Source: an uncultured Nitrospirales bacterium | Lineage (GTDB): Bacteria; Hydrogenedentota; Hydrogenedentia; Hydrogenedentales; GCA-2746185 | DNA length: 64,000 bases | Direction of reading: 5' to 3' | Assembly (NCBI GenBank): GCA_964467615.1 | Contig: CAYXRK010000001.1 | Span: 14,008 to 78,007 of the forward strand | Shown here: one piece after another, positions 1 through 64,000 of the stretch | How the letters are laid out: every line of letters begins with the position of its first letter | Position numbering within the stretch: the stretch's first letter is position 1 | Program-made: the position numbers and the translations under genes | Notes under the pieces: generated by a model | Database searches by the model: none | Told to the model about the DNA's origin: nothing | The model's input: only the letters and a program-made list of their open reading frames with translations

Positions 1-5
1 AGGAT

Positions 6-48
6 GCAAGGATGCAACTTCTTATAGAAGATTGCATCCTTGCACGCT
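6..48. repeat. Near-perfect 13-17 bp inverted repeat (tgcaaggatgcaa ... ttgcatccttgca) around a 5-13 nt loop, immediately upstream of a TTGACG -35-like hexamer and the first small ORF. Operator-like palindrome or hairpin.
   Basis: Seen directly: revcomp of positions 6-18 equals 36-48. The inner cttc/gaag extends the stem with one bulge. The local sequence is AT-richer than the window average. Confidence 0.5.
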
Positions 49-96
49 TGACGAAAACACCCTTGAAATCGAGGTATTTGAGGAAGGACTTCGGGT

Positions 97-420
97 ATGA
101 ACATTGATGAACTTTTCGACGCGCTCATCGTCGCTGGCATCGACCTAGTGCCGGACGGAACCGAGCACTTGTTCGCCCGTCCGCAACCCGGCAAGGCGAT
201 ACCGCCTGAAATCGTCGAAGCATTGCGAACGTTGAAACCCTTGGTACTCACGCCCGCCTTGCAAAGCTACATCCGCGTGCTGGCCGCATGGCGTCCGGCG
301 AACGACCGAGACCTACCACCCGCGCCGATGTTCAAGGCACGGCCCGAACGTCCGCTGGCATGGGCGGCATGGTGGACGGCTGTTGAGACAGTCCGCCGTC
401 AACGCAAGGCGGCGCGATGA
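97..420 (+). CDS. hypothetical protein (107 aa)
   Basis: ORF with GGAAGGA Shine-Dalgarno 8 nt upstream. The stop overlaps the start of the next ORF (ATGA). No family recognised. Confidence 0.4.
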   Translation: MNIDELFDALIVAGIDLVPDGTEHLFARPQPGKAIPPEIVEALRTLKPLVLTPALQSYIRVLAAWRPANDRDLPPAPMFKARPERPLAWAAWWTAVETVRRQRKAAR

Positions 421-680
421 CAGCCATGAACAACACCATCCCGGCAACCGAGGAGAACCCTCTCGTCGAGCAAGTCATCCGGCGACTGGCCGAGGTACGC
501 GGCACGGGCGACTCACGAGCGGCGGAGATCGGCGCGGTATGGGATCGGTTTATCTTCCGGCTCATGGCATCGCGGAACCTGGACAGACCTACGGCGCATC
601 GCGTCATCGAGATCGAAATGCCCGGACTACATCAGGCGCACATTCGGGCAATCAACGGAATCGAACCGGGTTTACCATGA
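417..680 (+). CDS. hypothetical protein (87 aa), translationally coupled to the preceding ORF
   Basis: ATGA overlap with the 97..420 ORF. No recognisable domain. Confidence 0.35.
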   Translation: MTAMNNTIPATEENPLVEQVIRRLAEVRGTGDSRAAEIGAVWDRFIFRLMASRNLDRPTAHRVIEIEMPGLHQAHIRAINGIEPGLP

Positions 681-974
681 ACATGACGGCAACCCGAAAG
701 CGGCGACATTGGCCGGACGCGCCTGCATCGCGGCAAAGGCGACACGCCCATAGCGCCGTGTTCGAGCTACAACCGCGTGAGGCTTAGCAAACTCGAATCC
801 GGCCATACTAGACCGCTACCGGAATGCGGATCGTCGATTGTGGGGCATCCTACGCAGTCGCATTTGGAGCGGATCGACCGATAATGAGCGAATTCCCGCC
901 GATCATCGTCGATTCGAGGGAACAGCGCCCGTTGCCAATAGCGCGTCGCCTCTCCTATGGCCGTCGAGACAAGC

Positions 975-1391
975 TCAAATCACAAGCCACTGGAAGATGC
1001 ATCCGGGTTCAACTTCGATGGCGAAATCCTCGGCGAATTGCCTGCATCCGAAGATGCAGTTGCAATATGCCTCGATTCGGATGTCGTAGAGTCCTGGTTC
1101 CAGTTGGAAGACCTGCTGTCCGCCGTTTCGGATTTCGTCTCCTTCGCACGAGGATAGGTCGCCTAAGAGATTTTCGCCCCATTCCGCGCTACCTGTTGGA
1201 GCGATATAGACGACGGCGATCACTTTACCTGAAGTGTTATGAACGGCAATTCCGGTTACACCAGTTCCGCAAATGGGATCAAGTCCTCGCGGCGGGCATC
1301 CCACGCACGCCGTGGCAATCAAGAACAGCGGAACCCACGTCAACTTGGAGAACATAACTTCGCCAAAGGGTACGACACGTCGAGTGCTCAT
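975..1391 (-). CDS. small secreted Cys-rich protein (N-terminal signal peptide MSTRRVV...LFLIATAC)
   Basis: The minus-strand ORF has a clear n/h/c signal-peptide architecture and 9 Cys. The competing plus-strand ORF (824..1357) is Arg-rich with no features. The region has lower GC. Confidence 0.35.
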   Translation of the reverse strand: MSTRRVVPFGEVMFSKLTWVPLFLIATACVGCPPRGLDPICGTGVTGIAVHNTSGKVIAVVYIAPTGSAEWGENLLGDLSSCEGDEIRNGGQQVFQLEPGLYDIRIEAYCNCIFGCRQFAEDFAIEVEPGCIFQWLVI

Positions 1392-1629
1392 AACTACACC
1401 TCCCTTGAGGTAATTCAACCTACTCCTTCGGAACGCGAGTAGTCAACGCTGAATCGCCGTCGAACCGCGCCGCACGATCCGAATCCGGCCATAGTCTGAT
1501 ACTCCCGCGCCCGCGTTCGCGTCTCCTAGGTCAACGTTGCACGTCCGTTTCACGCCCGCGACGCTGAAACCGGCCTATCGCACAACAAATCAGGCCATGG
1601 AACGACCCAGCACCGGAACGGTGGCGGCG

Positions 1630-2079
1630 CTATTTTTTCGGCAACGTGAACCGCTGACCGTAGTAGTCATCGTTAAGCTTATGAATGAGATCCTTGCTCG
1701 CTTCAAGGTCCACCTCGAGAAGTTCGCGCATCGAAATGAATCCTCTCAGACGGCTATCCTCGTCCAGCACGACCAGATGTCGAAAGTTCTTGTTCAGCAT
1801 CAGTGCCGTGGCAACGCTATGCTTTTCGTCGATGGAGACATGGAACACGTCTGTCGTCATCACTCCGGTGATTTTCGTTTCACTCGGGTCGAGGCCCTTG
1901 TGCACAACCCGTCGAAGGAGGTCTCGCTCAGAGAAGACGCCGACAATCTCGTCTCCGTCGCAAACTGCCACCGCACCAACGCCCTTTTCATACAAGTAAT
2001 CAACCACTGCTTTGACCGTAAAGCTTGAATCGACCGAGAAGGCTTCGCGCTGGCCGATCAGATCGCGAATAGTTTTCAT
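1630..2079 (-). CDS. CBS domain pair-containing protein
   Basis: Tandem CBS-like motifs (GVGAVAVCDGDEIVGVFSERDLL ... NFRHLVVLDEDSRLRGFISMRELL). AGGGGAGA Shine-Dalgarno before the ATG at 2079. Confidence 0.65.
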   Translation of the reverse strand: MKTIRDLIGQREAFSVDSSFTVKAVVDYLYEKGVGAVAVCDGDEIVGVFSERDLLRRVVHKGLDPSETKITGVMTTDVFHVSIDEKHSVATALMLNKNFRHLVVLDEDSRLRGFISMRELLEVDLEASKDLIHKLNDDYYGQRFTLPKK

Positions 2080-2685
2080 AGGTCTCCCCTTTGGCCTGGT
2101 TGATCGAAGCACAAATCAGTGTAGCACGCGGGTCGTCATCCAGCGGTGAGCTGGAGCGGCTAATTCCGTAGCACAATCCGCAACGCCCTCAACACGCCCC
2201 GGACACTCGTCCAATCCCGGCCATGTCTAACCCTTACCGCGTTCGCGCTCGCGCCGTATAGGGCATCGTAGCGCGTACAGTTCCCCGCTACGCGCGAAAC
2301 GGCCCGATCCCGCCTAAAGTATGCGCAGCGAGGTAGATCGGGTACCTGGCGCGGCGAAGGGGTGGGGTCGCGGATTCGGTTTTTCAGGCGGGCGGAGAGG
2401 CCCCAAACTTTCGTGCCAATTCTTGCGCCACTTTCGCGCCACTCGCCGGGAAAAAGAGGGGATAAATGGTGTTGCGAGAGGATAGGCAAACCGGCGTAAG
2501 TGATTGACAGCAATAGGTGGAGATAAACTACAAAACTAATACAGTCGGATTTCAAGACCGGTGCGTTACCAATTACGCTAACCCTCCGCGAATAATTGTA
2601 CCCGTGTTTCGTCGATATTCCCAAGCGGGGGACGCGCCTCGGGCCGCGGCATAGTATGATTGTCCGTTGATACCGGGGGGATTCC

Positions 2686-5600
2686 ATGGCGGGTGCGTCG
2701 CGAAAACGTCGTCGGCTAATTGCTGCGCTAGCGGTGTTCGCGGCACTGGTGCCGCTCTGGCTAGTCGCCGAGCGGTATGTGCTTCGGGTAGATCGGTACC
2801 GGCCCGCGCTCGAAGACGCAATCGCCGGCGCAACCGGGCTGTCCGCCAGCATCGAGAGGATAGAGGCCCACCTCCTCCCCTGGCCGTACGTCGCGCTGGA
2901 AAACGTGACCGTCGGTTCGGGCGATTTTTGGGCGTTCGCGGAACGCATCGATGTTCGCGGAGAGTTGCGGGCCCTCGCGCGGGGGCGGCTCGAAATCGAT
3001 CTGGTGGAGGTGAAGCGGCTTTCGGTCGTGGTGCCGCCCGATCCGGACGACATTCGCGAGCGCGTAAACGTCCTCATCGACCACCTTACGGCCCCGTCAC
3101 AGGAGGAGCCGTGGTTTTCCGAGGTGTCGGTGATCAAGGTCGAGACCGAAGATGCGGGCGTTTATCTTAAGGGAGACGCCGAGCCCGCCGCAGTCATCAC
3201 GGTAACGGGCCGCGATGTTCTTTCGGACGCAGTGCAGACTCTGATCGAGGCGCGGCTGCCCGAATATGGCGCGGACGCACGAGCGTGGACGACGCTTAAC
3301 TTTACCCTCGCGGAGCAAAACGTTTTGGCGGTCTCGGGCGAGGGCTCATTCGAAGGATTGGAGCTCGCCTCGCTGCCGCTGGACGGTCTACCGCAAATTG
3401 TCATGCACGCAGGCTTCACGCTGTCGGGCGAAAACTTCGGGAGCATTGAAGCCGCGCTCACGGGGAACACTGCCTCCGTCGACACCGGACAGATGACCGG
3501 CGAATACGCCGGCGCGCTCTGGTGGAAGGACGAAGCGCTGACGTTGAACGATTTCACGTGGATCGGACCGGACGTCAATACCGCGCTCGACTTGACGCGC
3601 CATAAGGACGGACGCATTGTCGTTTCGGTGAAGCGATTCAGCGCGCGCGCCGGCGGACTAAGCGACATTCTCGCGGGCTTGAAGTTGAAGGACGCCGAAG
3701 TGACCGCGGGCCCGGACGCGTCGTTCGCCGCAACGGACCTGTTGTTCGCCCTGGAATCCGACGACACGATTCAATTCTCCCAGGGCAACGCCGAATTCTC
3801 GGGACTCGCCCTCGCACACGCCGACGAAGGCGAACTCGCGCACGGCGTGAAGGGCCACGTCACGATTACCGATGGGACGATAGCGGTCGAAGAACTCGTC
3901 GCCGAGGGCCTCGCGCTTCACGGCAACGTCACGCCGAACCCCGGCTGGACCACGTTCGCGCTCGATCTGTCCGGCAACGCCGATCTCGCCGCCGCACGCG
4001 TCGTCAGTCTCGTGTTTCCCGATTCGGTGCATGACGCCCAAGGCGTACTAGCGATAGACCGCATCGCGGGGACTTTTGATCGAAACGGCGCGCTTCCCGA
4101 CGATCTTGTCCTCACCGCGACGGTGAACGACGGTGCCTTTCGCGTCGAGTCCGAAGACTTCACTGCGGCTTTCGAAAGCGTGAACGTTCAAGTGCGGACG
4201 GACGGAAAGACCATCGCGACGGCGGCCTCCGCGGCTTCGCCCGAACTGGGCGCGATGCATCTCGACGGCCAGTATTCGGTCGCCGATCGCCTTTGGTCGG
4301 GCGCGACGACAATTGACGTACCGAAGGCCGCGACACACTTCATTGACGACGACGAGGTGTCCGCTCGGTTAGCGGGCCTGCTCGATCAGTATGGGACCGC
4401 CGAGTGGAAGACGGACGTCCAGTTTGCGGCCGAGGACGGGGACCCAATCGAGGTCCGCGTCTCTGGGGAAAATGCTCCTATGCTCAATGGCAAGGTACTC
4501 GTGGCAACCAACGAAGAACACACGCGGTTCGGCGATGTTCACGTCGAGACTGAACTCGCGTCGGACCGGTTGCCTCGCCTGCTTCCCGAGGGCATCCGCG
4601 CCGAGGGGCCCGTGACCGTCCGGTTCGACCGAGACGCCACCGCAGGCGAATTCACGGCGACCGCGAATCTTACCGGATGCACGCTAACGACCGAAGGCGA
4701 CGTTCAGAAGCGGTTCGGTGACGAACTTCTGATCGACCTGTCCGGCCAGGCCACGGAAGGAACGTGGCGCGCCGAGAAGGGCGCCCTGACGTGCCTCGGA
4801 CAACAGTTGGACTTTATTATCGAGGACAAACGGGTCGTCGCGCCGCATTTCGACATCGCCGCCGTGGCATGGGCACGGTTGCTGCCCGAGGGCGCGTCGG
4901 CGCATGGGAGGATTTTCGGGAAGGCGGCGTTCAATCCATTCGAGGCAGACCTGACGTTCCATGATCAGGGATTTCGACTCGATGACGAGATCGTGATCGA
5001 GCGCATCAACGGTAACGTCTCGATCTCCGGTCCGTATTTAACATGCCGCGATCTGAAAATCGAAGGCGCACGTTCGGATTGCACGGTCAATGCAGGCCGC
5101 TCGGACGGCGTCTGGCGTGGCGAAGTCCGCGGCCGGACATTGGATGTGAACGCATTCGCGCCGCTCGCGGGAGCGCTTATTGGACTCGCACAATCCGGCG
5201 GGAGTCCGAAGGACGCCACGGAAAAGAGTGAGGCCGATCCCTTCGTCGGCGACTTCAACATTGCCCTGGATCAAGTGTTCTTCCGTAAGGGACGGCTGGA
5301 CAAATTCACGGCGATGGTAAACGCGCGGGAGCAAGGCGTGTTCGTGAAGGACATCCGCTGCACGCCGTACAGCGGGTCGCTGACCGGCACAATAGATTGG
5401 GTGCCTTCGAACGCGGACGAACACGAAGTGCGCGTCAGTCTCGCCTTTGACGGGGCAGACTCGCGCATCGTCGACGAGATCCTTATGAACGACGAACGAG
5501 GGTTGGACGGAATTTTCTCGGGAACGCTCGACTTCAGTTCGCCCGCTATCGAGGGCAAGGAGTCCGTCAAACGCGCAAACGGCCGCGCAGAGATTCGGGC

Positions 5601-6006
5601 GGCAAACGGTAGTCTGGGAAAAATGGGCTGGGCCACGAAACTCATTTCGGTGTTGAAGACAACGGAAATCCTCGCGTTCCGGAGGCCGGAGTTCCGCGAT
5701 AAAGGGTTGACCTACGACGACTTATCCGGTAGGCTGGAGATGGTGAATGGCGTGCTGACGCTGCGGGACGTGAAGCTCGAAAGCCCCTCCTACTCGATGA
5801 CCGCCAGGGGAACGGTGGATTTCCCGCAAGACCGGTCGGACGTCGTGGTTCGGGTGCAGCCGCTCGAGAATATCAACCGGACCGTCGGTCGAATACCGAT
5901 TATCGGAGATGCGATTCGTCAAGTGACCAAAGTCGCCCGGGTGCGCGTGAATATCACAGGGTCGCCGTACGACACATCGCAGAGCGCGCAGGAAGACAAG
6001 GAATAG
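2686..6006 (+). CDS. AsmA-family / YhdP-like giant envelope protein (1105 aa) with N-terminal membrane anchor
   Basis: N-terminal TM helix followed by an AsmA-like N-domain. The C-terminus (PLENINRTVGRIPIIGDAIRQVTKVARVRVNITGSPYD) resembles the AsmA_2/YhdP C-terminal motif. The stop TAG is immediately followed by the ATG of the next gene. Confidence 0.55.
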   Translation: MAGASRKRRRLIAALAVFAALVPLWLVAERYVLRVDRYRPALEDAIAGATGLSASIERIEAHLLPWPYVALENVTVGSGDFWAFAERIDVRGELRALARGRLEIDLVEVKRLSVVVPPDPDDIRERVNVLIDHLTAPSQEEPWFSEVSVIKVETEDAGVYLKGDAEPAAVITVTGRDVLSDAVQTLIEARLPEYGADARAWTTLNFTLAEQNVLAVSGEGSFEGLELASLPLDGLPQIVMHAGFTLSGENFGSIEAALTGNTASVDTGQMTGEYAGALWWKDEALTLNDFTWIGPDVNTALDLTRHKDGRIVVSVKRFSARAGGLSDILAGLKLKDAEVTAGPDASFAATDLLFALESDDTIQFSQGNAEFSGLALAHADEGELAHGVKGHVTITDGTIAVEELVAEGLALHGNVTPNPGWTTFALDLSGNADLAAARVVSLVFPDSVHDAQGVLAIDRIAGTFDRNGALPDDLVLTATVNDGAFRVESEDFTAAFESVNVQVRTDGKTIATAASAASPELGAMHLDGQYSVADRLWSGATTIDVPKAATHFIDDDEVSARLAGLLDQYGTAEWKTDVQFAAEDGDPIEVRVSGENAPMLNGKVLVATNEEHTRFGDVHVETELASDRLPRLLPEGIRAEGPVTVRFDRDATAGEFTATANLTGCTLTTEGDVQKRFGDELLIDLSGQATEGTWRAEKGALTCLGQQLDFIIEDKRVVAPHFDIAAVAWARLLPEGASAHGRIFGKAAFNPFEADLTFHDQGFRLDDEIVIERINGNVSISGPYLTCRDLKIEGARSDCTVNAGRSDGVWRGEVRGRTLDVNAFAPLAGALIGLAQSGGSPKDATEKSEADPFVGDFNIALDQVFFRKGRLDKFTAMVNAREQGVFVKDIRCTPYSGSLTGTIDWVPSNADEHEVRVSLAFDGADSRIVDEILMNDERGLDGIFSGTLDFSSPAIEGKESVKRANGRAEIRAANGSLGKMGWATKLISVLKTTEILAFRRPEFRDKGLTYDDLSGRLEMVNGVLTLRDVKLESPSYSMTARGTVDFPQDRSDVVVRVQPLENINRTVGRIPIIGDAIRQVTKVARVRVNITGSPYDTSQSAQEDKE

Positions 6007-6945
6007 ATGAGCACAGCGACACTAACGGGCCCTCCCCGGATTCAAATCCAGACGCAGTCGGGCTGCAACGGTCGTTGCGTTTTTTGTCCGAACGAGGCCG
6101 TGCTCAACTCCGACCTGTCCCAGGGGCGCATGCCGCCGGCGCGGTTTCAGCAGATCATCGATGAACTGGCGAAGACGCCCCCTCGGCGCGTGAGTCTGTA
6201 TTTGCAAAACGAACCCATGCTGGACAAGCGGCTGCCAGACTTCTGCCGGTACGTCACCGAGCGCATTCCGTCGGCCTCCACCCTGGTGACGACCAACGGC
6301 ACCTATCTGAGCGAGGCCAGCGCCGCCGCGTTGATCGGCGGGGGGCTCAAACGCATCAAGGTCAGCATTCAATCCCTGGTTCCTGAACGCAACATGGACA
6401 TCATGGGGAAAGTCTGTGATTCGGACAAGGTCGTGAAGAACGTCTTGGGCGTGCGCAAGGTCATGAAGGAAATGCGGGCGAAGGCGTTTGATCTGCGCGT
6501 GTCAACCATCGTCACCGCCATGAACGAAGACGAAATCGGCGATATGCACAGGTTCTGGAAATCGCATGGCGTGAAGATGGTCACGTCCGCGCTCGAGAAC
6601 CGCGGCGGCAACATCGCCAACGCGCTCGAGATGAACGGCGCTGAGATGCGCACGCGAAGCGACTGCATCCGCCCGCACCGCGAGATGTGCGTGCTGTTCA
6701 ACGGCGACGCCGTACTTTGCTGCGTTGACTGGCACCGTGTCGAGGTCGTCGGCAACGTCTTCCAAGACGGCGTAGCGAACGTGTGGAACGGCGCGCGCCT
6801 TCAGCACATCCGCAAGGCGTTCAAAGAGGGCAATACTCAGGCGCTTCCGGAAATCTGCGTCAATTGCACCGAGAGCGCGTGTTCGGCGAAGCAGCGCAAG
6901 GGCTGGCCTTCATTCTTCAGGAACGTTTTCGCGCATGCGGGGTAA
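6007..6945 (+). CDS. radical SAM enzyme with C-terminal SPASM/twitch-like Cys cluster
   Basis: CNGRCVFC (CX3CX2C) at residues 20-27. C-terminal C..C..CC ... CVNCTESAC cysteine cluster. Start codon abuts the AsmA-like stop. Confidence 0.75.
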   Translation: MSTATLTGPPRIQIQTQSGCNGRCVFCPNEAVLNSDLSQGRMPPARFQQIIDELAKTPPRRVSLYLQNEPMLDKRLPDFCRYVTERIPSASTLVTTNGTYLSEASAAALIGGGLKRIKVSIQSLVPERNMDIMGKVCDSDKVVKNVLGVRKVMKEMRAKAFDLRVSTIVTAMNEDEIGDMHRFWKSHGVKMVTSALENRGGNIANALEMNGAEMRTRSDCIRPHREMCVLFNGDAVLCCVDWHRVEVVGNVFQDGVANVWNGARLQHIRKAFKEGNTQALPEICVNCTESACSAKQRKGWPSFFRNVFAHAG

Positions 6946-6999
6946 TCTACTTGGGTACGTTGCGGTAAGTCGTCAATCCGACAAGGAGTATCATCAACT

Positions 7000-7164
7000 A
7001 TGATATCGATTAGTCAATTGCAACGCTTGGCCAACCTTTTCCTGCAACAGGTTGTTGGCCTCGGAGACGACCTCCTGGGCCTGCTCCAGTTTCGTTTCTA
7101 CGAGCTTCTCGGCGAACTGTTTGCCATCATCGCGCCACTCATTGGCTACACGCCCCCGCAATAG
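7000..7164 (+). CDS. small ORF A (54 aa) with AAGGAG Shine-Dalgarno: MISISQLQRLANLFLQQVVGLGDDLLGLLQFRFYELLGELFAIIAPLIGYTPPQ
   Basis: Not in the ORF track (<60 aa). AAGGAG sits 11 nt upstream of the ATG. High GC3. Lies directly downstream of the rSAM/SPASM gene. Paralogous in composition to ORF B. Confidence 0.4.
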   Translation: MISISQLQRLANLFLQQVVGLGDDLLGLLQFRFYELLGELFAIIAPLIGYTPPQ

Positions 7165-7191
7165 ACGTAGGCCGGAAAAGGAGTAGCCACA

Positions 7192-7317
7192 ATGGTTCGC
7201 GACCAAATTTTTGCCGCCATCCAAAGTTTCATCGACGACATTACCGTCTTCATCGCCGATTTTCTGGACACGGTGCTAAACGATCTCCTGCCCAATTTCC
7301 TGCCCTTCGACTTCTAG
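7192..7317 (+). CDS. small ORF B (41 aa) with AAAGGAG Shine-Dalgarno: MVRDQIFAAIQSFIDDITVFIADFLDTVLNDLLPNFLPFDF
   Basis: GGAG 8 nt upstream of the ATG. GC3 about 70%. Acidic/hydrophobic with no Cys. Tandem to ORF A. Confidence 0.4.
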   Translation: MVRDQIFAAIQSFIDDITVFIADFLDTVLNDLLPNFLPFDF

Positions 7318-7443
7318 AAGCTATTCCAAAACCAAGTCCCAATCGGTTCGAGGGTACAGAGTCTTCGAAATCGCCCAGGAATTGGGCCGGAGATATTCTT
7401 CGGTTCGCCGCCGCTCGTCTGATAGTGGTAGGTTACTCGCACG

Positions 7444-8898
7444 ATGAATCGTCGCGCGTTTCTTCAATCCGCCGCCGCGAGCGCCTTCGCCGCCTCGGCC
7501 CTTGGCGCAAAAGGCGCCTGCCGCGCCCCAGCCGGATCGCCTGCGCCGAATTCGGGACCCACCCTTCCGATCATCGACGCGCACTGCCACATCTTCAACG
7601 CCTCCGACCTCGCCATCGAAGGCTTCATCAAACACGCCGTCCTGCATGCCTCGGGCGATCACCCCCTCGACGCCGCCATCGCCGCGCTCGACTTCCAACT
7701 CCAACGCGCGGCACCCTCCTTCGAGGAAGAGAATGCTTTGCTCGACGCGGTGCTTTGCGGAGATCCCATCCCCGAAGAATTTAATCGCACGGGACCATCA
7801 ATCGAAGATATCGACAACTTCCTCGAGCACCTCGCCAAGTCCCGCCCCGATCTGATTCGCGGCGTTGACAAACAGGACGTCCCGCACTTCGGCGAGGGCG
7901 TCCTGTTCAACGCCTTGCGCTGGGCCTGGATTCTCACGCGTCATCGTCTCCACATCATGCAACTCATGTTCAACACCTTCCCCGAAGTCGGGCTTTTCGT
8001 CCCTGCAATCGTCGATATGGACCTCTGGCTTTCGGATCACGCCGAGACATCAATTCCCAATCAAATTCGGCTATACGAAAAACTGATCCGGATTAGCCAA
8101 GGCCGCATCATGCCGCTCGCACCCTTCGATCCCTGGCGGCAAGTCAAAGCCGAACGCGCCGGTACCGATACGCCCCTCGAGTGGATCCAAGACGCCGTAC
8201 TCCACCGCGGTTTTGCCGGCGTAAAACTTTATCCGACGATGGGCTTTCGGGCGGAGGGCAACGCCGAATTGCGGCCCCGGTGGTTCTACCGCCCGCTCGA
8301 TTCCGCGCTCGAAGAACTCTACGAATGGTGCCAACAAGAACGCGTACCCATTTTGGCGCACGCAAACGCTTCGTGGGGATCCGAACGAGGGTTCGAGGAA
8401 CGCGCCGGCCCGGAATACTGGCGGCGCGCACTCGAACGGTTTCCGGAACTCCGAATCAGTTTTGGGCACTTCGGCGGCGACAATGACCTACTGTCACGCG
8501 GGATGGACAGCCGATGTTGGGACTTCGCGAATCTCATGCAAGAGTATCCAAACGCGTTCGCGGACATAGGTTTCCACGACATCGGGTTTCCCTCGACGCG
8601 CGAGTGCGACGTCGAGAAGTACTTCGCCTTGATGCGTGAACTCGCGGCACAATTTCCGGCTGCGATTGACCGCATCATGTACGGCAGCGATTGGCACATG
8701 ATCGTGCAAACATCAGGAAACGACCAATACTTCACGACCACCTTCGAGCGCTTCGCCTCCCACTGGCCCGAAGCCCAGTCCGGCGTCTTTAACGCGAACG
8801 CGCGCCGATGGCTCGATCTCGACGACACGCAATCCACAGCCCGTCAACGACTCGACGCCTTCTACTCCACGCGAGGAATCACACCAAGCTGTACGTAA
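7444..8898 (+). CDS. amidohydrolase-2 (TIM-barrel metal-dependent hydrolase) family protein with Tat signal peptide
   Basis: N-terminal MNRRAFLQSAAASAFAASA (twin-arginine motif). IIDAHCHIF metal-binding motif typical of the amidohydrolase_2 family. Confidence 0.55.
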   Translation: MNRRAFLQSAAASAFAASALGAKGACRAPAGSPAPNSGPTLPIIDAHCHIFNASDLAIEGFIKHAVLHASGDHPLDAAIAALDFQLQRAAPSFEEENALLDAVLCGDPIPEEFNRTGPSIEDIDNFLEHLAKSRPDLIRGVDKQDVPHFGEGVLFNALRWAWILTRHRLHIMQLMFNTFPEVGLFVPAIVDMDLWLSDHAETSIPNQIRLYEKLIRISQGRIMPLAPFDPWRQVKAERAGTDTPLEWIQDAVLHRGFAGVKLYPTMGFRAEGNAELRPRWFYRPLDSALEELYEWCQQERVPILAHANASWGSERGFEERAGPEYWRRALERFPELRISFGHFGGDNDLLSRGMDSRCWDFANLMQEYPNAFADIGFHDIGFPSTRECDVEKYFALMRELAAQFPAAIDRIMYGSDWHMIVQTSGNDQYFTTTFERFASHWPEAQSGVFNANARRWLDLDDTQSTARQRLDAFYSTRGITPSCT

Positions 8899-8908
8899 AA
8901 AGCGCTCG

Positions 8909-9895
8909 CTACGCCAACCACCGCGCCGCATCTTTCGCCCAATACGTAAGAATCAATTTCGCCCCTGCCCGCCGAATCGCGAGCAACGACTCGAGCGCCG
9001 CCCGCTTCTCGTCAATCCAGCCGTTCAACGCCGCCGCCTTCAGCATCGAGAATTCCCCCGACACGTTGTACGCGGCGATAGGCAAATCGAACTCGTCCGC
9101 CGCCCGTCGAATAACGTCGAGATACGGCAACGCGGGCTTAACCATGACAATGTCCGCGCCTTCGTCCACGTCCTCGGCAATCTCGCGCAGGGCCTCGCGC
9201 AGGTTCGGCGGATCCATCTGATAGCTCGAACGATCGCCGAATTGCGGCGGCGACTCCGCGGCGTCGCGGAACGGGCCGTAAAACGCCGACGCGAATTTCG
9301 CGCTGTACGCCATGATCGGCACGTCGGGGTAACCCGCGTCGTCGAGCGCCATGCGAATCTCGCCGATGCGCCCGTCCATCATGTCCGACGGCGCGACCAT
9401 GTCCGCCCCGGCGTTGACGTGCGCCAGCGATTCCTTCACCAACAACTCGAGCGTCTGGTCATTGTCGACGTCGGGCTTCCCGTCGCGGTTCTCGGTGATG
9501 ACGCCGCAGTGACCGTGGTCGGTGTATTCGCACATGCACACGTCCGTGATGACGCACAACTCAGGCGCGGCCTTCTTGATGCGTTCAATAGCGCGCGGAA
9601 TGATCCCGTCCTCCGCATACGCCTCGCTTCCCATCTCGTCCTTGGTCTCCGGTATACCGAACAGGATGACGGCCGGCACGCCTAGTCCCGCGAGTTCCTT
9701 CGCCTCCTCGGCCAGCGTATCGGGCGACCACTGAAAGTTGCCCGGCATCGACGCAATTTCCTGCTTGACCCCAGTGCCATGGCGCACGAAATACGGCATG
9801 ATCAAATCGTCAACGGAAAGCTTCGTCTCGCGCACCATGCGGCGCAACGTCGGGTTTCGGCGCATGCGGCGCAGTCGCGTTTCGGGAAAGGGCAT
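8909..9895 (-). CDS. hemB: porphobilinogen synthase (delta-aminolevulinic acid dehydratase)
   Basis: Full-length match to HemB, including active-site Lys regions ([17 protein letters not shown]) and the Cys-rich Zn site [12 protein letters not shown]. Confidence 0.92.
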
Positions 9896-9964
9896 GGCGG
9901 CGCGGCTCCTTGCTGCGGGACAGTTCTTTGCGGGTCGCGTATGATAGCAAAGGCTGGCCCGTCC

Positions 9965-10147
9965 TAGCCCGCGTCGCGCACCAGTGTTCGTAGCGAGGAA
10001 GTGGAGATGGTTGGTATATCAGGACTTGTTCGGTTCGGATCGGACGACAGCGTGTAGAAACACGTCGAGTTCGATCCGAGACGAAAAGTTCCGAGAGAAC
10101 GGCCATATCCGCTTCCGCAGTAGAATGGTGGTGAGCGATGCGGGCTA
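9965..10147. mobile_element. 183-bp MITE-like palindromic element, copy 1 (about 25-bp terminal inverted repeats TAGCCCGC...)
   Basis: About 93% identical to the reverse complement of 57221..57403. The termini are inverted repeats of each other. The internal sequence is quasi-palindromic. Lies in the hemB / AMP-ligase intergenic region. Confidence 0.7.
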
Positions 10148-10307
10148 AGTCAGCGAGGGAATGCGTCGCGCCCTGCAACCCGGCAGAACTTTCCTGGAAC
10201 GCCCGGACTCGCCGACTGCGGACACGGCGACCCCATCATTCCTGGCGAGAGCCCACCTTCACTGTTTGTTTCTCATCGACTCGCATTCGACATAAACTTC
10301 CCTCGGC

Positions 10308-11687
10308 ATGACACAGATTCTCCCCGATCCCACCAAGCGCGCTCTCCTATTCGCAGGCGGCGAATGGTCATACGCAGACCTCCATGCCCGCGTCGCCTGG
10401 GCGTCCGAACGCCTCCGCGATCGCGGCCTGCGGCCCGGTGACCGCCTCGTCATCAGTCTGCCTGCGGGAGTCGAAGCCGTCGTCTGGCTCTTGGCCGCGC
10501 TCGAGGCCCGCGCCGTGGTTTGCCCCGTCAATCCCAAACTCCCTCACCACGCCCTCGGCGATATCCTCAAGCGCCTCCGCGCGAAACATATCGTCCAGCA
10601 GGCTGACTCCGCCATCGAGGGCGAAATATCTGGCGTCGGCGTTCTCGAGTTCAGCGATGAAGAACTCGCCCGGCCAACCATCGTCGTCGCGACCTCCGGC
10701 AGCACAGCCGAACCGAAGCTCGCCGTGCTGTCGCTCCGAAATTTCCTCGCGAACGCCGACGCCTCGAACCGGAACATCCCCATCGCACCCGGCGACGCGT
10801 GGCTCCTCTCGCTGCCCCTGTTCCACATCTCCGGTCTCGGCATCGCCTTTCGGTGCACGCAGGCCCGCGCGACGATTACCGTGCCGCATCCCGATCAATC
10901 GTTGGCAAGCGCGATCACCGAATTCGGCGTAACGCATGCGTCGCTGGTTTCAACGCAACTGTACCGCCTGCTCGAATCCGAGGAGGGCCGCGCCGCCCTA
11001 TCCGGCCTCAATGCCGTGCTGCTCGGCGGCAGCGCCATCCCGGAATCGCTGATTCGGCGTGCGGTCGAGCGCGGCGTCCCAATCCACACCACCTACGGCC
11101 TCACCGAAAGCGCCGGTCAAGTCACCACCACGCCTCCGGTCTCTGACCTCGAAACGCTGCTGAGCTCGGGGCGCCCCCTCGCCGAGAGCACCATCCGCAT
11201 CGCCGCATCCGGCGAGATCGAAATCGCTGGCCCCACCCTATTCCTCGGCTACCTACAACCCAACGGCAGCATCACCCGGCCCGCCACGCCGGACGGTTGG
11301 TTTCCGACGGGCGACCTCGGCCGCTTCGACGACCACGGCCTACTCCACGTCACCGGCCGCCGCGACAATATGTTCATCAGCGGCGGCGAAAACATCCAGC
11401 CCGAAGAAATCGAACGTGCCCTCGCACAGATCGACGGCGTCGCGCAAGCGATCATCGTCCCCGTCCCAAGCGCCGAATATGGCCACCGCCCCGCCGCGTT
11501 CGTCCAATTGAGGGACCAAACCGCCCTCGAACCCGAAAGACTACGCGCGGCCTTGCGCGAATTGTTGCCAAGCTACAAACTACCCGACGCGTTTTTCGAC
11601 TGGCCGGAAGATCTCACCCGCGACGGCCTCAAACCCAGCCGTGCGGACTTCGCGAAACGGGCGCAGATGCTCGGCGGCAATCACTGA
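10308..11687 (+). CDS. AMP-dependent synthetase/ligase (MenE-like o-succinylbenzoate-CoA ligase family)
   Basis: [12 protein letters not shown]-binding motif, YGLTE and [17 protein letters not shown] motifs. About 459 aa, the size of MenE. menB is present elsewhere in the window. Confidence 0.7.
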
Positions 11688-11758
11688 AATGTAGCAACGC
11701 GCACGTTGCTCCGGGGCCCCTCTTGCGCGTATCGTCTCGCTTTTCGTCAGGACGGGTA

Positions 11759-13138
11759 ATGGCAGTTCATAGGATTAAAAAGGGCCTCGATCTGCCCATC
11801 TCGGGCGAGCCCGAGCAGGCCGTTCGACCAGGCGCGGCCGTGACGCGGGTCGCGCTTTTGGCGGACGACTACCCCGGCATGAAGCCGACGATGCTCGTCG
11901 AGCCGGGCGACGCGGTCAAGCGCGGCCAGGAGATTTTTGAAGACAAGAAGAACCCCGGCGTCGTGTACACGTCCCCGGGAGCGGGCGCCGTTCTCGCGGT
12001 GAATCGTGGTGAGAAGCGTGCGTTCCAATCCGTCGTAATCGAGCTAAGCGCCGCCGAACGCAAAGGCGCGCCCGCGGCGGACGAGTTCCAAGAATTCGAA
12101 CACTATACCGGCGGCGGCCCCAACGCGCTCGACGCCGCGCAAATCCGGGCGCTGCTGATCGAGTCGGGCCAATGGACGGCTTTCCGCACACGCCCGATGA
12201 GCAAAGTCCCCGCCGTCGATTCGACACCTGCCGCGATCTTCGTTACGGCGATGGACACCAATCCGCTCGCGCCGTCGGTCGACGTCGTGTTCAACGAAAA
12301 CAAGGACGCATTCAGCGCGGGTCTCGGGGTCGTGTCGAAGCTCACGACCGGGCCGACGTATTTGTGCCGCGCGCCCGCCGGCGCCGTCTCTTCAAATGGA
12401 CACCAGAACATCCGCGTCGAAGAGTTCAAAGGCGTGCATCCCGCAGGCAACGCTGGGACGCACATTCACATCCTCGAAGGCGCGGGCCGCTCCCACGTGG
12501 TCTGGCATATCGGCCTTCAAGACGTGATCGCCATCGGCCATTTGTTCAAGACAGGTCGCCTCTACGTGGACCGCATCATCGCGCTGGGCGGTCCGCAAGT
12601 CTCAAAGCCGCGCCTCCTGCGAACTCGCACAGGCGCATCCACTGATCAATTGGCCACCGGGGAACTGAAGGAAGGCGAGAACCGCGTCATTTCCGGCTCG
12701 GTGCTGTCCGGTCGATCCGCGCACGGCGACGTCTTCGGATACTTGGGCCGTTTTCACCAGCAAATCTCCGTCCTGCGCGAAGGCCGCGAGCGCGAGTTCC
12801 TCGGTTGGCTCACGCCGGGCGGCGATAGGTTCTCCGTCACCCGCTCGTTTCTATCGAGTCTCTTCCGCGGCCGCCGCTTCGATTTCACGACGAGCACAAT
12901 GGGCAGTCCGCGCGCGATGGTGCCGATTGGCCTCTACGAAAAAGTCATGCCGCTCGACATCTTGGCGACCTATCTCTTGCGGGCGCTCATCATGGGCGAC
13001 GTCGAGCGCGCCGAACAGTTGGGCTGCCTCGAACTCGACGAAGAAGACCTCGCGTTGTGCTCGTTCGTGTGTCCGGGCAAGACCGAGTACGGCCCCTTGT
13101 TGCGCGCCGTGCTCATGCAGATCGAGAAGGAAGGCTGA
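11759..13138 (+). CDS. nqrA: Na+-translocating NADH:quinone oxidoreductase subunit A
   Basis: [18 protein letters not shown]... N-terminus typical of NqrA. The ORF-track upstream extension is Arg-rich and spurious. First gene of the nqrABCDEF series. Confidence 0.85.
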
Positions 13139-14403
13139 TGGTCCGGTTCATCCGAAAAATTCAGGAACGGCAAGCCAAGCTCTTCGAGAAGGGCGGCCGC
13201 CTCGAGAAACTTTACCCGATCTACGAAGCGAACGACACGTTTCTCTTCACGCCCGGCCACGTGACGCACGGCGCATCGCACGTCCGCGACGGCCTCGATC
13301 TCAAACGCATGATGGTGACCGTAGTCATCGCCCTCGCGCCGTGCATGTTCATGGCGATGTACAACACCGGCTATCAAGCCTTCCTCGCCATCGAGGGCGG
13401 CGCGAGCGCGTTGAGCGACTGGCACACCGCCCTCTACAACGCGCTGGGACTAAGCTGGGCGCCGGCGAATTTCCTCGGTTGCGTCCTCTACGGCGCATTG
13501 TTCTACGTCCCCGTCTATATCGTGACCCTCGCCGCCGGCGGCTTCGTTGAGGTCGTCTTCGCCGTCGTCCGCAAGCATGAAATCAACGAAGGCTTCCTCG
13601 TCACCAGCGCGCTGTTCCCGTTGACGCTCCCGCCAACGATCCCCCTCTGGCAGGTTGCCCTCGGCATCATGTTCGGCGTCTTCTTCGCTAAGGAAATCTT
13701 CGGTGGCGTGGGCATGAATATTTTCAATCCGGCGCTCGTGGCCCGCGCGTTTTTGTTCTTCGCGTACCCGGCGCAGATTTCCGGCGATGCCGTCTGGATC
13801 GCCGCGAGAACCGCGCCGGACACGTATTCCGGCGCGACGTTGCTCGCGCGCGCCGTGTACGGCGCGCCCGTCACGCAGCCGGACGGCACGATAGTGCAGA
13901 GCGGCGTGCAAGCGTTGCACGAGAGCGGCATTACGTGGATGCAGGCCTTCCTCGGGCTTCTTCCCGGCTCGATGGGCGAAACGTCCAAACTGTTTTGCTT
14001 GTTCGGAGCGTTTGTACTTATTTATACCGGTATCGGTTCCTGGCGCACCATGGCGGGCGGCGTCGCCGGCAGCTTCATGATGGTGATTACATTTAACCTT
14101 ATCGGTTCCTCGACAAATCCGTTACTCGACGTCCCCATTCACTGGCATTGGGTCCTCGGCAGCTTCGCCTTTGCCATGGTCTTCATGGCCACCGATCCCG
14201 TCTCCAGCGCCTTCACTGCGCCGGGCCAACTCATCTACGGCTTCGCCATCGGCATGTTCGGTAGTCTCATTCGCGTCATCAATCCCGCCTATCCCGAAGG
14301 TTGGATGCTCGCCATTTTGTTCATGAATATGTTCGCGCCCTTGATTGACTGGTTCTTCAAGCAGCGCAACATCAAGCGCAGGCTCGCGCGCCATGCAGCG
14401 TAA
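13138..14403 (+). CDS. nqrB: Na+-NQR subunit B
   Basis: Polytopic membrane protein. ATGA overlap with nqrA. Conserved NqrB/RnfD-like sequence. Confidence 0.85.
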   Translation: MVRFIRKIQERQAKLFEKGGRLEKLYPIYEANDTFLFTPGHVTHGASHVRDGLDLKRMMVTVVIALAPCMFMAMYNTGYQAFLAIEGGASALSDWHTALYNALGLSWAPANFLGCVLYGALFYVPVYIVTLAAGGFVEVVFAVVRKHEINEGFLVTSALFPLTLPPTIPLWQVALGIMFGVFFAKEIFGGVGMNIFNPALVARAFLFFAYPAQISGDAVWIAARTAPDTYSGATLLARAVYGAPVTQPDGTIVQSGVQALHESGITWMQAFLGLLPGSMGETSKLFCLFGAFVLIYTGIGSWRTMAGGVAGSFMMVITFNLIGSSTNPLLDVPIHWHWVLGSFAFAMVFMATDPVSSAFTAPGQLIYGFAIGMFGSLIRVINPAYPEGWMLAILFMNMFAPLIDWFFKQRNIKRRLARHAA

Positions 14404-15184
14404 CAGTTGGCAGTACATCATCGGTTTCGCCGGCCTCATCTGCGTCTTCTGCTCCCTTCTCGTATCGACCGCCGTCGTCGCGCTCAAGGAACGCCAAAGC
14501 GCGAACGCGCTCCTCGACAAACAAAAGAAAGTATTGTGGGTCGCCGGCCTCATCGACGCTGACGCCGTGCCGGATCCTGACGAAGTGCACCGCTTATTCG
14601 AGGGGCGTGTCCACGCGCACGTCGTCAGCCTGCAAACGGGCGAAGAAGCGCCGGAGTCCGAGATTGATCCGGCCACGTACGATCAGCAGAAGGCCCTTTC
14701 CGATCCCAACGCCAGCCGCGAGGCCCCGGCGAACCCGGCCCAGGTCAAGCGGCTTCCGAACTACGCAACAATGTACCAGGTGCTGGACGAATCCGGCCGC
14801 GTCGAACTACTCATTCTCCCGGTCTACGGTAAGGGGCTTTGGTCCACCATGTGGGGCTTTGTCGCGTTGAACCGGGACACGACGACCGTCAGGGGCCTCA
14901 TCTTCTACGCTCATGGCGAGACACCCGGACTCGGCGGCGAAATCGAGAACCCTCTCTGGATCGCCAAGTGGCCGGGGCGTAAGATATTCGACGAGCAATG
15001 GCGGCCAGCGATCCGGGTCATCAAGGGGCCCGCGAAGGGCGCCGAGGAAGCGCCGCACGACGTGGATGGTCTGTCCGGCGCGACGATAACGAGCAACGGC
15101 GTGACGTTTCTGCTGCGGTTTTGGCTCGGCGAAAACGGGTTCGGGCCGTACCTGGCGAAGTTTCGGGAATCCGAAGGGAGTTAG
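14393..15184 (+). CDS. nqrC: Na+-NQR subunit C (FMN-binding)
   Basis: Single N-terminal TM helix. LSGATITS flavin-attachment motif. Confidence 0.85.
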   Translation: MQRNSWQYIIGFAGLICVFCSLLVSTAVVALKERQSANALLDKQKKVLWVAGLIDADAVPDPDEVHRLFEGRVHAHVVSLQTGEEAPESEIDPATYDQQKALSDPNASREAPANPAQVKRLPNYATMYQVLDESGRVELLILPVYGKGLWSTMWGFVALNRDTTTVRGLIFYAHGETPGLGGEIENPLWIAKWPGRKIFDEQWRPAIRVIKGPAKGAEEAPHDVDGLSGATITSNGVTFLLRFWLGENGFGPYLAKFRESEGS

Positions 15185-15187
15185 CCC

Positions 15188-15823
15188 ATGGCGATACTCG
15201 GTAAGGCAGAACGCGCGGTCCTGTTCGATCCGCTGTTCAACAACAACCCCATCGGGCTCCAGGTGATCGGAATTTGTTCCGCGCTCGCCGTCACGACCCA
15301 GATGACCACCGCGGTCATCATGGCGCTTTCGGTGACCGTCGTTACGGGGTTCTCCAACCTTTCGGTCAGCTTGGTGCGGAACTTCACGCCTTCGAGTATC
15401 CGCATCATCGTCCAAATGACACTCATCGCCTCGCTCGTCATCGTCGTGGACCAACTCATCAAGGCCTACGCCTTCGACACGAGCAAGCGCCTCTCCGTTT
15501 TCGTCGGCCTCATCATCACCAACTGCATCGTGATGGGCCGCGCCGAGGCCTTCGCAATGGCCAATGCTCCCTGGCGCAGTTTCCTCGACGGCATCGGCAA
15601 CGGCCTGGGCTACAGCCTCGTCCTGGTTTCCTGCGGATTTGTCCGTGAGATCACCGGCTCGGGCAAGTTGTTCGGCCAACCGATCTTCGTCACGGTGAAT
15701 GACGGCGGGTGGTACGTTCCGAACGGTCTGATGCTGCTCTCGCCCAGCGCGTTCTTCCTCATCGGTTGCCTCATCTGGGCGCTCAGGGTATGGAAGCCCG
15801 AACAAATCGAGAAGGACGAGTGA
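15188..15823 (+). CDS. nqrD: Na+-NQR subunit D
   Basis: NqrD/RnfA-like membrane protein. GGGAG Shine-Dalgarno. Confidence 0.85.
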
Positions 15824-15826
15824 GCC

Positions 15827-16453
15827 ATGTTCGAACATTACCTGGGACTGTTTATTAAGAGCGTGTTCATCGAGAACATGGCGCTCGCGTTCTTCCTCGG
15901 CATGTGCACGTTCCTCGCGTGCTCGAAAAAGATCGAGACAGCGCTGGGCCTGAGCGCGGCGGTCGTTTTCGTCCAGACCATCACCGTGCCCATCAACAAC
16001 CTCATCTACAACGCGGTGCTGCGCGAAGGCGCGCTCGCGTGGGTGCCCGGCGCTGGCGGCTACTTGAAGCAATTCGACCTGAGTTTCCTCGGCCTGCTCA
16101 GCTACATCGGGAGCATCGCCGCCGTCGTCCAGGTCCTCGAAATGTTTCTGGACAAATACGTGCCCAAGCTCTACGCGGCCCTCGGAATATTTCTGCCGCT
16201 CATCACCGTGAACTGCGCCATCCTCGCCGGTTCCTTGTTCATGGTCGAGCGCGACTACACCTTCGGCGAGAGCGTCGTCTACGGCGTCGGGAGCGGCGGC
16301 GGCTGGGCGCTTGCCATTATCGCGATGGCCGCGGTGCGCGATCGCATGGCCTACAGCAATGTTCCCGCCAGCTTGCGCGGGCTCGGCATGTCGTTCATCC
16401 TCGCCGGGTTGATGGCCATCGGGTTTATGAGTTTCGGCGGAATACAACTCTAG
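15827..16453 (+). CDS. nqrE: Na+-NQR subunit E
   Basis: NqrE/RnfA-like membrane protein immediately after nqrD. Confidence 0.85.
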
Positions 16454-16479
16454 TCGTCGTCATTGGGGGCGGTAACGTC

Positions 16480-17721
16480 ATGGGCGTCAGTATGCTGATC
16501 ACCATCGGGTTCAGCATGTTCATGTTCACATTCATGATCCTGGCCTTCGTCGCCGTGCTCATCGTCGCCAAGAACAAGCTTGTGACCGTCGGCAACGTGC
16601 GGATAGTCGTCAACGGCGATACCGAGCACGCCCTCAATGTCGCCGGCGGCGGGACCCTCCTCGGCGCGCTGGCCGAACAAAAGATTTTCATCCCCTCGGC
16701 CTGCGGCGGCAAAGGCAGTTGCGGCGTGTGCAAGGTGAGGGTCCTCGAAGGCGGCGGCGCATTTCTCCCCACCGAAAAAAACTTCATCAGCCGCGGCCTG
16801 GAACGCGAAGGCGTCCGCCTCTCCTGCCAAATCAAAGTCAAGCAAGACTTGCGCATCGTCGTGCCGGACGAGGTCTTCCACGTCCGCAAGTGGAAGTGCA
16901 AAGTCCGCTCGAACCACAACGTCGCCACCTTCATCAAGGAACTCGTCCTCGAACTCCCCGCGGGCGAGGAAGTCCCCTTTCGCGCGGGCGGGTACATTCA
17001 GATTGAGTGCTCGCCGCACCACGTCGATTTCAAGGACTTCGACATCGAACCCGAATACCGCGGCGACTGGGACAAATTTAACCTCTGGCGATACGCCTCC
17101 GACTGCAAGGAGAGCGTCTTCCGCGCCTTCTCGATGGCCAACTATCCGGATGAAAAGGGCGTCATCCTGCTCAACATCCGCATCGCCACGCCGCCACCCA
17201 AAGTCGCCGACGCGCCCCCAGGCATCATTTCGTCCTACACGTTCGGGCTTAAGCCGGGCGATGAAGTTACCATTTCCGGTCCCTACGGCGAGTTCTTCGC
17301 AAGAGACACCGGGAACGAGATGATTTTCGTCGGCGGCGGCGCGGGCATGGCGCCCATGCGTTCCCACATCTTCGACCAATTCCGCCGCCTGCACACCGGC
17401 CGCAAAGTTACGTTCTGGTATGGCGCGCGCAGTCTGCGCGAAGCGTTCTATATCGAGGATTTCAACGCCATCGCCGCCGAAAACAAGAACTTCACCTGGA
17501 ACTTGGCCCTGTCCGAGCCGCTCCCGGAAGACAACTGGACCGGCTACACCGGCTTCATCCACCAAGTCCTGTTCGATAACTATCTCAAGGGCCATCCCGC
17601 GCCCGAAGACTGCGAGTACTACATCTGCGGTCCGCCGATGATGAACACCGCCGTCATCAACATGCTCCACGGCCTTGGCGTCGAGGATGAAAACATCCTC
17701 TTCGACGACTTCGGCGGCTAA
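16480..17721 (+). CDS. nqrF: Na+-NQR subunit F (2Fe-2S ferredoxin + FAD/NADH-binding)
   Basis: N-terminal TM helix, [12 protein letters not shown] 2Fe-2S motif, and a ferredoxin-NADP reductase-type FAD/NAD domain (GGGAGMAPM). Confidence 0.88.
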
Positions 17722-17856
17722 CCCCAATTCCGGCCGCCACCGTAGCGCCTGCCTCGCCGAGGCCGGCGCAGCCTCACCCCAAGATCCACGATTCACCCAA
17801 ATCTAACCCGCCATTCAGTCAAACGCCCGCCGCGATTCCGCTATACTCACAACACA

Positions 17857-18663
17857 ATGAAACACGGATTCCTCATCGACATGGACGGTGTCATCTACCG
17901 CGGCGCGGACGTCATCCCCGGCGCGGACCGCTTCGTGCGCATGCTCCGCGAGCGCGACGTCCCCTTCATGTTTCTCACCAACAACAGCCAGCGCACCCGC
18001 CTCGACGTCGCCACCAAGCTCCGCCGAATGGGCTTCGACGTCGAGGAACACCACGTCTTCACCTGCGCCATGGCCACCGCCCGTTGGCTCGCGCACCAAG
18101 GCCCCGGCGCCTGCGCCTACGTCATCGGCGAAGGCGGCCTCCTCACCGCGCTCAACGACAACGGCATCGCCATCGTCGATCACGACCCCGACTACGTCGT
18201 CGTCGGCGAAGGCCGCACGCTCAACTTCGAGAACATCGAGGCCGCCGTCGGCATGGTCCTCAACGGCGCGAAACTCATCGCCACCAACCTCGACCCCAAC
18301 TGCCCGACGCCCCTCGGCATGCGGCCCGGATGTGGCGCAATCATCTCCATGCTCGAAACCGCCACCGGCGCGAAGGCCTTCAGCGTCGGTAAGCCCAACC
18401 CCATCATGATGCGCATGGCCCGCAAAGAACTTGACCTCGACACCGCCGAAACCACCATGATCGGCGACACCATGGAAACCGACATCCTCGGCGGCGTCCA
18501 ACTCGGGTTCCGCACCGTTCTCGTCCTCACCGGCGGCACCCAAAACAAAGACCTCTCCCGCTACGCCTACCAGCCCGACCTCGTCGTCGACTCCATCCAT
18601 GACCTCTGCACCGACGAATTCATCATGGCCTCCCCCGAACACGCCGTCCTCACCCGCGACTGA
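17857..18663 (+). CDS. HAD-superfamily hydrolase, subfamily IIA (NagD-like)
   Basis: IDMDGV motif I and FLTNNS motif II. GDTMETDI motif IV. Confidence 0.75.
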   Translation: MKHGFLIDMDGVIYRGADVIPGADRFVRMLRERDVPFMFLTNNSQRTRLDVATKLRRMGFDVEEHHVFTCAMATARWLAHQGPGACAYVIGEGGLLTALNDNGIAIVDHDPDYVVVGEGRTLNFENIEAAVGMVLNGAKLIATNLDPNCPTPLGMRPGCGAIISMLETATGAKAFSVGKPNPIMMRMARKELDLDTAETTMIGDTMETDILGGVQLGFRTVLVLTGGTQNKDLSRYAYQPDLVVDSIHDLCTDEFIMASPEHAVLTRD

Positions 18664-19236
18664 AGACCCTTCGCGGGGCACCACGTATTGTGGTGGGCAG
18701 AAGTTGCCGCATTGAGGCCCTCCCGCAATCGTTTGGTCATCTTTTTAACACCTCCAGATCGGGGTCACGACCGTCTTCGTCGATTTTGCTCGAAAATACT
18801 TTCCTGAAGAAACAAAGGTATCTAGGTTTTCGAGTTTTTGAAGTGCAACCACGGAGCCACCGAGATCACTGAGGACACAGAGAGTTGAAGACGTGAGCAC
18901 CCCCTATATATAGAGCCAAACGTGTTGACCTAAAATTTTGAAAAAGGGCCGGAAAATGGGGCTGGAATGCGTGTTTACGTGCCCGCAGATGACGCAGACA
19001 GACGCAGATGAGAAGTACTTCGCAAGGCGGGAGGACACATGGGTGCGCGACCGTCTGAGACAACCTTCAGTCCATCAGTGTCGATCTGTGGCTGAAATAC
19101 GTTGCCCGACCCCAGCCCACCTTACTTCCGCCTACACCCGCGAAAGAACGGGTATACAAGGGTCTCTACGTCGCATCTCGTGCCTGTCGTCACTGGTGTA
19201 GGATAGCGTGGCGGTCACGCTGGGGGCTCGGAATAA

Positions 19237-21093
19237 ATGCGAATCGCACGACTCGTCATCGTCGTCCTGGCAGGCATTCCGTTCGCGTCGTCCTCCGGCC
19301 ACGCCGCCCAATTGAGCGAAGAGGAGGCACTCAATTTACTGGACGCCGCATTCGCACGGCCTGGAGATGCCACGAAATTGACGCGCGTATTCCGAGATGT
19401 GCCGATGGATCGCGAGGTGGCGTTCCAGCTCGCTGAAAAGACGGTCTCCATCATGCCATCGGCGAACGGTCAATTGAATCAGGATGAAATCGAAGCGCTC
19501 GCCGAAGAGTTGCGCGCCATTCTTCGGAAATATCCACCAATCGACCAGGTGGCATGGATCGGCTACCACTCGGTGGCGTTTGCGTTCGGTAATCTTGGTC
19601 GCCTGAACGATGCTGAAAAAACACTGCTGACGTTGCGGTCTGCGGCCAAGAGCATTCCCAGCGAAGCGCTTGCGGCCCCGAACTCGCGATACGCGTGGGT
19701 GGAACCTGCTTCCGCGCAGATAGATCAGTTCCTGCCTCCCGGCGTTCTGGGGCTCGCGCATGCCAATCGCCTGCTTCAGATGGTTCGCGGCGACGCCGCA
19801 CTCGAGGAGAATATTCAACGATGGATTCGCCGGAGCCAAGAGCAATTAGCGACGAATCTCAATGCCTACAAAGACCGCTTTGAGGAAGAATTGCGCATCA
19901 TACGGGAGGACGGCTCAAAGGGGATTTGGCATTGTCTGAATTCCGGCCAAATGATCGTTATGTTGTTGGAAGCGGGCCGGGTTGAAGATGCCGAAGAGCT
20001 GATGGTCGATCTGTGGAACGGACTCGAAAATGTTTCCTACGATCCAAATGAACCGTCATGCAAGCTCGGTCTTGCCGAGACGATTGTCGCGTATTGGCGG
20101 CGCTTGGGTTTTGATCCTGTCTCACGTGTAAAGATTCTCAAGTCCGGCTACGACGCCGGCCCAAGCCTCGTCACGGCGCTAGCCGATGCGGCGGCGGTGA
20201 CACCTAATTCCGCGCCACAATTGTGGCATGCGCTCGGAAGTTACGCACTCGCCGAGATCGTGGACTCGCCTCGGGGTACGTTCACCAATCCCGACTATCG
20301 CTGGCTGGGTACGGGCCGACTGGAGAACGGTGTCCTGAATGTCCGTGCAAGTGACGGCGCCGATGGATTGCCAGGCGAATTCCGATCGGCCGATCCGTTC
20401 ACCGTCCTTCATGTGCTGATGCCTTTCTATCGTGCGCCGGTGTCCCTCGAAATCGTCGGGGATATGAGCTCGTCCCGGGACCTTAGCTTCCTGGTTCGCC
20501 GTAATGCGTCGTTGCGGTACACGCTCGATACCATCGCTCAACGCAATCCTGGACGTTTCCGGTGGACCGAGTTATCCGGTATCGTCTCCATCGTTGCCGG
20601 ACGGGTGCCGCCAGGCTACGTAAACAAATTGGAACTACCCATCGATTTGACGTTCAAGAACAAGTCTCTCATCGAGGCGTTTCTCGAATGGTCGGCGGCA
20701 GTGAACCGGGCCGCCGGAGACGGCGGTAGTCTGAAATTCCAGATCGACGCGGTGGAGAATTTGGTCAACCCCGAGCCGGTCTATTGGGACAACAAAACGA
20801 TTTCGTACGACGCAACGCACGTGCTCGCGCGTGAAGCCGCCTGCGCAATCTTAGCGGCTGCTCCCGCCGAGGCTATCTACTGGCAAACGACTTATCAGGA
20901 TACGTCTAATGGCCGCCGGGACGATATCTTTACTCTTTCAGTGCGAGGAGATTCGAATTGCAGTCCACAGGATCACGTGCAATGGCAGATCCGCCTTTAC
21001 GGAACCGATGTATTTCCGCGTAGTCGGCTCGAAAGTCGAGGCTTCGGCAACATCCAACGCGACACCGGAAGCCCTGCCGCAGTCCAGTGGTGA
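19237..21093 (+). CDS. secreted hypothetical protein (618 aa) with signal peptide
   Basis: MRIARLVIVVLAGIPFASSSGHAA signal peptide. No recognised domain. Lies in a lower-GC stretch preceded by a 570-bp AT-richer intergenic region. Confidence 0.5.
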   Translation: MRIARLVIVVLAGIPFASSSGHAAQLSEEEALNLLDAAFARPGDATKLTRVFRDVPMDREVAFQLAEKTVSIMPSANGQLNQDEIEALAEELRAILRKYPPIDQVAWIGYHSVAFAFGNLGRLNDAEKTLLTLRSAAKSIPSEALAAPNSRYAWVEPASAQIDQFLPPGVLGLAHANRLLQMVRGDAALEENIQRWIRRSQEQLATNLNAYKDRFEEELRIIREDGSKGIWHCLNSGQMIVMLLEAGRVEDAEELMVDLWNGLENVSYDPNEPSCKLGLAETIVAYWRRLGFDPVSRVKILKSGYDAGPSLVTALADAAAVTPNSAPQLWHALGSYALAEIVDSPRGTFTNPDYRWLGTGRLENGVLNVRASDGADGLPGEFRSADPFTVLHVLMPFYRAPVSLEIVGDMSSSRDLSFLVRRNASLRYTLDTIAQRNPGRFRWTELSGIVSIVAGRVPPGYVNKLELPIDLTFKNKSLIEAFLEWSAAVNRAAGDGGSLKFQIDAVENLVNPEPVYWDNKTISYDATHVLAREAACAILAAAPAEAIYWQTTYQDTSNGRRDDIFTLSVRGDSNCSPQDHVQWQIRLYGTDVFPRSRLESRGFGNIQRDTGSPAAVQW

Positions 21094-21372
21094 CGCTCGT
21101 CTATTCGTCAAGCCAAAGCAAAGCGATTGCCCGGCATCGCTTACGAAAACTTGTAAACCGGGGTCGCGATCACTATCCGGCTTACTCTTGCTCGTGATGA
21201 GGGCCTGGATGTGCTCCACGGTCTCCGGAGAGAAATATTGTTCTCCGGTTTCGCGGCACACGCGCGCTGGCACTTGCTCGATGAGGACGAACTCACCGTC
21301 TTGCTCGAGCGCGTAGGTCACGTGGGTTTCGACGATGGTTTTCATTCCTTCACTCCGTAAACCTGCTCGCGT
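20938..21372 (-). CDS. YgiT-type (MqsA-like) zinc-finger domain homolog with zinc ligands lost
   Basis: THVTYALEQDGEFVLIEQVPARVCRETGEQYFSPETVEHIQALI matches the TIGR03831/MqsA N-domain pattern (VPA.VC..CGE.YFS.ET), but only one of the four Cys is retained. GGAG Shine-Dalgarno. The C-terminal extension overlaps the 3' end of the 19237..21093 gene. Confidence 0.35.
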   Translation of the reverse strand, partial: TRAGLRSEGMKTIVETHVTYALEQDGEFVLIEQVPARVCRETGEQYFSPETVEHIQALITSKSKPDSDRDPGLQVFVSDAGQSLCFGLTNRRASPLDCGRASGVALDVAEASTFEPTTRKYIGSVKADLPLHVILWTAIRISSH

Positions 21373-21600
21373 GAGGTATCCGTGGAATTTTCCGGCTTTC
21401 GTTTTCTGTATTGCACGCCGTCGAGATTCTTGAAGTCGGCATCCTGAATCCAAAGGGTCGCATCGTGGGCCCGGGCCGTGGCCAACATTGGAGATACCTT
21501 TGCGGTTCCTGGTTGGATTCACCGGCCCTCGTGCTATAATTCGGCGAATTTCGCATCGGGAACTTTCCGTTTCGACGGGATATGAATAGGGTTACTGACA

Positions 21601-22293
21601 GTGTCTAGCGGGGAGTCTAAGGTCATGGCGGAAGGGTTGGCCGCGCGGCGCACGGCTGGGGGTGCGGTGTTGCGCGTCCTGGAACGGGACCAGCGTCTGT
21701 TCCGGGAATTGAAGGATGAAGATTTGATGCTGGAACACGCGGGCGGGTCGGAACCGGCGTATGAAGAGCTGGTCCGGCGCCACCAGAAGGGCGTGCTCAA
21801 TTATATGTACCGGATGGTGCAGAACCGCCACGTGGCGGAGGAACTGACGCAGGACGTTTTCCTGGCGTTGGTGCGGAACGCGGTGCGGTATCAGCCGACG
21901 GCGAAGTTTACGACGTATTTGTACGCGATTGCCTCGAATATGGTCTCGAAGGAATGGTTGCGCAGGAAGCGTCGCCCGAAGGTGTTCAGCCTTTTCGGCT
22001 GGGCGAAGGAGGGCGACGAACCGGGCTTCAATCCCGTCGAGCATGCGGCGGATGCACGGGCCGATACGTTGGCGGCGTTTCGGCGCGGGGAAGTCTCCGA
22101 GGCGGTGAACGAGGCGTTGCAGCATCTGCCGGAACATCAGCGCGAAGCGTTCGTGTTGCGGCGTTTTGAGGACATGTCGTACGAAGATATCGCGCAAGTG
22201 ACGCAAGTGCCGGTTGGGACGGCGAAATCGCGGGTAGTACGGGCTGAGCGGGCGCTGCGGCCGTTGCTAGAAGCGTTCCGGGAATACGTGTAG
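21601..22293 (+). CDS. ECF (sigma-24-type) RNA polymerase sigma factor
   Basis: Sigma-70 region 2 (YRMVQNRHVAEELTQDVFL) and region 4 (MSYEDIAQVTQVPVGTAKSRV). TATAAT at 21534-21539 upstream. Confidence 0.85.
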   Translation: MSSGESKVMAEGLAARRTAGGAVLRVLERDQRLFRELKDEDLMLEHAGGSEPAYEELVRRHQKGVLNYMYRMVQNRHVAEELTQDVFLALVRNAVRYQPTAKFTTYLYAIASNMVSKEWLRRKRRPKVFSLFGWAKEGDEPGFNPVEHAADARADTLAAFRRGEVSEAVNEALQHLPEHQREAFVLRRFEDMSYEDIAQVTQVPVGTAKSRVVRAERALRPLLEAFREYV

Positions 22294-22299
22294 GCGGGT

Positions 22300-22977
22300 A
22301 TGACAAAAGAACATCCAAGCGAGGCGAGACTGTTTGAGTACGCCGAGGCGCTGCTCGATGGCGGGCCGTTGCCGAAGGCGTTGGGTGGGCACGTTGCGGC
22401 GTGTTCGGTGTGCCGCGCACGCGTCGAGTCGGTCCGTGCGTCGTTGGCCTACGCCGGGAACTCGCGAGAGCTCGAACCTTCGCGCGAGATGACCGCGCGC
22501 ATTCTCTTGACCGCAAGGAACGAGCGGCGCAGGAACGATGCGCGGGCAATGCGGCAGGTAGTATTGCGGCGGGCGTCGAAGGTCGCCGGCGTCGCCGCGT
22601 TTGCGATCGTTGCGACGTTGACGTACCGCTCGGTGATGAGCGCGCCGGCATTGGCACAGGCGCCGGCAATTGTAGAGCAGACCGCGGCAAGCACCGTTGA
22701 CTCAACGGTGTTCGCGGATCGGGTGGCGACGTTAAGCGCTTCGAGCGCGGAGGAGACGGTGCTGAGCGGGGCGGTGATGGCGTCATATTGGCAGCCGCGG
22801 CGGCCTTTGGAAAAGGCGCAGCTTCGCGCGGTAAAGGAACTCGAGGACGATATTTCGGAGGCGCTCGAGGCGGTGCAGGAGAACCCGGGGCTTGCTCGTG
22901 CGGCGAGCGTGGTGTCGAGCGCTCGGCAGCGGCGCGCGGACACGATGAAAGCGTTGTTCGTCGCGAGAAGTCTATAA
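22300..22977 (+). CDS. anti-sigma factor (zinc-finger HxxxCxxC, single TM helix)
   Basis: HVAACSVC motif near the N-terminus. Central TM helix (VAGVAAFAIVATLTY). Directly follows the ECF sigma gene. Confidence 0.7.
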   Translation: MTKEHPSEARLFEYAEALLDGGPLPKALGGHVAACSVCRARVESVRASLAYAGNSRELEPSREMTARILLTARNERRRNDARAMRQVVLRRASKVAGVAAFAIVATLTYRSVMSAPALAQAPAIVEQTAASTVDSTVFADRVATLSASSAEETVLSGAVMASYWQPRRPLEKAQLRAVKELEDDISEALEAVQENPGLARAASVVSSARQRRADTMKALFVARSL

Positions 22978-22984
22978 TCGCTGC

Positions 22985-25009
22985 ATGAGACAACCGTGCG
23001 GGTCGAGGGCCAAGGCGGCGGTCTTGGCCTGTTTTGTTTGTTGGGGGTCGCTTGCGCAAGACGCGCCGCCTGCTGATCCGCCGCCCGTGCCCACGGAAGC
23101 GCCGGCGCAAGAGCCTGCGCCACAGCCTTCGGCTGAAACACCCGCCGCAGTACCGCCGGCGGATATACCGGCGGAAACGCCTGCGCCGGAGGAACTATCG
23201 GCGGCGGCGCCTGCACCAGCGCCGGTGGCGCCACTAGAGTCCCTTCCCTCGCCGGAAGAAACGCCTGCGCCCGCGGCGGTGGATTTCACAGGTCTGCTCA
23301 CGTTTACGCGCACTTGGGAGCAGCAGTTTCCCGCGGCGGAACCACCGCGCATCGACGTGTCCCACAAGCATGGGCCGTTGCTGGTTCGGGTATGGGACCA
23401 GCCGCTCGTGCGCGCCACGGCGACCATGACGGTTGGCGCTCTGGATCAGGCCGTGGCTCAGCAATTCGCTGATGCAATTATCGTTCAAGCCGAGCAGGAG
23501 GGCCCCCGGCTTCTGTTCGTTTCGACCTATCCGAGTGGGGACGGTACGCCCGCAATCGGGGCATACACGATGGAACTGTCGTTGGACGTTCCGAGAGCGT
23601 CGTCGCTGTCGGTGCGAAATGAATTCGGTGACACGAACGTGGTTGGGATAAACGGGCAATTGACGCTCAACTCCGTATTCGGCGCGGTCGAATTGCGCAA
23701 CATTGGCGGTGTAGCGCGGGTGTTTGCGAAGGGCGAGTTCCCGTTCGTGGCGCGCGGACTGTTGCAAGGGGGGACGTTTGTGCTGCGCGGATCCGCCGCA
23801 GTGTTTTCCGAGTACTCGGACGCGCTCGTAGTCCGGAGCACGTCGGGCGCCGTCGAGGTGCGTAACCCTGGGGCTGCGAGCGAGTTGGACGTCACGGCGG
23901 ATTTCTGCCCGGTGCACGTCTACGTGCCCGAGGGCGCAGCGCCGAGCCTGTACTTCGCCGCGCAGGAGGGCGCGATTGAATCCGAAATCGAACTCGAGCG
24001 GGACGCATGGGGCACGAATCTTCTGGCGCGTAAGTTGATCGACACGGCGACGCAGCGCATCACGGTGCATTCGTCGTTTGAAAAGATTTACGTCCATCAG
24101 GAAAGCGCGCAACCTGCCCCCGCGCCCGTGGTCAACGAAAGCGCGCAGAGCGTGCAGGAGCCCATCGGGCCGGTGGAGCTTCCGATCGCGGCGGACGGCG
24201 TGTTGCTGGTGCAGTCCGCCATCGGCGACGTCCGGGTCCAGGCCGGAGACGTTGCCACGGTAACGATTACGGCCGCGAAGCACGCGCGGCTCGGTGACAT
24301 CGCGCAAGCCCCGGCCGCGCTGGCGCTGTTGGGCTTCGAAACGGGCCAGGCCGCGGACGGCGCGCTGACTGTAACGACCAGTGTTGGCGAAGGCATGGCG
24401 CAGTTGACGGCGAGCGACTACCGGATCGATTTGCAGATCGTGTGTCCGCGGACGATAACGGTGCGCCTGAAATGCGAAGAGGGGCACACGAACGTTTCGG
24501 GTACCGCGGGCGCCGTCGTGGTCGAGCAGGGGCGCGGACTCGTCGAGATCACGGACACGAAGGGAAGCCTGGACTTGTCGAGCCGGCTTGGCGACGTTAC
24601 CGTGGTCAATTCGGCTGGCCCCGTCGCCCTACGCGCTACCGCCGGTACGGTTTCACTGCGGGAGGTATTGGCCTCCGCTGAAGTGCGGTGCGCTGCGGGC
24701 ACTATCGTCGTGGACACACCCAGGGCGGGTCTGTTGGCCGCCGCGCAGAAGGGCGACGTGCGCGTGATCGCGGCAGCAGGTATCTTCGGCGATTTCGACA
24801 TCAAGACCGAGGACGGCAGCATAAACGTTCTCGCTCCGGAAGTCCCCAATGCCAACTTTCACTTGAGCACGTACGGCGGCAGCGTGCACAGCCGCCTTCC
24901 GATATCCGGCACCCAGGTCGGGGACGTGCAGTCGTTTCAAACCGAGCCAATCAGCGATGCGCCCCGCGTGTTCCTCGAAGCCAAGCGCGGAAATATCTAC
25001 CTCGACTGA
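22985..25009 (+). CDS. DUF4097 (putative adhesin) domain protein with signal peptide and Pro/Ala-rich linker
   Basis: Repetitive beta-rich C-terminal half typical of DUF4097. Third member of the sigma / anti-sigma / DUF4097 triad. Confidence 0.6.
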   Translation: MRQPCGSRAKAAVLACFVCWGSLAQDAPPADPPPVPTEAPAQEPAPQPSAETPAAVPPADIPAETPAPEELSAAAPAPAPVAPLESLPSPEETPAPAAVDFTGLLTFTRTWEQQFPAAEPPRIDVSHKHGPLLVRVWDQPLVRATATMTVGALDQAVAQQFADAIIVQAEQEGPRLLFVSTYPSGDGTPAIGAYTMELSLDVPRASSLSVRNEFGDTNVVGINGQLTLNSVFGAVELRNIGGVARVFAKGEFPFVARGLLQGGTFVLRGSAAVFSEYSDALVVRSTSGAVEVRNPGAASELDVTADFCPVHVYVPEGAAPSLYFAAQEGAIESEIELERDAWGTNLLARKLIDTATQRITVHSSFEKIYVHQESAQPAPAPVVNESAQSVQEPIGPVELPIAADGVLLVQSAIGDVRVQAGDVATVTITAAKHARLGDIAQAPAALALLGFETGQAADGALTVTTSVGEGMAQLTASDYRIDLQIVCPRTITVRLKCEEGHTNVSGTAGAVVVEQGRGLVEITDTKGSLDLSSRLGDVTVVNSAGPVALRATAGTVSLREVLASAEVRCAAGTIVVDTPRAGLLAAAQKGDVRVIAAAGIFGDFDIKTEDGSINVLAPEVPNANFHLSTYGGSVHSRLPISGTQVGDVQSFQTEPISDAPRVFLEAKRGNIYLD

Positions 25010-25081
25010 CGTAGAATTGGCGTCGTTGTTTGTGTGACGCCCCTCGGTTTGTCGAGCCGATCATTGAAGGGAGCGAGTACG

Positions 25082-25324
25082 ATGCTACACATGGCGCGCC
25101 CGGCCCATCCGGGACAATTCGTGAGGATGGAAGTGATCGGACCGCTCGGCCTCACCGTTACCGAAGCCGCTAAAGTCCTTGGCGTGACGCAGCCCGCGCT
25201 TTCCGCTCTGCTCAACGCGCGCGCGGCGATTTCTCCGGAAATGGCGCTGAGGATAGAACTGGCCTTCGGCCCCCAATGGATACGCTTCTCCGCATGCAGG
25301 CGGCTTACTCGGCGGCGAAAGTAA
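25082..25324 (+). CDS. higA: HigA-family antitoxin (XRE-type HTH), probably frameshifted; the intact reading would extend to about 25410
   Basis: HPGQFVRMEVIGPLGLTVTEAAKVLGVTQPALSALLNARAAISPEMALRIELAFG matches the HigA consensus. The conserved C-terminal FG..xxFWLNLQxAYDL is recovered only in the +1 frame after the C5 run at 25270-25274 (…FGPPMDTLLRMQAAYSAAKV…). No higB partner nearby. Confidence 0.55.
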   Translation: MLHMARPAHPGQFVRMEVIGPLGLTVTEAAKVLGVTQPALSALLNARAAISPEMALRIELAFGPQWIRFSACRRLTRRRK

Positions 25325-25488
25325 GGAACGACTCCAAACATATCAAGGTTAAGCGATACGTCGCGCGGGCCGGCAGCCGAGGGCGGCCGCCCCCCACTCG
25401 CTCGGCGTAACGCGCGACGCTATGCTTTGTTGGTAGGAAGAATTCAGCGTATGATGTTTAGCGGACATGTGCCTCGGAGGATCGGACC

Positions 25489-26064
25489 ATGAGATTGTCG
25501 GCGATGCTTATTGCATTCGTGTTGTTCACCGCGCCGGTAACGTCGTTCGCGCAAGGTGCCCCCATGCCGGAAGAGAACACCGGGCCGAAAGTCGGCGCGA
25601 AGGCGCCGGAGTTCACACTCAAGGACCAGAACGGCGCGGACCGAGTGCTCGCCGACTTCCTCAAGGAAGGCAAGGTCGCGCTGGTGTTCTACCGATCGGC
25701 GGACTGGTGACCGTACTGCAAAAAGCAACTGGTCGAGTTGCAACAACGTTCGGAAGAGTTGAAGGCCGCTGGAATCGTCGTCGTTGGAATAAGCTACGAT
25801 TCGGTCGACGTATTGAAAAAATTCTCGGATGCGAACAAAATTTCGCTTCCACTTTTGTCAGATGAAGGCAGCAAGACGATTGATGCGTTCGGCATCCGTA
25901 ACAAGGAGATGGCCGGGAAGGGCAAGTTCGACGGCATCCCGTATCCGGGCACGTACGTGTTGGACGCAAAAGGCGTCGTGCGGGCGAAGTTGTTCATCGA
26001 GAAGTATCAGGAGCGGCATCCGGTGGACGCGTTAATCGAGGCCGCGAAGACGATAGGCGAATAA
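25489..26064 (+). CDS. BCP/PrxQ-type peroxiredoxin selenoprotein (Sec encoded by in-frame UGA at 25708-25710; UxxC redox motif), secreted
   Basis: ORFs 25489..25710 and 25738..26064 are in the same frame, separated only by TGA. The joined product …VALVFYRSADW-U-PYCKKQLVELQQRSEELKAAGIVVVGISYDSVDVLKKFSDANKISLPLLSDEG… aligns continuously to BCP-type peroxiredoxins, with Sec replacing the Thr of TxxC. SECIS-like hairpin follows. N-terminal signal peptide. GGAGG Shine-Dalgarno. Confidence 0.75.
25725..25741 (+). promoter_or_regulatory. bacterial SECIS-like hairpin (GCAACU-GGUCG-AGUUGC) 14 nt downstream of the UGA
   Basis: Perfect 6-bp stem with apical loop GGUCG. The loop starts 20 nt after the UGA. 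Comparable to the E. coli fdhF minimal SECIS (apical GGUC loop about 18 nt after UGA). Confidence 0.6.
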
Positions 26065-26104
26065 TAGTCCAGCGTTGCTGGTTACAAAACGGGAGGTACG
26101 GGAA

Positions 26105-27451
26105 ATGAACGCAAGTTGGAGAATAGTGGTAGGGCTGGCGGCGTGCGCGCCGTTGGCGTTGGCCGACGCCACGCCCTCGCAGCAGGTAACGTGGGCGAAG
26201 GACGTGATGCCGATCGTCCAGGAGAATTGCCAGGGGTGCCATCGCCCCGGGCAGATCGGGCCATTCTCGCTGATGAGCTTCGACGAGGCGAGGCCTTGGG
26301 CGAAATCAATCAAGCAGAAGGTGTCGGCACGGCAGATGCCGCCGTACTTCGCGGATCCGGCGTCGCTGCCGATGAAGGGCGACTTGAACTTGTCGCAAGG
26401 CGAGATGGACACGTTCGCCGCGTGGGTGGATCAGGGCGCCAAGTTAGGCAACGAAGCGGACCTACCCGCGCCGAGGAAGTTCGAGACCTTCGAGGGCGGC
26501 TGGCAACTGAAAAAGCCGGACGTGGTCATGCAGATGCCCGAACCGTTTGGTGTCGGCGCGGGCCAGGACGATTTGTATCAGTGCTTCAGCGTGCCGTTCG
26601 GACTGGACCAGGACGTATGGCTAAAGGGCGTCGAATTCAAGCCGGACAACACGAAGGTCGTCCACCATTTCATCCTGTTTGAGGACAAGTCTGGCAAGTT
26701 CAAGGAATACGACGCCGAGACACCCGAACCAGGCTGCGAATGCGCCGACATGGAAAAGGTGTTGCAGGGCACGAGCATGATCAAGATGTGGGCCCCTGCG
26801 AACGTGCAGCCGTTTCCGCCGGTTGGCGTGGCGCAGCGCGTCCTGAAGGGCAGCAACCTGATCCTTCAAGTTCACTACCACAACGTCACCGGCGAGGACC
26901 AATCAGACCAATCGAGTTTCGCGTTTCACTTGGCGCAGCCGGGCGAAACGATCATGAAGGAAATCCGGGGCCAGTTGGTCGTGCAGCCGAACTTGAACAT
27001 CAAGGCCGGCGATCCCGCGTCCAAATTTCAGGCGACGTACAAGACGCCGAAGGACATCACGCTATTTTCGTCGGGCGTACACATGCACTACCGCGGCAAG
27101 GACATGGGCATGTGGGCGAAGCGTCCCGGAGATACAGACGAAACGACGATCGTCTGGGTGCCGCGTTACGATTTCAACTGGCAGCTTACGTATGAGTTCA
27201 CGCAGCCGTGGAAAGCGCCCGCGGGGACCGAGTTCACGATGCGGTGCACGTTCGATAACTCAGCGAACAACCCATTCAACCCAGACCCAACGGTGGACGT
27301 GCATTGGGGCCTGTACAGCACGCAGGAGATGGCGTTCTCCGGATATTCGTACACACTTGATGAAGAGGCATTGAACATCACGCCCGTGATGCCTGCGCCC
27401 GAAGTGCTCTCACGATTCTCCGGATCCACGAAGGCCGTATCAGGCGACTAA
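26105..27451 (+). CDS. c-type cytochrome domain fused to a PHM/DBH-like copper type II monooxygenase domain, secreted
   Basis: Signal peptide. CQGCH haem-binding motif. HHFILF (CuH-like) and HMHYRGKDM...M (CuM-like H-x-H ... M) motifs as in the Cu2_monooxygen family. GGGAGG Shine-Dalgarno. 40 nt downstream of the Sec-peroxiredoxin gene. Confidence 0.55.
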   Translation: MNASWRIVVGLAACAPLALADATPSQQVTWAKDVMPIVQENCQGCHRPGQIGPFSLMSFDEARPWAKSIKQKVSARQMPPYFADPASLPMKGDLNLSQGEMDTFAAWVDQGAKLGNEADLPAPRKFETFEGGWQLKKPDVVMQMPEPFGVGAGQDDLYQCFSVPFGLDQDVWLKGVEFKPDNTKVVHHFILFEDKSGKFKEYDAETPEPGCECADMEKVLQGTSMIKMWAPANVQPFPPVGVAQRVLKGSNLILQVHYHNVTGEDQSDQSSFAFHLAQPGETIMKEIRGQLVVQPNLNIKAGDPASKFQATYKTPKDITLFSSGVHMHYRGKDMGMWAKRPGDTDETTIVWVPRYDFNWQLTYEFTQPWKAPAGTEFTMRCTFDNSANNPFNPDPTVDVHWGLYSTQEMAFSGYSYTLDEEALNITPVMPAPEVLSRFSGSTKAVSGD

Positions 27452-27500
27452 ACGCGACAACTTAGGCGATCCAAAGCCCGGCCGAACATGGCCGGGCTTT

Positions 27501-28295
27501 TCATTCTGCGACGAGGATATCGAGCGTTTGGCGATGAAGCGCGGCATTCGCCGACGCGACCACCGTCCCCCCGAGCATCGGTACATCCCCATACAGATCG
27601 GTGACGACGCCGCCGGCGCGTACGATAATTGGGATGAGGGGAATGATGTCGTAGGGTTGGAGCATCGACTCGACGACGAGGTCGACCGTGCCGAGCGCGA
27701 GCAGGCAGTACGAGTAGCAGTCGCCGCCCCAGCGGTGCAGCCGGCAGCGGGTGCTTAGCTCTTCGTAGCGCCGCGCGAATTCAGGATCGATGAACATCGT
27801 GTGGTGCGTGCTGTAGAGCACGGCGTCCGCGAGGGCGGCGTCCGCTCGGCACTGAAGGGGGGTGCGTTCGCTCAGATGATCAAGCCACGCGCCGCCGTGG
27901 TGCGCGGCGAAGGTCTCGCCCGTGAAGGGCTGGTGCATGATGCCGGCGGCGGGCTTGCCGTCGACAACGAGGCCGAGCAAGATCCCCCAGCAGGGCATGC
28001 CGGAGATGAACGCGCGGGTGCCGTCGATGGGATCGATGATCCAATACGTGTCGCCGCCACCGGTGTCGCCGTGTTCTTCGCCGACGATGCGGTGGTCCGG
28101 GAAACGTTGGCCGATGCGTTCGCGAATGAGCGTCTCGATTTCCGTGTCGGCCTTGGTGACGGGATCGTAGAACACGCCGGGGCGCTTGTCCTTCACGTCC
28201 ATCGGTTTTCGGAAGTACCGGAGCGCGATGTCGCCGGCTTCGCGCACGGCGTCGAGCCCCACGGCAAGGCACTGTTCGATTTCGACGTGCGTCAT
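27501..28295 (-). CDS. inositol monophosphatase family protein (IMPase / HisN-like)
   Basis: WIIDPIDGT and GGDCYSY signature motifs. The true start MTHVEIEQ is used; the ORF-track N-extension is Arg-rich and spurious. Confidence 0.8.
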   Translation of the reverse strand: MTHVEIEQCLAVGLDAVREAGDIALRYFRKPMDVKDKRPGVFYDPVTKADTEIETLIRERIGQRFPDHRIVGEEHGDTGGGDTYWIIDPIDGTRAFISGMPCWGILLGLVVDGKPAAGIMHQPFTGETFAAHHGGAWLDHLSERTPLQCRADAALADAVLYSTHHTMFIDPEFARRYEELSTRCRLHRWGGDCYSYCLLALGTVDLVVESMLQPYDIIPLIPIIVRAGGVVTDLYGDVPMLGGTVVASANAALHRQTLDILVAE

Positions 28296-29878
28296 TTTTT
28301 CTTTCGTCCTATGGCGTTGAGCGCGCGGAAGATGGGCCGGTTGTTTTTGAAAGCCGCAAGGAACTGCGGGAACATTTCGTCGTAGCGGTCGCGGGCCTCG
28401 AGGCGCGGTTCGAACACGCGCCGAATCGGCACGAGCTTGTGGAATTCGTCGAAGCCGAGGAGGCCGAGCCGTTGGAATGCGAGAAGGCCCGCGCCGACGC
28501 AGGTCGTGTATTGCGGCTGCTCGAGCTGATGCACGGGCAGATCCAACACGTCGGCCATGATTTGTGACCAGTCGTCCGATTCGGCCCCGCCGCCGTAGTA
28601 GAGCACGTGGGTAAAGTCGCGCTTCGCGAACTTCTCGACGGGCCCGCGCAACCAGCGCAGGTTCATCGCGACGCCCTCGAGCACGGCGCGCGCCATATGC
28701 GCGCGGGTGGTCTGCATGCTGAGGTTGAGAAAGCCGCCGCGCATGCGGGCGTCCGCGGCGGGTGCGATCGACCCGCTCATCCACGGGAGGAAGAGCAGTC
28801 CACCGCTGCCGGGCGGAATGGGGCCGATGGCGCGGCCCAGCGCGGCGAATTGCTGTTCATTCGAGAGATGGCCGAAGTCGTCCTCCGCGAAAATGAGGTG
28901 CTTGAGGAAATGTTCGAGCGCGCCGCCGCCGATGCCGTTTTCGGCCATGACGAAGTAGGTATTGGGCACGGGGCTGGGCATGCTCAGAATCGCGTGACGG
29001 ATGTCGGTGCGTTTGAAGTCGACGTGGGTGATCATCACGCTCGTGCTGCCGACGGAAACTGCGGCGTGGTTGCCGGTGAAGGCGTAAGTCCCCATGCCGC
29101 CGGCCTGCGTGTCGTTGAGTCCGATGATGATTTTCGTCTCCGGCGAAAGGCCGATCTCTTCGGCGACATCGGGGAGAATCTTTCCGAGAATCGTGTCGAA
29201 CGGGAGAATATCTGGCAGCTTCTCCTCGTCAATCGCGGAGATTCGGATCAGGCCGGGGTGATAGCCCGTCGCGTCGAGCCGCCGGTTGTCGGTCGATAGA
29301 AACATGAGGGCGTTGCCTTGATTGGTCGCGCAGACGCCGGAGAATTTGAGCGTGAGGAAGTCCATCGGCTCGAGGAATTTGTGCGTGCGCGCGTAGATGT
29401 CCGGCAGCGCGTATTTGACCCAGCGGACGTGCGAAAGCGATTCGCCGCCGGACAATGGCGGGAGTCCGTGGACACGCAGCCAGCGCAGGGTATGCAGGGG
29501 CGAGTTCGCGCGTTTCGGGAACCCAGCAAGTTGCTTCAGTCGCGGCACGGCCCCGCGCTGGTCCATCCAGACAATCATGTTCATCGTCGGTCCGCCGGCG
29601 GCGTCGATGGGCACGACGGAGGAGTATTGGCTGCTGCAGATCACCGCGAGCACGTCTTCGCGGCGGACGTTCGCGTAGGCGAGCGCGCCCTTGCATGCGG
29701 CCTTCGAGGCGTCCCAGACGGCGCGCGGGTCCTGCTCGACACCGTCGTGCGGAAGGAACGTCGTCTCGACGTGCGCGCGCGCGGTGGACAAGATGCGGCC
29801 GGAGTTGGTCACGACGGCGGCCTTGGGGCCGCTCGTGCCGAGGTCAATCGCGAGGACGCATTTTTCGGTGGCGGGCAT
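28292..29878 (-). CDS. FGGY-family carbohydrate kinase (xylulokinase/glycerol kinase-like)
   Basis: N-terminal AIDLGTSGPKAAVV. FGGY N- and C-domains. Stop overlaps the IMPase start. Confidence 0.75.
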   Translation of the reverse strand: MPATEKCVLAIDLGTSGPKAAVVTNSGRILSTARAHVETTFLPHDGVEQDPRAVWDASKAACKGALAYANVRREDVLAVICSSQYSSVVPIDAAGGPTMNMIVWMDQRGAVPRLKQLAGFPKRANSPLHTLRWLRVHGLPPLSGGESLSHVRWVKYALPDIYARTHKFLEPMDFLTLKFSGVCATNQGNALMFLSTDNRRLDATGYHPGLIRISAIDEEKLPDILPFDTILGKILPDVAEEIGLSPETKIIIGLNDTQAGGMGTYAFTGNHAAVSVGSTSVMITHVDFKRTDIRHAILSMPSPVPNTYFVMAENGIGGGALEHFLKHLIFAEDDFGHLSNEQQFAALGRAIGPIPPGSGGLLFLPWMSGSIAPAADARMRGGFLNLSMQTTRAHMARAVLEGVAMNLRWLRGPVEKFAKRDFTHVLYYGGGAESDDWSQIMADVLDLPVHQLEQPQYTTCVGAGLLAFQRLGLLGFDEFHKLVPIRRVFEPRLEARDRYDEMFPQFLAAFKNNRPIFRALNAIGRKKK

Positions 29879-29991
29879 GAAGTAAACCGGGAGCGAACGG
29901 CGGACAGGGAACTCTAACGAGGCTACATTCGATGGGGCAACTTACGATTCAACTGAAATGAGGTACACTGCGGGCCTTCAAGCGCGGAACT

Positions 29992-31230
29992 ATGGAAACC
30001 TCAACGTACATTGACAGCAGGGCCGGGTGGTGGGTCGTGTTTGGCGCGTTCCTCGCGCAGACGATCACGGCGGGCGTCGCGTTTTTTGTGATGGCCGCGC
30101 TGCTCGGCCCAATCGTGGAGGACACGGGTTGGTCGTTGACGGAAGTGTCGTACGGCCTGACGCTGTGGGGCCTGAGCGCGGCCATATTCAGTCCGCTGTG
30201 CGGCTGGCTCATCGATCGGTTCGGGCCGCGGCGGATGATGCTGTTCGGGACGGCGGTGCTGTTCATTACGACGTATCTCATGGCGAAGGTGACGGCGCTT
30301 TGGCAATTGTATGTGTTGCTGTGCATCTCGCCGATTGGGGGCATGTCGAACACGTACATCCCGGTGGCGACGGTGGTGTCTCAATGGTTCGAGCGGCGAC
30401 GAGGGATCGCGACGGGCCTGGCGATGCTGGGCATTGGCGTGGGCGGGGCGGTCTTTCCCGTTATTGCGAATACCCTGGCGCACAACCACGGCTGGCGGAC
30501 GGCGTACACCTACATCGCGTACATGACGCTGATCGCGTTCGTGCCGATCGCGCTGTTAATCCGATCGCCGAAGGGAGCATCCAGCGCAGCGGCGAACCAC
30601 GCATTGGCGGCTGCAAAAGATATCCCGGATCTAACGTTGCGCGAGGCGGTATTCACGCGAAGTTTCTGGGGGCTGAGTCTGGGCGACGCGCTGACCGGCT
30701 TGGTCTTTGCGATCTTCAATCTGCATCTGGTCTTCTACCTGACGCGCGACCTGGGCGGAGACGGACCGGCGACGCAAGTGTACAGCGTGCTTCAATTGTG
30801 TCTTGCCGGCGGCGTGTTGCTGTTTGGTCCGCTCGGCGACCGCTTCCGATTCACTCGCGTGCTTGTGCTGTGTTACTTCCTGCCGACGCTGGGGACCGCG
30901 TTGCTGCTCGCGCCCGGCGCGGGGTTCGCGCTCGGGATGGCGTTTGCACTCGTGGCCGGTTTGCCGGGCGGCGGGCGTACGGCCCTGTTTCCCATGGCGA
31001 TCGTGAACAGTTTCGGCGAAACGCACATGGCCGCGATCTATGGCCTGAGCAACACCTGCTTCATGCTCGGCAACGCGATCGGGCCATCGCTCGCCGCGCG
31101 AATCTACGACGACACGGAGAACACGCGCATTGTGTATGCGGTGTGCGCGGGGATTTTGGTGGTGTCCGCGGGGCTGGTGTCGCTGATTCGCGATGAACGG
31201 CCCCTTCGGCGACGGAGTAAGGCCGCGTGA
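29992..31230 (+). CDS. MFS transporter
   Basis: 12 predicted TM helices. GWLIDRFGPRR MFS motif A. Confidence 0.75.
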   Translation: METSTYIDSRAGWWVVFGAFLAQTITAGVAFFVMAALLGPIVEDTGWSLTEVSYGLTLWGLSAAIFSPLCGWLIDRFGPRRMMLFGTAVLFITTYLMAKVTALWQLYVLLCISPIGGMSNTYIPVATVVSQWFERRRGIATGLAMLGIGVGGAVFPVIANTLAHNHGWRTAYTYIAYMTLIAFVPIALLIRSPKGASSAAANHALAAAKDIPDLTLREAVFTRSFWGLSLGDALTGLVFAIFNLHLVFYLTRDLGGDGPATQVYSVLQLCLAGGVLLFGPLGDRFRFTRVLVLCYFLPTLGTALLLAPGAGFALGMAFALVAGLPGGGRTALFPMAIVNSFGETHMAAIYGLSNTCFMLGNAIGPSLAARIYDDTENTRIVYAVCAGILVVSAGLVSLIRDERPLRRRSKAA

Positions 31231-31976
31231 ACATTCTTGTCGTCGCGGACATTCACTACAGCCTCAAGCAATTCGATTGGCTTCTCGAACGCGCGGTGGG
31301 CTACGAGGCCGTCATCATCGCCGGGGACCTGCTCGACTTGCAGGGGCACGCCACGATGGATGCTCAGATTGTCGTCGCATCGAAATACCTGAAGCGGCTG
31401 ACCTCGTTGACGACCGTCATCGCAAGTTCCGGAAACCACGACGGGGACGTGCAGACGCAATCGGGCGAGTACGTCGCCGAGTGGCTGAAGGAGGCCGGAG
31501 GCGGACGGCTGTACGTCGATGGACAGAGCGTGGTGTTCGGCGACACGTTGGTGACGATCTGTCCGTGGTGGGAGGGGGCGCGCGGGCGGGCAGACGTGGA
31601 GCGCTTTCTCGAAGCGGAAGAACTACGCCGGGTGAGGCGCTGGATTTGGGTGAACCACGCGCCGCCGAACGATTCGCGCGTGAGTTGGACCGGCAAGAAG
31701 TTTTTCGGCGAGACGGAAGTGAATGCCCTCGTGCAACGGTTCAAGCCCGACGCGATCATCTCGGGGCACGTCCACAACTCGCCGTTTTTTCCCCAAGGAT
31801 CGTGGTTCGATCTCGTGGGGAAGACGTGGGTGTTCAACCCGGGCCGGCAAATGGGATCGATCCCCGCCTATATAGAGTTGGATCTCGCGGCCTGGCGCGC
31901 GGGGTGGGTATCAGAGATGGACGAACAGCAGTTTAGTTTGGACGATCTCGAGGCCGTGGGCCGCTCGCTGACGTAG
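31227..31976 (+). CDS. metallophosphoesterase (calcineurin-like)
   Basis: VVADIHY, GDLLD, GNHD and GHVH motifs. ATGA-type overlap with the MFS gene. Confidence 0.75.
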   Translation: MNILVVADIHYSLKQFDWLLERAVGYEAVIIAGDLLDLQGHATMDAQIVVASKYLKRLTSLTTVIASSGNHDGDVQTQSGEYVAEWLKEAGGGRLYVDGQSVVFGDTLVTICPWWEGARGRADVERFLEAEELRRVRRWIWVNHAPPNDSRVSWTGKKFFGETEVNALVQRFKPDAIISGHVHNSPFFPQGSWFDLVGKTWVFNPGRQMGSIPAYIELDLAAWRAGWVSEMDEQQFSLDDLEAVGRSLT

Positions 31977-32187
31977 CAACTCGAGCTCGCTCAGTTCGCG
32001 CCTTGATCGATCCAATCAGCTCGCCACGACGAGCGCGCGAATCGGAGGAGCGAGTGCCTGGTTTGCTCTTGGCGGCGGGTGAAAGAACAACGTTGCGCCG
32101 CGTCTGAGCAATTTGTAGTATGCGTTGCTTTCTTCGGGGATTCTGCTTTACAGATATGAACGCTTGCTGGATATTCCTACCACCATC

Positions 32188-34548
32188 ATGACAGAACTAT
32201 CCGCATGGGACCGCATGGCGCGGCGCTACGCCCAGTGGGTAATCCGCTGGCGCTGGGCGGCGATTGGCGTTTCCGTGCTGCTTTTTCTTGGGGCGGCAGC
32301 GGGGCTGCGAAATGGTCTGGCGATTAGCGATAACTATCGGATTTTTTTCGATCAGGACAATCCGCACCTAAAAGCGCTCGACCAACTCGATGCGACGTAC
32401 GCAAAGGAAGAGGTCATCCTCTTTGTGCTTGCGCCGAAGGACGGAAACGTCTTCACGCGCGGCACGCTCGGGGCAATCGAGGAGCTGACCAAGGCGGCGT
32501 GGCAGATCGCGTATTGCCAGCGCGTCAATTCGATCACGAACTTCCAACACACCCGCGCCGAAGGCGATGACATTATCGTCGAAGACCTCGTCGAGGGCGC
32601 AGCGGATTTATCAGACGAAAACTTGGCGCGTGTGCGCGAGACTGCCGTCAACGAACCCCTGCTGCAATCCCGGTTGATTTCGGCGAAGGGCCACGTTACC
32701 GCCGTCGCCGCAACACTCGTGTTACCCGGTTTGAAAGGCGGCGAACGCGCCGCGCCGATCGGGGACGCGCGGACCATCGTGTCGGAGTTCGAGAAAAATC
32801 ATCCCGATATCCGGGTGGTCATAACCGGCGGGGCGGTGTTGTCGCAGATGTTCTCCGACTACACCAACAAGGACATGGCGACGCTTACGCCGCTGATGTA
32901 CCTCGTTATATTCGTCCTGCTTGGCGTCTCTTTTCGAAGCATTTCAGCGACGGTCGGCGCGTCGCTCGTCGTCATCATGTCGGTCGCCTCCGGGATGGGC
33001 CTGACGGCGTGGTGCGGTCTGAATTTTTCGGCGGTGGCGTCGGCCATGCCGACCGTGGTGATGACGCTGGCGGTGGCGGACTCGGTGCATGTAATCGCCA
33101 CAATGCTCGCCTTCATGCGCGAGGGCAAGGCCAAGCGCGAGGCGCTCGCCGAGGCCCTGACTGTGAACGTGGGGCCGATGATCGTGACATTTGCGACGAC
33201 GTTGATGGGCTTCCTAAGCATGAATTTCAGCACCGTGCCGCCGCTGCGCGATTTCGGAAACATGACCGCGATGGGCCTGACCGCGGCGTTTATCTATTCG
33301 CTCCTTTTCTTGCCTGGGTTTATCGCCGTCGCGCCGCTGCGCGCGCGGCAACGGCCCGCCAATAGCGCGTCCGCTGTGAAGTCGACGGGGGATTGGGTCA
33401 TTCGCCATCGGCGGCTGATGCTCTGGGGCCCGCTCGCCGTGTTGATCGTGCTCGGGGCGGGCATTCCGCTGAACGAATTCAAGAACAATTGGGTGCGATG
33501 GTTCAAGGAATCAACGCCGTTCCGGCAGGACCTTACATTTGTCACGCAGAACCTATCAGGCATCAACGCGCTCGAGTTTTCGGTCCCCGCCAACGGGCCT
33601 TCGGGGATCAGCGATCCGGAGTACCTCAAGGCGCTGGACGAATTCGCAGCGTGGTATCGCGCGCAGCCGCATGTGGACCACGTGAGCACGATCACGGACG
33701 TGTTCCGGCGTCTGAATATGAACATGCACGGAGACGACCCGAAGTCGTACACCATTCCCGAGGGCCGCGAACTCGCCGCGCAATATCTCCTGTTATACGA
33801 AATGTCGTTGCCGTTCGGCATGGACCTGAACAATCAAGTCAACGTGGACAAAAGCGCGACGCGGGTGCAGGTCATCACCGAAGACGTGGATTCGGACGTG
33901 ATGAATGCCATGGCGCGCGCGGGCGAGGCCTGGCTGCGCGACAATGCCCCGGCATACATGCAAAGCCACGCCACCGGGAACGGCGTGATGTTTGCAAGCA
34001 TCGCCACCGATACCATGAAAAGCATGGCGTACAGCACCCCCGCCGCCCTGGCGTTCGTGTCGCTTACGCTAATCGTCCTCTTCCGCAGCGTGCGGTACGG
34101 ACTGCTCAGCTTGCTGCCGAACGTTGCGCCGATCCTGTGCGCGTTCGGCGTGTGGGGCTATTTGGTCGGCGAGATCAATTTCGGGCTTGCGTGCGTCGCC
34201 GCGCAAACGATGGGTATCCTCGTCGACGATACAATCCATTTTATGAGCAAGTACATCCGCGGGCGGCGGCTCTACGGTTACGACGCCGAAGAGGCCGTGC
34301 GCTATGCGTACAATTCCGTCGGCCAAGCCGTCTGGGTGACGACATGGGTGCTGGTGATTGGATTCCTCGTCCTGTCGTTGTCGTCGTTTCGGTTCAATTC
34401 ATACATGGGGCAACTCGGCGCGATAACAATCGTGCTGGCGCTCGCGGGCGATGCGTTCTTGTTGCCCGCAATACTCTTAACGTTCGATCGCGGACGAGGT
34501 CAAACATCTGCTAAGAACGCGGCGGAAGTTTCGAGGGACCTCGCATGA
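32188..34548 (+). CDS. MMPL/RND-superfamily exporter (HpnN-like, 12 TM, two periplasmic loops)
   Basis: Duplicated 6-TM SSD-like halves. Large hydrophilic loops after TM1 and TM7. Typical MMPL length (about 786 aa). Confidence 0.7.
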   Translation: MTELSAWDRMARRYAQWVIRWRWAAIGVSVLLFLGAAAGLRNGLAISDNYRIFFDQDNPHLKALDQLDATYAKEEVILFVLAPKDGNVFTRGTLGAIEELTKAAWQIAYCQRVNSITNFQHTRAEGDDIIVEDLVEGAADLSDENLARVRETAVNEPLLQSRLISAKGHVTAVAATLVLPGLKGGERAAPIGDARTIVSEFEKNHPDIRVVITGGAVLSQMFSDYTNKDMATLTPLMYLVIFVLLGVSFRSISATVGASLVVIMSVASGMGLTAWCGLNFSAVASAMPTVVMTLAVADSVHVIATMLAFMREGKAKREALAEALTVNVGPMIVTFATTLMGFLSMNFSTVPPLRDFGNMTAMGLTAAFIYSLLFLPGFIAVAPLRARQRPANSASAVKSTGDWVIRHRRLMLWGPLAVLIVLGAGIPLNEFKNNWVRWFKESTPFRQDLTFVTQNLSGINALEFSVPANGPSGISDPEYLKALDEFAAWYRAQPHVDHVSTITDVFRRLNMNMHGDDPKSYTIPEGRELAAQYLLLYEMSLPFGMDLNNQVNVDKSATRVQVITEDVDSDVMNAMARAGEAWLRDNAPAYMQSHATGNGVMFASIATDTMKSMAYSTPAALAFVSLTLIVLFRSVRYGLLSLLPNVAPILCAFGVWGYLVGEINFGLACVAAQTMGILVDDTIHFMSKYIRGRRLYGYDAEEAVRYAYNSVGQAVWVTTWVLVIGFLVLSLSSFRFNSYMGQLGAITIVLALAGDAFLLPAILLTFDRGRGQTSAKNAAEVSRDLA

Positions 34549-34981
34549 AAGCGGAGGCGAGAGCATACGTTGAGATTACTGCCTTCGCAGGAATGACAGG
34601 GTGGGGGCCTCGGTTTGAATATCGAGTCGCCCACTATTCACCGAACGCGTGTGGGGCAGCCGCCCCCGACTGCCAGCCTCAGTCGCGGACCCAGATTTCA
34701 TGACAACTGCTTCGAAAATGACCGCACCGCACGACCCATCTTCCCTGCGCCCGCTATTTCCCTTCACACCCTTCGCACGTTCGCACCCAACGTCGCGCCG
34801 CTCCAAAAATCGCGCCCCACACCCAACGAACCAATCACGCACGTGCTGCTCCGAAAATAGCGCGCCACTTACCCAATTCGTGCCTTTTACGACTCGTCAT
34901 CGTCATCGGACGCGCACGCTCAATTTTCATCCTTTCCGGGTGAAAGCCTGCTTTCATGACAATTCCTAAGGAAGCAACGCA

Positions 34982-35767
34982 ATGACTCGACATTCCGTTC
35001 ACTGGATCGCAGTCGCCACGGTGCTATGCGCGTGCGCGGTGGGCCAGACGCCCGAGGAAAAGGGCCTATCCATCGCCCAGGAAGCCGATCAACGCGACAC
35101 CGGCTGGGCCGACTTCACCGCCGAGATGAAGATGACGCTGATGAACAAGGCCGGTGACGCGAGCGCACGTAGCATCCGCATCCGTGTGCTCGAACAGAGC
35201 AGCGACGGCGACAAGGGCCTCACCATTTTCGACGAGCCGAAGGACGTTCAAGGCACGGCGTTCCTATCGTTCAGCCACCGCGAAGGCGACGACGATCAAT
35301 GGCTATACCTTCCGGCGCTCGAGCGCGTGAAGCGAATCGCGTCGAGCAACCAGAGCGGCCCCTTCATGGGCAGCGAGTTCGCGTACGAAGACATGACCTC
35401 GCAGGAGGTCCCGAAATTTACCTACAAATATTTGCGCGACGAAGCGCTGGACGGCCAACCTTGCTTCGTGATCGAGCGCTATCCCAAACACCCCAAGTCG
35501 GGCTATACGCGGCAGATCGCGTGGATCGACCAGGAGCACTATCGTTTCCAAAAGATCGAGTATTACGACCGGAAGAACGAACTTCTCAAGACCTATCGCG
35601 CCTCCGACTGGGAACAGTTCCTCGGCAAATACTGGCGCTCCAAACGCATGACAATCGAAAACGTGCAGACGGGGAAATCGACCGTGCTCGAATGGACCAA
35701 CTTCGCTTTCGGCGCGGGCCTGACCGACCGGGACTTCGACCAGAATAGTCTTGCGCGAGCTAGATAG
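34982..35767 (+). CDS. outer-membrane lipoprotein-sorting (LolA-like, DUF1329-type) protein with signal peptide
   Basis: Signal peptide plus LolA-like fold family often paired with RND/MMPL exporters. WLYLPALERVKRI and YKYLRDEALDGQPCFVIE motifs. Confidence 0.55.
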   Translation: MTRHSVHWIAVATVLCACAVGQTPEEKGLSIAQEADQRDTGWADFTAEMKMTLMNKAGDASARSIRIRVLEQSSDGDKGLTIFDEPKDVQGTAFLSFSHREGDDDQWLYLPALERVKRIASSNQSGPFMGSEFAYEDMTSQEVPKFTYKYLRDEALDGQPCFVIERYPKHPKSGYTRQIAWIDQEHYRFQKIEYYDRKNELLKTYRASDWEQFLGKYWRSKRMTIENVQTGKSTVLEWTNFAFGAGLTDRDFDQNSLARAR

Positions 35768-35943
35768 GGACGTTCAAGGTTCAAAGTAGGCGGGGCCGTC
35801 CGTTCGTGGTGTGCCACGCAAACCGTTCGTGGTGAGCTTGTCGAACCATGAACGGACGACCCCGGCCCTTCGACAAGCGCAGGGCGAACAGGATAGTAGA
35901 TAGTAGATAGAGGATAATTGGCGGAAACGGCGGGAAGGTAGAT

Positions 35944-37110
35944 GTGATGCCAAGTTTCACGGCATACAACGCGATCTTTTTCGTGTTTCTCGGGGGGGCG
36001 TGTGCATGCGCGGCGGCGCTGCACGTTTACACCGACCCGTTTGGGCAGTATGAGGGACTCGCGCCCTCGCGGTTCGGACCGTACAAGGCGCAGTTGGGAT
36101 CGCGCCGGGGGAAATCCGAAATTCCGCTGCGCAACGCGTGTTCGACGCTCGTGCTGGGTACGTCACGGGCGGAAATGGGGATCGATCCGGAGTCGCCCGT
36201 GTTCGAGACTGGGACGGCGTGCAACATGGGGCTGGCCGGCGCGAACATGGAAGAAATACTGGCCGCGTATCGCTACACCCTGAAGCATTCGAACGTTGAG
36301 CGGGTCATATTCCTTGCTGACTTTTTGGCGTTCAACACGCTCATCGAAGCGCCATCGGATTTCGAGAAATCGCGGTTGGCGAGCGATCGGCCGGAACTCG
36401 AGTACCGGCTGGACGTGGCGTTTCGCATCGGCGCGGCGCAGAACGTTTTGCGAATGTACTACCGCGACCGGAAACATTACTACACGCCGCTTGGGCACAA
36501 GAGCGCGCTTTCCGACGGAGAGATGAAACCGACGCGGCGGCTTTTCAGGCACAACGTGCTTAAAGCGTTCGGCCTCGTGCGGTACACGGACGAGGGCTTC
36601 GACTTGTACCGGGAACTGGTCCGCGACTGCGCGGCGCGGGGCATCGATCTCGTCGTGGCGGTTTCGCCGGTGCATGCGCTCGAATTGGAGGCGATGCACG
36701 TGGCGCGGGCATGGGACTTTTTCGAGCAGTGGAAGCGCGAGTTGACGCTGATCACGGACGAGGAATCGAAGGGCGCGGCGCCGGTCTGGGACTTTTCGGG
36801 ATACACGCCGTACACGACGGAGCCGGTACCGTTCGACGACAAAATCGTGGACGGCATGAAGTGGCACTGGGAGTCGTCGCACTTCAAGCGCGCGCTGGGG
36901 GACATCGTGCTCGGGCAGCTTCTGGGCGAGGACGCGCCGAACACGCAAGTCGGCGAGCGAATGACCACGGCCACGATAGAACGTCACTTGCAAAAGATTC
37001 GGAGCGACCGTGCGGCCTGGGTGAACGCGAACCGGGCAGAGGTGCAGTGGGTGCGGTCGGTCGCGCAAGAGGTCATCCGCGAGCAGCGAGAACAAGACGC
37101 GCCGCTGTAA
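35944..37110 (+). CDS. membrane-anchored hypothetical protein (388 aa); weak DltD/SGNH-like resemblance
   Basis: N-terminal TM anchor followed by LVLGTSRAEMG (compare the DltD YGSSE block). No confident family assignment. Confidence 0.4.
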   Translation: MMPSFTAYNAIFFVFLGGACACAAALHVYTDPFGQYEGLAPSRFGPYKAQLGSRRGKSEIPLRNACSTLVLGTSRAEMGIDPESPVFETGTACNMGLAGANMEEILAAYRYTLKHSNVERVIFLADFLAFNTLIEAPSDFEKSRLASDRPELEYRLDVAFRIGAAQNVLRMYYRDRKHYYTPLGHKSALSDGEMKPTRRLFRHNVLKAFGLVRYTDEGFDLYRELVRDCAARGIDLVVAVSPVHALELEAMHVARAWDFFEQWKRELTLITDEESKGAAPVWDFSGYTPYTTEPVPFDDKIVDGMKWHWESSHFKRALGDIVLGQLLGEDAPNTQVGERMTTATIERHLQKIRSDRAAWVNANRAEVQWVRSVAQEVIREQREQDAPL

Positions 37111-37130
37111 CGCCCTCGTTATAATGGGGC

Positions 37131-37778
37131 ATGGCCGATCTCGACCTGCAACTGACGCGCGAGTTCTTCGAATTGCATGGGTTTACCACGTACACCCATT
37201 GGAAGCAGACGCAACCGCGCTCGAAGCGCGGTGACAGCGGCGTGCAGTTATTCATCGAAAACATCCACCCTGGGGGCGAGGCGCCGGAAGGATTGGTGCT
37301 GAATGCGGGGGAGCTGGCGGGGATTCACAGGGCGGTCGCGGAGATTCGCGCGTGGCACACGGACCGTTTCTACGCGGCCACGGTGGAATCCAACCCGATT
37401 GTGGCGCACTTCGCGCAGCCCCATTCGCTGGTCGCGGCGCGAGATCACTTCGGAACCGACGATTTCCGCACGATTTTAATCATCAGCGAACTCGCCGCGA
37501 GTCCCCAACGGCGCGCCGAGGCGATTGACGCGTTCCGCGCGACGGGCCTCAAGCACGTCATCGAGTTCCCGACGGTCCTCCGAGGCATCACGGACAAGAT
37601 TTCCGTGAGCGGTCCGGTCGCCCCAACGGCCACGCTACAAATCATGCAGATACTGAAACGGTACCGATTGTTTCGCGACCAGCAGATGGAATTCTTGTTC
37701 CCGTTCGACGCGCCGCCACCCGTCTCGCAACCACGCGTCGACACGATGGCAACATCGGACGACGGCGAAGACGACTAG
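37131..37778 (+). CDS. hypothetical protein (215 aa)
   Basis: ORF ending 3 nt before thiD. Acidic C-terminus. No domain recognised. Confidence 0.4.
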
Positions 37779-37780
37779 AG

Positions 37781-38590
37781 ATGGCGGACGGGACAACGCC
37801 GCGCTGCTTGACCATCGCGGGAAGCGACAGTGGCGGCGGGGCGGGCATCCAGGCGGACCTAAAGACGTTTGCGGCGCTGGGCGTGTACGGGATGTCGGCG
37901 GTGACGGCGGTGACGGCGCAGAATAGCGTGGGCGTCACTGCAGTTCACAACATTTCGCCAGAAGTTATTGGGAAGCAGATCGATGCGGTATTGGGAGACA
38001 TCGGCGCTGACGCTGTGAAGAGCGGGATGATCCCAACTTCAGAGGCGATCGAGGCGGTCGCAAGCGCGCTCGAGCGGCACAACGTGCGCAACTATGTGCT
38101 CGATCCAGTGATGATTGCGGAGAGCGGGCATAGGCTAATCGAAGCCGATGCGATCGAAACGTTAAAGCGACGGTTGATTCCGCTGTCGTTGGTCGTGACG
38201 CCGAACGTACCCGAGGCGGAGGCACTGACGGGAATTCAGGTTCGCAACGTGCAAGAACTGAAAGCGGCAGGGGAGTCGATACACGCGATGGGCGCCAGAT
38301 ATGTATTGATGAAAGGCGGGCATATGCCGGACGCTGAAGCGACAGACTATTTGTTTGACGGTAACGTGTGGATGGAGTTCGCTGGCGAGCGACTCGTGAC
38401 GAAGAGCACTCATGGAACGGGTTGCACATATGCCGCAGCGATAGCGGCACATTTCGCGAAGGGCAAACACATACAGACCGCGGTCGCGGATTCGAAACGC
38501 TACCTAACCGAGTGCATGCGGCGCGGGTTCACGTTCGGAAAAGGCGCGGGGCAATTGAATCACGCGTGGCCGGTGCAGGGATCGCGCTAG
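37781..38590 (+). CDS. thiD: hydroxymethylpyrimidine/phosphomethylpyrimidine kinase
   Basis: [21 protein letters not shown]-terminus and [13 protein letters not shown]-terminal motif are canonical ThiD. Confidence 0.9.
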
Positions 38591-39471
38591 TTCCGCACGG
38601 GCATTTTGAAGCCGGGTTCGTCGGCGGGAAGGCTGTAGACTTTTCCGTGGTTGCCCAGCGTGATGTAGAGGGTCCTTAGATCGGGGCCGCCGAAGCAGAC
38701 GTTCGACACGCCTGCGCCGCGCGGGAACGGATATTCCTTGAGGACTTTTCCTTCGGGGCTGACGACGGCGACTTTTGCGCCGAGATTGAGCGCGACGTAG
38801 ACGTTGCCGCTGGCGGCGACGGTCATGCCGTCCGGGCCACCGCGGCCGAAGTCGACGAACACTTCGCCTTTGCCGAGGTTGCCGTCCGCGAGGGGGTAGC
38901 GCCAGAGTTTGCTGCCGCCGGCGGTGTCGCAGACGTATAGCCATTTGCTATCCGGGCTGATGCGAATGCCGTTGGGGTATTGCTGGTCCGACGCGACGAT
39001 GTTCGCCGTGCCGTCCGGTTTCACGCGGACCACGCAGGGTTTACTGTGCGAACCGGGGTTCGTGAAGAAGAGGTTGCCGTGCGAATCGAAGACGAGATCG
39101 TTCGGCTGGTTGAGCGGCGCGCCATCGGCGGCGTCGCAGAACTTCGTCAGCGAACCGTCTGGGTTGACCTTCGAGACCGTGCGACCCGCACCTTGGCAGG
39201 TGTATAGGTTGCCGTCTATGTCGAAGGCGAGACCGTTGCCACCGGCGGTGTTTTCGGCGATTGCTTTGGGCGCGCCTTTGCCGTCCCAGCGGTAGACTTT
39301 TCCCGCGCGGGTGTCGGTGAAGTAGAGCGAGCCGTCAGGCGCGATCGCGGGGCCTTCGGCGAATTGGTAGCCTTCGCCAATCAGGATCGCGCCCTCGGGT
39401 GGGCCCGCTGGGCCTTCGTCCGCCGCAAACGCAGCGGTAAATGCGGCGGCGAAAAGTAGAACGGCGCGCAT
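38587..39471 (-). CDS. SMP-30/gluconolactonase/LRE-family protein (secreted beta-propeller)
   Basis: Signal peptide. Repeated GxxxD..G propeller blades. Family-typical motifs (YFTDT, LYVCDT). Confidence 0.7.
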   Translation of the reverse strand: MRAVLLFAAAFTAAFAADEGPAGPPEGAILIGEGYQFAEGPAIAPDGSLYFTDTRAGKVYRWDGKGAPKAIAENTAGGNGLAFDIDGNLYTCQGAGRTVSKVNPDGSLTKFCDAADGAPLNQPNDLVFDSHGNLFFTNPGSHSKPCVVRVKPDGTANIVASDQQYPNGIRISPDSKWLYVCDTAGGSKLWRYPLADGNLGKGEVFVDFGRGGPDGMTVAASGNVYVALNLGAKVAVVSPEGKVLKEYPFPRGAGVSNVCFGGPDLRTLYITLGNHGKVYSLPADEPGFKMPVRN

Positions 39472-39482
39472 GGCGAATCTCC

Positions 39483-41322
<1,840 letters not shown>

Positions 41323-41408
41323 CGGTCTTCTCCTTCGATTGGTAACGTGACTGCGAACGGGGCAGTATAAAGTACGAACATCGGACCCGTTGAAGGCGCG
41401 TACGTTCC

Positions 41409-43055
41409 ATGAGCAAAGCCCCGCTATCGGCCATTAATTCGAGCGCGTGGAGCGCCGCGCACGCGCGCCATTTGCTGAATCGCGCGGGTTTTGGTGTGCC
41501 GCGCGAGCTGGCCGGGCGTCTGGCGAATATGACGTCGTCCGAGGCGGTCGACTACCTCGTCGACTATCGGCGGATTGACGACCCGCTGCCTTCGCCCGAT
41601 TTCGTCATCCCGCAATTCAGCAAGGCCGAAACACAATGGCTGACCGACGGGATGGCGCGGCCCGCGATCGAGCGCGCGGGCCAAGCGGGCCGCGAAGTGC
41701 AGAAAGAATCCGTCGGGATGTTGCGGGCGTGGTGGTTTGACCGGATGGCGCGAACGCCGCGGCCGCTCGAAGAAAAGCTGACGCTCTTTTGGCACGGGCA
41801 CTTTGCCGTGTCCGCGAACAAAGTGCAGGAGTCGGGGCATCTGTATCAACTCAACTCCGTGATGCGGGAACACGCGGCGGGAAACGTGAAGACGCTTACG
41901 ACGCTCGTCGGCCAGTCCCCGGCGATGTTGCAGTACCTCGACAGCGCGCAGAACACCAAGGACGGCCCGAACGAGAACTGGGCGCGGGAACTGCTCGAAT
42001 TGTTCACGCTCGGACACGGCGCGTACAGCGAGCACGATATCAAGGAGGCGGCCCGCGCATTCACGGGCTGGACCTGCAATCACGAGCGGTTCATCTTCCG
42101 CGAACGCGACCACGACACAGGCGAGAAATCTTTCTTGGGGAGGAGCGGCGCGTTTACCGGCGAGGACATTATCGACATCGTGTTCGATCAGCCCGCGTGT
42201 GCGGAGCATTTTGCGCACAAGCTGTGGAGGTATTTCGCGTACGACGATCCGGAACCGGAAATCGTGTCCGGTTTGGCCGCGACGTTGCGCGACAACAACT
42301 ATGAACTCGCGCCGATGCTCAAGCAGTTGTTTTTGTCGCAGGCGTTCTATAGCGAGCGCGCCATTGGGACGCAGATCAAGTGCCCGGCGCAGTTGCTCGT
42401 TTCGCTTTGCCTCGATCTTCGCATCGATCCCCTGCCCTTCATCCATGTAACTGAGGCGATGCAGGCGCTCGGGCAAGAGTTGTTCTATCCGCCGAACGTC
42501 GGGGGTTGGCCCGGCGGGCGCGAATGGGCGAACGCAAACACATTGACCTTGCGATACAACCTACCCGTGGCGCTCGTGACGGCGGCGATGCCGAACGAAT
42601 CGGACGACAAACTGCGCGGCATGCAGAACAACATGATGTCGCCGGCAGCTGGCGGCGCGGGAGACACGCCGGATCCGAGCGGCGCGCTTGGGCGGCTCCT
42701 TGCCGAGTTCGACGGCGAGCGGCGGCGGCGCATCGAGGAGCGCCTGGGTGCGGATCGCGGGCGTTTCCGGCAATGGTTGGGCCAATGGCTGACCGCGTGG
42801 AACGCGCGGGCTCCGTGGAACGCGGAACGAGTTGTGGGCGATGTCCCCACGAAGACCGCGGGAGGATGGATCGACGCGCTTACCGATCGTTACCTCGCCA
42901 TGCCCATTTCCGCGGAACAACGCAAGGACTTGCTCTGGGCGATGGGCGCGATGGGCGATTCGGAACGCGCGATGCCGACCGGGGGACCGCCGCGCGGGCG
43001 CGTGCATTCCACGTTGCACCTGCTGTTCAGCCTCGCTGAATACCAGCTTTGCTAA
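41409..43055 (+). CDS. DUF1800 domain-containing protein
   Basis: Characteristic DUF1800 blocks (LLNRAGFG, LTLFWHGHFA, LELFTLGHG, FTGWT). No adjacent DUF1501 partner in the window. Confidence 0.75.
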   Translation: MSKAPLSAINSSAWSAAHARHLLNRAGFGVPRELAGRLANMTSSEAVDYLVDYRRIDDPLPSPDFVIPQFSKAETQWLTDGMARPAIERAGQAGREVQKESVGMLRAWWFDRMARTPRPLEEKLTLFWHGHFAVSANKVQESGHLYQLNSVMREHAAGNVKTLTTLVGQSPAMLQYLDSAQNTKDGPNENWARELLELFTLGHGAYSEHDIKEAARAFTGWTCNHERFIFRERDHDTGEKSFLGRSGAFTGEDIIDIVFDQPACAEHFAHKLWRYFAYDDPEPEIVSGLAATLRDNNYELAPMLKQLFLSQAFYSERAIGTQIKCPAQLLVSLCLDLRIDPLPFIHVTEAMQALGQELFYPPNVGGWPGGREWANANTLTLRYNLPVALVTAAMPNESDDKLRGMQNNMMSPAAGGAGDTPDPSGALGRLLAEFDGERRRRIEERLGADRGRFRQWLGQWLTAWNARAPWNAERVVGDVPTKTAGGWIDALTDRYLAMPISAEQRKDLLWAMGAMGDSERAMPTGGPPRGRVHSTLHLLFSLAEYQLC

Positions 43056-43062
43056 CGGGCCG

Positions 43063-43686
43063 CTACGCTTTCGCTGGCTTTGGGCGCGTGGCAAACTGCG
43101 TGAACGCGCCGAGGCCCGCAATGGCTACCCAGATTGCGAGCACGATGGGGCGGCCGTATTCGCCTTCGAGCGTCGCGGTGTAGTCGTCCAGCCAGCCGCT
43201 TGCCAGCAAGAAGAAGAGCAGGCCGGAAACGACCAACCACCCGCCGATCGCGGAGGTGGCGATCATCACAACGGGCCGCTCGATGAGCAGCGCGACGAGA
43301 CCGCCCGCCACGCCGAGTCCGATGATCGCCGCGGGAATCCATTGTTCCGGACGGCCTTGCAGGAAGTTGTACGCGACTAGAATTCCGCCGATGAGTCCCA
43401 GGAAGAACACGCCCGTTTTGTATAGAAAGAAGAGCGCCATCGCGCCGCAGATTCCGCCGATGAGCATCCCGACTGCCATCGAAATGAGATGGCCCGCGCT
43501 GATCCAGCCGACGAGCAGCGCCGCGACGGTCCCGGCGATGAAAAAGCCCGTGACGCCGAGGACAAACCGGAGCGTGCGGTAACCCAGGAAGCAATAGAGC
43601 GTGCCGACGGCGACGCTGCACGCCACGGACGCGTTCATCTGCGCGTCCGAGAGGTCCTCCAACCGCATTCCCGGAATGTCGATCAT
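43063..43686 (-). CDS. integral membrane protein (about 6 TM, Gly-rich helices), hypothetical
   Basis: Highly hydrophobic ORF. The antisense ORFs are compositional artefacts. Confidence 0.5.
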   Translation of the reverse strand: MIDIPGMRLEDLSDAQMNASVACSVAVGTLYCFLGYRTLRFVLGVTGFFIAGTVAALLVGWISAGHLISMAVGMLIGGICGAMALFFLYKTGVFFLGLIGGILVAYNFLQGRPEQWIPAAIIGLGVAGGLVALLIERPVVMIATSAIGGWLVVSGLLFFLLASGWLDDYTATLEGEYGRPIVLAIWVAIAGLGAFTQFATRPKPAKA

Positions 43687-43702
43687 GTCGGCCCAAGGTT
43701 CG

Positions 43703-45091
43703 TCAGATGTGGACTTCGATCCGGTGGCCGTCCACGTCGTTCTTTGGTTCCGTATCGCGCGGCCGCGACGGCCACAGCGGCGCGACCATTTGCGATTCCC
43801 ATTCGGCGTACAACTTCTTCAGTTGTTCGACGACCTCGGGGCGTTCCGCGGCGAGGTTTTTTGTCTCGCCGACGTCGTCGCCCAATTCGTAGAGCGCGGT
43901 GAAGTCTTGATCGAAGAACAACTTCAGATTGCCCTTGCGCATGGCCTTGTTGGGACCATTGCGCCAGAACAAGGTTTCGTGCGGCGCTTCGTCCTTTTGA
44001 CCGGTCAGGTAGGGCAAAAGATTCGTGCCGTCGATCGTGCGATCGCTCGGCACTTCGGCGCCGGTGATGGCGGCGATAGTCGGGAATAGGTCCATCGACA
44101 CGACCGGCTGGTCGTACCGCAGCCCGCTCGGCAACTTTCCCGGCCACTGTACGGCGAAGGGAATCCGCACGCCGCCTTCAAACAGGTATGTCTTGCCCAG
44201 GCGCAACGGGCGATTGTCACACACGTTGGCGTACAGCGCGCAGCCGTTGTCGCTGAGAAACGCCACCAGCGTACGCTCGCGAAGCCCGGTCTGCTCGAGT
44301 GCGCGAAGGATTCGCCCCACGCCGTCGTCGAGCGCGCTAATCATGGCGACGTAGCGGCGGCGGGCCGGGTCGTCAATGTTCGGAAACCGTTCGAGATAGT
44401 TGTCGGAGACCTCATGCGGCGTGTGCGGCGCGTTGTAGGGAACGTAGAGAAAGAACGGCTTCTCCTTGTTCCGTTCGATGAACGACACGGCCTCGCGCGT
44501 GAACGCATCGGTGAGATACTCGGGTTCGGCCACCGCCTTGCCGTTGCGCTCGATGGGGGTCCGATCGGCGGGATCGAACGTATCCGGTGGATTGAAGTAT
44601 TTATGTCCGCCGAAACGGAAGCCGAAGAACTCATCGAACCCGCGCTTGTTCGGGCCAAAGCGTTCTTGCAAACCGAGATGCCACTTGCCGACGATCCCCG
44701 TCGCGTAGCCGGCTTTCTTCAGCACGTCCGCGAGCGTTATTTCCGAGGGCGGCAGACCGAATTCGCCCTTGATCGAGCGCTGCAACGGTCCGGCGTTGAA
44801 CTCAAACCCGTAGCGCTGTTGGTAGCGGCCGGTCATCAACGCGGCCCGCGAAGGGCTGCATGTGCCGGCGGTGACGTAGCCCTGCGGAAAGAGAACGCCA
44901 TTCTCCGCGATCGAGTTGATGTTCGGCGTGGGAATGTCCTGGCAGTCGTAGAGACCCGTGTCGCAGTAGCCCAGGTCGTCAGCGAGAATAATGACGACGT
45001 TTGGCCGCTCCTGCGCGCTAGCTATGGGGTGCAGGACCGCCCACGTCAACGCGGCCGCGAGTAAGCGCCATGCCATGCCATTGTTCGCCAT
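43703..45091 (-). CDS. Cys-type arylsulfatase (formylglycine-dependent), secreted
   Basis: CSPSRAALMTGRY FGly motif. Signal peptide MANNGMAWRLLAAALTWAVLHPIASA. Confidence 0.85.
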   Translation of the reverse strand: MANNGMAWRLLAAALTWAVLHPIASAQERPNVVIILADDLGYCDTGLYDCQDIPTPNINSIAENGVLFPQGYVTAGTCSPSRAALMTGRYQQRYGFEFNAGPLQRSIKGEFGLPPSEITLADVLKKAGYATGIVGKWHLGLQERFGPNKRGFDEFFGFRFGGHKYFNPPDTFDPADRTPIERNGKAVAEPEYLTDAFTREAVSFIERNKEKPFFLYVPYNAPHTPHEVSDNYLERFPNIDDPARRRYVAMISALDDGVGRILRALEQTGLRERTLVAFLSDNGCALYANVCDNRPLRLGKTYLFEGGVRIPFAVQWPGKLPSGLRYDQPVVSMDLFPTIAAITGAEVPSDRTIDGTNLLPYLTGQKDEAPHETLFWRNGPNKAMRKGNLKLFFDQDFTALYELGDDVGETKNLAAERPEVVEQLKKLYAEWESQMVAPLWPSRPRDTEPKNDVDGHRIEVHI

Positions 45092-45251
45092 AAGAATTCT
45101 CCCAGCTTGTTTCACCAATTCAACTTCGTCCCTGATGGTTCCATCGGTACCGGCCCGGAACATAGATTACAGTGCGAACCGCAAACTCCGTTAACACCAT
45201 TCGTCCCAGCATCGTACGAGGGGGATCCAAATCCTTAGCGTTATCGAAGTC

Positions 45252-48200
45252 CTATTTCCCGAGCTCCGCCATCAGCCGCGCGATTTCCGCGCGCACGCCT
45301 TGAATCGCCTTGTAGCGCCGATCGGCGACGGCCCGTTCGCCCGGCGCGCCGCCTTTTCCCGGCAACGTGCCGTCGGCATCGAGGCCGCAAAACTGCGCGA
45401 TTGCCGCCGCGCCCCCGCCGAGCAGCCTCTCCGCCTCGCGCGCGGCCTCCGGATGCGCCCCGCGTTGCCTTGCCGCCGCATCGCGCAGCGCATGCAGCAT
45501 CGCGTAGTCCTCGACCCCGTCCCGAACGGCCTCCCAACGCTTGCTGGAGACCACGCCATCGCCCTGATACACCATCAAATAGTCCGGGGATTCCGCCGAT
45601 CGGTACCAGGGGTCCGCGCTTGAGGTGCAATACGACCAAAACCCTATTCCCGTCAAACCGTGATGCCACGCCAGCCACGCCTGCGCTCTGTAGTAACCCA
45701 GCGGCGATTGGTGCTTCGCGTTTCCGTCGCATTCGTAGGTCCACATCTGGGCGCCGGAGTCTTGCATGATCTTTAGTTTCTCGGCGCCCGTATTCAGCAA
45801 GAACCCATTCCGATTCGGACACCAAATGTCGACATACGGGACCATCGACTGCAATTCCTCGGCGGTGATCCGCCCGACCGGGTCCGTGTACATCAGCACC
45901 TTCGGGTCCGCCTCGCGCGTGAGCTTCGCGTTGTTCAAATATAAATCGACCAGGCCTTCGTTCAGTCCCGGTTCGTCGACCGGATACATCGCAAACCCGT
46001 CGTACCCGACGCCCATTTCCTTCAAATGCGCCACCCAATCGCGCATCCACGGGATATACGCCTTCTTGTAGGCCTCGCCGTCCATACCGCCCGGTCCGGT
46101 TAGTGCGCCGAGTTGTTGGAAGAGGAGCATGCCGTGCGGCGCATAGAGGCGGACGAAATTGTCGTGGTCGGCGAAGTCGATCTCGCCGACGAGGTTTCCC
46201 GATTCGTCGAATGTGGCGCGCGGCGCGAACGACGTCGCAAACACGTTAGTCCCATGCGCGGTCATGTCTGCGATGGCCTCCGCCTCGTAGTCCTTGAGGC
46301 GCGAATTGTGGACGTAGGCCCAGTTGCATTGCCGCAATACGTTCGTATCGGCGAGCGGTGTGGGCCATACGTTGACGCTTAACACAGCATAGAGGGTCTT
46401 CGGTTCGGGCTCGAGCGTCCGCAATTTCACGTACGTAAAGGACACCCCCCGACCCATGCCTTTCGTATCCACCGAAAACCAAATCTGCCGCGCATCCAAA
46501 CCCGGAATTGTTAGTACATTTCCCGAGTTCATTCGTGGCAACGCGTCGAAGGACGTATCCAGCATCTGTGTCGGAACGTCGGCTACTTCGAGCAGCGTGA
46601 TCTTGCCCCTCGGGTTTCCCGGATCGCTGCCTTCGTGAACAAGCGGATCGACTTCCACACGCACGGTGTGTGACACGCTGTCCCAATTAATAATGTTCAG
46701 CGCGGCCGACTCCACTTCGCCCGCAAACGCCGACAACGTAAACGCATCGCTCCCCGTACGCCCCTCGATCACCTCGTCCATTCCGCCGAACGGTGCCCAG
46801 GGATTTGCCCAACTCGCCTGCAAGGGCCACGCGCCCGCATCGTGCTGCTTCATTGCCGCGCTCGAAAGCGTTCCCAATCGCTCGAAACGATCCAGGTCTG
46901 CGCGCAATGCGTCGCGCAGGTCTCGCCGCTCCACGTCCGTCAACGTTCCTGCCGTCAGCGCCCGCTCCGCGTATCCGGCAAGCCGCGTCCTCAACTCGCC
47001 CGCCTCACCGAGCAACGCGAACGCGTTCGGCAATCGCCGCGCTTGTTCCTCGATTCGGCCAAGATACTCCCGTAAATCCTGCACCTCCTTGCGGAACGGC
47101 ACGACGTACGCCTCGGTGTTCCGCTGCGCCACGAGCGCGTCTCCCGAATACACGCGGCATTCAATCGTCAGCGCGATTGGCGCCCCCGAAGAAAGCGAAT
47201 AGTCGAACTCGTAGTCGAACGTCTCTTCCGATGACGCGTACGTGCGTGGCCGCGCAGCTTCGCCGTTCTGGCTCACTGTCACGCCGACATGCAGCGCCTC
47301 TTGCTTCGGGTTGCTCACGGTCACGGAAAACGTGTTCGGTCCGATGTACATCTTGCCAAAATCAATCGACGCAATTGTCACGGGCGACCGCGAGAGCGCA
47401 TCGCCGTACGCCGCCTGCCGCGCGCTGCTGAATCGATATTCTGGCCACGCGATCCTCGCATCCGGCTTCGCGTCCGGCCACGCATACGCGAACACCTTGC
47501 TCGTAGATCCCGCGTAGATGATGTACGGAGTTCCGTTTCCGTCCAGATCGGCGACGGTCGGCGATGCGTTCGTCGCGCCCGTCATCGGAATGGTTTCTTG
47601 CAGTTCGCCGTCCGCGCTGAATACGTACATCTCGCCCGAATACCCAGCGGCCACGATATCGATTTTTCCGTCGCCGTCCACGTCGGCGATTGCGGGCGAA
47701 CGCCGCACGCGCTCGTGTACGTTCGCCGTCCACCGCTTCCCGCCATCGGGCGTCAGACTTACCATCACACCGGACAAATCGATTGCGTATATCTCCGGCA
47801 CGCCGTCTTCGTTCGCGTCCGCCACCGCAATGCTCCCGTCAATGGCCTTCGTCGTGGCGTAGGTCCAACGGACTTTACCCATGCCGTCCACCACGGCGAC
47901 CGCGTTGTCGATCGCGCTCACGATCTCGTTCCGCCCGTCGCCGTCCAAGTCCGCGATCACCGGGCTGGTCCCGTTGCCCGGTTTGGCCGCGCGCCACCAC
48001 TCCGTGCCATCGGCATTCAGGCATACGAGCGGAATCTTCGAACCGCCTATCAGCACCGCCGACGACTCGTTCTCCCCGATCGCTCCTATCGCAGGGCAGT
48101 ACGCGTACCCGTGCTCGCCGTTGTATTGCCAGCGCAGTTCACCCTCGTTCGACAGGCAAACAACGTGGCCCTGATCGTCCCCCGCCACGATCTCCAGCAC

Positions 48201-48629
48201 GCCGTCGCCATCGAGATCGAATGCGGCAATTGACGTCGTCCCCCAAACCACCTTGCCGGGAAAATCGAACTGCCAGATCGTGTCCCCCGTTTTCCCCGAC
48301 AGGCAATACATTCGCCCGGCCTGGTTCAGCACCAACACCTCCGGCGTTGGATCCTCGAGCAGATCAACCACCGTCGGCGGGATGCTAATCGGAATTTGCA
48401 CCCCGCTCATCCACATCTGCCGCCCCGCGCTATCGACCGCGATCGTCATTCCTGCAGTCGTCGTCACGACGAGGTCGCTCTTCCCATCGCCGTTCAGGTC
48501 CGCTACCCCCGGCGAACAGTCCACGTCCCCCAACGGCGGATCGAACGTCCACTTCGCCTCCAAAGCCTGCGCGGCAAAACCCCACAGGCCCGTCGTCATC
48601 AAAACACCGCAATATGCCGCCCTCATGCG
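45252..48629 (-). CDS. large secreted FG-GAP/VCBS beta-propeller protein with C-terminal glycoside-hydrolase-like domain
   Basis: Signal peptide. Repeated DLNGDGKSD / DLDGDG / DVDGDGKID FG-GAP calcium-binding motifs. About 600-aa C-terminal domain of unknown (glycosidase-like) function. Confidence 0.6.
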   Translation of the reverse strand, partial: RMRAAYCGVLMTTGLWGFAAQALEAKWTFDPPLGDVDCSPGVADLNGDGKSDLVVTTTAGMTIAVDSAGRQMWMSGVQIPISIPPTVVDLLEDPTPEVLVLNQAGRMYCLSGKTGDTIWQFDFPGKVVWGTTSIAAFDLDGDGVLEIVAGDDQGHVVCLSNEGELRWQYNGEHGYAYCPAIGAIGENESSAVLIGGSKIPLVCLNADGTEWWRAAKPGNGTSPVIADLDGDGRNEIVSAIDNAVAVVDGMGKVRWTYATTKAIDGSIAVADANEDGVPEIYAIDLSGVMVSLTPDGGKRWTANVHERVRRSPAIADVDGDGKIDIVAAGYSGEMYVFSADGELQETIPMTGATNASPTVADLDGNGTPYIIYAGSTSKVFAYAWPDAKPDARIAWPEYRFSSARQAAYGDALSRSPVTIASIDFGKMYIGPNTFSVTVSNPKQEALHVGVTVSQNGEAARPRTYASSEETFDYEFDYSLSSGAPIALTIECRVYSGDALVAQRNTEAYVVPFRKEVQDLREYLGRIEEQARRLPNAFALLGEAGELRTRLAGYAERALTAGTLTDVERRDLRDALRADLDRFERLGTLSSAAMKQHDAGAWPLQASWANPWAPFGGMDEVIEGRTGSDAFTLSAFAGEVESAALNIINWDSVSHTVRVEVDPLVHEGSDPGNPRGKITLLEVADVPTQMLDTSFDALPRMNSGNVLTIPGLDARQIWFSVDTKGMGRGVSFTYVKLRTLEPEPKTLYAVLSVNVWPTPLADTNVLRQCNWAYVHNSRLKDYEAEAIADMTAHGTNVFATSFAPRATFDESGNLVGEIDFADHDNFVRLYAPHGMLLFQQLGALTGPGGMDGEAYKKAYIPWMRDWVAHLKEMGVGYDGFAMYPVDEPGLNEGLVDLYLNNAKLTREADPKVLMYTDPVGRITAEELQSMVPYVDIWCPNRNGFLLNTGAEKLKIMQDSGAQMWTYECDGNAKHQSPLGYYRAQAWLAWHHGLTGIGFWSYCTSSADPWYRSAESPDYLMVYQGDGVVSSKRWEAVRDGVEDYAMLHALRDAAARQRGAHPEAAREAERLLGGGAAAIAQFCGLDADGTLPGKGGAPGERAVADRRYKAIQGVRAEIARLMAELGK

Positions 48630-48880
48630 CGCAATCCCTTCCGTATCGAATTCGTTAAAACCCGAATACCAATCCTGCATTCCATTGTATGCCTTATTCG
48701 GCGCTGATCCGGCGGTATCGGTGTTCATCGGCGGCCAACTCGAAAGTTCAAACGGCCGCGCACTCTTAGCAAGTGCGGGGCAGACGCCCTCGGCTGCCGT
48801 GCTTTCCCGTGCGAAACCCTTTGATCGGCCCTCATCTCCGCGCCATACGTGATAACATTTTTCCGATCAGGAGAAAGGCC

Positions 48881-49375
48881 ATGCACATCCGCCCCGCCGA
48901 GGAACGCGATTGCGCCACCATCAACGACATTCGAAATTACTACATCGTCCACACGCCGATTACGTTCGACCTCGAAACCGAACCCGTCGAGGCGAGAATC
49001 GAATGGTTCACCCACTACCACGTAACCGGACGCCACCGGCTCTTCGTCTCCGAAACGGACGGCAATGTCACGGGCTACGCATACACCTCTCAATTTCGCT
49101 CGAAGGCCGCTTACGACACCACCGTCGAGATGACCATTTACCTCGCGCCTGAAGCGGTTGGGCGCGGCATCGGGTCAGTGCTTTACGCGACGTTATTCGA
49201 CGCGCTCCGGGACGAGGACGTACACCTCGCCGTCGCCGGCATCACGCTTCCCAACGAAGCGTCAATCGCGCTGCACAAGAAATTCGGTTTCGAGGACGTC
49301 GGCGTCTACCACGAAGTCGGACGCAAGTTCGGCAAATACTGGGACGTGGTCTGGATGGAGAAGCGGCTGGGATAA
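48881..49375 (+). CDS. GNAT family N-acetyltransferase (phosphinothricin acetyltransferase-like)
   Basis: AVGRGIGSVL acetyl-CoA-binding motif. AGGAGAAAGG Shine-Dalgarno. Confidence 0.75.
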   Translation: MHIRPAEERDCATINDIRNYYIVHTPITFDLETEPVEARIEWFTHYHVTGRHRLFVSETDGNVTGYAYTSQFRSKAAYDTTVEMTIYLAPEAVGRGIGSVLYATLFDALRDEDVHLAVAGITLPNEASIALHKKFGFEDVGVYHEVGRKFGKYWDVVWMEKRLG

Positions 49376-49464
49376 GCGTGACGCAGCGTATCATCGCGAA
49401 ACGGTGATCGGTTTCGGGCTGGGCTTGGCGGAAGTTTGGGTTTCGTCATATTCGATTTTTCCCA

Positions 49465-50484
49465 CTACGATTCTGCAACTGAATAATCAGGCAACTGCAA
49501 GCGCACCAAGTCAATTAGCGTTGCGTTTCCATGCGAATGATCCAGCGGCCTTAAAAGCAAAAAATCATCTGCCGTTACCACGAATTCATCTGCTGGCGTC
49601 TTTGTCATTCCGTTGAAATACGACATAAAGAAACTAAAAAATGATTGTCGTTTCCGCTTCGCAATTCTTTCTATGAATTCGGCATAGCGGATGATCGCTT
49701 CGTCCTTTACCTGAAATGTGTAATCCACGTAGGTTTCCAATACTGACAAGTCATGATCAGTCCAATGAACACCATTGCCTAGTAACGCGAAACTGCGAAA
49801 CGGACGTTTGCTCGCGCTGCCAGAAGACGCCAACAAATTTTCGTTGAATTGAAGATCAAAATCGACCGCGACTAATGACGTTTGCTTTGCTTTCTCAATT
49901 GTTTGAATTCCGCTTCCTAACTTATCTGAACTTGAAAATCGTTGCGCTCCAACACGCTTACTTTCTAGGGATGCAAGAGGAGAAGCACTGTTGAGAAGAG
50001 CAATGCGGCAATACTGCTCTTTGACGGCAATCAGTTTTACAAAAAGCGTACTAGCCTTGCCACCCCATACGACGATAACAGGGAACGCCTGTTCAACGGC
50101 GATGGTTTTTATCGTTTCACCTTCACCGGTCAAGACACCAATTCGCGCCTGCTGCATCAATGGATCGTGCCGTTTCAAAGTGATTTGAAGCGATGGATTG
50201 CCGATACGAAGGTTGTGACCCTTTTGGATATGGGCAACTAACAACGGAGCAAATAGGACGAACTCGACTTTATGAGTGGCTCCAGAACGTCCGCGAAGTT
50301 TCGGCTCATAGATGAGACAATCGCGAATTTTCAAATCAGTAAGTAAAAACTTCTTTATAATGATTTCCTGAACTACACCAATCTTGCGACCTACAGTTCG
50401 GCCGTTCTTTATATTGGTATGCGTCTCAAAATAATAGAAAATCTCCGAAATTCGAGGATCGTGAGGATCGCGTGGATTCGCCAC
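49465..50484 (-). CDS. putative Type II restriction endonuclease (partner of the adjacent MTase)
   Basis: Low-GC (about 43%) ORF immediately downstream of, and overlapping, the N6A MTase gene. Start taken at GTG with GGAG Shine-Dalgarno; the ORF extends to a TTG at 50565. No recognised family. Confidence 0.45.
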   Translation of the reverse strand: MANPRDPHDPRISEIFYYFETHTNIKNGRTVGRKIGVVQEIIIKKFLLTDLKIRDCLIYEPKLRGRSGATHKVEFVLFAPLLVAHIQKGHNLRIGNPSLQITLKRHDPLMQQARIGVLTGEGETIKTIAVEQAFPVIVVWGGKASTLFVKLIAVKEQYCRIALLNSASPLASLESKRVGAQRFSSSDKLGSGIQTIEKAKQTSLVAVDFDLQFNENLLASSGSASKRPFRSFALLGNGVHWTDHDLSVLETYVDYTFQVKDEAIIRYAEFIERIAKRKRQSFFSFFMSYFNGMTKTPADEFVVTADDFLLLRPLDHSHGNATLIDLVRLQLPDYSVAES

Positions 50485-50537
50485 TATTTTCTCCGGCGAA
50501 CGAATCTGACTATCAGTTCCTCTATGATGCTCATATA

Positions 50538-51164
50538 TTACGTTTGTTGCTGCGTCGGGCGCCAAACGGAACTGTGATCAAATAGAAGAGGTTGTTCTTG
50601 CTTCTTTGCCCGTTCGTACTTCGCCATACGTGCCGAACGTAAATCTATCGCAGCGCCGTATTTGGAAAAGACCTCTAAGAACTTCGCTACTTCTGGTCCC
50701 CAATAGACCATTGCACACGACATAGGGGCACCCTTGCCACCGGTCCTTCCGTTTACGAGAAATTTTAATCGGGTGTCGTACAAGAATGCGACCGCTGCAG
50801 TATTGTTCCAGATGAAACGCTTCCAGTGACTTGTATTCGTTGCGACGGGTACTAATGCGATGACTTCCGAATTATGTGTTTGATGACTTTCGGCGCAACG
50901 TCTCAACCAGTCGTAGATTGTCGTGCCTCTCGTCCGATCTGCTCCGTAAGGTGGATTGACGAATATCGTCGGGTAATCCCAACTCGCACTGAGGCCATCC
51001 GTCTTTGGTAAGTGGTACTCAATCGCGGCATCAACGACTGAGTATTTATTTGAGCAAGGGTCTAACGAAATTCTGCCTCCGAATACTTGGCGAACCGCTA
51101 CCACATACTCAAGCGGCGTCCCCCAGTGATGGCTTACTGCGTTGACCGTTCTTCCTGCTGTCAT
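50538..51164 (-). CDS. DNA N6-adenine methyltransferase (Dam-like, phage-type)
   Basis: DPCS (motif I-like) and TIFVNPPYG (motif IV NPPY) signatures. GGAGGGGAAA Shine-Dalgarno before the ATG (MTAGRTV). Low GC. Confidence 0.75.
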   Translation of the reverse strand: MTAGRTVNAVSHHWGTPLEYVVAVRQVFGGRISLDPCSNKYSVVDAAIEYHLPKTDGLSASWDYPTIFVNPPYGADRTRGTTIYDWLRRCAESHQTHNSEVIALVPVATNTSHWKRFIWNNTAAVAFLYDTRLKFLVNGRTGGKGAPMSCAMVYWGPEVAKFLEVFSKYGAAIDLRSARMAKYERAKKQEQPLLFDHSSVWRPTQQQT

Positions 51165-51519
51165 TTTCCCCTCCATGTTCCCAGAACGCGTGGGCTTTAA
51201 TACAGCAATGTTCACTTTGCCTCGTGGTACGCGAGCCGCTTCCGCGCGCTGCCTTTGATCGCTTCAACGGCATGCTTGCCGTCCGTCACTTCCCGCTGGT
51301 TCCACTGGAACCCATTGCCGAAGCGTGATATGCGATCCGTGCATGACCGTCCCTACGGCGACGGTGAACTACTTGCAGCATACATTACACTGAATAAGAC
51401 CGTCTCGCACCTTCAAGGACTTGACGATAATTCGCGTGCTTTTTGTGCCGTGGCAATGCGTCACGAAAACTCGAAGTCTCGCCGAGTTCGAAGACCCGGC
51501 CACGATTTCGATCTCGACT

Positions 51520-52116
51520 TTACGTCGCCGAAGCGTCGAGCAATGGATCGACCGTCATGACCAACTCTTCGAGCGTTACTTCTCCGAGCCAGGACGTTAT
51601 AAGTTTGCCCGCTTTGTCGAAAAGAAACGTCTCGGGCAACGCGCCGCTCACTTCCGCCCCCACCGCCGCGCTGAGTTGGTCGGGCATGACGCCTTCCATG
51701 ACGAGCACGTTGTATAGGACGTCGTATTTGTCGATAAAAGGGACCACTTTGTCCGCCAGCGTCGCGGGGTCATCGGCCGAAATGCTGACGAACCGTACGC
51801 CCCTGTCCTTGTATTCGCTGTAGAAGGTGTTGAGGGCCGGCGTTTCCTTTACGCACGGCGGGCACCACGTCGCCCAGAAATTAACAACGGCGACACCCCC
51901 GGCCTTGGCGTCCTTAATCGTCTTAGCGATCAGTTCCGCGTTAGCGATGCTGGCGCCGCCCTTCGGCGCGACCGCGATAGCTAGAGCCGGAGCGGCAACC
52001 GACATCGCTCCATTTGTCGGTCCCGACTCCGCGGGTCCGCTGCATCCGTAGCCGAAGAAGGTGACTAGAAGAGCGGCGGCGCGGACGGTTCCGCGCCGCG
52101 AGTTAATAAGGTTCAT
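51520..52116 (-). CDS. TlpA/ResA-like thiol:disulfide oxidoreductase (WCPPC), lipoprotein
   Basis: FWATWCPPC thioredoxin motif. Signal peptide with a Cys near the cleavage site. Confidence 0.8.
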   Translation of the reverse strand: MNLINSRRGTVRAAALLVTFFGYGCSGPAESGPTNGAMSVAAPALAIAVAPKGGASIANAELIAKTIKDAKAGGVAVVNFWATWCPPCVKETPALNTFYSEYKDRGVRFVSISADDPATLADKVVPFIDKYDVLYNVLVMEGVMPDQLSAAVGAEVSGALPETFLFDKAGKLITSWLGEVTLEELVMTVDPLLDASAT

Positions 52117-52147
52117 CTCTTAGGTCCGTCTTGTCGGCGGCAGCGAG

Positions 52148-52756
52148 CTATTTCGAGGCCCGCTTGATCGTGCAGCCCCAGGCGCTCACTTCGGGTGTCG
52201 AAACCGCTTTGCCTCCAAGCAGATTGTCGATTGCCGCCGCCGCATAGGGTGTGTCGCCGTCTTTCTCGGGCACCGTGCGGTTGTCGAACGCGCCGTGAAA
52301 CGCGAGCTTGCCTTCCGCGTCAACGATGTAAAACTCCGGCGTGCGCGAAGCGCCCACCGCGTCCGCGAAAGTGTTGTTTACGTCCTTGAGAATCGGGTAT
52401 TCGAACCCGCCCTTCTCGACGTACGCGGAGACATCTTCGACGGAGTTTCCAGCGTCCGAATCCACTCCGAAAATTAGCGCCTTGCCGCCGTAGGCGTCCG
52501 CCAACTTGTCGATTCCGGGGTCCGCGCCGCGCGACCAGGGGCAATTTTTCGACACGAACGCCAGCGCCACCACCTTGCCCTTATAGTCGCTGAGCTTGTG
52601 CGTCTTGCCTGTCAGGTCCTTCATGTCGAAGTCCGGCATCGATTCACCAATAGCGGGCGCCTTGCCCGCGTAGGCCGGGGAGCCGTACATCAACGCCACG
52701 GCGAAGGCCACCATCGCCGCCAATACCACACCAACAATCGCCTTTTTCATACGCAC
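52148..52756 (-). CDS. redoxin/thioredoxin-fold family protein (single-Cys KNCPWS), secreted
   Basis: Signal peptide. Thioredoxin-like fold pattern with one active-site Cys. Confidence 0.6.
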   Translation of the reverse strand: MRMKKAIVGVVLAAMVAFAVALMYGSPAYAGKAPAIGESMPDFDMKDLTGKTHKLSDYKGKVVALAFVSKNCPWSRGADPGIDKLADAYGGKALIFGVDSDAGNSVEDVSAYVEKGGFEYPILKDVNNTFADAVGASRTPEFYIVDAEGKLAFHGAFDNRTVPEKDGDTPYAAAAIDNLLGGKAVSTPEVSAWGCTIKRASK

Positions 52757-52938
52757 GTCTCCTTCTGTTGTGATTCACGCTAGTGTAACACCAAACGCAA
52801 CACGCGAGGGCAGGGAACACAGCCCGCATCGCGGATTGACGGATAACCGCGCGTTTTTCGCATCTTTCGTAATAGATTGAGATCGCCTATACGAGCAAGA
52901 ATGGTCTATAAAAGCTGGCGAAATTATGAATCACTACA

Positions 52939-54339
52939 TTAGAGAATCGGCGAAATCATCCGGACAATACTGTGACCAACCTCCTGGAACGTATTTACTT
53001 GTTCGAGTCCTTCGGCCGATTCTCCGATCAATCGCTCGGCCCACCGGTTCAACACTTCGATTTCGTCGTGGCTGTGGATCAGTACGGCGACTTCGTAATT
53101 CAGCAATAGGCTGCGCATGTCCATGTTGGCGGAGGCGACCACGGCCAAATCATGGTCGAGAAGCAAGGCTTTGGCGTGCATCATCGGCCCGCCGTGCAGA
53201 AAGATGCGGCCGCCGGCATGTTGAAGATCGCGGAGATACGAAAGCCGCGCAAGATCAGCCGTCCAATGGTTCGACTTGCGCGGGACGATGATGCGCACGT
53301 CGACGCCGCGATGCGCCGCGAGTTCGAGGGATTTGGAGAGCGCCTCATCCGGAACGAAATACGGGGTGACCACCCATAGCCGCTCCTGTGCGTTGAAGGC
53401 AGCGGTCATCACTCCGTCGTAAATCGGGTCGCCGTCGGTGTCGGGACCGGAGGGCACTACCTGAAGCACGGCGTCGCCGCGCGCGCCATGGTCCACGACA
53501 ACGCGACGGAACGGTTCGCCGTTGGCGAATTCCCAATCGGACTTGAAGATGTATTCGAAATGATCCACCGCGGGCCCCTCGATCACAACCGCGAGATCTT
53601 CCCAGAGACCTTTGGTCGGGCGCGGCCCCATGTATTCCGCGCCGATGTTGAACCCGCCGGTCATGACGATGAGTCCGTCAACGATCATGATCTTCCGGTG
53701 GTTGCGAAGGTTCGTTCGCCCGTGCCACGGAATCCGCATCAACGGCATGAAAAATGAAACTCGCCCACCGGCCTCGATTAGCCCGCGCAGATGGGAACGG
53801 CGCACCCACATGGAGCCGAAGCTATCGATCAACACCCGCACCTCGACGCCATCGCGCGCCTTGGCCGCGAGCCGCTCGACGATGTCGCGCCCGACCGCGT
53901 CGGGCCGGAAAACGTAAGTCGCGATCTCGATGGATTCCTTGGCGGACGCGATGAGTCCAACGAATTTGGCATAGGTGTCTTCGCCGTTCGAAATGACGTC
54001 GAGCTTGTTTCCGCGCGTTGCTCCGGGCAAGTCGTATTTCCGCATCAGGCGGTCAATCCCGCTCGCGTCGTCAAGTGGGACGACAGATCCGCCGGCCAGC
54101 CGTAGAAGGTTCTTTTCGGCGGCGCGGCGGCGCATTTTTCTTCCGCTCAGCAGAAGATACAGGGGGACGCCGATTTCGGGCAGAAACAATATCGCCAACA
54201 CCCATGCGATCGTACCCGAGGGGGAGCGCCGCTGGCGCAGCATGTGCGCGATGGCCGCCATGCCAAAGATAAAGCCGACGATCAGGCCGAGATGCGAAAC
54301 GATCCACGTAAGCTGTACGTTGCGTGCGGGAACGTCCAT
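52939..54339 (-). CDS. cls: cardiolipin synthase (phospholipase D family)
   Basis: Two HKD motifs (HRKIMIVDG, HAKALLLD...DLAVVASANMD) and N-terminal TM helices. Confidence 0.85.
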   Translation of the reverse strand: MDVPARNVQLTWIVSHLGLIVGFIFGMAAIAHMLRQRRSPSGTIAWVLAILFLPEIGVPLYLLLSGRKMRRRAAEKNLLRLAGGSVVPLDDASGIDRLMRKYDLPGATRGNKLDVISNGEDTYAKFVGLIASAKESIEIATYVFRPDAVGRDIVERLAAKARDGVEVRVLIDSFGSMWVRRSHLRGLIEAGGRVSFFMPLMRIPWHGRTNLRNHRKIMIVDGLIVMTGGFNIGAEYMGPRPTKGLWEDLAVVIEGPAVDHFEYIFKSDWEFANGEPFRRVVVDHGARGDAVLQVVPSGPDTDGDPIYDGVMTAAFNAQERLWVVTPYFVPDEALSKSLELAAHRGVDVRIIVPRKSNHWTADLARLSYLRDLQHAGGRIFLHGGPMMHAKALLLDHDLAVVASANMDMRSLLLNYEVAVLIHSHDEIEVLNRWAERLIGESAEGLEQVNTFQEVGHSIVRMISPIL

Positions 54340-54436
54340 AGCTGATTTACTCTCCGGCGCAGGCCCTGTAAGATTGGCGGCGCGACCCGCGTAAGCCTTT
54401 CATGGGCACATCGACCGGCGCAACTCGGAATCGGCC

Positions 54437-55507
54437 TTGAGACCCTCGATTAGAACACTCCTCACCGGGTTCGCGTTTCTAGGCGGCACGATCGCGGTTT
54501 CGGTGCTCGGGTACATGCTGCTGGCCGAGGCGAGTTTTCTCGACGCGCTTTTTATGGTGATGATCACCGTGTTTAGCGTCGGGTATGAAGACGTGATTGG
54601 CCTCGACACGCCGGCCCTCAAGGTCTTTACGTTGTTTGTTATCGTCGCGGGATGCGGTTCGTTTGTCTACGCGGTAGGAGGATTTGCGCAAATGGTCATG
54701 GAAGGCGAGATCACGCGGGCGCTCGGCGCGCGCAGGCAGATTCGATCCATCGACGCTCTTCGGGACCACGCGATCGTTTGCGGGTATGGGCGCGTCGGGC
54801 AAATCTTGGCGGCGGAACTGTTGCAAGCGGACTATCCGTTCGTCGTCATCGACGATTCCGAAGAGCGCGCGCAGCAGGCGGGCGCGCGGGGGATACTGGC
54901 CATTACCGGCGACGCCACCGACGAGGGCGTGTTACAGTCCGCCCATATCGAGCGGGCGCGATCGCTGGCAACTGTCTTGCCCGACGACGCCTCGAATGTA
55001 TTCATCACCCTGAGCGCCCGGAACCTGAACCCGAAGCTTAGGATTTTCGCGCGGGGGGAACTGCCCTCGACCGAAGGTAAGCTTACGAAAGCGGGCGCAA
55101 ACCACGTTGTCCTCCCGGCGGCCATCGGCGCGCTGCGCTTGGCGCACATGATTGTGCGGCCTTCCGCTTCGCATCTCATCGACACGCTCGAGAACGCGAC
55201 CATGATCAACGACGACCTCGAATTGCTCGGCGTGCGGCTGAGCGAGATCGAGGTGCCCGCGGGATCTCCTCATGAGAACAAAACCGTCGGCGAACTCGAA
55301 ATTGCTGGCGAAGGCGCGTACCTAATCGTGGCGTTGCGGCGCAGGAACGGAGAAGTCATTCGCAGGCCCCTCGCCGGCGCGGTCGTCGAAGGCGGTGACA
55401 TTGTGATCGTCATCGGCCACGGAGAAGACGACCCGCGATTTGTGTTGGCGAAATCCGGGGCACGCTTGCTCGTCCCGAGCGATCCGCCGCGCGAAACGGC
55501 GGGCTGA
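54437..55507 (+). CDS. K+ channel-like protein with RCK (TrkA-N/TrkA-C) domains; non-canonical filter SVGYED
   Basis: Two TM helices flanking a pore loop (TVFSVGYEDV). Rossmann RCK domain (IVCGYGRVGQ). TrkA-C at the C-terminus. TTG start in the ORF track, so the start is uncertain. Confidence 0.6.
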   Translation: MRPSIRTLLTGFAFLGGTIAVSVLGYMLLAEASFLDALFMVMITVFSVGYEDVIGLDTPALKVFTLFVIVAGCGSFVYAVGGFAQMVMEGEITRALGARRQIRSIDALRDHAIVCGYGRVGQILAAELLQADYPFVVIDDSEERAQQAGARGILAITGDATDEGVLQSAHIERARSLATVLPDDASNVFITLSARNLNPKLRIFARGELPSTEGKLTKAGANHVVLPAAIGALRLAHMIVRPSASHLIDTLENATMINDDLELLGVRLSEIEVPAGSPHENKTVGELEIAGEGAYLIVALRRRNGEVIRRPLAGAVVEGGDIVIVIGHGEDDPRFVLAKSGARLLVPSDPPRETAG

Positions 55508-55513
55508 AACGCG

Positions 55514-56248
55514 ATGACGTTGTATGTGGTGGGCGCGCTCGGCGCGTTCGCGGGCGGATTCGTGCAGGGGTGCGTGGGGTTCGGCATGGCGATTATTCTC
55601 ACGCCGCTCATGATGCTCGTCGCGCCGCAGGAATACGTCATTCCCATGGTCGTGATCATCGGCTTCACGAACGTGGTCCTTCTTACGTGGCGGCTGTACC
55701 GAAACGCCAGCCGCGAAATTCTCGTGCGGCTCGTGCTCGGGGCGGCGATCGGGATTCCACTCGGGGTGCAAGTCTTGGCCGCATTTAGCGGGCCGGGGTT
55801 TCGCGTGGCCCTCGGTTTGTTCATGGTCGTGTTCGCCGCTGTGATGTTTTCCGGCTGGACGCGCCCCCTCCGCAACCAGCGCGCGGCCCTCCTTTGGGTA
55901 GGTCTGGCGAGCGGATTTCTGGGCGGCAGTACGTCCATCTCGGAGCCGCCCTTAGTCATTTTCCTGTCCAATCAGCGGGTCTCGAAGGAGGTGTTCCGCG
56001 CCACGATGGTCTGTTATTTCGCCTTGACGGGCGTTATCGGCCTCGCCTCGTTCGCCTGGAAGGGGCTCATCACCGCGCCGGTCGTCACAAATGCCGCCGC
56101 CTGCCTGCCGCTGATGCTCTTGGGCACGTACTTCGGGATGCGCCTCGCCACACGCGTCTCCGAGGAACACTTCCGCCGCGCCTCGATGGCCGCCGCCGGC
56201 ATCATGGGCGCGGTGCTCACGGCGAACAACCTGCCCGGTTTGTTTTGA
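55514..56248 (+). CDS. sulfite exporter TauE/SafE family membrane protein
   Basis: DUF81/TauE duplicated 4-TM repeats. Confidence 0.7.
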   Translation: MTLYVVGALGAFAGGFVQGCVGFGMAIILTPLMMLVAPQEYVIPMVVIIGFTNVVLLTWRLYRNASREILVRLVLGAAIGIPLGVQVLAAFSGPGFRVALGLFMVVFAAVMFSGWTRPLRNQRAALLWVGLASGFLGGSTSISEPPLVIFLSNQRVSKEVFRATMVCYFALTGVIGLASFAWKGLITAPVVTNAAACLPLMLLGTYFGMRLATRVSEEHFRRASMAAAGIMGAVLTANNLPGLF

Positions 56249-56290
56249 TGCGGCTTCGGCGCCCGAGAATCGGGACACCCATTTTGCTCA

Positions 56291-56318
56291 TTGCTTTTTA
56301 ACTCGGTGCGAGTAAAAT
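56291..56318 (+). promoter_or_regulatory. sigma-70-like promoter candidate (TTGCTT-16-TAAAAT) upstream of the parA-like gene
   Basis: Hexamers and spacing read directly. Sits 33 nt upstream of the ATG. Confidence 0.35.
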
Positions 56319-56350
56319 AGGGCGGGGACCACGGGAGGGCGCTCAGACCG

Positions 56351-57223
56351 ATGTCCATCGTATTGATGCTCAACTTGAAGGGCGGCGTCGCGAAGACGAC
56401 CAATTGCGTCGCCGTCGCCGAGGCCATGGCGGACTCCGGTCACAAGGTCCTCGTTATCGACGCGGACCACCAATGCATGGCGAGCGAACTGCTTATCGGC
56501 GAGGAGAAGTTGCTCCGCTGCGAGGTGCGCAAGAAGACGCTGCACGACATGCTCGGCGCGATGATGGACGACGAGTTTACCGAAGCCAACATTCCGCCGT
56601 ACATCGTCGAGCAAGTATCGAACATCGGCGGAGGGTACCCGAACCTTCACTTGCTGCCGTGCTCGATTCGCATCGACGAATTCCAGACGAACATGGCCAA
56701 GGCCCGCCGGGGCTTCAATACGGTCGACGAATATCGCCAGGAATTGCAGCGAAAACGGGGCGTGTTGCAGCGGTTTTTGAAGAGCAACTACGATTCCGTA
56801 CTGATCGATTGCCCGCCGAGTTTGGCCATGCAAGTCGTGGAGTTTCTCCTCATCGGCGACGCGTTCATCATCCCTTCGGTGCCGGACCGTCTTTCCGTGC
56901 GCGGATCGATTTGGCTGCTCGAGCGACTGCGCCGCCGCAACATCTCGCGCATTCAGCCGCTTGGCACGCTGTGGTCCCTCTACCGCACCCAGGCCGCGAT
57001 TCACAATCACATCATCGATCAGGCCGAGAAGGGCATCGAACCGCTCGACATCCTCCCGCGGCCTTTCCGGACGATCATCCCCAATGCGGCGCGCATCGCC
57101 GAATCAACCGAACCCGATCGGCACCCGCATACCTTCTCGTCCAAGTACTCGCCGTTCTTCGCGCAACGCTATAAACACCTCGCGAGAGAAATCCGCACGC
57201 GCCTTACGCGCATGGGGGTCTAG
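56351..57223 (+). CDS. ParA/MinD-family ATPase (orphan ParA-like)
   Basis: Deviant Walker A KGGVAKTT. Walker B VLIDCPP. Confidence 0.8.
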   Translation: MSIVLMLNLKGGVAKTTNCVAVAEAMADSGHKVLVIDADHQCMASELLIGEEKLLRCEVRKKTLHDMLGAMMDDEFTEANIPPYIVEQVSNIGGGYPNLHLLPCSIRIDEFQTNMAKARRGFNTVDEYRQELQRKRGVLQRFLKSNYDSVLIDCPPSLAMQVVEFLLIGDAFIIPSVPDRLSVRGSIWLLERLRRRNISRIQPLGTLWSLYRTQAAIHNHIIDQAEKGIEPLDILPRPFRTIIPNAARIAESTEPDRHPHTFSSKYSPFFAQRYKHLAREIRTRLTRMGV

Positions 57224-57403
57224 CCCGCATACCTCACCACCATTCTACCGCGGAAGCGGATATGGCCGTTCTCTCGAAACTTTTCGCCTCGGATCGAACT
57301 CGACGTGTATCTACATGCTGTCGTCCGATCCGAACCGAAGAAGTTCCGATATACCAACCATCTCCACTTCCTCGCTACGAATGCTGGTGAGATATGCGGG
57401 CTA
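57221..57403. mobile_element. 183-bp MITE-like palindromic element, copy 2 (inverted relative to copy 1); uses the parA TAG as its first three bases
   Basis: Reverse complement is about 93% identical to 9965..10147. Terminal inverted repeats TAGCCCGCATA(C/T)CTCACCA. Confidence 0.7.
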
Positions 57404-57464
57404 GCGCCGCGCGTGAATGCAGGGGCGCGAATGTCTTGCATCGGCCAGTAACGGGGATCCGGAT

Positions 57465-58928
57465 ATGGAGGCGAAGAAGGTGATGTCAGCGCGAGTTGGA
57501 ATTCTCACCGCGACGGTTGTTGCAGTCGCGTTGGCGGGTTGCTCGGGGCCGGCGGAAAAGACAACTCAAGCGCTCGTAGCCGCAGGCGCCGAAGCAAATT
57601 TTCTGCTCCCGCCCGGTTCCCCGCCTCACGTCGTGTTCATTAGCCTGGATACGGCGCGGCCCGACTATCTCGGACTCTACGGCCACCCATGGGTCAAGAC
57701 GCCCAATCTTGACGAACTCGCGGCGGAGTCTGTCGTTTTCGAGGACGCAATGACCCCAGCGCCGACGACGCTGGCCGCGCATACGGCGATGATGACGAGC
57801 ACCTATCCTCACACGCACGGCGTGCCGCGAAACGGCTTCGTTGTTAGCGACGAAAACGTGACGCTCGCCGAAATCTTGAGGGCCGCCGGATACAGCACCG
57901 CGGCAATCGTTGGCGCGTTTCCGCTGTTACACCGTTTCGAGCTGGACCAGGGATTCGATCTCTACGACGACAAGTCCGCTCATGGCGACTTTTGGCAGCG
58001 GACCGCCGAAGAGGTGACCGATGCCACGCTGCGTTATGTTGCGCAGCGTGGACCAGGTGGACCGCTGTTCCTCTTCGTGCACTATTTCGACGCGCACGCA
58101 CCCTACTCCCCTGGCAAAGTGTGGTTTAATCCATACCGCGAACAGCCCGTGGAAGACCCTGGTCATCCCATCACTCCCGATTGGATGGAGGTCATGACCG
58201 GTAAGAAATCCATGGGCGCGCGCAAATACCTGGTGCAGCGCTACGCCGCCGAGATTACCTACCTCGATCACCACCTGGGACGATTGCTCGAAGGCCTCCG
58301 CCAAGCCGGGATCGTGGACAACGCGATCATTATCGTAACCAGCGATCACGGCGAGTCGCTGTGGGACAACGGGCCGTGGTTCGATCACGGGCAGAACACG
58401 GTCCAATCGGTCATCCACGCGGTCGGCATCCTTCGGCTTCCCGGCGCCCGGCACGGAGGCACGCGCGTCGGTGTGCCGGTTTCGACATTGGATTGGATGC
58501 CGACGGTGTTGGCCTATGCGGGAATCACCGCGCCGCCGGGTATCGATGGCCGCGCGATCGATCTCAACGGCGACGCGCCTCGCGTCGGGCCCCGCGACTT
58601 ATTCTGCGAGGCGACGAAACCCTTCACGGTCGAGCGCGAGGGGGAATGGTACAACGCGCAAAAGGAGCGGTGCATTCGTTCGGAGAACTACAAGTTCGTT
58701 TACTCACCGTATGCAAACACGCGGGCCCTGTTTAACGTCGCTGATGATCCTTACGATCACAAGAACTTGCTCGACGCGCCGACTCCGGAGATCGAAAAGC
58801 TCGCCGCCGAGTTGGAGGCAAAGCTCGCGGCATGGCACGCGAGCGCCGCGCCGAAGTCCAGCGCGTTCGACCAGGAGAACGAACAAGAAACCCGCGATCA
58901 ACTCGAGGCGCTCGGCTACGTGAATTGA
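57465..58928 (+). CDS. sulfatase-like (alkaline phosphatase superfamily) lipoprotein lacking the C/S-x-P-x-R FGly motif
   Basis: Lipobox VALAGC. Sulfatase-family N-domain (VVFISLDTARPDYLG), but TPAPTT occupies the position of CxPSR. Confidence 0.65.
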   Translation: MEAKKVMSARVGILTATVVAVALAGCSGPAEKTTQALVAAGAEANFLLPPGSPPHVVFISLDTARPDYLGLYGHPWVKTPNLDELAAESVVFEDAMTPAPTTLAAHTAMMTSTYPHTHGVPRNGFVVSDENVTLAEILRAAGYSTAAIVGAFPLLHRFELDQGFDLYDDKSAHGDFWQRTAEEVTDATLRYVAQRGPGGPLFLFVHYFDAHAPYSPGKVWFNPYREQPVEDPGHPITPDWMEVMTGKKSMGARKYLVQRYAAEITYLDHHLGRLLEGLRQAGIVDNAIIIVTSDHGESLWDNGPWFDHGQNTVQSVIHAVGILRLPGARHGGTRVGVPVSTLDWMPTVLAYAGITAPPGIDGRAIDLNGDAPRVGPRDLFCEATKPFTVEREGEWYNAQKERCIRSENYKFVYSPYANTRALFNVADDPYDHKNLLDAPTPEIEKLAAELEAKLAAWHASAAPKSSAFDQENEQETRDQLEALGYVN

Positions 58929-59003
58929 CGGCGCACTACGAGGTGCGATGAGATTGTGTCCTTGCGGGAGATTCGCACGCGGCTCACGCGCATGGGCGTG
59001 TGA
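58929..59003 (+). pseudogene. duplicated 3' end of the parA-like gene (encodes ...SLREIRTRLTRMGV*), in frame directly after the sulfatase-like stop
   Basis: The 12 C-terminal codons are identical in protein to the ParA-like C-terminus (REIRTRLTRMGV). About 80% nucleotide identity, with synonymous differences. No start codon. Confidence 0.5.
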
Positions 59004-59014
59004 CTCTGCACTCC

Positions 59015-59197
59015 CTAGATAATCCCGCGAGAGAGAACGAACATTACCATCGCGAAGAGGACGGCCAATAGGATCAGGCGTTTACGTTTACGTCGGCGTT
59101 CCCTTGCCGAGTCGAAAGCGTCTCCGGAAAAGAAAGTTGTCCAGAAAATTATTATCAGAGCAAACGGCGCAAAAAGTAGTAGCAGGTAGAAGAGCAT
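59015..59197 (-). CDS. small membrane protein (60 aa, 2 TM), hypothetical
   Basis: Hydrophobic ORF downstream of maf on the same strand. AT-richer. No Shine-Dalgarno verified. Confidence 0.3.
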   Translation of the reverse strand: MLFYLLLLFAPFALIIIFWTTFFSGDAFDSARERRRKRKRLILLAVLFAMVMFVLSRGII

Positions 59198-59247
59198 GAG
59201 GATCGAAATCTCGTTGCGTTTGGAATACGCCCTATTGCTCTATCGGT

Positions 59248-59859
59248 TCAAAGGAACCGTGCCCGCTCCGGCTCAATGTAATCGAATAAATCGTGCCCAA
59301 TCGTCCTGACTAGCGCATTCAACCTAACCATCGGCAGGCCGAGCACGTTTTGGTAGCAGCCGTTGTAGCGCGCGACAAGAAGGCTGCCGGGGCCGTCGAC
59401 GGTGTAGGCGCCGGCGCGATCTACGGGATTGACGGCGTTGACGAAGCAGTCGATCTCGGCCTCGGTCAACGCGCAGAACGTGACCTCGGTCGTCTCGTGA
59501 TCCGCCGCCGATTTCCCAGAATCGGTGTCGATGACCGCGACCCCCGTGATGACGCGGTGCGTTGCGCCCGAAAGCTGCCGGAGCATGGCGCGGGCGTCTT
59601 CGAGATCGCGCGGTTTGCCGAGGACGCAATCGCCGATCACCACGACGGTGTCCGCCGCGATGATGAGGGCGGGCGAATCGAGGGTCTTGGCGACGCCGTC
59701 GCGCTTGGCGACAGCGTTGCGCGTCGCGGCCTCAGCGGGATCGCCGCCGAGCGTTTCGTCCGCCGCGCTCGGGCGGACTTCGATGCGCATGCCGAGGGCC
59801 TCGAGCAACGCGCGGCGGCGGGGCGAGGCCGACGCGAGAACGATCGGGAGGCGGCCCAC
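59248..59859 (-). CDS. maf: Maf-like nucleoside triphosphate pyrophosphatase (septum formation protein Maf)
   Basis: LASASPRRRALL N-terminal motif and overall Maf-family alignment. Confidence 0.85.
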   Translation of the reverse strand: MGRLPIVLASASPRRRALLEALGMRIEVRPSAADETLGGDPAEAATRNAVAKRDGVAKTLDSPALIIAADTVVVIGDCVLGKPRDLEDARAMLRQLSGATHRVITGVAVIDTDSGKSAADHETTEVTFCALTEAEIDCFVNAVNPVDRAGAYTVDGPGSLLVARYNGCYQNVLGLPMVRLNALVRTIGHDLFDYIEPERARFL

Positions 59860-60548
59860 TATTCCTCCGCCGGGCCTTCGGGGAGCCTTTTCCCACGCGG
59901 CCCGACGGTCTCCACGAAGTCGTCATTCATCAGAATGTCAGTGCCTTCGGGAAGGTCGAGGCGGGTCTGCTCGACGGCGAGGCGGCCGTTAATGCGATAC
60001 TCGCCGATGGTAATGAGGACTTCCGATTCCGCGTCGTTGACGATCTGGATTTCGCGGGGGAGCATGTCTTTCTCGTCGATGCGCAGGATGATTTTCTCGA
60101 AATACTTTTCGTCGTCATTCTCGTTTTTTGGTGTGAGCTCAATCGCGCGCATGCCTTCGCTGGGATCGTCCACGACGACGTTGTACGCCTCGAGCAATCG
60201 GGCGGGGTCGTCTTCAAAACCGAGGAACAGGGCGGCGGTCTGAGGGTCGTCCTCGAGTTCGAACATCTGACACTGCTTGAGCTCGGGGTCGTAGTCGTAC
60301 ACGGTCAGGTTGTCGAGAAGAAAGACTTGGCCCGGGTCCTCGTATCGGAACGCGAGGCGGCGCGGCTTGCGAAACGCAATGACGCCCTTCGATTCCAGTT
60401 GCTCTTCGGGCGTGATCGTCAATTGCTTGAACGGCGCGGTGAGCGTGCGGATTTCTTGCCGGCGCTCGGCGAATTGCCGTAGAAAAGTCGCCGCGTCTTC
60501 CGTCCCAATCACCGGCAATAGCGCCGCAACTATCAAAACCAAACTCAT
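59859..60548 (-). CDS. LolA-like outer-membrane lipoprotein carrier protein
   Basis: Signal peptide. LolA-family pattern (FTQ-like FKQLTITPE ... FRYEDPGQVFLLD). Confidence 0.55.
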   Translation of the reverse strand: MSLVLIVAALLPVIGTEDAATFLRQFAERRQEIRTLTAPFKQLTITPEEQLESKGVIAFRKPRRLAFRYEDPGQVFLLDNLTVYDYDPELKQCQMFELEDDPQTAALFLGFEDDPARLLEAYNVVVDDPSEGMRAIELTPKNENDDEKYFEKIILRIDEKDMLPREIQIVNDAESEVLITIGEYRINGRLAVEQTRLDLPEGTDILMNDDFVETVGPRGKRLPEGPAEE

Positions 60549-60618
60549 ACTTTTGCCTTCCTCATACCTTCAATGCACGCCACGCCGTTCTTCATTGAAT
60601 TTTGCACGTTGAACCTTT

Positions 60619-61428
60619 CTATTGTCCCAATTCGCGAGATCGCGCCGCCGCCGCGTGGACGCTCTCCGCGACGATGCGGGAGAATTCGTTCGCGCGGAAT
60701 TTTTCGAGCGCGGCGAACGTCGTGCCGCCCTTCGAGGTGACGCGCTCGCGCAAGGTCGCCGCGGACTCGCCGGATTCGACGAGGAGCTTGCCCGCGCCGT
60801 AGAGGGTTTGCGCGGCGAGGCGCGCGGCTTGTTGTTCCGTCAGGCCTTCCGCGACGGCCGCCGCCGCGAGGCACTCGACCATATAAAAGAAGTACGCCGG
60901 ACCGCTACCGCTCAGGCCGGTGACGGCGTCGATGGCGCTCTCGGGAACACGTTCAGCGACGCCGATTGCGTTGAAGATTTCGAGCGCGGCGGATTCGTCT
61001 TTCGGTGTGCAATTCGCGCTGAACGACGCGCCCGAGGCGCTGGCGTTGACCATCGCGGGCGTGTTTGGCATGACGCGCACGACATGCACGCCCGCGCCAA
61101 GCCTCGCCTGGATGAACTTCGTCGAAATTCCCGCCGCGATCGAAATCACGAGAACGCCGGGTTTGACATCGCCTTTGATGGTCGCGAGGGCGGCGTCCAT
61201 ATCCTGCGGCTTCGGCGCGAGGATGAGGGTGTCGCTTTCATGCGCAAGTCGGGTGGGTGAATCGGCCACGCGCGCGCCCAAGTCTCGGCCGCGATCGCGG
61301 CGCGCGGCGGCAACGTCGAACACAAGCACGCGGTCCGGCGTAAGGGTGCGCGCCGCGACGAGGCCCGATAGCATCGCCTCGCCCATGTTGCCGAAGCCGA
61401 GAAAACCGAGTGTTCCTTCCAGCGCCAA
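60619..61428 (-). CDS. proC: pyrroline-5-carboxylate reductase
   Basis: GFLGFGNMGEAM NAD(P)-binding motif. P5CR C-terminal dimerisation-domain signature (SKGGTT). Confidence 0.88.
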   Translation of the reverse strand: MALEGTLGFLGFGNMGEAMLSGLVAARTLTPDRVLVFDVAAARRDRGRDLGARVADSPTRLAHESDTLILAPKPQDMDAALATIKGDVKPGVLVISIAAGISTKFIQARLGAGVHVVRVMPNTPAMVNASASGASFSANCTPKDESAALEIFNAIGVAERVPESAIDAVTGLSGSGPAYFFYMVECLAAAAVAEGLTEQQAARLAAQTLYGAGKLLVESGESAATLRERVTSKGGTTFAALEKFRANEFSRIVAESVHAAAARSRELGQ

Positions 61429-61486
61429 GAGAAATCTCCGTGAGAGAGGGGGAACGATAGCACGTTCCTCGTTTCGCCAAGAATGG

Positions 61487-62392
61487 TCAGCGCTTCCTAC
61501 GGAAGGGCGGCACGATTCTCGCGAACATCCGGGCGAGCAGACCCGGCGTGGGAGTCTTTGTTGCCGCCTTAGTTTCGGCAGCCGCCTCGGCCCTGTCCAT
61601 TTTGCTCAGTTGGTAGACGCGCCAGAGCGCCTCGCGGAATTCCTTGGCGGACTGAAACCGTTGCTCCGGATCGGCCGCCATCGCCTTCTCAACAAACGTG
61701 TCGATCTCCTGCGGGAGGCCCGGCACAATCGACGTGAGCGGCTTGCCGGGTTCGGGCAGCGCGCGGCACATCATCTCGTAGAACAAGACGCCGAGCGAGT
61801 AGAGGTCCGCGCGGTGGTCAACGTTCTTCGCGTCGGCGCGCTGTTCCGGCGCGCTGTACTGAATTTTGCCGAGGCTCACACCGACCCGCGTGAAAGACGA
61901 TGCCGCGTCGGTCAGCTTAGCGAGGCCGAAGTCAAGCAACTTAACGTCGCCCTTCGGCGTGAGCATGATGTTTTCCGGAGAGATGTCGCGGTGGATCGTG
62001 TAACGGTGCGCGTGCTCGAGGGCGTGGCTGAGCATGCTCAGCACGCGAACGGTGGAACCCATGCCGAAGCGCTTGCCCTGGCCCATCCACGTGCGGAGCG
62101 TTTTTCCCTCGACGAACTCCATCGTGTAGAAGATCAGATCGCCCGTCTGTTGGGCGTCGAAGACTTTTACGATGCAGGGGTGGTCGAGCTTACGGACCGC
62201 GTTGACCTCCTGCAGAAACCGCTGAAGCGCGCGCGTGTTGCGAACATATTCCGGCAACAGCGTCTTGAGCGCGATCTGCTCGCCCGTTTCCTGGTCTCGG
62301 ACGATGTAGACCATGCCCATGCCGCCGCGGCCAAGCGCGCCAAGGATTTCGTACCGTTCGGCAACGAGTTCGCCCTTGTTGAACGACGGCAC
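61487..62392 (-). CDS. serine/threonine protein kinase
   Basis: GRGGMGMVY glycine loop, ALK (VAIK-like), HRDISPENIML catalytic loop, DFGLAK, APE motifs. Confidence 0.88.
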   Translation of the reverse strand: MPSFNKGELVAERYEILGALGRGGMGMVYIVRDQETGEQIALKTLLPEYVRNTRALQRFLQEVNAVRKLDHPCIVKVFDAQQTGDLIFYTMEFVEGKTLRTWMGQGKRFGMGSTVRVLSMLSHALEHAHRYTIHRDISPENIMLTPKGDVKLLDFGLAKLTDAASSFTRVGVSLGKIQYSAPEQRADAKNVDHRADLYSLGVLFYEMMCRALPEPGKPLTSIVPGLPQEIDTFVEKAMAADPEQRFQSAKEFREALWRVYQLSKMDRAEAAAETKAATKTPTPGLLARMFARIVPPFRRKR

Positions 62393-62518
62393 TGCAGCGG
62401 CTCCTTGCCGGGGGCGGCGAACACGGTGCTCGCCCGCCCCGGTACAACCCCAAAAAAAAAGTATACCAATGTGCGTCGGCTGGGGTTAAAATCCGCAAGC
62501 GGCATCCACGAGGATTTC

Positions 62519-63094
62519 ATGCGGAACCTGCACCAATTGCGTATTTTGTTGGTTTTCATAGCCGCGGCGTTGCCCGTCGCGTTTGCCGATTGGACCGAAT
62601 GGTCTGAAGTTAAGATGCGGCGCGATCCGGTGGTCGCGTACCGCGCGGCACTCTCCGGCGAGAACTTAGTGATTGAAGTCCGGCACTCGGAAGGCTGGCA
62701 CACGTACGCGCTCGACAACGTCGAACGCGCGCGCGAACGCTCCGGCAAAGAGACGCCAGAGACGGAACTGCCGACGCGTATCGCGGTCGAAGGCGGGTTG
62801 CGCGTCGCCGGGCCGTGGCTTCAGACGAACCCCAAAGACCTTTCGCAAACGGACATCAACTGGTTTACATGGGGCTTCGAGAAAACCGCTACGTTCGCGG
62901 CGAAGGTCGAGCGGACAGGGGCAGGCGCTGAAGCGATCGTCACGATCAATGCTCAGGCCTGCAACGCCTCGACCTGCGCGATGGTAGATCGGCTCGAGAT
63001 TAAAGTGCCCATTGATGCGCCCGGCCAGCCCGTGACAGTGGAGATCAGCGACCTCGTCGAGAGCCACTTGCGCATAGAGAGCGGAGACCGATGA
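62519..63094 (+). CDS. secreted hypothetical protein (191 aa)
   Basis: Signal peptide MRNLHQLRILLVFIAAALPVAFA. The enclosing 724-aa ORF in this frame is a GC artefact upstream of this start. Confidence 0.45.
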   Translation: MRNLHQLRILLVFIAAALPVAFADWTEWSEVKMRRDPVVAYRAALSGENLVIEVRHSEGWHTYALDNVERARERSGKETPETELPTRIAVEGGLRVAGPWLQTNPKDLSQTDINWFTWGFEKTATFAAKVERTGAGAEAIVTINAQACNASTCAMVDRLEIKVPIDAPGQPVTVEISDLVESHLRIESGDR

Positions 63095-63140
63095 CGTTCG
63101 AGCGCGGTGGAGGAACGCGCATCGGCGCGTTGACGAGGGT

Positions 63141-64000
63141 TTAGCTCCGCTTGCGCGCTCGCCGTTTCTTAGGTTCCTCCGAAACGGCCAACGGTGTGGT
63201 CAATTGCTCATACAGCCGAAACAGGAATTCGATGCGCTCACGTTCGCTGTCGAATTTTTCTTTTCGGTAACAGCGATCCACAGCACGATCCAGCGCCCGA
63301 TGCGCTTTCAACAGGTCCCCCGGCATGTAAAGCGGATCGTAGAGATCCGCTAATGTCTGGCCACCGTCCAAATGCTTTTGGCGCACGTCCAACAGTGCCT
63401 GGGCGCACTCCTCGACCTTTGCACGCCGCGCATCGGTCACGTCGACCGGCCAAGGGAAGTTGTTGTAGACCAGTTTGGCCGAATACCGAAGATCAGACTT
63501 TATCCGGCCGCACACTTGGCGGACCCACGCCATGTGCATCGCACTCGTGAGAATGCCGAAGTGAAAAGGGGTAGCGTTCGGAATAAAAAGACAACTATCG
63601 TGAACAATACTTTCGGGACCGAAATATGAGAATGGTATGTACACGCGCCTCTCGGAGCTATGGCGGGGCAAAACGATGAAGTTCGAATCAGGTTGCCTTA
63701 TTTCCGCAAATTGAAATGGGCGCTCGGCCAATCGCTTTGTCGCCGCGCGATTACTTCGGAGGCGATACTCCCGTACGGCTTCGATACGTTCCTTCACGCC
63801 AGGAAGATTTCGATACTGTTGAATGGGGACGTCCTTAAGCCAAATGCACCATCGTTCGGCGCCGCTGAAGTATTCTTTGGCGCTAACCAGCGGACGCAGA
63901 AAAGCCGCGGCCCTCGGCGCGCGAGACAACAGTTCTCTCTTCTCATCCGCGTCGAGTATCAGTTGCCCATCGTCGTTCGGCATACTGCCGAAATTCATCG
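63141..64000 (-). CDS. C-terminal portion of an MmeI/PglX-like class I SAM-dependent N6-adenine DNA methyltransferase (type IIL R-M or BREX-type); N-terminal part lies beyond the window edge
   Basis: YNNFPWP and LYDPLYMPGDLLKAHRALDRAVDRCYR...RIEFLFRLYEQL motifs resemble the conserved C-terminus of MmeI-family / PglX enzymes. The ORF is open to the window end. Lower GC. Confidence 0.5.
   Translation of the reverse strand, partial: MNFGSMPNDDGQLILDADEKRELLSRAPRAAAFLRPLVSAKEYFSGAERWCIWLKDVPIQQYRNLPGVKERIEAVREYRLRSNRAATKRLAERPFQFAEIRQPDSNFIVLPRHSSERRVYIPFSYFGPESIVHDSCLFIPNATPFHFGILTSAMHMAWVRQVCGRIKSDLRYSAKLVYNNFPWPVDVTDARRAKVEECAQALLDVRQKHLDGGQTLADLYDPLYMPGDLLKAHRALDRAVDRCYRKEKFDSERERIEFLFRLYEQLTTPLAVSEEPKKRRARKRS

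Follow-up and report, generated by a model that had tools for sequence, protein, structure and literature searches.

Short motifs that recur between consecutive genes may be regulatory sites, boundaries of mobile cassettes or relics of older rearrangements, and the question raised by this locus is which of these accounts for three such copies near the start of a 64,000-nucleotide stretch of DNA (the window) from an uncultured Candidatus Hydrogenedentota genome from groundwater. The original prediction listed three intergenic copies of an AATCC(C)GGCCAT motif, two of them around a lower-GC segment with a Cys-rich secreted protein, and proposed either a regulator binding site iterated across promoters or attC/att-like boundaries of a small cassette. 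All three sequences are present, two as the exact 14-mer CGAATCCGGCCATA and one as the variant AATCCCGGCCATGTCTAAC, although the positions given for them (799-812 and 1479-1492 for the former, 2216-2234 for the latter) were 1-5 nt off (corrected in Table 1). All three are also intergenic, as proposed, lying between the genes that end at 680, occupy 975-1391 and 1630-2079, and start at 2686. The analysis described here places the motif within three related non-coding repeats of approximately 85-125 bases, which occupy consecutive intergenic gaps on the border of an integrated mobile element.

Table 1. Features of the repeat locus in window coordinates.
Feature	Position	Strand	Remarks
orf107	97-420	+	Overlaps orf87; tail of the element's primase-helicase operon
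orf87	417-680	+	Overlaps orf107; tail of the element's primase-helicase operon
Repeat copy 1, partial, ~84 nt	766-849	+	Homology to copies 2 and 3 stops at 849
Exact 14-mer CGAATCCGGCCATA in copy 1	794-807	+	
Polymorphic junction	849-850	.	Contig L002 versus window
Cys-rich lipoprotein-like gene (module 1, copies 1-2)	975-1391	-	Called as a gene in contigs L001/L007
Repeat copy 2, full length	1455-1575	+	
Exact 14-mer CGAATCCGGCCATA in copy 2	1480-1493	+	
Terminator-like hairpin and T-run just past the CBS stop codon	1582-1609	-	
CBS-pair gene, 149 aa (module 2, copies 2-3)	1630-2079	-	Pfam CBS, E = 2e-19
Extended -10 of the CBS gene, TGCTACACT	2118-2126	-	Downstream of copy 3
Repeat copy 3, full length	2184-2304	+	
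Variant motif AATCCCGGCCATGTCTAAC in copy 3	2213-2231	+	
Sub-threshold tRNA-like sequence	2518-2587	-	Rfam tRNA, 25.5 bits versus a 29-bit gathering score

Considered alone, the motif is no more frequent than chance would allow. The window holds 57 repeated 14-mers, and a repeated 14-mer by itself is therefore at chance level; similarly, when up to two mismatches to the 14-mer are permitted, at least two hits are obtained in 17 of 100 shuffles. For AATCCGGCCAT at up to one mismatch, three hits were observed compared to 1.6 expected, and all three of these hits in 64 kb are on the same strand and within 800 nt. Chance is accordingly accepted for the bare 14-mer count, but not for the longer repeat family of which the 14-mer is the best-conserved block, and which the original prediction overlooked. 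Copies 2 and 3 align over 127 columns with 89 matches (70% identity) and 12 gap columns, and the local alignment between intergenic regions IG2 and IG3 scores 49, against 20.9 +/- 2.6 (maximum 30) in 404 comparisons of real sequence and 19.7 +/- 2.2 (maximum 33) in 500 dinucleotide shuffles. Copy 1, which has an exact 14-15-mer in common with copy 2, matches copy 3 in register at 22/42 positions over the 42 nt past the 14-mer (empirical per-position p = 3.8e-4), and a profile built solely from copies 2 and 3 detects it weakly, ranking it third among the hits in the window (793-849, E = 0.64). On the basis of the alignment score relative to both nulls and the register of copy 1, chance was rejected as the source of the whole family.

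The family is thus real, and it is direct and locally confined: all three copies point the same way, one in each of three successive gaps between genes, at a spacing of 686 and 733 nt, and the 64-kb window contains no further copy. Additional copies were likewise absent from 1.17 Mb around CBS homologues (80 genomes, several of them Hydrogenedentota) and from three contigs that carry CBS orthologues. The 64 kb contain only these three neighbouring copies, which have neither inverted termini nor a hairpin, and the repeats do not resemble dispersed intergenic repeats of the REP/BIME or MITE type. A MITE-like element does occur elsewhere in the window, and is clearly unlike these repeats. Between copies 2 and 3, mismatches show no codon periodicity and indels break the reading frame, and a coding repeat or leader peptide was rejected on these grounds. 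From the minus-strand ATG within the motif, ORFs run for 44, 25, and 11 codons, and MAG(F/I) is all that they have in common.

Each copy separates single genes, first the Cys-rich lipoprotein-like gene and then the CBS-pair gene. Since copies 2 and 3 share approximately 125 nt, the CBS gene is bracketed in the same way as the Cys-rich gene is by copies 1 and 2. The two genes are unrelated to each other, and similarity is limited to the intergenic parts. The Cys-rich ORF looks real, in agreement with the original prediction: it encodes 138 aa with 8 Cys residues and a hydrophobic N-terminus ending in ...LIATAC, and it has a strong ribosome-binding site, GGGAGGTG. Its product is an orphan, with only self-hits among 5.8 billion proteins and no Pfam or PHROG match. 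The lower GC content reported for the bracketed segment was recovered (55.2% at 808-1479 versus 60.6% in the window), but it is not particular to that segment, since the neighbouring 1494-2212 has 55.6%. The CBS protein, in contrast to the orphan, has Hydrogenedentota homologues of up to 76% identity. The extended -10 of its gene is conserved at the orthologous loci L004, L090, and L091, none of which has copy 3. Because orthologous CBS loci lack both copies 2 and 3, the repeats are not an ancestral part of the CBS locus. Two further candidates were rejected in this region. A decayed second CBS copy beneath the Cys-rich gene, as expected of a tandem gene duplication, was not detected by tblastn or DNA alignment, and an ERCC4-like nuclease fragment at 884-940 (+), suggested by an 'IIVDSREQ' motif, received no support from Pfam, PHROGs, or phage tblastn.

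The comparison with orthologous loci also bears on whether the repeats are simply a neutral relic, in which the similarity of copies 2 and 3 would be a decaying trace left when intergenic DNA was duplicated locally or recombined illegitimately long ago, the 14-mer of copy 1 would be largely a coincidence, and none of the three would have a function today. The chance-level frequency of repeated 14-mers is consistent with this, as are the fairly even spread of matches between copies 2 and 3 (longest exact run 8 nt), the aperiodic mismatches, and the lack of structure, Rfam family, or coding signal in the copies. However, copy 1 remains in register with copy 3 beyond the 14-mer, and the units between the repeats share nothing, unlike those of a segmental duplication. 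The copies (70%) are also more diverged than the CBS orthologues are at the DNA level (76.7%), and the orthologous loci lack the repeats although they are closer, so that the copies did not originate by duplication within an ancestral CBS locus. Additionally, a breakpoint coincides with the repeat edge, as described below. A neutral relic is considered unlikely.

The repeats are situated where a mobile element gives way to housekeeping genes. To the left, the operon that ends with orf107 and orf87 runs on past the window start, and contig L001, which extends 1.7 kb further leftward, adds part of a Toprim/primase gene and a helicase-like gene (AAA_25, 392 aa). This left flank is a mobile-element replication module, and the repeats are located at that end of an integrated primase-helicase element which carries the cargo. 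The window and the 1.7 kb of L001 cover the right part of this element. Rightward from 2686 are the housekeeping genes YhdP/AsmA, radical SAM, HemB, and Nqr. GC3 is 0.58-0.69 in the genes left of 2100 (0.58 for the Cys-rich gene and 0.63 for the CBS gene) versus 0.71-0.82 in most host genes. Among the relatives of the helicase for which the context is usable, the closest is 37% identical and belongs to a classical island (L089) with the order tRNA-Thr, tyrosine integrase (Phage_integrase), small ORFs, primase-helicase, and cargo, in which the right-hand att site would come after the cargo genes. Judging by helicases that are at most 37% identical, the element family is without close relatives. 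No relatives were obtained with a helicase query against metagenome contigs, an orf107 query against viral contigs, or an AsmA protein query against genome contigs; a 29-mer from the end of the element had no match in metagenome and viral contigs, and interval 700-2700 had none in phage and plasmid records. Tblastn with one integrase query gave no tyrosine recombinase match in the window or in the 1.7 kb of L001, and there is no integrase among the genes in the 12 kb examined to the right of the repeats.

A population variant provides an alternative junction at this boundary. Contig L002, from Hainich replicate R3, is the same as window positions 1-849 save for two SNPs at 808-809, and the CGAATCCGGCCATA of copy 1 reads as the 15-mer CGAATCCGGCCATAG in it. 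Past 849, its remaining 55 nt are unrelated to the window, and the similarity of copy 1 to copies 2 and 3 drops to background at the column where L002 diverges. Copy 1 homology therefore stops where the variant departs, as seen in one short contig (904 nt, 3x coverage, 55-nt divergent tail) that could be an assembly chimera.

These observations broadly support the att-like boundaries that were proposed originally, here as a repeat family bordering on an integrated primase-helicase element, with a breakpoint at the end of copy 1 homology. With a probability of roughly 0.4, the repeats are attachment-type junction sequences that arose by tandem accretion or module exchange. Counted in favour of this are a family that is real, co-oriented, and local, its mobile and housekeeping flanks, the GC3 values, the L002 breakpoint, the absence of copies 2 and 3 from orthologous CBS loci, and the gene order of the L089 island. 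Tandem accretion that leaves decayed att-flanked elements (cis-mobilizable elements, CIMEs) is a documented process (PMC5704250). Under this model, the copies would form one short non-coding family marking the joints at the cargo end of the element, each consisting of an element-side arm plus a crossover region. Related elements would integrate successively at one site, and older ones would decay to single-gene remnants, one made up of the Cys-rich gene and copy 2 and another of the CBS gene and copy 3, while copy 1 would be the terminus of the intact left-hand element. We infer that a site-specific recombinase made the joints; AATCC(C)GGCCAT may be the best-conserved protein-binding block of the arm, e.g. 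a recombinase or accessory-factor site, and the exchange point would be approximately 42 nt to its right, near the end of ...GGGCATC. If so, another copy of the repeat, or CGAATCCGGCCAT, is expected beyond the primase gene at the left end of the element.

Several features fit attachment-type junctions less well. The copies are only about 70% identical and contain many indels, which is far beyond the divergence typical of att direct repeats from recent integration. The similarity of copies 2 and 3 continues for approximately 40 nt rightward of where exchange is proposed, which a simple P-O-B' scheme would predict only if attP and attB had a long identity block in common. The CBS gene is widely conserved in the phylum and could be native rather than cargo. 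Finally, the sequence near copy 3 that resembles a tRNA is encoded on the other strand and overlaps no repeat. It lies 213 nt to the right of copy 3 and has a good 5' half and a degenerate, AT-rich T arm; ARAGORN finds no tRNA there, and a sigma-70-like site is nearby (2624-2595). The repeats themselves were also considered as tRNA 3'-end fragments, and this was rejected: TCGAATCC is T-loop-like but has no T-stem partner, and the tRNA model picks only the unrelated minus-strand sequence at 2518-2587. None of the 10 tRNAs in the loci examined contains the motif.

The other half of the original prediction, a regulator site iterated across promoters, would make AATCC(C)GGCCAT an operator for a DNA-binding element protein (e.g. 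orf87 or orf107), repeated between the genes of the element in the manner of phage stoperators, or alternatively the 125-nt unit a duplicated promoter or leader of the two minus-strand genes. The sites are intergenic, clustered, and in the same orientation; read on the minus strand, copy 2 precedes the start codon of the Cys-rich gene by 64 nt and copy 3 that of the CBS gene by 105 nt, and copy 2 starts directly after the terminator-like hairpin of the CBS gene, where the Cys-rich gene needs a promoter. IG2 moreover holds three motif-like sites, among them AAACCGGCC inside copy 2 (1567-1575) and the one-mismatch copy AATCAGGCCAT (1588-1598, +) inside the terminator-like hairpin. However, this proposal was not supported. 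Copy 1 is between convergent genes and has no minus-strand gene downstream, and the CBS gene has its own conserved promoter downstream of copy 3, which is retained at loci that lack this copy. A consensus scan found no sigma-70-like -35/-10 pair within any copy, and the motif-adjacent hexamers TAGACA and CAGACT, read by eye, each miss one invariant -10 position. Neither orf87 nor orf107 has a recognisable DNA-binding domain, the best match being ANTAR at E = 0.038, below threshold. Regulation also leaves unexplained why a polymorphic breakpoint falls where copy 1 ends, and cis-regulatory repeats are considered an unlikely explanation.

Folding of the copies is relevant both to a structured RNA and to integron-type sites. 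Two or three paralogous sRNAs or cis-acting leaders would account for a short hairpin that is kept in copies 2 and 3 (GTAGCG...CGCTAC versus GTTGC...GCGAC) with one two-sided pair change (A-U to U-G, plus strand), and RNAalifold gives 2-4 two-sided pair changes; with only two full copies, such covariation has almost no power. On the other side, folding energies are no better than those of shuffles on both strands, minimum-free-energy structures differ between copies, no copy has a meaningful Rfam match even at E <= 10 (and the whole window has none at gathering thresholds), and no copy is bracketed by a promoter and an intrinsic terminator. A structured non-coding RNA family, riboswitches included, is thus very improbable. 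An integron-type cassette array without a nearby integrase (CALIN, as defined in PMC4889954), with the copies as attC sites and the two genes as cassettes, would be in line with the length of the copies (~85-125 nt), their position between single, co-oriented, compact genes approximately 700 nt apart, and the orphan status of one gene, as is the case for many cassette genes. The attC suggestion was supported neither by sequence nor by structure. A regular-expression search of 650-2700 on both strands found no RYYYAAC...GTTRRRY pair 50-160 nt apart and only a lone GTCTAAC in copy 3 at 2225. The copies form no hairpin or imperfect palindrome (MFE z-scores from -1.2 to +1.9), and their consensus fold is a weak multibranch structure. 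Each of the two genes is equipped with expression features of its own (ribosome-binding site, promoter, or terminator), and the recombinase searches described above were negative. The CALIN explanation is therefore close to refuted.

A different cassette system is conceivable but improbable: asymmetric recombination sites of ~90-125 nt, without an attC-like hairpin, at which an island-borne recombinase would capture and exchange single self-expressed genes. The Cys-rich and CBS genes would then be two cassettes, and L002 would carry a different first-position cassette. Only in this case would the repeats be of wide interest. Being most likely attachment-type junctions, rather than an integron or a genome-wide regulatory motif, they are locally informative and ordinary in kind. 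To our knowledge, mobile DNA in the phylum Hydrogenedentota is essentially uncharacterised. If accretion at attachment-type sites is correct, the repeats delimit a hitherto undescribed Hydrogenedentota primase-helicase integrative element on its right side and mark the joints within it, and they would show how single accessory genes (one for an orphan secreted protein, another perhaps for a CBS regulator) are stacked beside the chromosome. Such repeats would be of use for island annotation in metagenome-assembled genomes, with no concept changed.

Repeats of this kind have partial counterparts in several known systems. Stoperators, which recur in roughly 20-30 copies between the genes of cluster A mycobacteriophages, are asymmetric repressor sites of 13-14 bp. 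The motif described here is similarly asymmetric and ~14 bp long, and it recurs between genes of a mobile element without a change of orientation. In contrast to stoperators, there are only three copies, their orientation is independent of the transcription of flanking genes, they are within ~85-125 nt of extended homology, and no repressor was identified. In mosaic phages, module-boundary ('linker') sequences and promoter-stem-loop cassettes mediate gene shuffling by homologous recombination between near-identical sequences, usually with a recognisable promoter and/or stable hairpin. The present repeats show neither of the latter, but they too are short conserved intergenic sequences beside small accessory genes of a variable mobile region, at exchange breakpoints. 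Integron attC sites and CALINs (PMC4889954) likewise have repeats of ~60-140 nt between single co-oriented genes, some of them orphan, and need no nearby integrase; they differ in having mutually complementary R'' (RYYYAAC) and R' (GTTRRRY) core sites around a stretch of about 55-140 nt and an imperfect-palindrome fold with paired R and L boxes, and in that the genes studied here carry their own expression signals. A complete integron, unlike a CALIN, also requires intI and attI next to the array.

The remaining comparison is with the CIMEs and ICESt1-type islands that are produced by tandem accretion (PMC5704250). Here, the right part of an element is seen, with no integrase, target gene, or left-hand att site; the copies are ~70% identical with indels rather than near-identical cores, the remnants are single genes of ~0.7 kb, and the host is an uncultured Hydrogenedentota bacterium with an element family that lacks close relatives. 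As in those islands, however, co-oriented direct repeats stand between an intact element and the short, gene-poor remnants that adjoin the chromosomal backbone, the repeat contains a short, highly conserved block, and a population variant changes the sequence at the repeat edge.

The 14-mer and its variant do occur as the original prediction had reported, twice exactly and once in altered form, at positions 1-5 nt away from those it had given (Table). All three copies (3/3) fall between genes on a map drawn from ORFs, Pfam, and the gene calls of public contigs with identical sequence. Recurrence of the bare 14-mer is no more than chance: the window holds 57 repeated 14-mers, at least two hits arise in 17 of 100 shuffles when up to two mismatches are allowed, and the 11-mer core with at most one mismatch has three hits against 1.6 expected.

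The motif is the most conserved part of a longer stretch of homology, which the prediction had missed. The gap downstream of the CBS-pair gene (IG2) aligns with the gap upstream of it (IG3) over 127 columns, with 89 matches and 12 gap columns. The local alignment score is 49, versus 20.9 +/- 2.6 (maximum 30) when real sequence from the window is compared (n = 404) and 19.7 +/- 2.2 (maximum 33) after dinucleotide shuffling (n = 500). The 42 nt following the first 14-mer match c3 in the same register at 22/42 positions (empirical per-position p = 3.8e-4) and c2 at 17/42 (p = 0.04), and AACCGCG is common to c1 and c2 upstream of the motif. Therefore, the gap alignment and the extension of c1 together define three direct copies.

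Coordinates of the repeat copies and neighbouring features
Feature	Position	Strand or orientation	Remark
13-bp inverted repeat	5-44		TGCAAGGATGCAA-N14-TTGCATCCTTGCA; 1717-1756 in L001
orf107	97-420	+	
orf87	417-680	+	
c1	about 766-849	direct	partial copy
14-mer in c1	794-807	+	exact CGAATCCGGCCATA
Antisense ORF	884-1357	+	begins MSEFPPIIVDSREQRPLP
138-aa Cys-rich gene	975-1391	-	
c2	1455-1575	direct	IG2/IG3 alignment
14-mer in c2	1480-1493	+	exact CGAATCCGGCCATA
149-aa CBS-pair gene	1630-2079	-	
CBS extended -10	2118-2126	-	TGCTACACT
c3	2184-2304	direct	IG2/IG3 alignment
Variant motif in c3	2213-2231		AATCCCGGCCATGTCTAAC
tRNA-like sequence	2518-2587	-	
Sigma-70-like site	2595-2624		TTGGGA-18-TACAAT
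AsmA/YhdP-like gene	2686-6006	+	
184-nt element	9964-10147		
184-nt element	57220-57404	inverted	

Nothing further turned up in the 64-kb window with nhmmer profiles built from the three copies, in 1.17 Mb of sequence surrounding CBS homologues, several of which belong to Hydrogenedentota, or in phage and plasmid collections, and pattern scans for the element's end in metagenome and viral contigs were empty. No collection searched contains a close relative of the repeat or of its element. The absence of further copies also led to the rejection of a dispersed repeat. A coding repeat was likewise rejected, as mismatches lack codon periodicity and indels disrupt the frame, as was a decayed gene duplication, as no CBS trace lies under the Cys-rich gene. 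That the copies are a neutral relic of local duplication is doubtful, albeit plausible. Separately, a 184-nt intergenic element is present in two inverted copies (91% identical); it is a long imperfect palindrome with termini TAGCCCGCAT...ATGCGGGCTA (DNA fold -50.9 kcal/mol, z = -8.2), MITE-like and unrelated to the three-copy family.

The window is part of a metagenome-assembled genome of Candidatus Hydrogenedentota, recovered from the groundwater of Hainich well H51. In L001, a public contig reaching 1.7 kb left of the window, orf107 and orf87 are directly preceded by part of a Toprim/primase gene and a gene for a 392-aa AAA_25 helicase-like protein, and the best phage/plasmid matches of the helicase are primase/helicase genes (about 25-32% identity). 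These genes and matches mark the left flank as a mobile element's replication module. The 13-bp inverted repeat, which is perfect, falls within the 3' end of the gene for the helicase-like protein, shortly before orf107, and could be a replication origin or operator. Starting at 2686, the genes to the right have housekeeping functions (YhdP/AsmA, radical SAM/SPASM, amidohydrolase, HemB, AMP-binding enzyme, and Nqr subunits), so that the repeats lie where mobile DNA gives way to resident DNA. GC3 is 0.58-0.69 in genes left of 2100 versus 0.71-0.82 in most host genes and 0.64 in one. The predicted "lower-GC cassette" is weak: 808-1479 does lie below the window (55.2% versus 60.6% GC), yet the interval that follows is similarly low (55.6%). 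The Cys-rich protein matches only itself among 5.8 billion proteins, and the CBS protein is conserved across the phylum (identity up to 76%).

The nearest helicase relative whose surroundings could be used (L089, 37% identity) lies in a classical island, ordered tRNA-Thr, tyrosine integrase, small ORFs, primase-helicase, and cargo genes. By analogy, the integrase and target of such an element would be expected at its left extreme, and its right-hand junction past the cargo. This remote relative of the element (L089 7914-9002) is integrated beside tRNA-Thr(TGT), with the integrase 86 nt downstream of the tRNA, and the contig stops short of the right junction. Within the window, the tRNA-like sequence scores 25.5 bits against an Rfam threshold of 29 bits and has no ARAGORN call; its acceptor, D, and anticodon arms are normal in appearance, its T arm is degenerate and AT-rich, and the sigma-70-like site directly precedes it. 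The sequence could be a decayed tRNA where island and chromosome meet.

A sequence variant marks the edge of c1. L002, a contig from another replicate of the same well, equals window 1-849 save two neighbouring SNPs (808-809) that directly follow the 14-mer; with them, the sequence matches c2 exactly over 15 nt. It then continues (850-904) with 55 nt, GTGAGCCGCGAGCGACGAAAGACAGACATGATCCTCGACCGC, absent from the window and all fetched loci, which may open a different gene (ATGATCCTCGAC...). Column 849 is where the similarity of c1 to c2 and c3 falls to background (22-24/42 before, 11-14/40 after); between c2 and c3 it persists (26/40). The repeat edge therefore coincides with a point at which two versions of the element differ in the DNA they carry. 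Because L002 comprises only 904 nt at 3x coverage, it might be a chimeric assembly. Just beyond this edge, the first ~18 residues of the antisense ORF, which runs opposite the Cys-rich gene, resemble an ERCC4-type nuclease N-terminus; this identity was rejected for lack of support in Pfam, PHROGs, and phage tblastn. The remainder is Arg-rich, as an antisense reading frame would be, and the ORF may be the stub of a truncated gene.

It is unlikely that the copies are an operator or regulatory repeat specific to the element. That c2 begins right after the terminator-like hairpin of the CBS gene, and that IG2 holds three motif-like sites, favour this reading weakly, but no copy contains a sigma-70-like site, c1 is flanked by convergent genes, and the CBS gene is served by an extended -10 of its own, kept in three orthologous loci that lack c2 and c3 entirely. 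The proposed regulator site iterated across promoters is not supported. The extended -10 (consensus TG(C/A)TA(G/C)ACT, about 35-40 nt upstream of the start codon) is conserved across four orthologous Hydrogenedentota loci (window, L004, L090, and L091) whose neighbouring genes otherwise differ.

The suggested attC boundaries are not supported. Under published attC and CALIN definitions (PMC4889954), neither strand has an RYYYAAC/GTTRRRY pair at suitable distance, folding of the copies does not exceed that of shuffles (z from -1.2 to +1.9), the predicted structures differ between copies, and one tblastn query revealed no recombinase in the window or L001; an integron-type array is extremely improbable. 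A structured RNA is scarcely less so, with no Rfam match at gathering thresholds, nothing meaningful at E <= 10, and only one shared short hairpin, in which a single base pair has changed on both strands of the stem. A cassette system of another kind than the integron, exchanging single genes at asymmetric sites of about 90-125 nt, is improbable.

Tentatively, at a probability of roughly 0.4, the copies are attachment-type junction sequences. Successive integrations at one site would pile up such junctions, and the older elements would then decay. This reading fits best because a short, well-conserved block lies within moderately diverged, co-oriented copies, unrelated single genes separate them, they lie where the cargo of an integrative-type element ends, the breakpoint of a variant coincides with the edge of one copy, and orthologous loci lack the repeats. 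Confidence is limited because the copies are far more diverged than typical att repeats, c2/c3 similarity continues past the proposed exchange point, and the key polymorphism comes from one short contig. Tandem accretion leaving att-flanked remnants is documented (PMC5704250), and direct repeats that mark off modules at one end of a genomic island are a well-known kind of feature that would not surprise a specialist.

Follow-up and report, generated by a model that had tools for sequence, protein, structure and literature searches.

Two genes lie one behind the other on the plus strand of the window, by which we mean the whole stretch of 64,000 nucleotides analysed. The first (2686..6006, stop codon TAG) encodes a giant envelope protein of the YhdP/AsmA type, and the second (6007..6945, start codon ATG, 312 aa) a BtrN-like radical SAM enzyme. 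Judged from the many full-length homologues of each, both ORFs are real genes. Translation of the first gives 1106 aa, one more than the 1105 aa of the preliminary description. Its stop and the start of the second gene abut, as had been reported, and both the ORF listing and the sequence confirmed this: the junction (5998..6009, plus strand) reads AAGGAATAG followed directly by ATG, with TAG at 6004-6006 and ATG at 6007-6009, and a Shine-Dalgarno-like AAGGA run lies 4 nt 5' of the ATG of the radical SAM gene. This exact arrangement is lineage-specific: it was found only in the window and in its nearest relative (locus L085), whereas in 26 other loci the two genes are separated by 24-616 nt (median about 76 nt).

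The upstream neighbour is a CBS domain gene on the minus strand (1630..2112); the YhdP-like gene is therefore the first of its unit, and transcription most likely starts within the intergenic region that precedes it (2113..2685). No convincing sigma-70 site was observed on the plus strand of that region. A weak tRNA-like match on its minus strand (2518-2587) scored 25.5 bits, under the Rfam gathering score of 29, and ARAGORN detected no tRNA there.

The assignment of the large protein to the AsmA/YhdP family holds. Its residues 796-1093 matched the Pfam YhdP model (PF13116) with 81.7 bits, for a cut-off of 46, indicating that a YhdP-type C-terminal domain is present. Residues 14-113 scored 27.8 bits against the AsmA model (PF05170), just short of its cut-off of 29.8, and a homologue (P0122) carries a precomputed PF05170 match. 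The N-terminus presents an RKRRR stretch and a hydrophobic segment, predicted to form a membrane helix (residues 6-32 in the structure model, which rests on a shallow alignment since protein-database searches gave only three family members). The body that follows is long, almost all-beta and predicted to be periplasmic. A PDB sequence search with the profile of the family returned no match.

The second ORF was described as a radical SAM/SPASM enzyme, and Pfam supports the first term (Radical_SAM, 55.5 bits). The second term has to be narrowed: the SPASM match (44.4 bits) is to a model that also takes in Twitch-type domains, and the full seven-cysteine SPASM motif (CX9-15GX4C ... CX2CX5CX3C ... 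C) is absent, only five C-terminal cysteines being invariant. The CxxxCxxC motif (C20, C24 and C27) is invariant in 79 sequences. C220, C238/C239, C284 and C287 are also invariant and align with the cysteines of the Twitch-domain region of BtrN; this set is predicted to form one Twitch-type [4Fe-4S] site. C228 and C292 vary among homologues, and in a distant clade of the family the proteins end directly after the CxxC. An invariant E-N-R-G-G motif occupies residues 197-201, and the C-terminus forms a cationic tail. No NCBIfam model matched the enzyme at its cut-off. BtrN was the best PDB sequence match (profile E 1e-27), aligning over both halves of the protein, and it was also the first PDB match of the AF2 model (pLDDT 85.7) in Foldseek (4m7t, E 2e-15, TM 0.75). 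The other top fold matches were small-molecule enzymes: MoaA, DesII and viperin, which came next, and BlsE. With an E-value of at most 1e-30, the family comprises 68 clusters at 50% identity.

A Planctomycetes/PVC source, as assumed initially, is ruled out, since all close homologues come from Hydrogenedentota, including an NCBI protein that is 100% identical. Conservation of the pair was counted in GTDB species-representative loci (L006-L048), 37 of which were informative and 6 uninformative; a locus without the YhdP-like gene was counted as such if its visible upstream sequence reached 3.3 kb or more. The YhdP-like gene is the immediate upstream neighbour of the enzyme gene, in the same orientation, in 20 of the 37 loci; in one more (L022) a rearrangement has left it within 3 kb. 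In the remaining 16, including the whole basal Hydrogenedens clade, it is absent upstream of the enzyme. Within the crown clade of the enzyme phylogeny, 21 of 28 loci retain the pair. Across the loci it persists while identity falls to about 50% for the enzyme and to about 24-33% for the YhdP-like protein. The flanking genes otherwise differ, no other neighbour family being common to more than about three loci of the set. The same gene order was found on additional metagenome contigs (L001, L085, L086, L089 and L090). Thus, the proposed check by gene-neighbourhood comparison shows the pair, and not its surroundings, to be conserved in related genomes. Intergenic gaps do not exceed 154 nt in 25 of 28 loci (median 76 nt). 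This spacing is operon-like, and the best reading of the locus is a two-gene operon of Hydrogenedentota.

Linkage in cis is not obligatory, as the pair is separated in several lineages. Loci L019 and L020 share about 90% identical DNA, yet a breakpoint falls exactly between the two genes and the enzyme gene keeps its own leader of 70-86 nt; linkage is therefore dispensable. Only four loci were recovered by a reverse scan of metagenomes from the YhdP-like side, one of which (L088) is the same contig as L025. At least one YhdP-like orthologue (L091) is followed by no enzyme gene within 1.3 kb, and no radical SAM gene adjoins the nearest YhdP-like genes outside Hydrogenedentota. In the loci that lack the YhdP-like gene, a search with an HMM made from 22 YhdP-like sequences detected no second AsmA-like partner. 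The large neighbour in L010 was considered as a substitute and rejected, as it clusters with a gene of L004 annotated as a GH38 glycosidase; the neighbours at other loci of this kind, namely a histidine kinase, a carbamoyltransferase and a sialidase-like protein, show no relationship.

These observations leave some room for a reading, possible but on the unlikely side, in which the two genes are inherited neighbours with no common task: the enzyme would act on a soluble compound (a sugar, a cyclitol or a cofactor precursor) that has nothing to do with the YhdP-like protein, and only the use of the upstream gene's transcript by the enzyme gene would keep the pair together. Besides the breakpoint in L019/L020, such independence is suggested by the tree, in which the pair has come apart at least five or six times without another partner taking the place of the YhdP-like gene, and by the basal clades, which do not have the pairing. 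The unequal rates of evolution of the two proteins (50-72% identity for the enzyme versus 24-33% for the YhdP-like protein) point the same way. Furthermore, the typical gaps of 24-154 nt offer room for an internal promoter. However, this reading has to account for a crown clade that keeps the pair while every other neighbour is scrambled. It must also account for the relatives of the enzyme in three other lineages, which adjoin envelope export or lipid-transport genes; such contexts are hard to explain unless the family has a role in the envelope.

These relatives share 30-35% identity and the same motif set with the window enzyme. In KSB1, Gemmatimonadota and Bacteroidota, their genes overlap or abut a gene for a fused NTP-transferase/CDP-alcohol-phosphatidyltransferase, the best NCBIfam match of which is inositol-1-phosphate cytidylyltransferase/CDP-inositol transferase (IPCT/DIPPS; 239 bits, under the cut-off of 580). 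Relatives are also followed, on the same strand, by genes for MlaC-DUF3047, a TolC-like OEP, MlaC and MMPL. In Desulfobacterota, an ABC exporter follows the enzyme gene, and in Aquificota and Deferribacterota the relatives lie among GT4 glycosyltransferases and a CDP-glycerol glycerophosphotransferase. Relatives with 32-35% identity are fused to GT4 glycosyltransferases or to a GH4 glycosidase. No inositol or CDP-alcohol gene was found anywhere in the 64-kb window, nor consistently near the pair in Hydrogenedentota. Candidates for such a link were rejected: the sole strong HMM match (L048) is GlmU-like, and the genes in L028 and L031 are PgsA.

Downstream of the pair, the plus strand carries two small ORFs (7000..7164, 54 aa, with a conserved GGAG ribosome-binding site, and 7192..7317, 41 aa) and a gene for an Amidohydro_2-family protein (7444..8898, 484 aa, Pfam 58.6 bits) with a twin-arginine motif (MNRRAFLQS). 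Compared with L085, the 54-aa ORF shows four conservative amino acid changes among about 19 nucleotide changes, flanked by non-coding DNA that has diverged with indels, and the 41-aa ORF one amino acid change among about 10 nucleotide changes; both look real and lineage-specific. Neither has a homologue in the other fetched loci by tblastn or phmmer, and the amidohydrolase also recurs only in L085 (83% identity). The preliminary description had placed these genes in the operon; the ORFs do exist, but they lie outside the conserved unit and are ruled out as members of the system.

The small ORFs bear on another reading, in which the enzyme is a protein or peptide maturase that modifies either the YhdP-like protein before its export, in the manner of anaerobic sulfatase-maturating enzymes, or the two small downstream peptides, as in RiPP-like systems. 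Peptides are frequent substrates of SPASM/Twitch radical SAM enzymes, and further down its ranking the fold search lists SuiB, anSME, EpeE and SkfB; in addition, in the window as in L085, two real small ORFs lie 55 nt 3' of the enzyme gene. We nevertheless consider a maturase improbable. First, the nearest relatives of the enzyme, by sequence as by fold, are small-molecule enzymes, Pfam detects no RRE/PqqD-like peptide-binding domain in it, and the fusions in its family are to glycosyltransferases and a glycosidase, with no peptide-handling domains. Second, the small ORFs encode no cysteine and are missing from all loci except L085. Third, in the YhdP-like alignment neither Cys nor Ser forms an invariant motif, and most of the invariant positions are Gly and Pro. 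Sulfatases occur near some loci, and an anaerobic sulfatase maturase was considered specifically; it was rejected, as no anSME model is among the best 25 of 27 NCBIfam matches and anSME comes only at about rank 29 among the fold matches.

Similarly, the enzyme matches viperins weakly (PADLOC pVip, 46.8 bits; NCBIfam viperin, 36.4 bits for a cut-off of 180), which could suggest an anti-phage enzyme with a membrane partner. These matches cover the generic radical SAM core only and fall far under the cut-offs, BtrN is clearly closer, and the gene is a single-copy-like orthologue conserved across the phylum in ordinary chromosomal contexts. By the family cut-offs, a role of this kind is effectively refuted.

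The explanation that we consider best, with a probability of roughly 40%, is that the pair combines a cytoplasmic enzyme that tailors a head group with a YhdP-like conduit for lipids. In the current view, proteins of the AsmA/YhdP type offer a beta-sheet groove along which lipids slide out of the inner membrane and into the outer one. The order of the genes, the families of their products, the persistence of the pair while its surroundings are reshuffled and the occurrence of relatives of the enzyme among lipid, inositol and sugar genes are direct observations. We infer from them the substrate, the chemistry, the cargo and the action of both proteins on the same molecule. The radical SAM enzyme, as one of the BtrN type, would employ a 5'-deoxyadenosyl radical together with one auxiliary [4Fe-4S] cluster. 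With these it would remove a hydrogen at a hydroxyl-bearing carbon of a sugar or cyclitol (inositol-like) group and most likely oxidise that carbon. The modified group would be, or become, the polar head of a lipid or glycolipid of the envelope that is synthesised at the inner membrane. The YhdP-like protein, predicted to be anchored in the inner membrane and to span the periplasm, would then convey the lipid so modified to the outer membrane. The pair hints at an undescribed way to tailor and export an outer-membrane lipid; the preliminary label of 'envelope-modification system' is likewise one that we infer.

AsmA-like proteins are debated as the long-sought route of phospholipids to the Gram-negative outer membrane, and which cargo each paralogue carries is a question. 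A conserved operon that joins an AsmA-like protein to a sugar- or cyclitol-type radical SAM enzyme would provide a concrete, testable hypothesis of cargo specificity. It would also direct attention to an uncharacterised enzyme family that, in several phyla, lies beside genes for lipid head-group synthesis and lipid export. In its widest form, which we regard as speculative and rather unlikely to hold in full, this would be the first AsmA-like inter-membrane bridge for a specialised cargo to be co-encoded with the enzyme that tailors the cargo. The BtrN-like enzyme would act anaerobically on the cyclitol or sugar head group of an envelope lipid, by oxidation or remodelling, and the YhdP-like conduit would bring the product to the outer membrane; elsewhere the enzyme family would have been recruited to CDP-inositol-type head-group synthases and Mla/MMPL/TolC-like lipid exporters, within an undescribed and phylogenetically wide pathway that modifies the head groups of envelope lipids. 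If the pairing is incidental, the locus is an ordinary conserved gene neighbourhood of an uncultivated phylum.

Compared with known systems, the YhdP-like protein resembles E. coli YhdP and other AsmA-like proteins (TamB, YdbH) in its size (about 1100-1260 aa), its predicted inner-membrane anchor at the N-terminus, its long beta-rich periplasmic body and its YhdP-type C-terminal domain. It differs from them in that only its ends show sequence similarity, and it scores far under the cut-offs of the NCBIfam equivalog models. The partners that AsmA-like proteins are known to have in their operons are themselves proteins of the envelope (TamA; YnbE/YdbL), and a cytoplasmic radical SAM enzyme is not known among them. 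None of the papers listed in a search on AsmA-like proteins and YhdP (including PMC8593681, PMC8912898 and PMC11126948) mentions a radical SAM enzyme, and no paper listed by full-text searches links one to AsmA-like proteins, in agreement with the initial statement that no described operonic coupling of this kind was known.

The enzyme resembles BtrN (2-deoxy-scyllo-inosamine dehydrogenase, butirosin; PDB 4M7S/4M7T) in its CxxxCxxC motif, and four cysteines in the Twitch region as well as the N-R-G-G motif align between the two. In BtrN, this last motif contains Arg152, which contacts the substrate hydroxyl. BtrN is a Twitch radical SAM dehydrogenase (PMC10337720) from an antibiotic biosynthesis context, whereas the window enzyme lies in a context of envelope genes, and no aminoglycoside or 2-deoxystreptamine gene was found in the window or in related loci. 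Unlike BtrN, the window enzyme is about 60 residues longer and ends in the cationic tail. At only about 22% identity, the two enzymes could differ in their chemistry; the window enzyme is a relative that may work like BtrN, and not its orthologue.

A route to inositol lipids through an NTP-transferase and a CDP-alcohol transferase has been proposed in Bacteroidetes (PMC9246714, in which the term 'radical SAM' occurs 0 times). Relatives of the enzyme are coupled to an IPCT/DIPPS-like fused transferase, but neither the window nor the Hydrogenedentota loci contain that transferase. Finally, calditol synthase (Cds) uses radical SAM chemistry to tailor a carbohydrate-derived head group of membrane lipids (PMC13459092). 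It is archaeal, acts by ring contraction and has no AsmA-like partner, and it offers a functional analogy only.

The YhdP-like gene (2686..6006, + strand) encodes a protein of 1106 amino acids, not 1105 as in the preliminary description, which had otherwise given the ORFs and the abutment of stop and start codons correctly. Its TAG (6004-6006) is directly followed by the ATG (6007-6009) of the radical SAM enzyme gene (6007..6945, +; 312 amino acids), the junction reading AAGGAATAG and then ATG, and AAGGA, which resembles a Shine-Dalgarno sequence, precedes this ATG by 4 nt. Because the upstream CBS-domain gene (1630..2112) is on the opposite strand, the YhdP-like gene opens its transcription unit. 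The pair is followed by two small ORFs of 54 and 41 amino acids (7000..7164 and 7192..7317, both +), by a gene (7444..8898) whose Amidohydro_2 product bears a twin-arginine signal, and by hemB on the minus strand.

Two observations on the surrounding annotation were made. The 570 nt between the CBS-domain gene and the YhdP-like gene contain a weak tRNA-like Rfam match (2518..2587, minus strand) that scores 25.5 bits against a gathering score of 29; ARAGORN found no tRNA, and the match may be the remnant of one. For nqrA, the longest ORF (11297..13138, TTG start) overlaps by about 390 nt with the gene before it, which encodes an AMP-binding enzyme (10308..11687); since NqrA domains start only at residue 159 of this ORF, the true start is probably much further in.

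Proteins at least 45% identical to the enzyme came almost entirely from Hydrogenedentota MAGs, some of them labelled Nitrospirales yet placed inside the Hydrogenedentota clade. In MAGs labelled Nitrospiraceae or Nitrospirales (L009, L014, L016, L021, L033, L040, L041, L046 and others), the enzyme genes nest in this clade, and several of these MAGs also have YhdP-like genes nested in it, which suggests that the labels on these records are wrong.

The conservation of the pairing is solid. A scan across species-representative genomes recovered 43 loci (L006-L048) that carry an enzyme homologue at the 45% threshold. In 20 of these, the YhdP-like gene immediately precedes the enzyme gene in the same orientation; in another (L022), an inversion has left it 3 kb away. 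It was not found in 16 loci with at least 3.3 kb of visible upstream sequence, and six loci were too short to judge. The same gene order was present on further metagenome contigs (L001, L085, L086, L089 and L090). The two genes are separated by a median of 76 nt, and 25 of the 28 gaps do not exceed 154 nt; there is no gap at all in just two loci, the window and its nearest relative, L085. Comparison across related genomes showed that the pair is kept and the flanking genes are not: any other flanking family recurred in about three paired loci at most, and the first 84 loci contained none of the window's other neighbours. Beyond Hydrogenedentota, the closest YhdP-like genes had no radical SAM neighbour, which argues against strict linkage.

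In a neighbour-joining tree of enzyme sequences, pairing fills the crown clade (21/28 loci) and is missing from two clades, one of them basal and of the Hydrogenedens type, a pattern that fits one origin of the pair followed by five or six separations. This repeated separation, together with the very different evolutionary rates of the two proteins, speaks for the main rival explanation, namely that the two genes are inherited neighbours with no common task, which we consider somewhat less likely than a joint function. Individual loci also count against strict linkage. Locus L091 carries a YhdP-like gene with no enzyme gene within 1.3 kb downstream. In two other loci, L019 and L020, the DNA is about 90% identical starting 86 nt before the enzyme gene (L020 7734-9996 aligned with L019 3286-5547), and only L020 has the YhdP-like gene; the breakpoint, exactly between the two genes, is either a rearrangement of recent date or the product of a chimeric MAG assembly.

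The small ORFs and the Tat-exported amidohydrolase had been proposed as further members of the system, which was not borne out. The amidohydrolase gene and the small ORFs recur in L085 only, and the small ORFs had no homologue in the remaining fetched loci or elsewhere in the window; all three are therefore lineage-specific and outside the conserved unit. Nevertheless, both small ORFs look like real genes: compared with L085, their changes are mostly synonymous, a pattern of purifying selection, while the surrounding non-coding DNA has diverged. Both are acidic, hydrophobic and Cys-free, and both have GGAG ribosome-binding sites.

Assignment of the large protein to the AsmA family was accepted on sequence grounds, as YhdP/AsmA-like: the Pfam YhdP model matched residues 796-1093 with 81.7 bits (cut-off 46), and the AsmA N-terminal model fell just short (27.8 bits; cut-off 29.8). 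A MAG protein at NCBI with the same sequence carries the name 'AsmA-like C-terminal domain-containing protein [Candidatus Hydrogenedentota bacterium]'. The AlphaFold2 model, built on a shallow alignment and of moderate confidence (pLDDT 64), has an N-terminal helix (6-32) followed by about 70 beta strands, which lends some, though not decisive, support to an AsmA-like groove.

The enzyme belongs to an uncharacterised family. Pfam gave Radical_SAM and SPASM matches, and no NCBIfam model reached its cut-off; a defence (viperin) reading was rejected, being below the family cut-offs. The closest solved relative is BtrN, a radical SAM 2-deoxy-scyllo-inosamine dehydrogenase (profile search, E 1e-27), with which both protein halves align; the confident structure model (pLDDT 85.7) matched BtrN in Foldseek (E 2e-15, TM 0.75). 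Of the C-terminal cysteines, only C220, C238, C239, C284 and C287 are invariant; these five align with those of the BtrN Twitch-domain region, and the set is therefore of the one-cluster, Twitch type and not a full SPASM set. The invariant N-R-G-G of the enzyme aligns with the NRGG motif of BtrN, which contains Arg152, the residue in contact with the substrate hydroxyl. The C-terminal tail is cationic and moderately amphipathic, which weakly suggests that the enzyme acts at the surface of the membrane. That the enzyme is instead a maturase modifying a protein or peptide appears improbable, as its closest relatives act on small molecules, Pfam showed no peptide-binding domain in it, the aligned YhdP-like proteins have no conserved Cys or Ser motifs, and the downstream peptides are not conserved.

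Relatives from other phyla (30-35% identity) keep the same motif set. In KSB1, Gemmatimonadota, Bacteroidota and unclassified bacteria, the gene adjoins or overlaps another that encodes an NTP-transferase fused to a CDP-alcohol-phosphatidyltransferase. About 20 of 36 distant loci have this partner, and its top NCBIfam match, to the inositol-1-phosphate cytidylyltransferase/CDP-inositol transferase model, scores 239 bits, short of the cut-off of 580. In several of these loci, MlaC-DUF3047, TolC-like OEP, MlaC and MMPL transporter genes come next on the same strand. An ABC exporter follows the enzyme gene in Desulfobacterota; in Aquificota and Deferribacterota, the enzyme gene lies among genes for GT4 glycosyltransferases and a CDP-glycerol glycerophosphotransferase. 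An exhaustive HMMER search (68 representative clusters at E<=1e-30) recovered fusions to GT4 glycosyltransferases (P0146, P0153, P0155) and to a GH4 glycosidase (P0198). Taken with the kinship to BtrN, these contexts suggest that the substrate is a sugar or cyclitol, tied to synthesis and export of an envelope lipid or glycoconjugate.

Three further arrangements were observed. In KSB1-type or unclassified bacteria, a same-strand cluster (L063 6377-14325; also L078 and L082) consists, in L063, of aldehyde dehydrogenase, IPCT/DIPPS-like fusion (NTP-transferase/CDP-alcohol transferase), BtrN-like radical SAM, MlaC-DUF3047, TolC-like OEP and MlaC genes, in this order; L061, L062 and L072 have related arrangements, and L072 and L076 carry an MMPL gene. 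This cluster looks like an undescribed operon for head-group synthesis and lipid export. In P0174, P0179, P0191 and P0205, the enzyme relative is the first module of giant proteins (1167-2036 amino acids) with several radical SAM and B12-binding domains. In L002 and L003 (12688-16942), a few kb from the enzyme gene and in a genome lacking the YhdP pairing, five tandem small ORFs (39-60 amino acids) precede two GNAT acetyltransferase genes, an Rce1-like (CPBP) protease gene and an ABC ATPase gene, in what looks like a bacteriocin- or RiPP-type cluster.

The function of the pair we infer from comparative genomics in an uncultivated phylum. The cytoplasmic BtrN-like enzyme would tailor an envelope lipid at its sugar or cyclitol head group, and the YhdP-like protein would be the conduit that carries the tailored lipid to the outer membrane; we give this joint reading a probability of roughly 0.4. 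We found no description of a conserved YhdP-like/radical SAM pairing in the literature searched; both parts are of known kinds. An inositol-lipid route via an NTP-transferase and a CDP-alcohol transferase has been proposed in Bacteroidetes (PMC9246714), and remodelling of a lipid head group by a radical SAM enzyme is known from archaea, in the case of calditol synthase (PMC13459092).

Follow-up and report, generated by a model that had tools for sequence, protein, structure and literature searches.

A BtrN-like radical-SAM enzyme and two microprotein families beside an AsmA-like gene in a possible cell-envelope operon of Hydrogenedentota

The SPASM domain of radical-SAM (rSAM) enzymes is recognised by a seven-Cys motif, CX9-15GX4C-gap-CX2CX5CX3C-gap-C, and binds two auxiliary clusters (PMC6231123). 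In BtrN, the 2-deoxy-scyllo-inosamine dehydrogenase of butirosin biosynthesis (PDB 4M7T/4M7S), the Twitch domain ligates its cluster by four Cys (PMC6231123, PMC9012708). Function is not readable from sequence similarity in this subfamily (PMC6231123). EpeE has one auxiliary cluster and an extended Twitch domain; it acts on the adjacent peptide EpeX without an RRE, and its H-atom donor is a free Cys (PMC13012085). The epeXEPAB operon encodes an epipeptide (PMC12871923). In E. coli, the AsmA-like gene ydbH is followed in one operon by ynbE and ydbL, which encode small proteins (PMC11126948, PMC13464000).

We analysed a locus of Hydrogenedentota in which an rSAM gene lies between an AsmA-like gene and two small ORFs, A and B. 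The whole stretch of DNA analysed (64,000 nucleotides) is referred to as the window. A sequence-only reading of the locus had proposed a RiPP-like system in which the enzyme modifies the two peptides, and had offered as an alternative that they are small envelope proteins acting with the AsmA-like gene. Our own reading, to which we give a probability of roughly 40%, is that these genes form the 3′ end of a cell-envelope operon, with an AsmA/YhdP-like protein, a BtrN-like Twitch rSAM enzyme and microproteins that serve as clade-specific accessories.

Gene layout and coding status of ORFs A and B

The asmA-like gene, the rSAM gene, A and B follow one another on one strand, separated by 0, 54 and 27 nt (Table 1); the TAG stop of the asmA-like gene (6004-6006) abuts the rSAM ATG at 6007. 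The tandem small ORFs behind the rSAM gene and their Shine-Dalgarno sites were all found in the sequence as the sequence-only reading had described them. The AsmA-like protein matched Pfam YhdP in its C-terminal part (E 4e-23) and Pfam AsmA in its N-terminal part (E 1.4e-6, below cutoff). Neighbours of the rSAM gene in the window comprise the AsmA-like gene, the amidohydrolase gene, hemB and nqr genes. The N-terminus of the amidohydrolase, read by eye from the translation, contains an NRRAFL motif, which we take to be a predicted twin-arginine (TAT) export signal. A terminator scan revealed no terminator-like site in the rSAM-to-ORF A spacer; the scan as a whole was at background (7 sites found, 7.0 expected). 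A promoter scan of the small-ORF region gave nothing beyond background. The antisense ORF 6994-7224(-) was discarded: its substitutions fall on codon position 1, which speaks against a gene.

Table 1. Features of the locus (positions in the window)
Feature	Position	Strand	Remarks
AsmA/YhdP-like protein gene, 1106 aa	2686..6006	+	First gene of the operon; N-terminal membrane anchor
rSAM enzyme gene, 312 aa	6007-6945	+	BtrN-type Twitch domain (predicted); cationic amphipathic C-terminal tail
Shine-Dalgarno site of ORF A, AAGGAG	6983-6988	+	11 nt 5′ of ATG at 7000
Microprotein A (ORF A), 54 aa	7000-7164	+	Long acidic amphipathic helix, then Pro-rich tail APLIGYTPPQ
Shine-Dalgarno site of ORF B, AAAGGAG	7177-7183	+	8 nt 5′ of ATG at 7192
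Microprotein B (ORF B), 41 aa	7192-7317	+	Net charge -6; amphipathic helix
Amidohydrolase_2 protein gene	7444..8898	+	Next gene, outside the conserved block; Pfam Amidohydro_2 E 1e-15

Both small ORFs were kept in frame in two related metagenome contigs (L015 and L101). Between the window and these contigs, dN/dS was 0.05-0.11 for ORF A and 0.02-0.11 for ORF B, similar to the values for the rSAM gene (0.03-0.05). Substitutions between the window and L015 fell mostly on the third codon position (6/0/15 at positions 1/2/3 in A and 2/0/10 in B). The GGAG cores of both Shine-Dalgarno sites and the stops were conserved in the two contigs, and the flanking spacers had diverged, with indels. GC3 was high (0.67 in A and 0.71 in B) despite lower total GC (0.54 and 0.50), as had been noted from the sequence alone; the low total results from a GC2 of 0.22-0.30. 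ORFs A and B are real protein-coding genes under purifying selection. That they are instead chance ORFs or part of a conserved non-coding RNA is scarcely conceivable. The ORFs are indeed very short and without a database family, and only three relatives were retrieved among 5.8 billion proteins; however, the bias of substitutions towards codon position 3, dN/dS values of at most 0.11 and the recovery of homologous ORFs by leave-one-out HMMs in lineages with saturated dS all speak against this idea. The small-ORF region also had no match in Rfam, and the RNA fold of the spacer 3′ of ORF B (7300-7450) was no stabler than that of its shuffles.

Sequence features and distribution of the microproteins

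Microproteins A and B are acidic and contain neither Cys nor Lys. Their described richness in Leu, Phe and Asp was borne out: Leu makes up 13 of the 54 residues of A, and Asp and Phe 7 each of the 41 residues of B. A shared core, ...F..DD(L/I)..., did not hold up, since it is not kept even in the closest relative; ORF A of L101 has LGHTLL. Conservation lies instead in a C-terminal motif of A, GEL[FY]A.IAP..G..P.P, and an N-terminal motif of B, M..DQI.....F[LI].D. AF2 modelling with a three-sequence alignment gave a single helix for residues 4-44 of A (pLDDT 88), and the hydrophobic moment of B peaks at 95-100 degrees along its whole length. Some type-B members are hydrophobic enough for a membrane span (KD19 up to 2.3). 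Manual reading of both N-termini (MISISQLQRLA in A and MVRDQIFAAI in B) revealed no basic n-region, signal-type hydrophobic core or lipobox Cys. When A was compared with B by hhalign, an E value of 1.4e-4 and a probability of 53% were obtained; the two families are probably paralogous.

Pfam and NCBIfam searches with all A and B members gave no match. A and B are two new microprotein families. A word-indexed search of 5.8 billion proteins retrieved P0121 for B, and P0122 and P0123 for A. In an exhaustive search of 1.84 billion representatives, the type-A profile retrieved its own cluster plus two repeat proteins, P0124 (low-complexity) and P0125 (LysM-like repeats). These two scored through summed weak repeat matches and were rejected as type-A relatives, because Pfam LysM is absent from A members and the stretch of A that matched, GDDLLGL, is not kept in L101, L103 or L104.

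Searches of the first 20 loci by tblastn and phmmer with A and B matched L015 alone; the divergent relatives were found through a composition filter and further contigs. A check suggested by the sequence-only reading, co-occurrence of the peptides with the rSAM gene in relatives, was positive within one clade, in which A+B pairs or lone B-type ORFs lie directly 3′ of rSAM orthologues in ~8 lineages. Pairs were present in the window, L015, L101, L103, L104 and L106, and single B-type ORFs in L018-20, L105, L108 and L006. All are on the strand of the rSAM gene and start ~45-200 nt past its stop. Two further contigs contributed the small ORF of L108 and one with a cut-off start in L107, both directly 3′ of the rSAM gene. 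No further members were found when the A and B HMMs and the composition filter were applied to 107 loci and the whole 64-kb window, and within ~0.8 Mb of sequence, A/B-type ORFs occurred only directly downstream of rSAM orthologues. With leave-one-out HMMs of type A, E values of 1e-6 to 1e-12 were obtained for the window group, L103 and L104. Those of type B recovered L103 (E 4e-6), L018 (6.5e-4), L108 (8.5e-3) and L104 (0.026), and placed the window group at top rank but with an E value of 0.32. The ORFs of L105, L106 (both A and B) and L006 were not recovered by leave-one-out HMMs and were counted by position and composition.

The gene 3′ of the small ORFs varies by sub-clade: an AXE1-like hydrolase gene was present in L103, L104 and L106, and the downstream position in L018 encodes a 159-aa protein of unknown family. 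Small ORFs were absent beside the rSAM orthologues of L016/17 and L102, which belong to the peptide-bearing clade. Among loci with enough downstream sequence, no rSAM orthologue of <60% identity had adjacent small ORFs. Orthologues without small ORFs (45-73% identity) are still under purifying selection; the L102 rSAM gene showed dN/dS of 0.06-0.11 relative to L001 and L002. In genomes that lack them at the rSAM locus, peptide genes could lie elsewhere.

The rSAM enzyme and its AsmA-like partner

The rSAM enzyme matched Pfam Radical_SAM (E 1e-14) and SPASM (E 2e-11). The N-terminal CX3CX2C noted from the sequence alone is present as CNGRCVFC, and its C20, C24 and C27 are invariant among 35 orthologues. 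The C-terminal Cys cluster noted alongside it proved to be a Twitch-like domain and not a complete seven-Cys SPASM motif. Only C220, C238, C239, C284 and C287 are family-invariant in this domain, so that the invariant parts are CX12GX4C (C220...C238) and CX2C (C284 and C287); C229 and C292 vary, and the CX5CX3C...C portion is missing. In phmmer alignments, C220, C238, C284 and C287, all four invariant in the family, align with the four BtrN Cys. C239 is an extra invariant Cys beside a cluster ligand and is not needed for a BtrN-type cluster. Judged by these alignments, the enzyme is predicted to have a BtrN-type Twitch domain with one auxiliary [4Fe-4S] site.

BtrN was by far the closest solved relative by sequence (E 3e-28), with AbmM second (E 1e-9). 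Foldseek also ranked BtrN first, and the full-length sequence and fold similarity to BtrN was significant. Peptide maturases all gave E >= 1.7e-4, and YydG/EpeE gave E 1.1 against the rSAM family profile. An HMM search for a RiPP-maturase subfamily, the other check suggested for the enzyme, was negative: the best NCBIfam match was spiroSPASM (77 bits vs a cutoff of 250), none of the NCBIfam RiPP-maturase cutoffs was reached, and PqqE, MftC, KxxxW, WgkB and others remained far below. Pfam searches revealed no PqqD/RRE domain in the rSAM enzyme, whose core starts at residue ~12, or in its neighbours; not all RiPP rSAM enzymes have an RRE. Neither a protease or exporter gene (ABC transporter genes included) nor aminoglycoside-pathway genes were found near the rSAM locus. 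The enzyme looks like a sugar-modifying type.

AsmA-like proteins have recently emerged as bridges over which phospholipid reaches the outer membrane. Of 49 informative loci, 29 had an AsmA-like gene directly 5′ of the rSAM orthologue, and this arrangement extended down to an rSAM identity of 50%; L107 and L108 shared it. In ~40% of the orthologue loci, no AsmA-like gene adjoined. Every locus bearing small ORFs had the AsmA-like gene directly upstream. The two genes abut here and are within ~140 nt of each other in most related loci. Distant rSAM homologues (35-39% identity) were found in BamD / GT4-glycosyltransferase / rSAM arrays. Nothing relevant came out of literature searches on rSAM enzymes with AsmA-like proteins, on Hydrogenedentes rSAM enzymes, or on rSAM/Twitch enzymes in connection with glycosyltransferases and the outer membrane. 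Outside E. coli, very little is known, to our knowledge, of small partners or enzymes acting together with AsmA-like proteins.

A new cell-envelope operon is more likely than a peptide natural-product cluster, because the enzyme looks sugar-modifying and travels mainly with the outer-membrane lipid-transport gene. In such an operon, the rSAM enzyme would be cytoplasmic, possibly held at the inner membrane via its cationic amphipathic C-terminal tail. It would perform BtrN-style radical chemistry: an H atom would be abstracted and the substrate oxidised by two electrons, which the auxiliary cluster would accept. The substrate may be a non-peptide envelope precursor, e.g. a sugar/cyclitol head group or a lipid, and the AsmA-like bridge would then move the lipid to the outer membrane. 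A and B would be clade-specific accessory subunits rather than obligatory substrates of the enzyme. Their hydrophobic face might serve to bind them to the basic tail of the rSAM enzyme or to that part of the transporter nearest the membrane. Of the two candidate readings made from the sequence alone, the one in which the small proteins work alongside the neighbouring AsmA-like gene accounts for the synteny no less well than the RiPP proposal.

From the RiPP proposal, the peptides survive as real genes that co-occur with the rSAM gene; the enzyme, however, is BtrN-like, and its orthologues persist without the ORFs. We consider it unlikely that A and B are modified directly by the Twitch rSAM enzyme, for example through C-alpha epimerisation of the EpeE/YydG kind or a novel C-H functionalisation of these Cys-free helices. 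Once modified, the hydrophobic peptides would act in or on the envelope, perhaps after passage to the AsmA-like groove. Divergent tandem small ORFs right after the rSAM gene, co-conserved in ~8 lineages and seen nowhere else in ~0.8 Mb, are consistent with direct modification, as is the strongly conserved C-terminal motif of type A. The invariant C239 beside a cluster ligand could donate an H atom, and EpeE, with chains of 316-344 residues, is a published case of a single-auxiliary-cluster Twitch enzyme that acts on an adjacent peptide (PMC13012085). Modification of the peptides is nevertheless a weak reading, because the domain is a Twitch and not a full SPASM, BtrN is the closest relative (followed by AbmM, with EpeE at E 1.1), RRE, protease and exporter are lacking at the locus, and orthologues persist without the ORFs. 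The rSAM family extends far beyond the peptides, and purifying selection maintains it without them, even inside the same clade. The lack of an immunity gene, the failure to reach any NCBIfam RiPP-maturase cutoff, and peptides predicted to be helical nearly throughout, with no evident leader/core split, also argue against it. A RiPP pathway wired to envelope lipid transport, in which the rSAM enzyme modifies A and B and the AsmA-like bridge delivers them to the outer membrane, is very unlikely; in it, the peptides might be epimerised at C-alpha through the invariant free Cys239, or cross-linked at C-H bonds in a new way. It is also distinctly unlikely that A and B are passengers with no functional tie to the operon. 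They would then be small proteins of amphipathic or membrane-active character, such as a stress factor or a two-peptide toxin, that in one clade had come to occupy the 3′ end of an operon with good expression. Their patchy distribution with losses in L016/17 and L102, the variable downstream neighbours, the potential membrane span of some type-B members, and the lack of detectable homology to any known family would suit passengers. However, position and strand behind the rSAM gene were kept through >30% rSAM divergence and replacement of the downstream gene, no A/B copy was found elsewhere in the loci or the 64-kb window, and the rSAM-to-ORF A spacer is free of terminator-like sites.

The rSAM gene abutting an AsmA-like gene, together with distant homologues near BamD and GT4, points to unrecognised radical chemistry in envelope lipid/glycolipid biogenesis, in an uncultured phylum. 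For genome mining, the locus is a caution: a Pfam SPASM match with small ORFs beside it is not enough to call a RiPP cluster.

Comparison with known systems

The rSAM enzyme resembles BtrN in being short, in having a Twitch domain with the four aligned Cys, and in a common (S/E)NRGG motif; the Arg of the NRGG motif has a catalytic role, which we did not count as evidence. It differs from BtrN in that identity is only ~22-26%, the core is ~40 residues longer, the extra C239 is invariant and the C-terminal tail is basic. Its genomic context is also different, with an AsmA-like gene and without aminoglycoside-pathway genes. In comparison with EpeE/YydG of Bacillus subtilis, the enzyme is of similar length (312 aa vs 316-344 residues in the deposited chains), but sequence similarity is negligible (E 1.1). 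A protease and an ABC transporter are further products of the epeXEPAB operon, whereas no such genes are present near the locus described here. In contrast to EpeX, the peptides are encoded 3′ of the enzyme and are missing from most orthologous loci. SPASM RiPP maturases such as SuiB, CteB, PqqE and MftC are set apart by their motif, which is incomplete here, by the absence of an RRE from our enzyme, and by family cutoffs that it did not reach.

The likeness to ydbH-ynbE-ydbL is one of arrangement, since in both cases one operon holds an AsmA-like lipid-bridge gene with small proteins encoded 3′ of it. The small proteins of E. coli are a lipoprotein (YnbE) and a periplasmic protein (YdbL). A and B, in contrast, are acidic helices without signal peptide or lipobox, and there is no similarity in sequence. 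Lacking signal peptides, A and B have no access to the periplasmic groove of the AsmA-like protein of the kind that YnbE has. The locus described here also differs from the E. coli operon in that the rSAM gene sits between the AsmA-like gene and the small ORFs.

ORFs A and B are real genes

A sequence-only reading had described a radical SAM (rSAM) gene followed by two tandem small ORFs with Shine-Dalgarno sites, and the region reads as it stated. Its observations that neither ORF encodes Cys and that GC3 is high despite lower local GC (0.67 in A and 0.71 in B vs. total GC of just 0.54 and 0.50) also held; Lys is absent from both ORFs as well. Within several kb of the rSAM gene there was neither a protease nor an ABC exporter gene, nor any other gene of RiPP type. 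Wider neighbors were genes for a CBS-domain protein and an AMP-dependent ligase, hemB, and the nqr operon, whose subunit genes continue after NqrA to ~15.8 kb. The downstream amidohydrolase has an N-terminal NRRAFL motif which, read by eye from the translation, we take to resemble a twin-arginine export signal.

Features of the locus in the window and of distant rSAM homologues
Feature	Sequence	Position	Strand	Remarks
AsmA/YhdP-like gene, 1106 aa	window	2686-6006	+	upstream of rSAM; TAG stop abuts rSAM ATG
rSAM ORF, 312 aa	window	6007-6945	+	CNGRCVFC near N-terminus, Cys-rich C-terminus; Pfam Radical_SAM E 1e-14, SPASM E 2e-11
ORF A, 54 aa	window	7000-7164	+	54-nt spacer after rSAM; AAGGAG 11 nt before ATG
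ORF B, 41 aa	window	7192-7317	+	27-nt spacer after ORF A; AAAGGAG 8 nt before ATG
Amidohydrolase_2 protein	window	downstream of ORF B	+	next gene
613-aa TTG ORF of mechanical ORF list	window	11297-13138		over-extended; NqrA domains begin at ~11747
rSAM homologues in array loci	L066, L069, L077, L081, L095, L097, L099, L100	~7001-7834 in most		35-39% identity

Homologues of the rSAM gene came from Candidatus Hydrogenedentota MAGs. Those of two metagenome contigs, L015 (Logan SRR22387992) and L101 (JGI), were 94% identical to the window's. In both contigs the order and reading frame of the two small ORFs are kept, and so are their GGAG sites and the positions of their stops; the intervening and trailing spacers have diverged, also by indels. 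Differences between the window and L015 fell predominantly on codon position 3 (positions 1/2/3: 6/0/15 in A, 2/0/10 in B). dN/dS (Nei-Gojobori) was 0.05-0.11 for A and 0.02-0.11 for B, vs. 0.03-0.05 for rSAM in the same genomes. Rfam had no match in window 6800-7500, and the RNA fold of the spacer 3' of ORF B (7300-7450) was no better than that of shuffled sequence. Microproteins A and B are real genes, and the chance that the small ORFs are non-coding is negligible. An antisense ORF (6994-7224) was rejected as an artefact because substitutions hit codon position 1 in its frame.

Microprotein families and their linkage to the operon

Contigs of further rSAM homologues (67-73% identity) had further small ORFs immediately 3' of the rSAM stop and in the same orientation, in pairs (L103, L104, L106) or singly (L105, L108, L018/19/20, L006). 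The first ORFs (type A) share the C-terminal motif F.[FL][LI]GEL[FY]A.IAP[LI][IF]G[YQ][TA]P.P. Leave-one-out HMMs recovered the window group, L103 and L104 among 19,395 six-frame segments (E 1e-6 to 1e-12); the first ORF of L106 was not significant. Type B ORFs share the N-terminal motif M..DQI.....F[LI].D, with leave-one-out E-values of 4e-6 (L103), 6.5e-4 (L018), 8.5e-3 (L108) and 0.026 (L104); the window group was top-ranked, yet at E 0.32. L105, L006 and the second ORF of L106 resemble type B in position and composition only. Profile-profile comparison matched A with B over almost the full length (E 1.4e-4, probability 53%); tandem duplication is therefore suggested, though not proven, as their origin.

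All members have a net charge of -1 to -6, GRAVY of 0.7-1.5 and no Lys, and their hydrophobic moment is highest at 95-100 degrees over the entire length. AF2 predicted ORF A to form a single helix (residues 4-44, pLDDT 88) followed by a Pro-rich tail. Neither family matched Pfam or NCBIfam, so both are new in lacking a description there. Database-wide searches with A and B returned closest relatives only, and their HMMs plus an independent composition filter revealed no further member in the 107 loci searched or the whole 64-kb window. P0125, a 215-aa protein with four LysM-like repeats, weakly matched the type A profile in a representative search (E 7.5e-4 summed over the repeats, via GD.L.GLAQ.FYG.GEL..II.AAN), a resemblance judged to be chance or compositional. 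In L107, an ORF starting MEVTFDQLSR (~1645-1706, at the contig end, ~100 nt past the rSAM stop) resembles A/B N-termini and is probably a cut-off member.

On the downstream side of the small ORFs, the window and L015 have an amidohydrolase gene; L103, L104 and L106 have one for a secreted AXE1-like alpha/beta hydrolase, and L018 one for a 159-aa protein of unknown family. The downstream gene thus changes between sub-clades, and the block that persists consists of asmA-like, rSAM, A and B. An AsmA-like gene lies upstream in every small-ORF locus, and also in L107 and L108. Of the 49 loci whose upstream sequence extends to 1.5 kb or more, 29 have it directly 5' of rSAM, at rSAM identities as low as 50%. 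In the rSAM tree, the small ORFs map to a single clade, within which L016/17 and L102 have lost them; L006 falls outside it. Co-occurrence with rSAM extended to orthologues in one clade, but not to those of 45-64% identity, in which no such small ORF was found where downstream sequence sufficed; many have no room for one because the next gene is <100 nt away. These findings show that the microproteins are linked to the asmA-like/rSAM operon in one clade. That they are passengers there is quite improbable. Comparison of L102 with L001 and L002 gave an rSAM dN/dS of 0.06-0.11 in the peptide-less lineage; enzyme function is therefore independent of adjacent peptides.

In L102, the stretch behind rSAM (2286-2658) has, in place of small ORFs, an inverted-repeat element (TTGTCATTGCGAGCGAAGCGAAGCAATC ... 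GCAATGACA). L016 (6982-7149) and L017 (2491-2658), of a lineage without A and B, have the same 55-aa Cys-rich ORF (..CPCGLRTRVCPLPVPVC..) within a 308-nt gap behind rSAM; it has no Shine-Dalgarno site and is probably due to chance.

Type of the rSAM enzyme

Eight Cys are invariant in 35 orthologues (C20, C24, C27, C220, C238, C239, C284, C287), and C229 and C292 are variable. The SPASM/twitch-like C-terminal cluster noted earlier is thus a CX12GX4C + CX2C pattern, which is distinct from the SPASM motif with its seven Cys (PMC6231123). A search of all PDB sequences with the family profile ranked BtrN first (E 3e-28, two stretches that span both domains), followed by AbmM (8WM2; 1e-9), MoaA (2e-6), SuiB (1.7e-4) and EpeE/YydG (1.1). 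In pairwise alignment, four conserved Cys fall onto the four corresponding Cys of BtrN, which fully ligate the single [4Fe-4S] cluster of its Twitch domain (PMC6231123, PMC9012708), and LENRGG aligns with BtrN's LSNRGG. We regard it as shown that the protein is a BtrN-type Twitch rSAM and that its recurrent partner is an AsmA-like gene. BtrN differs in having Phe in place of Cys239 (window 6724-6726), a second invariant Cys right behind cluster ligand Cys238. The rSAM core begins already at ~residue 12; an RRE is therefore absent. The C-terminal ~20 residues (294-312; window 6886-6945) make up an amphipathic tail of basic character, consensus HRRGLKG...RL, modelled at low confidence (pLDDT <50); possible roles are membrane binding as a helix and docking of the acidic microproteins.

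Proposed role and known counterparts

Distant rSAM homologues lie in a conserved housekeeping array of fmt, rsmB, PASTA, rpe, BamD (YfiO), GT4 glycosyltransferase and rSAM, then DUF72 (opposite strand), carD and an NFACT protein; this order comes from the cluster map and our reading of several cluster representatives, Pfam confirming only BamD, GT4, DUF72, CarD and NFACT. The GT4-rSAM pair beside BamD suggests envelope glycoconjugate chemistry. We tentatively propose (probability about 0.4) an envelope operon in which, at the cytoplasmic face, the rSAM enzyme would oxidize a non-peptide precursor by BtrN-style radical chemistry (e.g., a lipid, or a head group of sugar or cyclitol type); transport to the outer membrane would fall to the AsmA-like bridge, and A and B would be clade-specific accessory subunits.

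The RiPP interpretation, in which rSAM modifies A and B, is supported only in part: the ORFs are real and linked in one clade. EpeE, a Twitch rSAM without an RRE, modifies a neighboring small peptide with the help of a free Cys (PMC13012085). The invariant Cys239, otherwise unexplained, could by analogy be an H-atom donor like Cys223 of EpeE. However, the enzyme is distributed far more widely than the peptides, accessory genes are missing and similarity to any peptide maturase is lacking; no NCBIfam cutoff, RiPP-maturase subfamilies included, was reached (best, spiroSPASM, 77 vs. 250 bits). Modification of the microproteins is accordingly unlikely, and the alternative that the sequence-only reading had offered, in which A and B are small envelope proteins that work together with the AsmA-like gene, is no less likely. 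A and B have no export signals, so any such partner role would be confined to the cytoplasmic or inner-membrane side.

We found no paper in the literature searched that links rSAM enzymes with AsmA-like genes or describes this rSAM family. In having small genes behind an AsmA-like gene, the locus resembles the E. coli ydbH-ynbE-ydbL operon, in which small partner genes follow such a gene (PMC11126948, PMC13464000). It relates to two known kinds of system, one being Twitch rSAM enzymes and the other operons that pair an AsmA-like gene with small proteins.

Follow-up and report, generated by a model that had tools for sequence, protein, structure and literature searches.

A probable TA-targeting MITE with a whole-length hairpin at two unrelated sites in Candidatus Hydrogenedentota

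Background

Bacterial MITEs are typically shorter than 200 bp, carry terminal inverted repeats (TIRs) and 5'-TA-3' termini, show a target-site duplication (TSD), give rise to stem-loop transcripts and occur as filled and empty sites among related genomes, a composition that is A+T-rich relative to the genome being a usual but not a strict feature (PMC2229807). Elements of this sort with TA duplications and hairpins running over their whole length have been familiar ever since Correia, ERIC and RUP were described. The Correia elements (NEMIS) of Neisseria are 107-155 bp long, have TIRs of ~24 bp and TA termini with a TSD, and are polymorphic between filled and empty sites (PMC2229807). RUP is an A+T-rich unit of 107 bp with 9-bp TIRs and ~108 copies; its TIRs match a known IS, and it is a MITE proposed to be mobilised by IS630-Spn1 (PMC2229807). 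ERIC/IRU and YPAL, from enterobacteria, are imperfect palindromes of 127-168 bp that are co-transcribed with neighbouring genes, and for ERIC, which has TA termini, an orientation-dependent effect on mRNA stability has been demonstrated (PMC2229807).

A further kind of dispersed, intergenic, hairpin-forming unit is represented by the REPINs, doublets of short palindromic REP units that are moved by RAYTs, have a conserved tetranucleotide head and make no TSD. IS630/Tc1-mariner transposases characteristically duplicate a TA dinucleotide; the preferred target of IS630 itself is CTAG, within which the TA is duplicated, and a few IS5-family subgroups (IS427) also make 2-bp duplications.

Here we describe a 183-bp repeat present twice in a 64-kb stretch of DNA (the window, by which we mean the whole of the stretch analysed) from Candidatus Hydrogenedentota, a phylum known only from metagenomes, on whose mobile elements a full-text literature search returned nothing relevant. 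The repeat is very probably a non-autonomous DNA transposon, i.e. a bacterial MITE, that inserts at TA and duplicates it. As a TA-flanked MITE with a whole-length hairpin it belongs to a well-known kind (Correia, ERIC or RUP type) and is nothing conceptually new; its exact filled and empty sites document a TA-targeting MITE family in this phylum.

The Correia elements are the described system with which it shares size class, TIR length, TA termini with a TSD, filled and empty sites and long transcript hairpins, although sequence and phylum are unrelated, and an IHF site, promoter elements and hundreds of copies are features of the Correia elements' own. RUP is likewise a small non-coding unit with TIRs, inserted at TA between genes and presumed to be mobilised in trans, but the present element is longer (183 bp), has longer TIRs (~25 bp), a GC content of 56% and two known copies, and has no sequence similarity to RUP. 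With ERIC/IRU and YPAL it shares the imperfect palindrome, and with ERIC the TA termini; ERIC, however, has TIRs of only 7 bp, and YPAL lacks TA termini and makes TSDs of 3-26 bp. A sensitive blastn search of 5,426 complete E. coli genomes, meant to reveal similarity to ERIC/IRU, gave no match to the element. TA target duplication also links the element to IS630/Tc1-mariner and Stowaway-like MITEs, and its two sites, which reconstruct as CTAA and CTAG, recall the target of IS630. Unlike most described bacterial MITEs, this one, at 55.7% GC, is at most slightly A+T-rich relative to the window.

Results and discussion

Sequence, borders and terminal repeats

A repeat search of the window recovered a single long inverted pair, 9964-10147 and 57221-57404, of 184 nt and 91% complementarity (blastn E = 3e-72 between the two copies; Table 1). 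Over the 183-nt unit running from TA to TA, 167/183 positions are identical (91.3%, 16 differences), which revises the ~93% given in the original prediction. In an alignment that took in 30 nt of flank at either end of the copies, similarity switched on and off abruptly at the borders C-TAGCCCGC ... GCGGGCTA-R. The mobile unit between the terminal TAs is a non-coding core of 179 bp (GCCCGC...GCGGGC) that is almost fully self-complementary, with TIRs of ~25 bp. In copy 2 the TIRs (57220-57245 and 57379-57404) are 26 nt long and 92% complementary, while in copy 1, read directly off the sequence, ~20/25 positions match. The original prediction of an intergenic, quasi-palindromic element with TIRs of about 25 bp, able to form a long hairpin (the fold, described below, takes in the whole length at z = -9.9) and with a second, inverted copy at 57221-57403, is thus borne out.

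At 183 bp the element falls within the size range of bacterial MITEs (<~200 bp). Three of its reading frames are open, none of them holding an ORF with a Pfam domain, and its translations have no protein match. Its GC content (55.7%) is only slightly lower than that of the window (60.6%). Both copies lie between genes, the left TA of copy 2 doubling as the first two bases of the TAG stop of the gene upstream. No third copy, diverged and degenerate ones included, was detected in the window by blastn (word size 7) or by nhmmer (--max) with a profile of the two copies, and the same profile detected no further copy in any of the other loci fetched.

Table 1. Coordinates in the window of the two copies of the repeat and of the features around them
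Feature	Position	Strand	Basis and remarks
Probable MITE, copy 1: TA + 179-nt core (9967-10145) + TA	9965..10147	+	Reference orientation; repeat pair, sharp borders, hairpin, empty site in L019
Left copy of the duplicated TA target, copy 1	9965..9966	.	Single TA in L019
Right copy of the duplicated TA target, copy 1	10146..10147	.	Single TA in L019
Left TIR, copy 1, TAGCCCGCGTCGCGCACCAGTGTTC	9965..9989	+	~20/25 match the reverse complement of 10123-10147
Right TIR, copy 1	10123..10147	+	Pairs with the left TIR
Probable MITE, copy 2: TA + core (57223-57401) + TA	57221..57403	-	Inverted relative to copy 1; empty site in L017
hemB (porphobilinogen synthase)	8909..9895	-	Pfam ALAD, 3e-150; start 69 nt from the left end of copy 1, reads away
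AMP-dependent ligase gene	10308..11687	+	Pfam; L019 gene table; 160 nt downstream of copy 1, followed by nqrA-F
ParA-like P-loop ATPase gene	56351..57223	+	Pfam AAA_31/CbiA; directly upstream of copy 2
Sulfatase gene	57465..58928	+	Pfam; start follows the L015 gene call; begins ~60 nt past copy 2
TAG stop of the ParA-like gene = target TA + first core base	57221..57223	+	ORF 56351-57223
Sigma-70-like promoter match GGGACA-17-TATGAT, just upstream of copy 1	9917..9945	+	Consensus scan only

Genomic context of the two copies

The window is an ordinary stretch of Candidatus Hydrogenedentota (Hydrogenedentes) chromosome, the nearest named homologues of its hemB all belonging to that phylum. Pfam matches were checked for ~40 of its genes, directly or through precomputed tables. 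Copy 1 sits in a gap of 412 nt between the divergent hemB and AMP-dependent ligase genes, and copy 2 between the genes for a ParA-like ATPase and a sulfatase. The flanking genes of the two copies are unrelated and share nothing, so the copies do not belong to a duplicated gene-flanking segment; they are dispersed, two in 64 kb, in unrelated contexts. Among these ~40 genes, Pfam searches revealed no transposase or integrase, and the window contains neither an IS with matching ends nor a partner transposase. Integron attC sites, prophage att sites and CRISPR had been considered as identities for the repeat and were dropped, the window having no integrase, array or matching architecture.

Groundwater contigs from Hainich are near-identical to the window (99.9% for L003; L015 and L016 also match), and a further contig, L020, falls inside it. 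Both copies are present independently in L003 and L015. The low-coverage Hainich contig L016 (ENA ERZ1292634) stops in copy 2 after 113 nt of the element (positions 2824-2936 of that contig), perhaps because assembly broke down at the repeat or palindrome; elements of this type can break assemblies.

These contigs bear on the suspicion that the copies are merely the ends of a duplicated gene-flanking segment, or a product of chance or of faulty assembly. Such a reading could appeal to there being only two known copies and to the end of L016 inside the element, but the flanks are unrelated right up to the termini, L003 and L015 recover both copies independently, and a sister lineage has empty sites (see below), so that its probability is negligible. 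The duplicated segment in particular, named by the original prediction as the case against itself, is excluded by the unrelated flanks and by a similarity that ends at the termini.

Filled and empty sites in a sister lineage

Three contigs assembled from run SRR22387992 (Logan) were compared with the window: L017, reached through a homologue of the ParA-like protein (P0121, 99% amino acid identity), and L018 and L019, reached through cluster members of the window's radical-SAM and NqrE proteins. They are 81-92% identical to the window at the nucleotide level over 33 kb and therefore represent a sister lineage. L017 and L019 match the window on both flanks of the copy 2 and copy 1 sites, respectively, without the element, of which the 33 kb from the sister lineage contain neither a copy nor a remnant.

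At the copy 1 site the 5' end of hemB and the AMP-dependent ligase gene are 153 nt apart in L019. The empty site there reads GGCCTCTTC-TA-AGTCGGTA (...TTC-TA-AGTC...) and the filled site in the window GGCCCGTCC-TA-[GCCCGC...GCGGGC]-TA-AGTCAGCG (...TCC-TA-[179-nt core]-TA-AGTC...). When 181 nt are removed from the window in silico, the junction aligns base for base with L019 through the single TA: the insertion of copy 1 added exactly 181 nt and duplicated its 2-bp target, TA.

At the copy 2 site the spacer between the ParA-like and sulfatase genes measures 60 nt in L017 against 241 nt in the window, a difference of 181 nt. The junction itself is diverged over 12 nt (GTGACGAGCGAG in L017 versus the reconstructed CTAGCGCCGCGC in the window), with TG in the sister lineage at the expected TA, so a TA duplication at this site is backed by the net length of 181 nt and not by sequence. 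The ParA-like protein is 290 amino acids long in both lineages, the L017 ortholog ending in TGA; the insertion in the window went into the TA of this gene's stop codon, where the G with which the element begins restored TAG, and the protein was left unchanged. The reconstructed targets are C-TA-A (CTAA, observed as such in L019) and C-TA-G (CTAG), both of the form C-TA-R. The repeat had been predicted to be a dispersed, possibly mobile, MITE-like family, with target-site duplications and insertion polymorphism as the things to look for; the unrelated contexts, the clean TA duplication at copy 1 relative to L019 and the empty sister sites at both loci all agree with that prediction. Elements of this kind mark recent genome change between closely related groundwater lineages.

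Whether the element was gained in one lineage or lost from the other has to be weighed separately. Long palindromes lack stability, and where direct repeats flank them their precise excision is favoured. An element ancestral at both loci could accordingly have been lost twice from the sister lineage by precise deletion, through hairpin slippage between the flanking TAs, in which case the lineage of the window would not have undergone transposition recently. The 9% difference between the copies, comparable to the 8-18% between the lineages, would suit this, as it shows that the copies are not very young, and no outgroup with conserved synteny was obtained: hemB relatives on L004-L007 (82-83% amino acid identity) show neither synteny nor the element and are therefore uninformative on polarity, and a ParA-like outgroup on L021 (67% amino acid identity) is not syntenic. 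Double loss, however, requires two independent and perfectly precise deletions on 2-bp repeats, with no copy or remnant left in 33 kb, and seems decidedly unlikely; even then, the two loci being unrelated, the element must have reached them as a mobile unit by insertion. Gain in the window's lineage is the more parsimonious of the two, and it is on parsimony, given the outgroups at hand, that this preference rests.

Mode of transposition

The TA duplication at copy 1 is that expected of IS630/Tc1-mariner transposition, the type proposed for RUP and IS630-Spn1, and it is from the TSD alone that membership of this type is inferred. An IS630/Tc1-mariner-type transposase has thus probably mobilised the element in trans. 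This would be a DDE enzyme whose gene lies elsewhere in the genome and which binds the inverted repeats and carries out cut-and-paste transposition. The two copies probably descend from different source copies, as they differ by 9%, paired changes in both arms included, and further members of the family are therefore to be expected in the genome outside the window.

A TA at either end could formally also arise with no duplication at all, if the element had entered between the T and the A or had inserted 3' of CTA. The latter is what would be expected of single-stranded DNA mobility, whether of the IS200/IS605 type (a PATE) or as a REPIN moved by a RAYT, the far TA then being the element's own. 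In keeping with such a mechanism, both left flanks end in C-TA, as does the right end of the element, a single long hairpin is formed, as in REPINs, and the genome has a separate family of REP-like palindromes. The element nevertheless has true inverted repeats starting at the very termini rather than sub-terminal hairpins, its 25-nt terminal repeat, read directly, is not itself palindromic as a REP unit would be, there is no REP head of the GTAG/CTAC type, and 183 bp is long for a REPIN. Moreover, an empty site with one TA, compared with TA-core-TA in the filled one, is the classical signature of a TSD, and terminal inverted repeats with TA flanks set the element apart from REPINs. We consider single-stranded mobility very improbable, and a MITE moved through its inverted repeats the better description.

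Distribution

A 20-mer from the best-conserved block of the element, GAGGAAGTGGAGATGGTTGG, was searched for as an exact word, an approach that misses diverged relatives, in genomes of 185,579 species (one genome for each) and in JGI metagenome contigs. All 6 matches share just 20-22 nt with the element and are therefore due to chance. Three scans of IMG/VR viral contigs with other blocks of the element gave 0, 0 and 3 matches, the 3 sharing only 18-21 nt, and sensitive blastn found no match to the element in plasmids, phages or E. coli genomes. Its translations (longer open stretches, five of the six frames, concatenated) were also compared with 5.8 billion protein clusters, in order to catch spurious ORFs called over other copies of the element, and no match was obtained. 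The absence of the 20-mer from public collections indicates a narrow family, which, within the reach of exact-word searches, appears restricted to this species-level lineage.

Hairpin fold and strand asymmetry

A hairpin spanning the full length is predicted in each copy, with minimum free energies (MFE) of -109 to -118 kcal/mol in the favoured orientation, so that a transcript of the element would form the long stable stem-loop seen in other bacterial MITEs. The + strand of copy 1 has an MFE of -110.5 kcal/mol against -66 +/- 4.5 for dinucleotide shuffles (z = -9.9), 0/200 of which were as stable, and for the reverse strand the MFE is -88.6 (z = -7.8). The + orientation of copy 1 folds better than its complement by ~27 kcal/mol in both copies (-108.8 and -118.2 versus -82.3 and -91.1). 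Positions of the arms that are not Watson-Crick pairs are mostly G·U on the better-folding strand (9 versus 4 in copy 1, 7 versus 2 in copy 2), an asymmetry of ~11 versus 3 independent events by our own count (one-sided binomial p ~0.03).

The differences between the copies largely fall in the stem: of the 16, 13 affect 11 predicted pairs and only 3 are at unpaired positions. In two neighbouring pairs both partners have changed without loss of pairing (12/174, C-G to A-U; 13/173, G-C to U·G). Of the other changed pairs, 5 are G·U in one copy and Watson-Crick in the other, 4 have a mismatch in just one of the copies, and none is mismatched in both. The excess of G·U on one strand and the paired changes may be the outcome of selection, acting either on an RNA or on the element as single-stranded DNA. 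Arm-to-arm correction within a palindrome, or chance with two sequences, could account for them equally well.

Neither copy is followed by a T-run, and neither hairpin is therefore a canonical intrinsic terminator. Were the element co-transcribed with its neighbours, it would place a hairpin of ~88 bp in the mRNA. In the promoter-like sequence upstream of copy 1 the -10 region is conserved in L019, as is the stretch GTATGATAGCAAAGG. If this promoter is used, the 5' UTR of the AMP-ligase/nqr operon would consist mostly of copy 1, read in its better-folding orientation, whereas copy 2 would be transcribed the opposite way by read-through from the ParA-like gene into the sulfatase gene. Elements of this kind can equip operon leaders with large hairpins, as copy 1 would do for the Na+-NQR operon. 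By analogy with ERIC and Correia elements, for which such effects have been shown, the hairpin could alter RNA stability.

It might then be asked whether the repeat is primarily a structured RNA, either the gene of a small RNA or a cis-regulatory hairpin, maintained because its fold is under selection and only spread by mobility, or else an exapted MITE. The better fold of one orientation in both copies, the G·U bias towards that strand, the preservation of pairing among the differences and the promoter-like site just upstream of copy 1, in the well-folding orientation, could all be read in this way. Set against them is the opposite reading of the two copies if they are co-transcribed with their neighbours, which leaves no consistent RNA strand, and the absence of the element from both loci in the sister lineage, which means that neither operon needs it. 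No gathering-level match to Rfam was found in the whole window, and at E values up to 10 the region 9700-10400 gave only two noise matches, both outside the element. Covariation statistics need more than two sequences, the arms of a palindrome can also change in step at the DNA level, through arm-to-arm template switching or because a transposase recognises both ends, and a near-perfect duplex of 88 bp is typical of MITEs, not of functional RNAs. A structured RNA as the primary identity of the repeat is thus unlikely.

The narrower proposal that a MITE family has been domesticated as a structured RNA module, with one transcribed strand under selection, is in our view quite unlikely as well. 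If true, such a module might, for example, control the AMP-ligase/nqr operon as a hairpin in its 5' UTR, or be cut by double-strand-specific RNases, and it would be the first case of a domesticated MITE RNA in the uncultured phylum Hydrogenedentota. A mobile MITE remains the reading adopted here.

Other repeats and differences between the lineages

A second dispersed family is present in the window, consisting of a self-palindromic, REP-like motif of 20-25 nt, GGCAGCCGAGGGCGGCTGCC(CCACA). It occurs three times (25372-25391 on the + strand, 34655-34674 and 48779-48798 on the - strand) against 0.02 expected by chance, and also in the sister lineage (L017 5448-5510, L019 9070-9145), once as a perfect inverted doublet of 25 nt resembling a REPIN. 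Four diverged direct repeats of 44 nt lie at 47512-48506 (-), within the ORF 45252-48728 (1158 amino acids). The L017 ortholog of this ORF has FG-GAP/beta-propeller Pfam matches, so these are units of a protein repeat and not a DNA element.

The two lineages also differ on the scale of genes. A segment of 2 kb (~49400-51470) with ORFs of low GC3, encoding a 339-amino-acid protein without a Pfam match and a phage-type Dam DNA methyltransferase (PF05869), is absent from L017 and looks like a lineage-specific acquired island. A TrkA-N/ion-channel gene (54437-55507, in the region ~54405-55513) is likewise missing between the PLD and TauE genes of L017, and is another gene-scale indel between the lineages. 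At the left end of the window (1-2545, compared with L018 1-2908) homology begins at 2546, the DNA to the left of the YhdP-like gene differing between lineages. An MmeI-like type IIL restriction-modification gene (63141-64000, - strand; L015 14077-15309), with MmeI_Mtase, TRD and C domains, runs off the right end of the window. Finally, two small ORFs on the + strand (7000-7164, 54 amino acids, MISISQLQRLANLF...GYTPPQ; 7192-7317, 41 amino acids, MVRDQIFATIQSF...LPFDF) immediately follow a radical SAM/SPASM gene (6007-6945). Gene calls cover both of them in L018 and L020, and their protein sequences are conserved in the sister lineage; they may encode RiPP precursor peptides.
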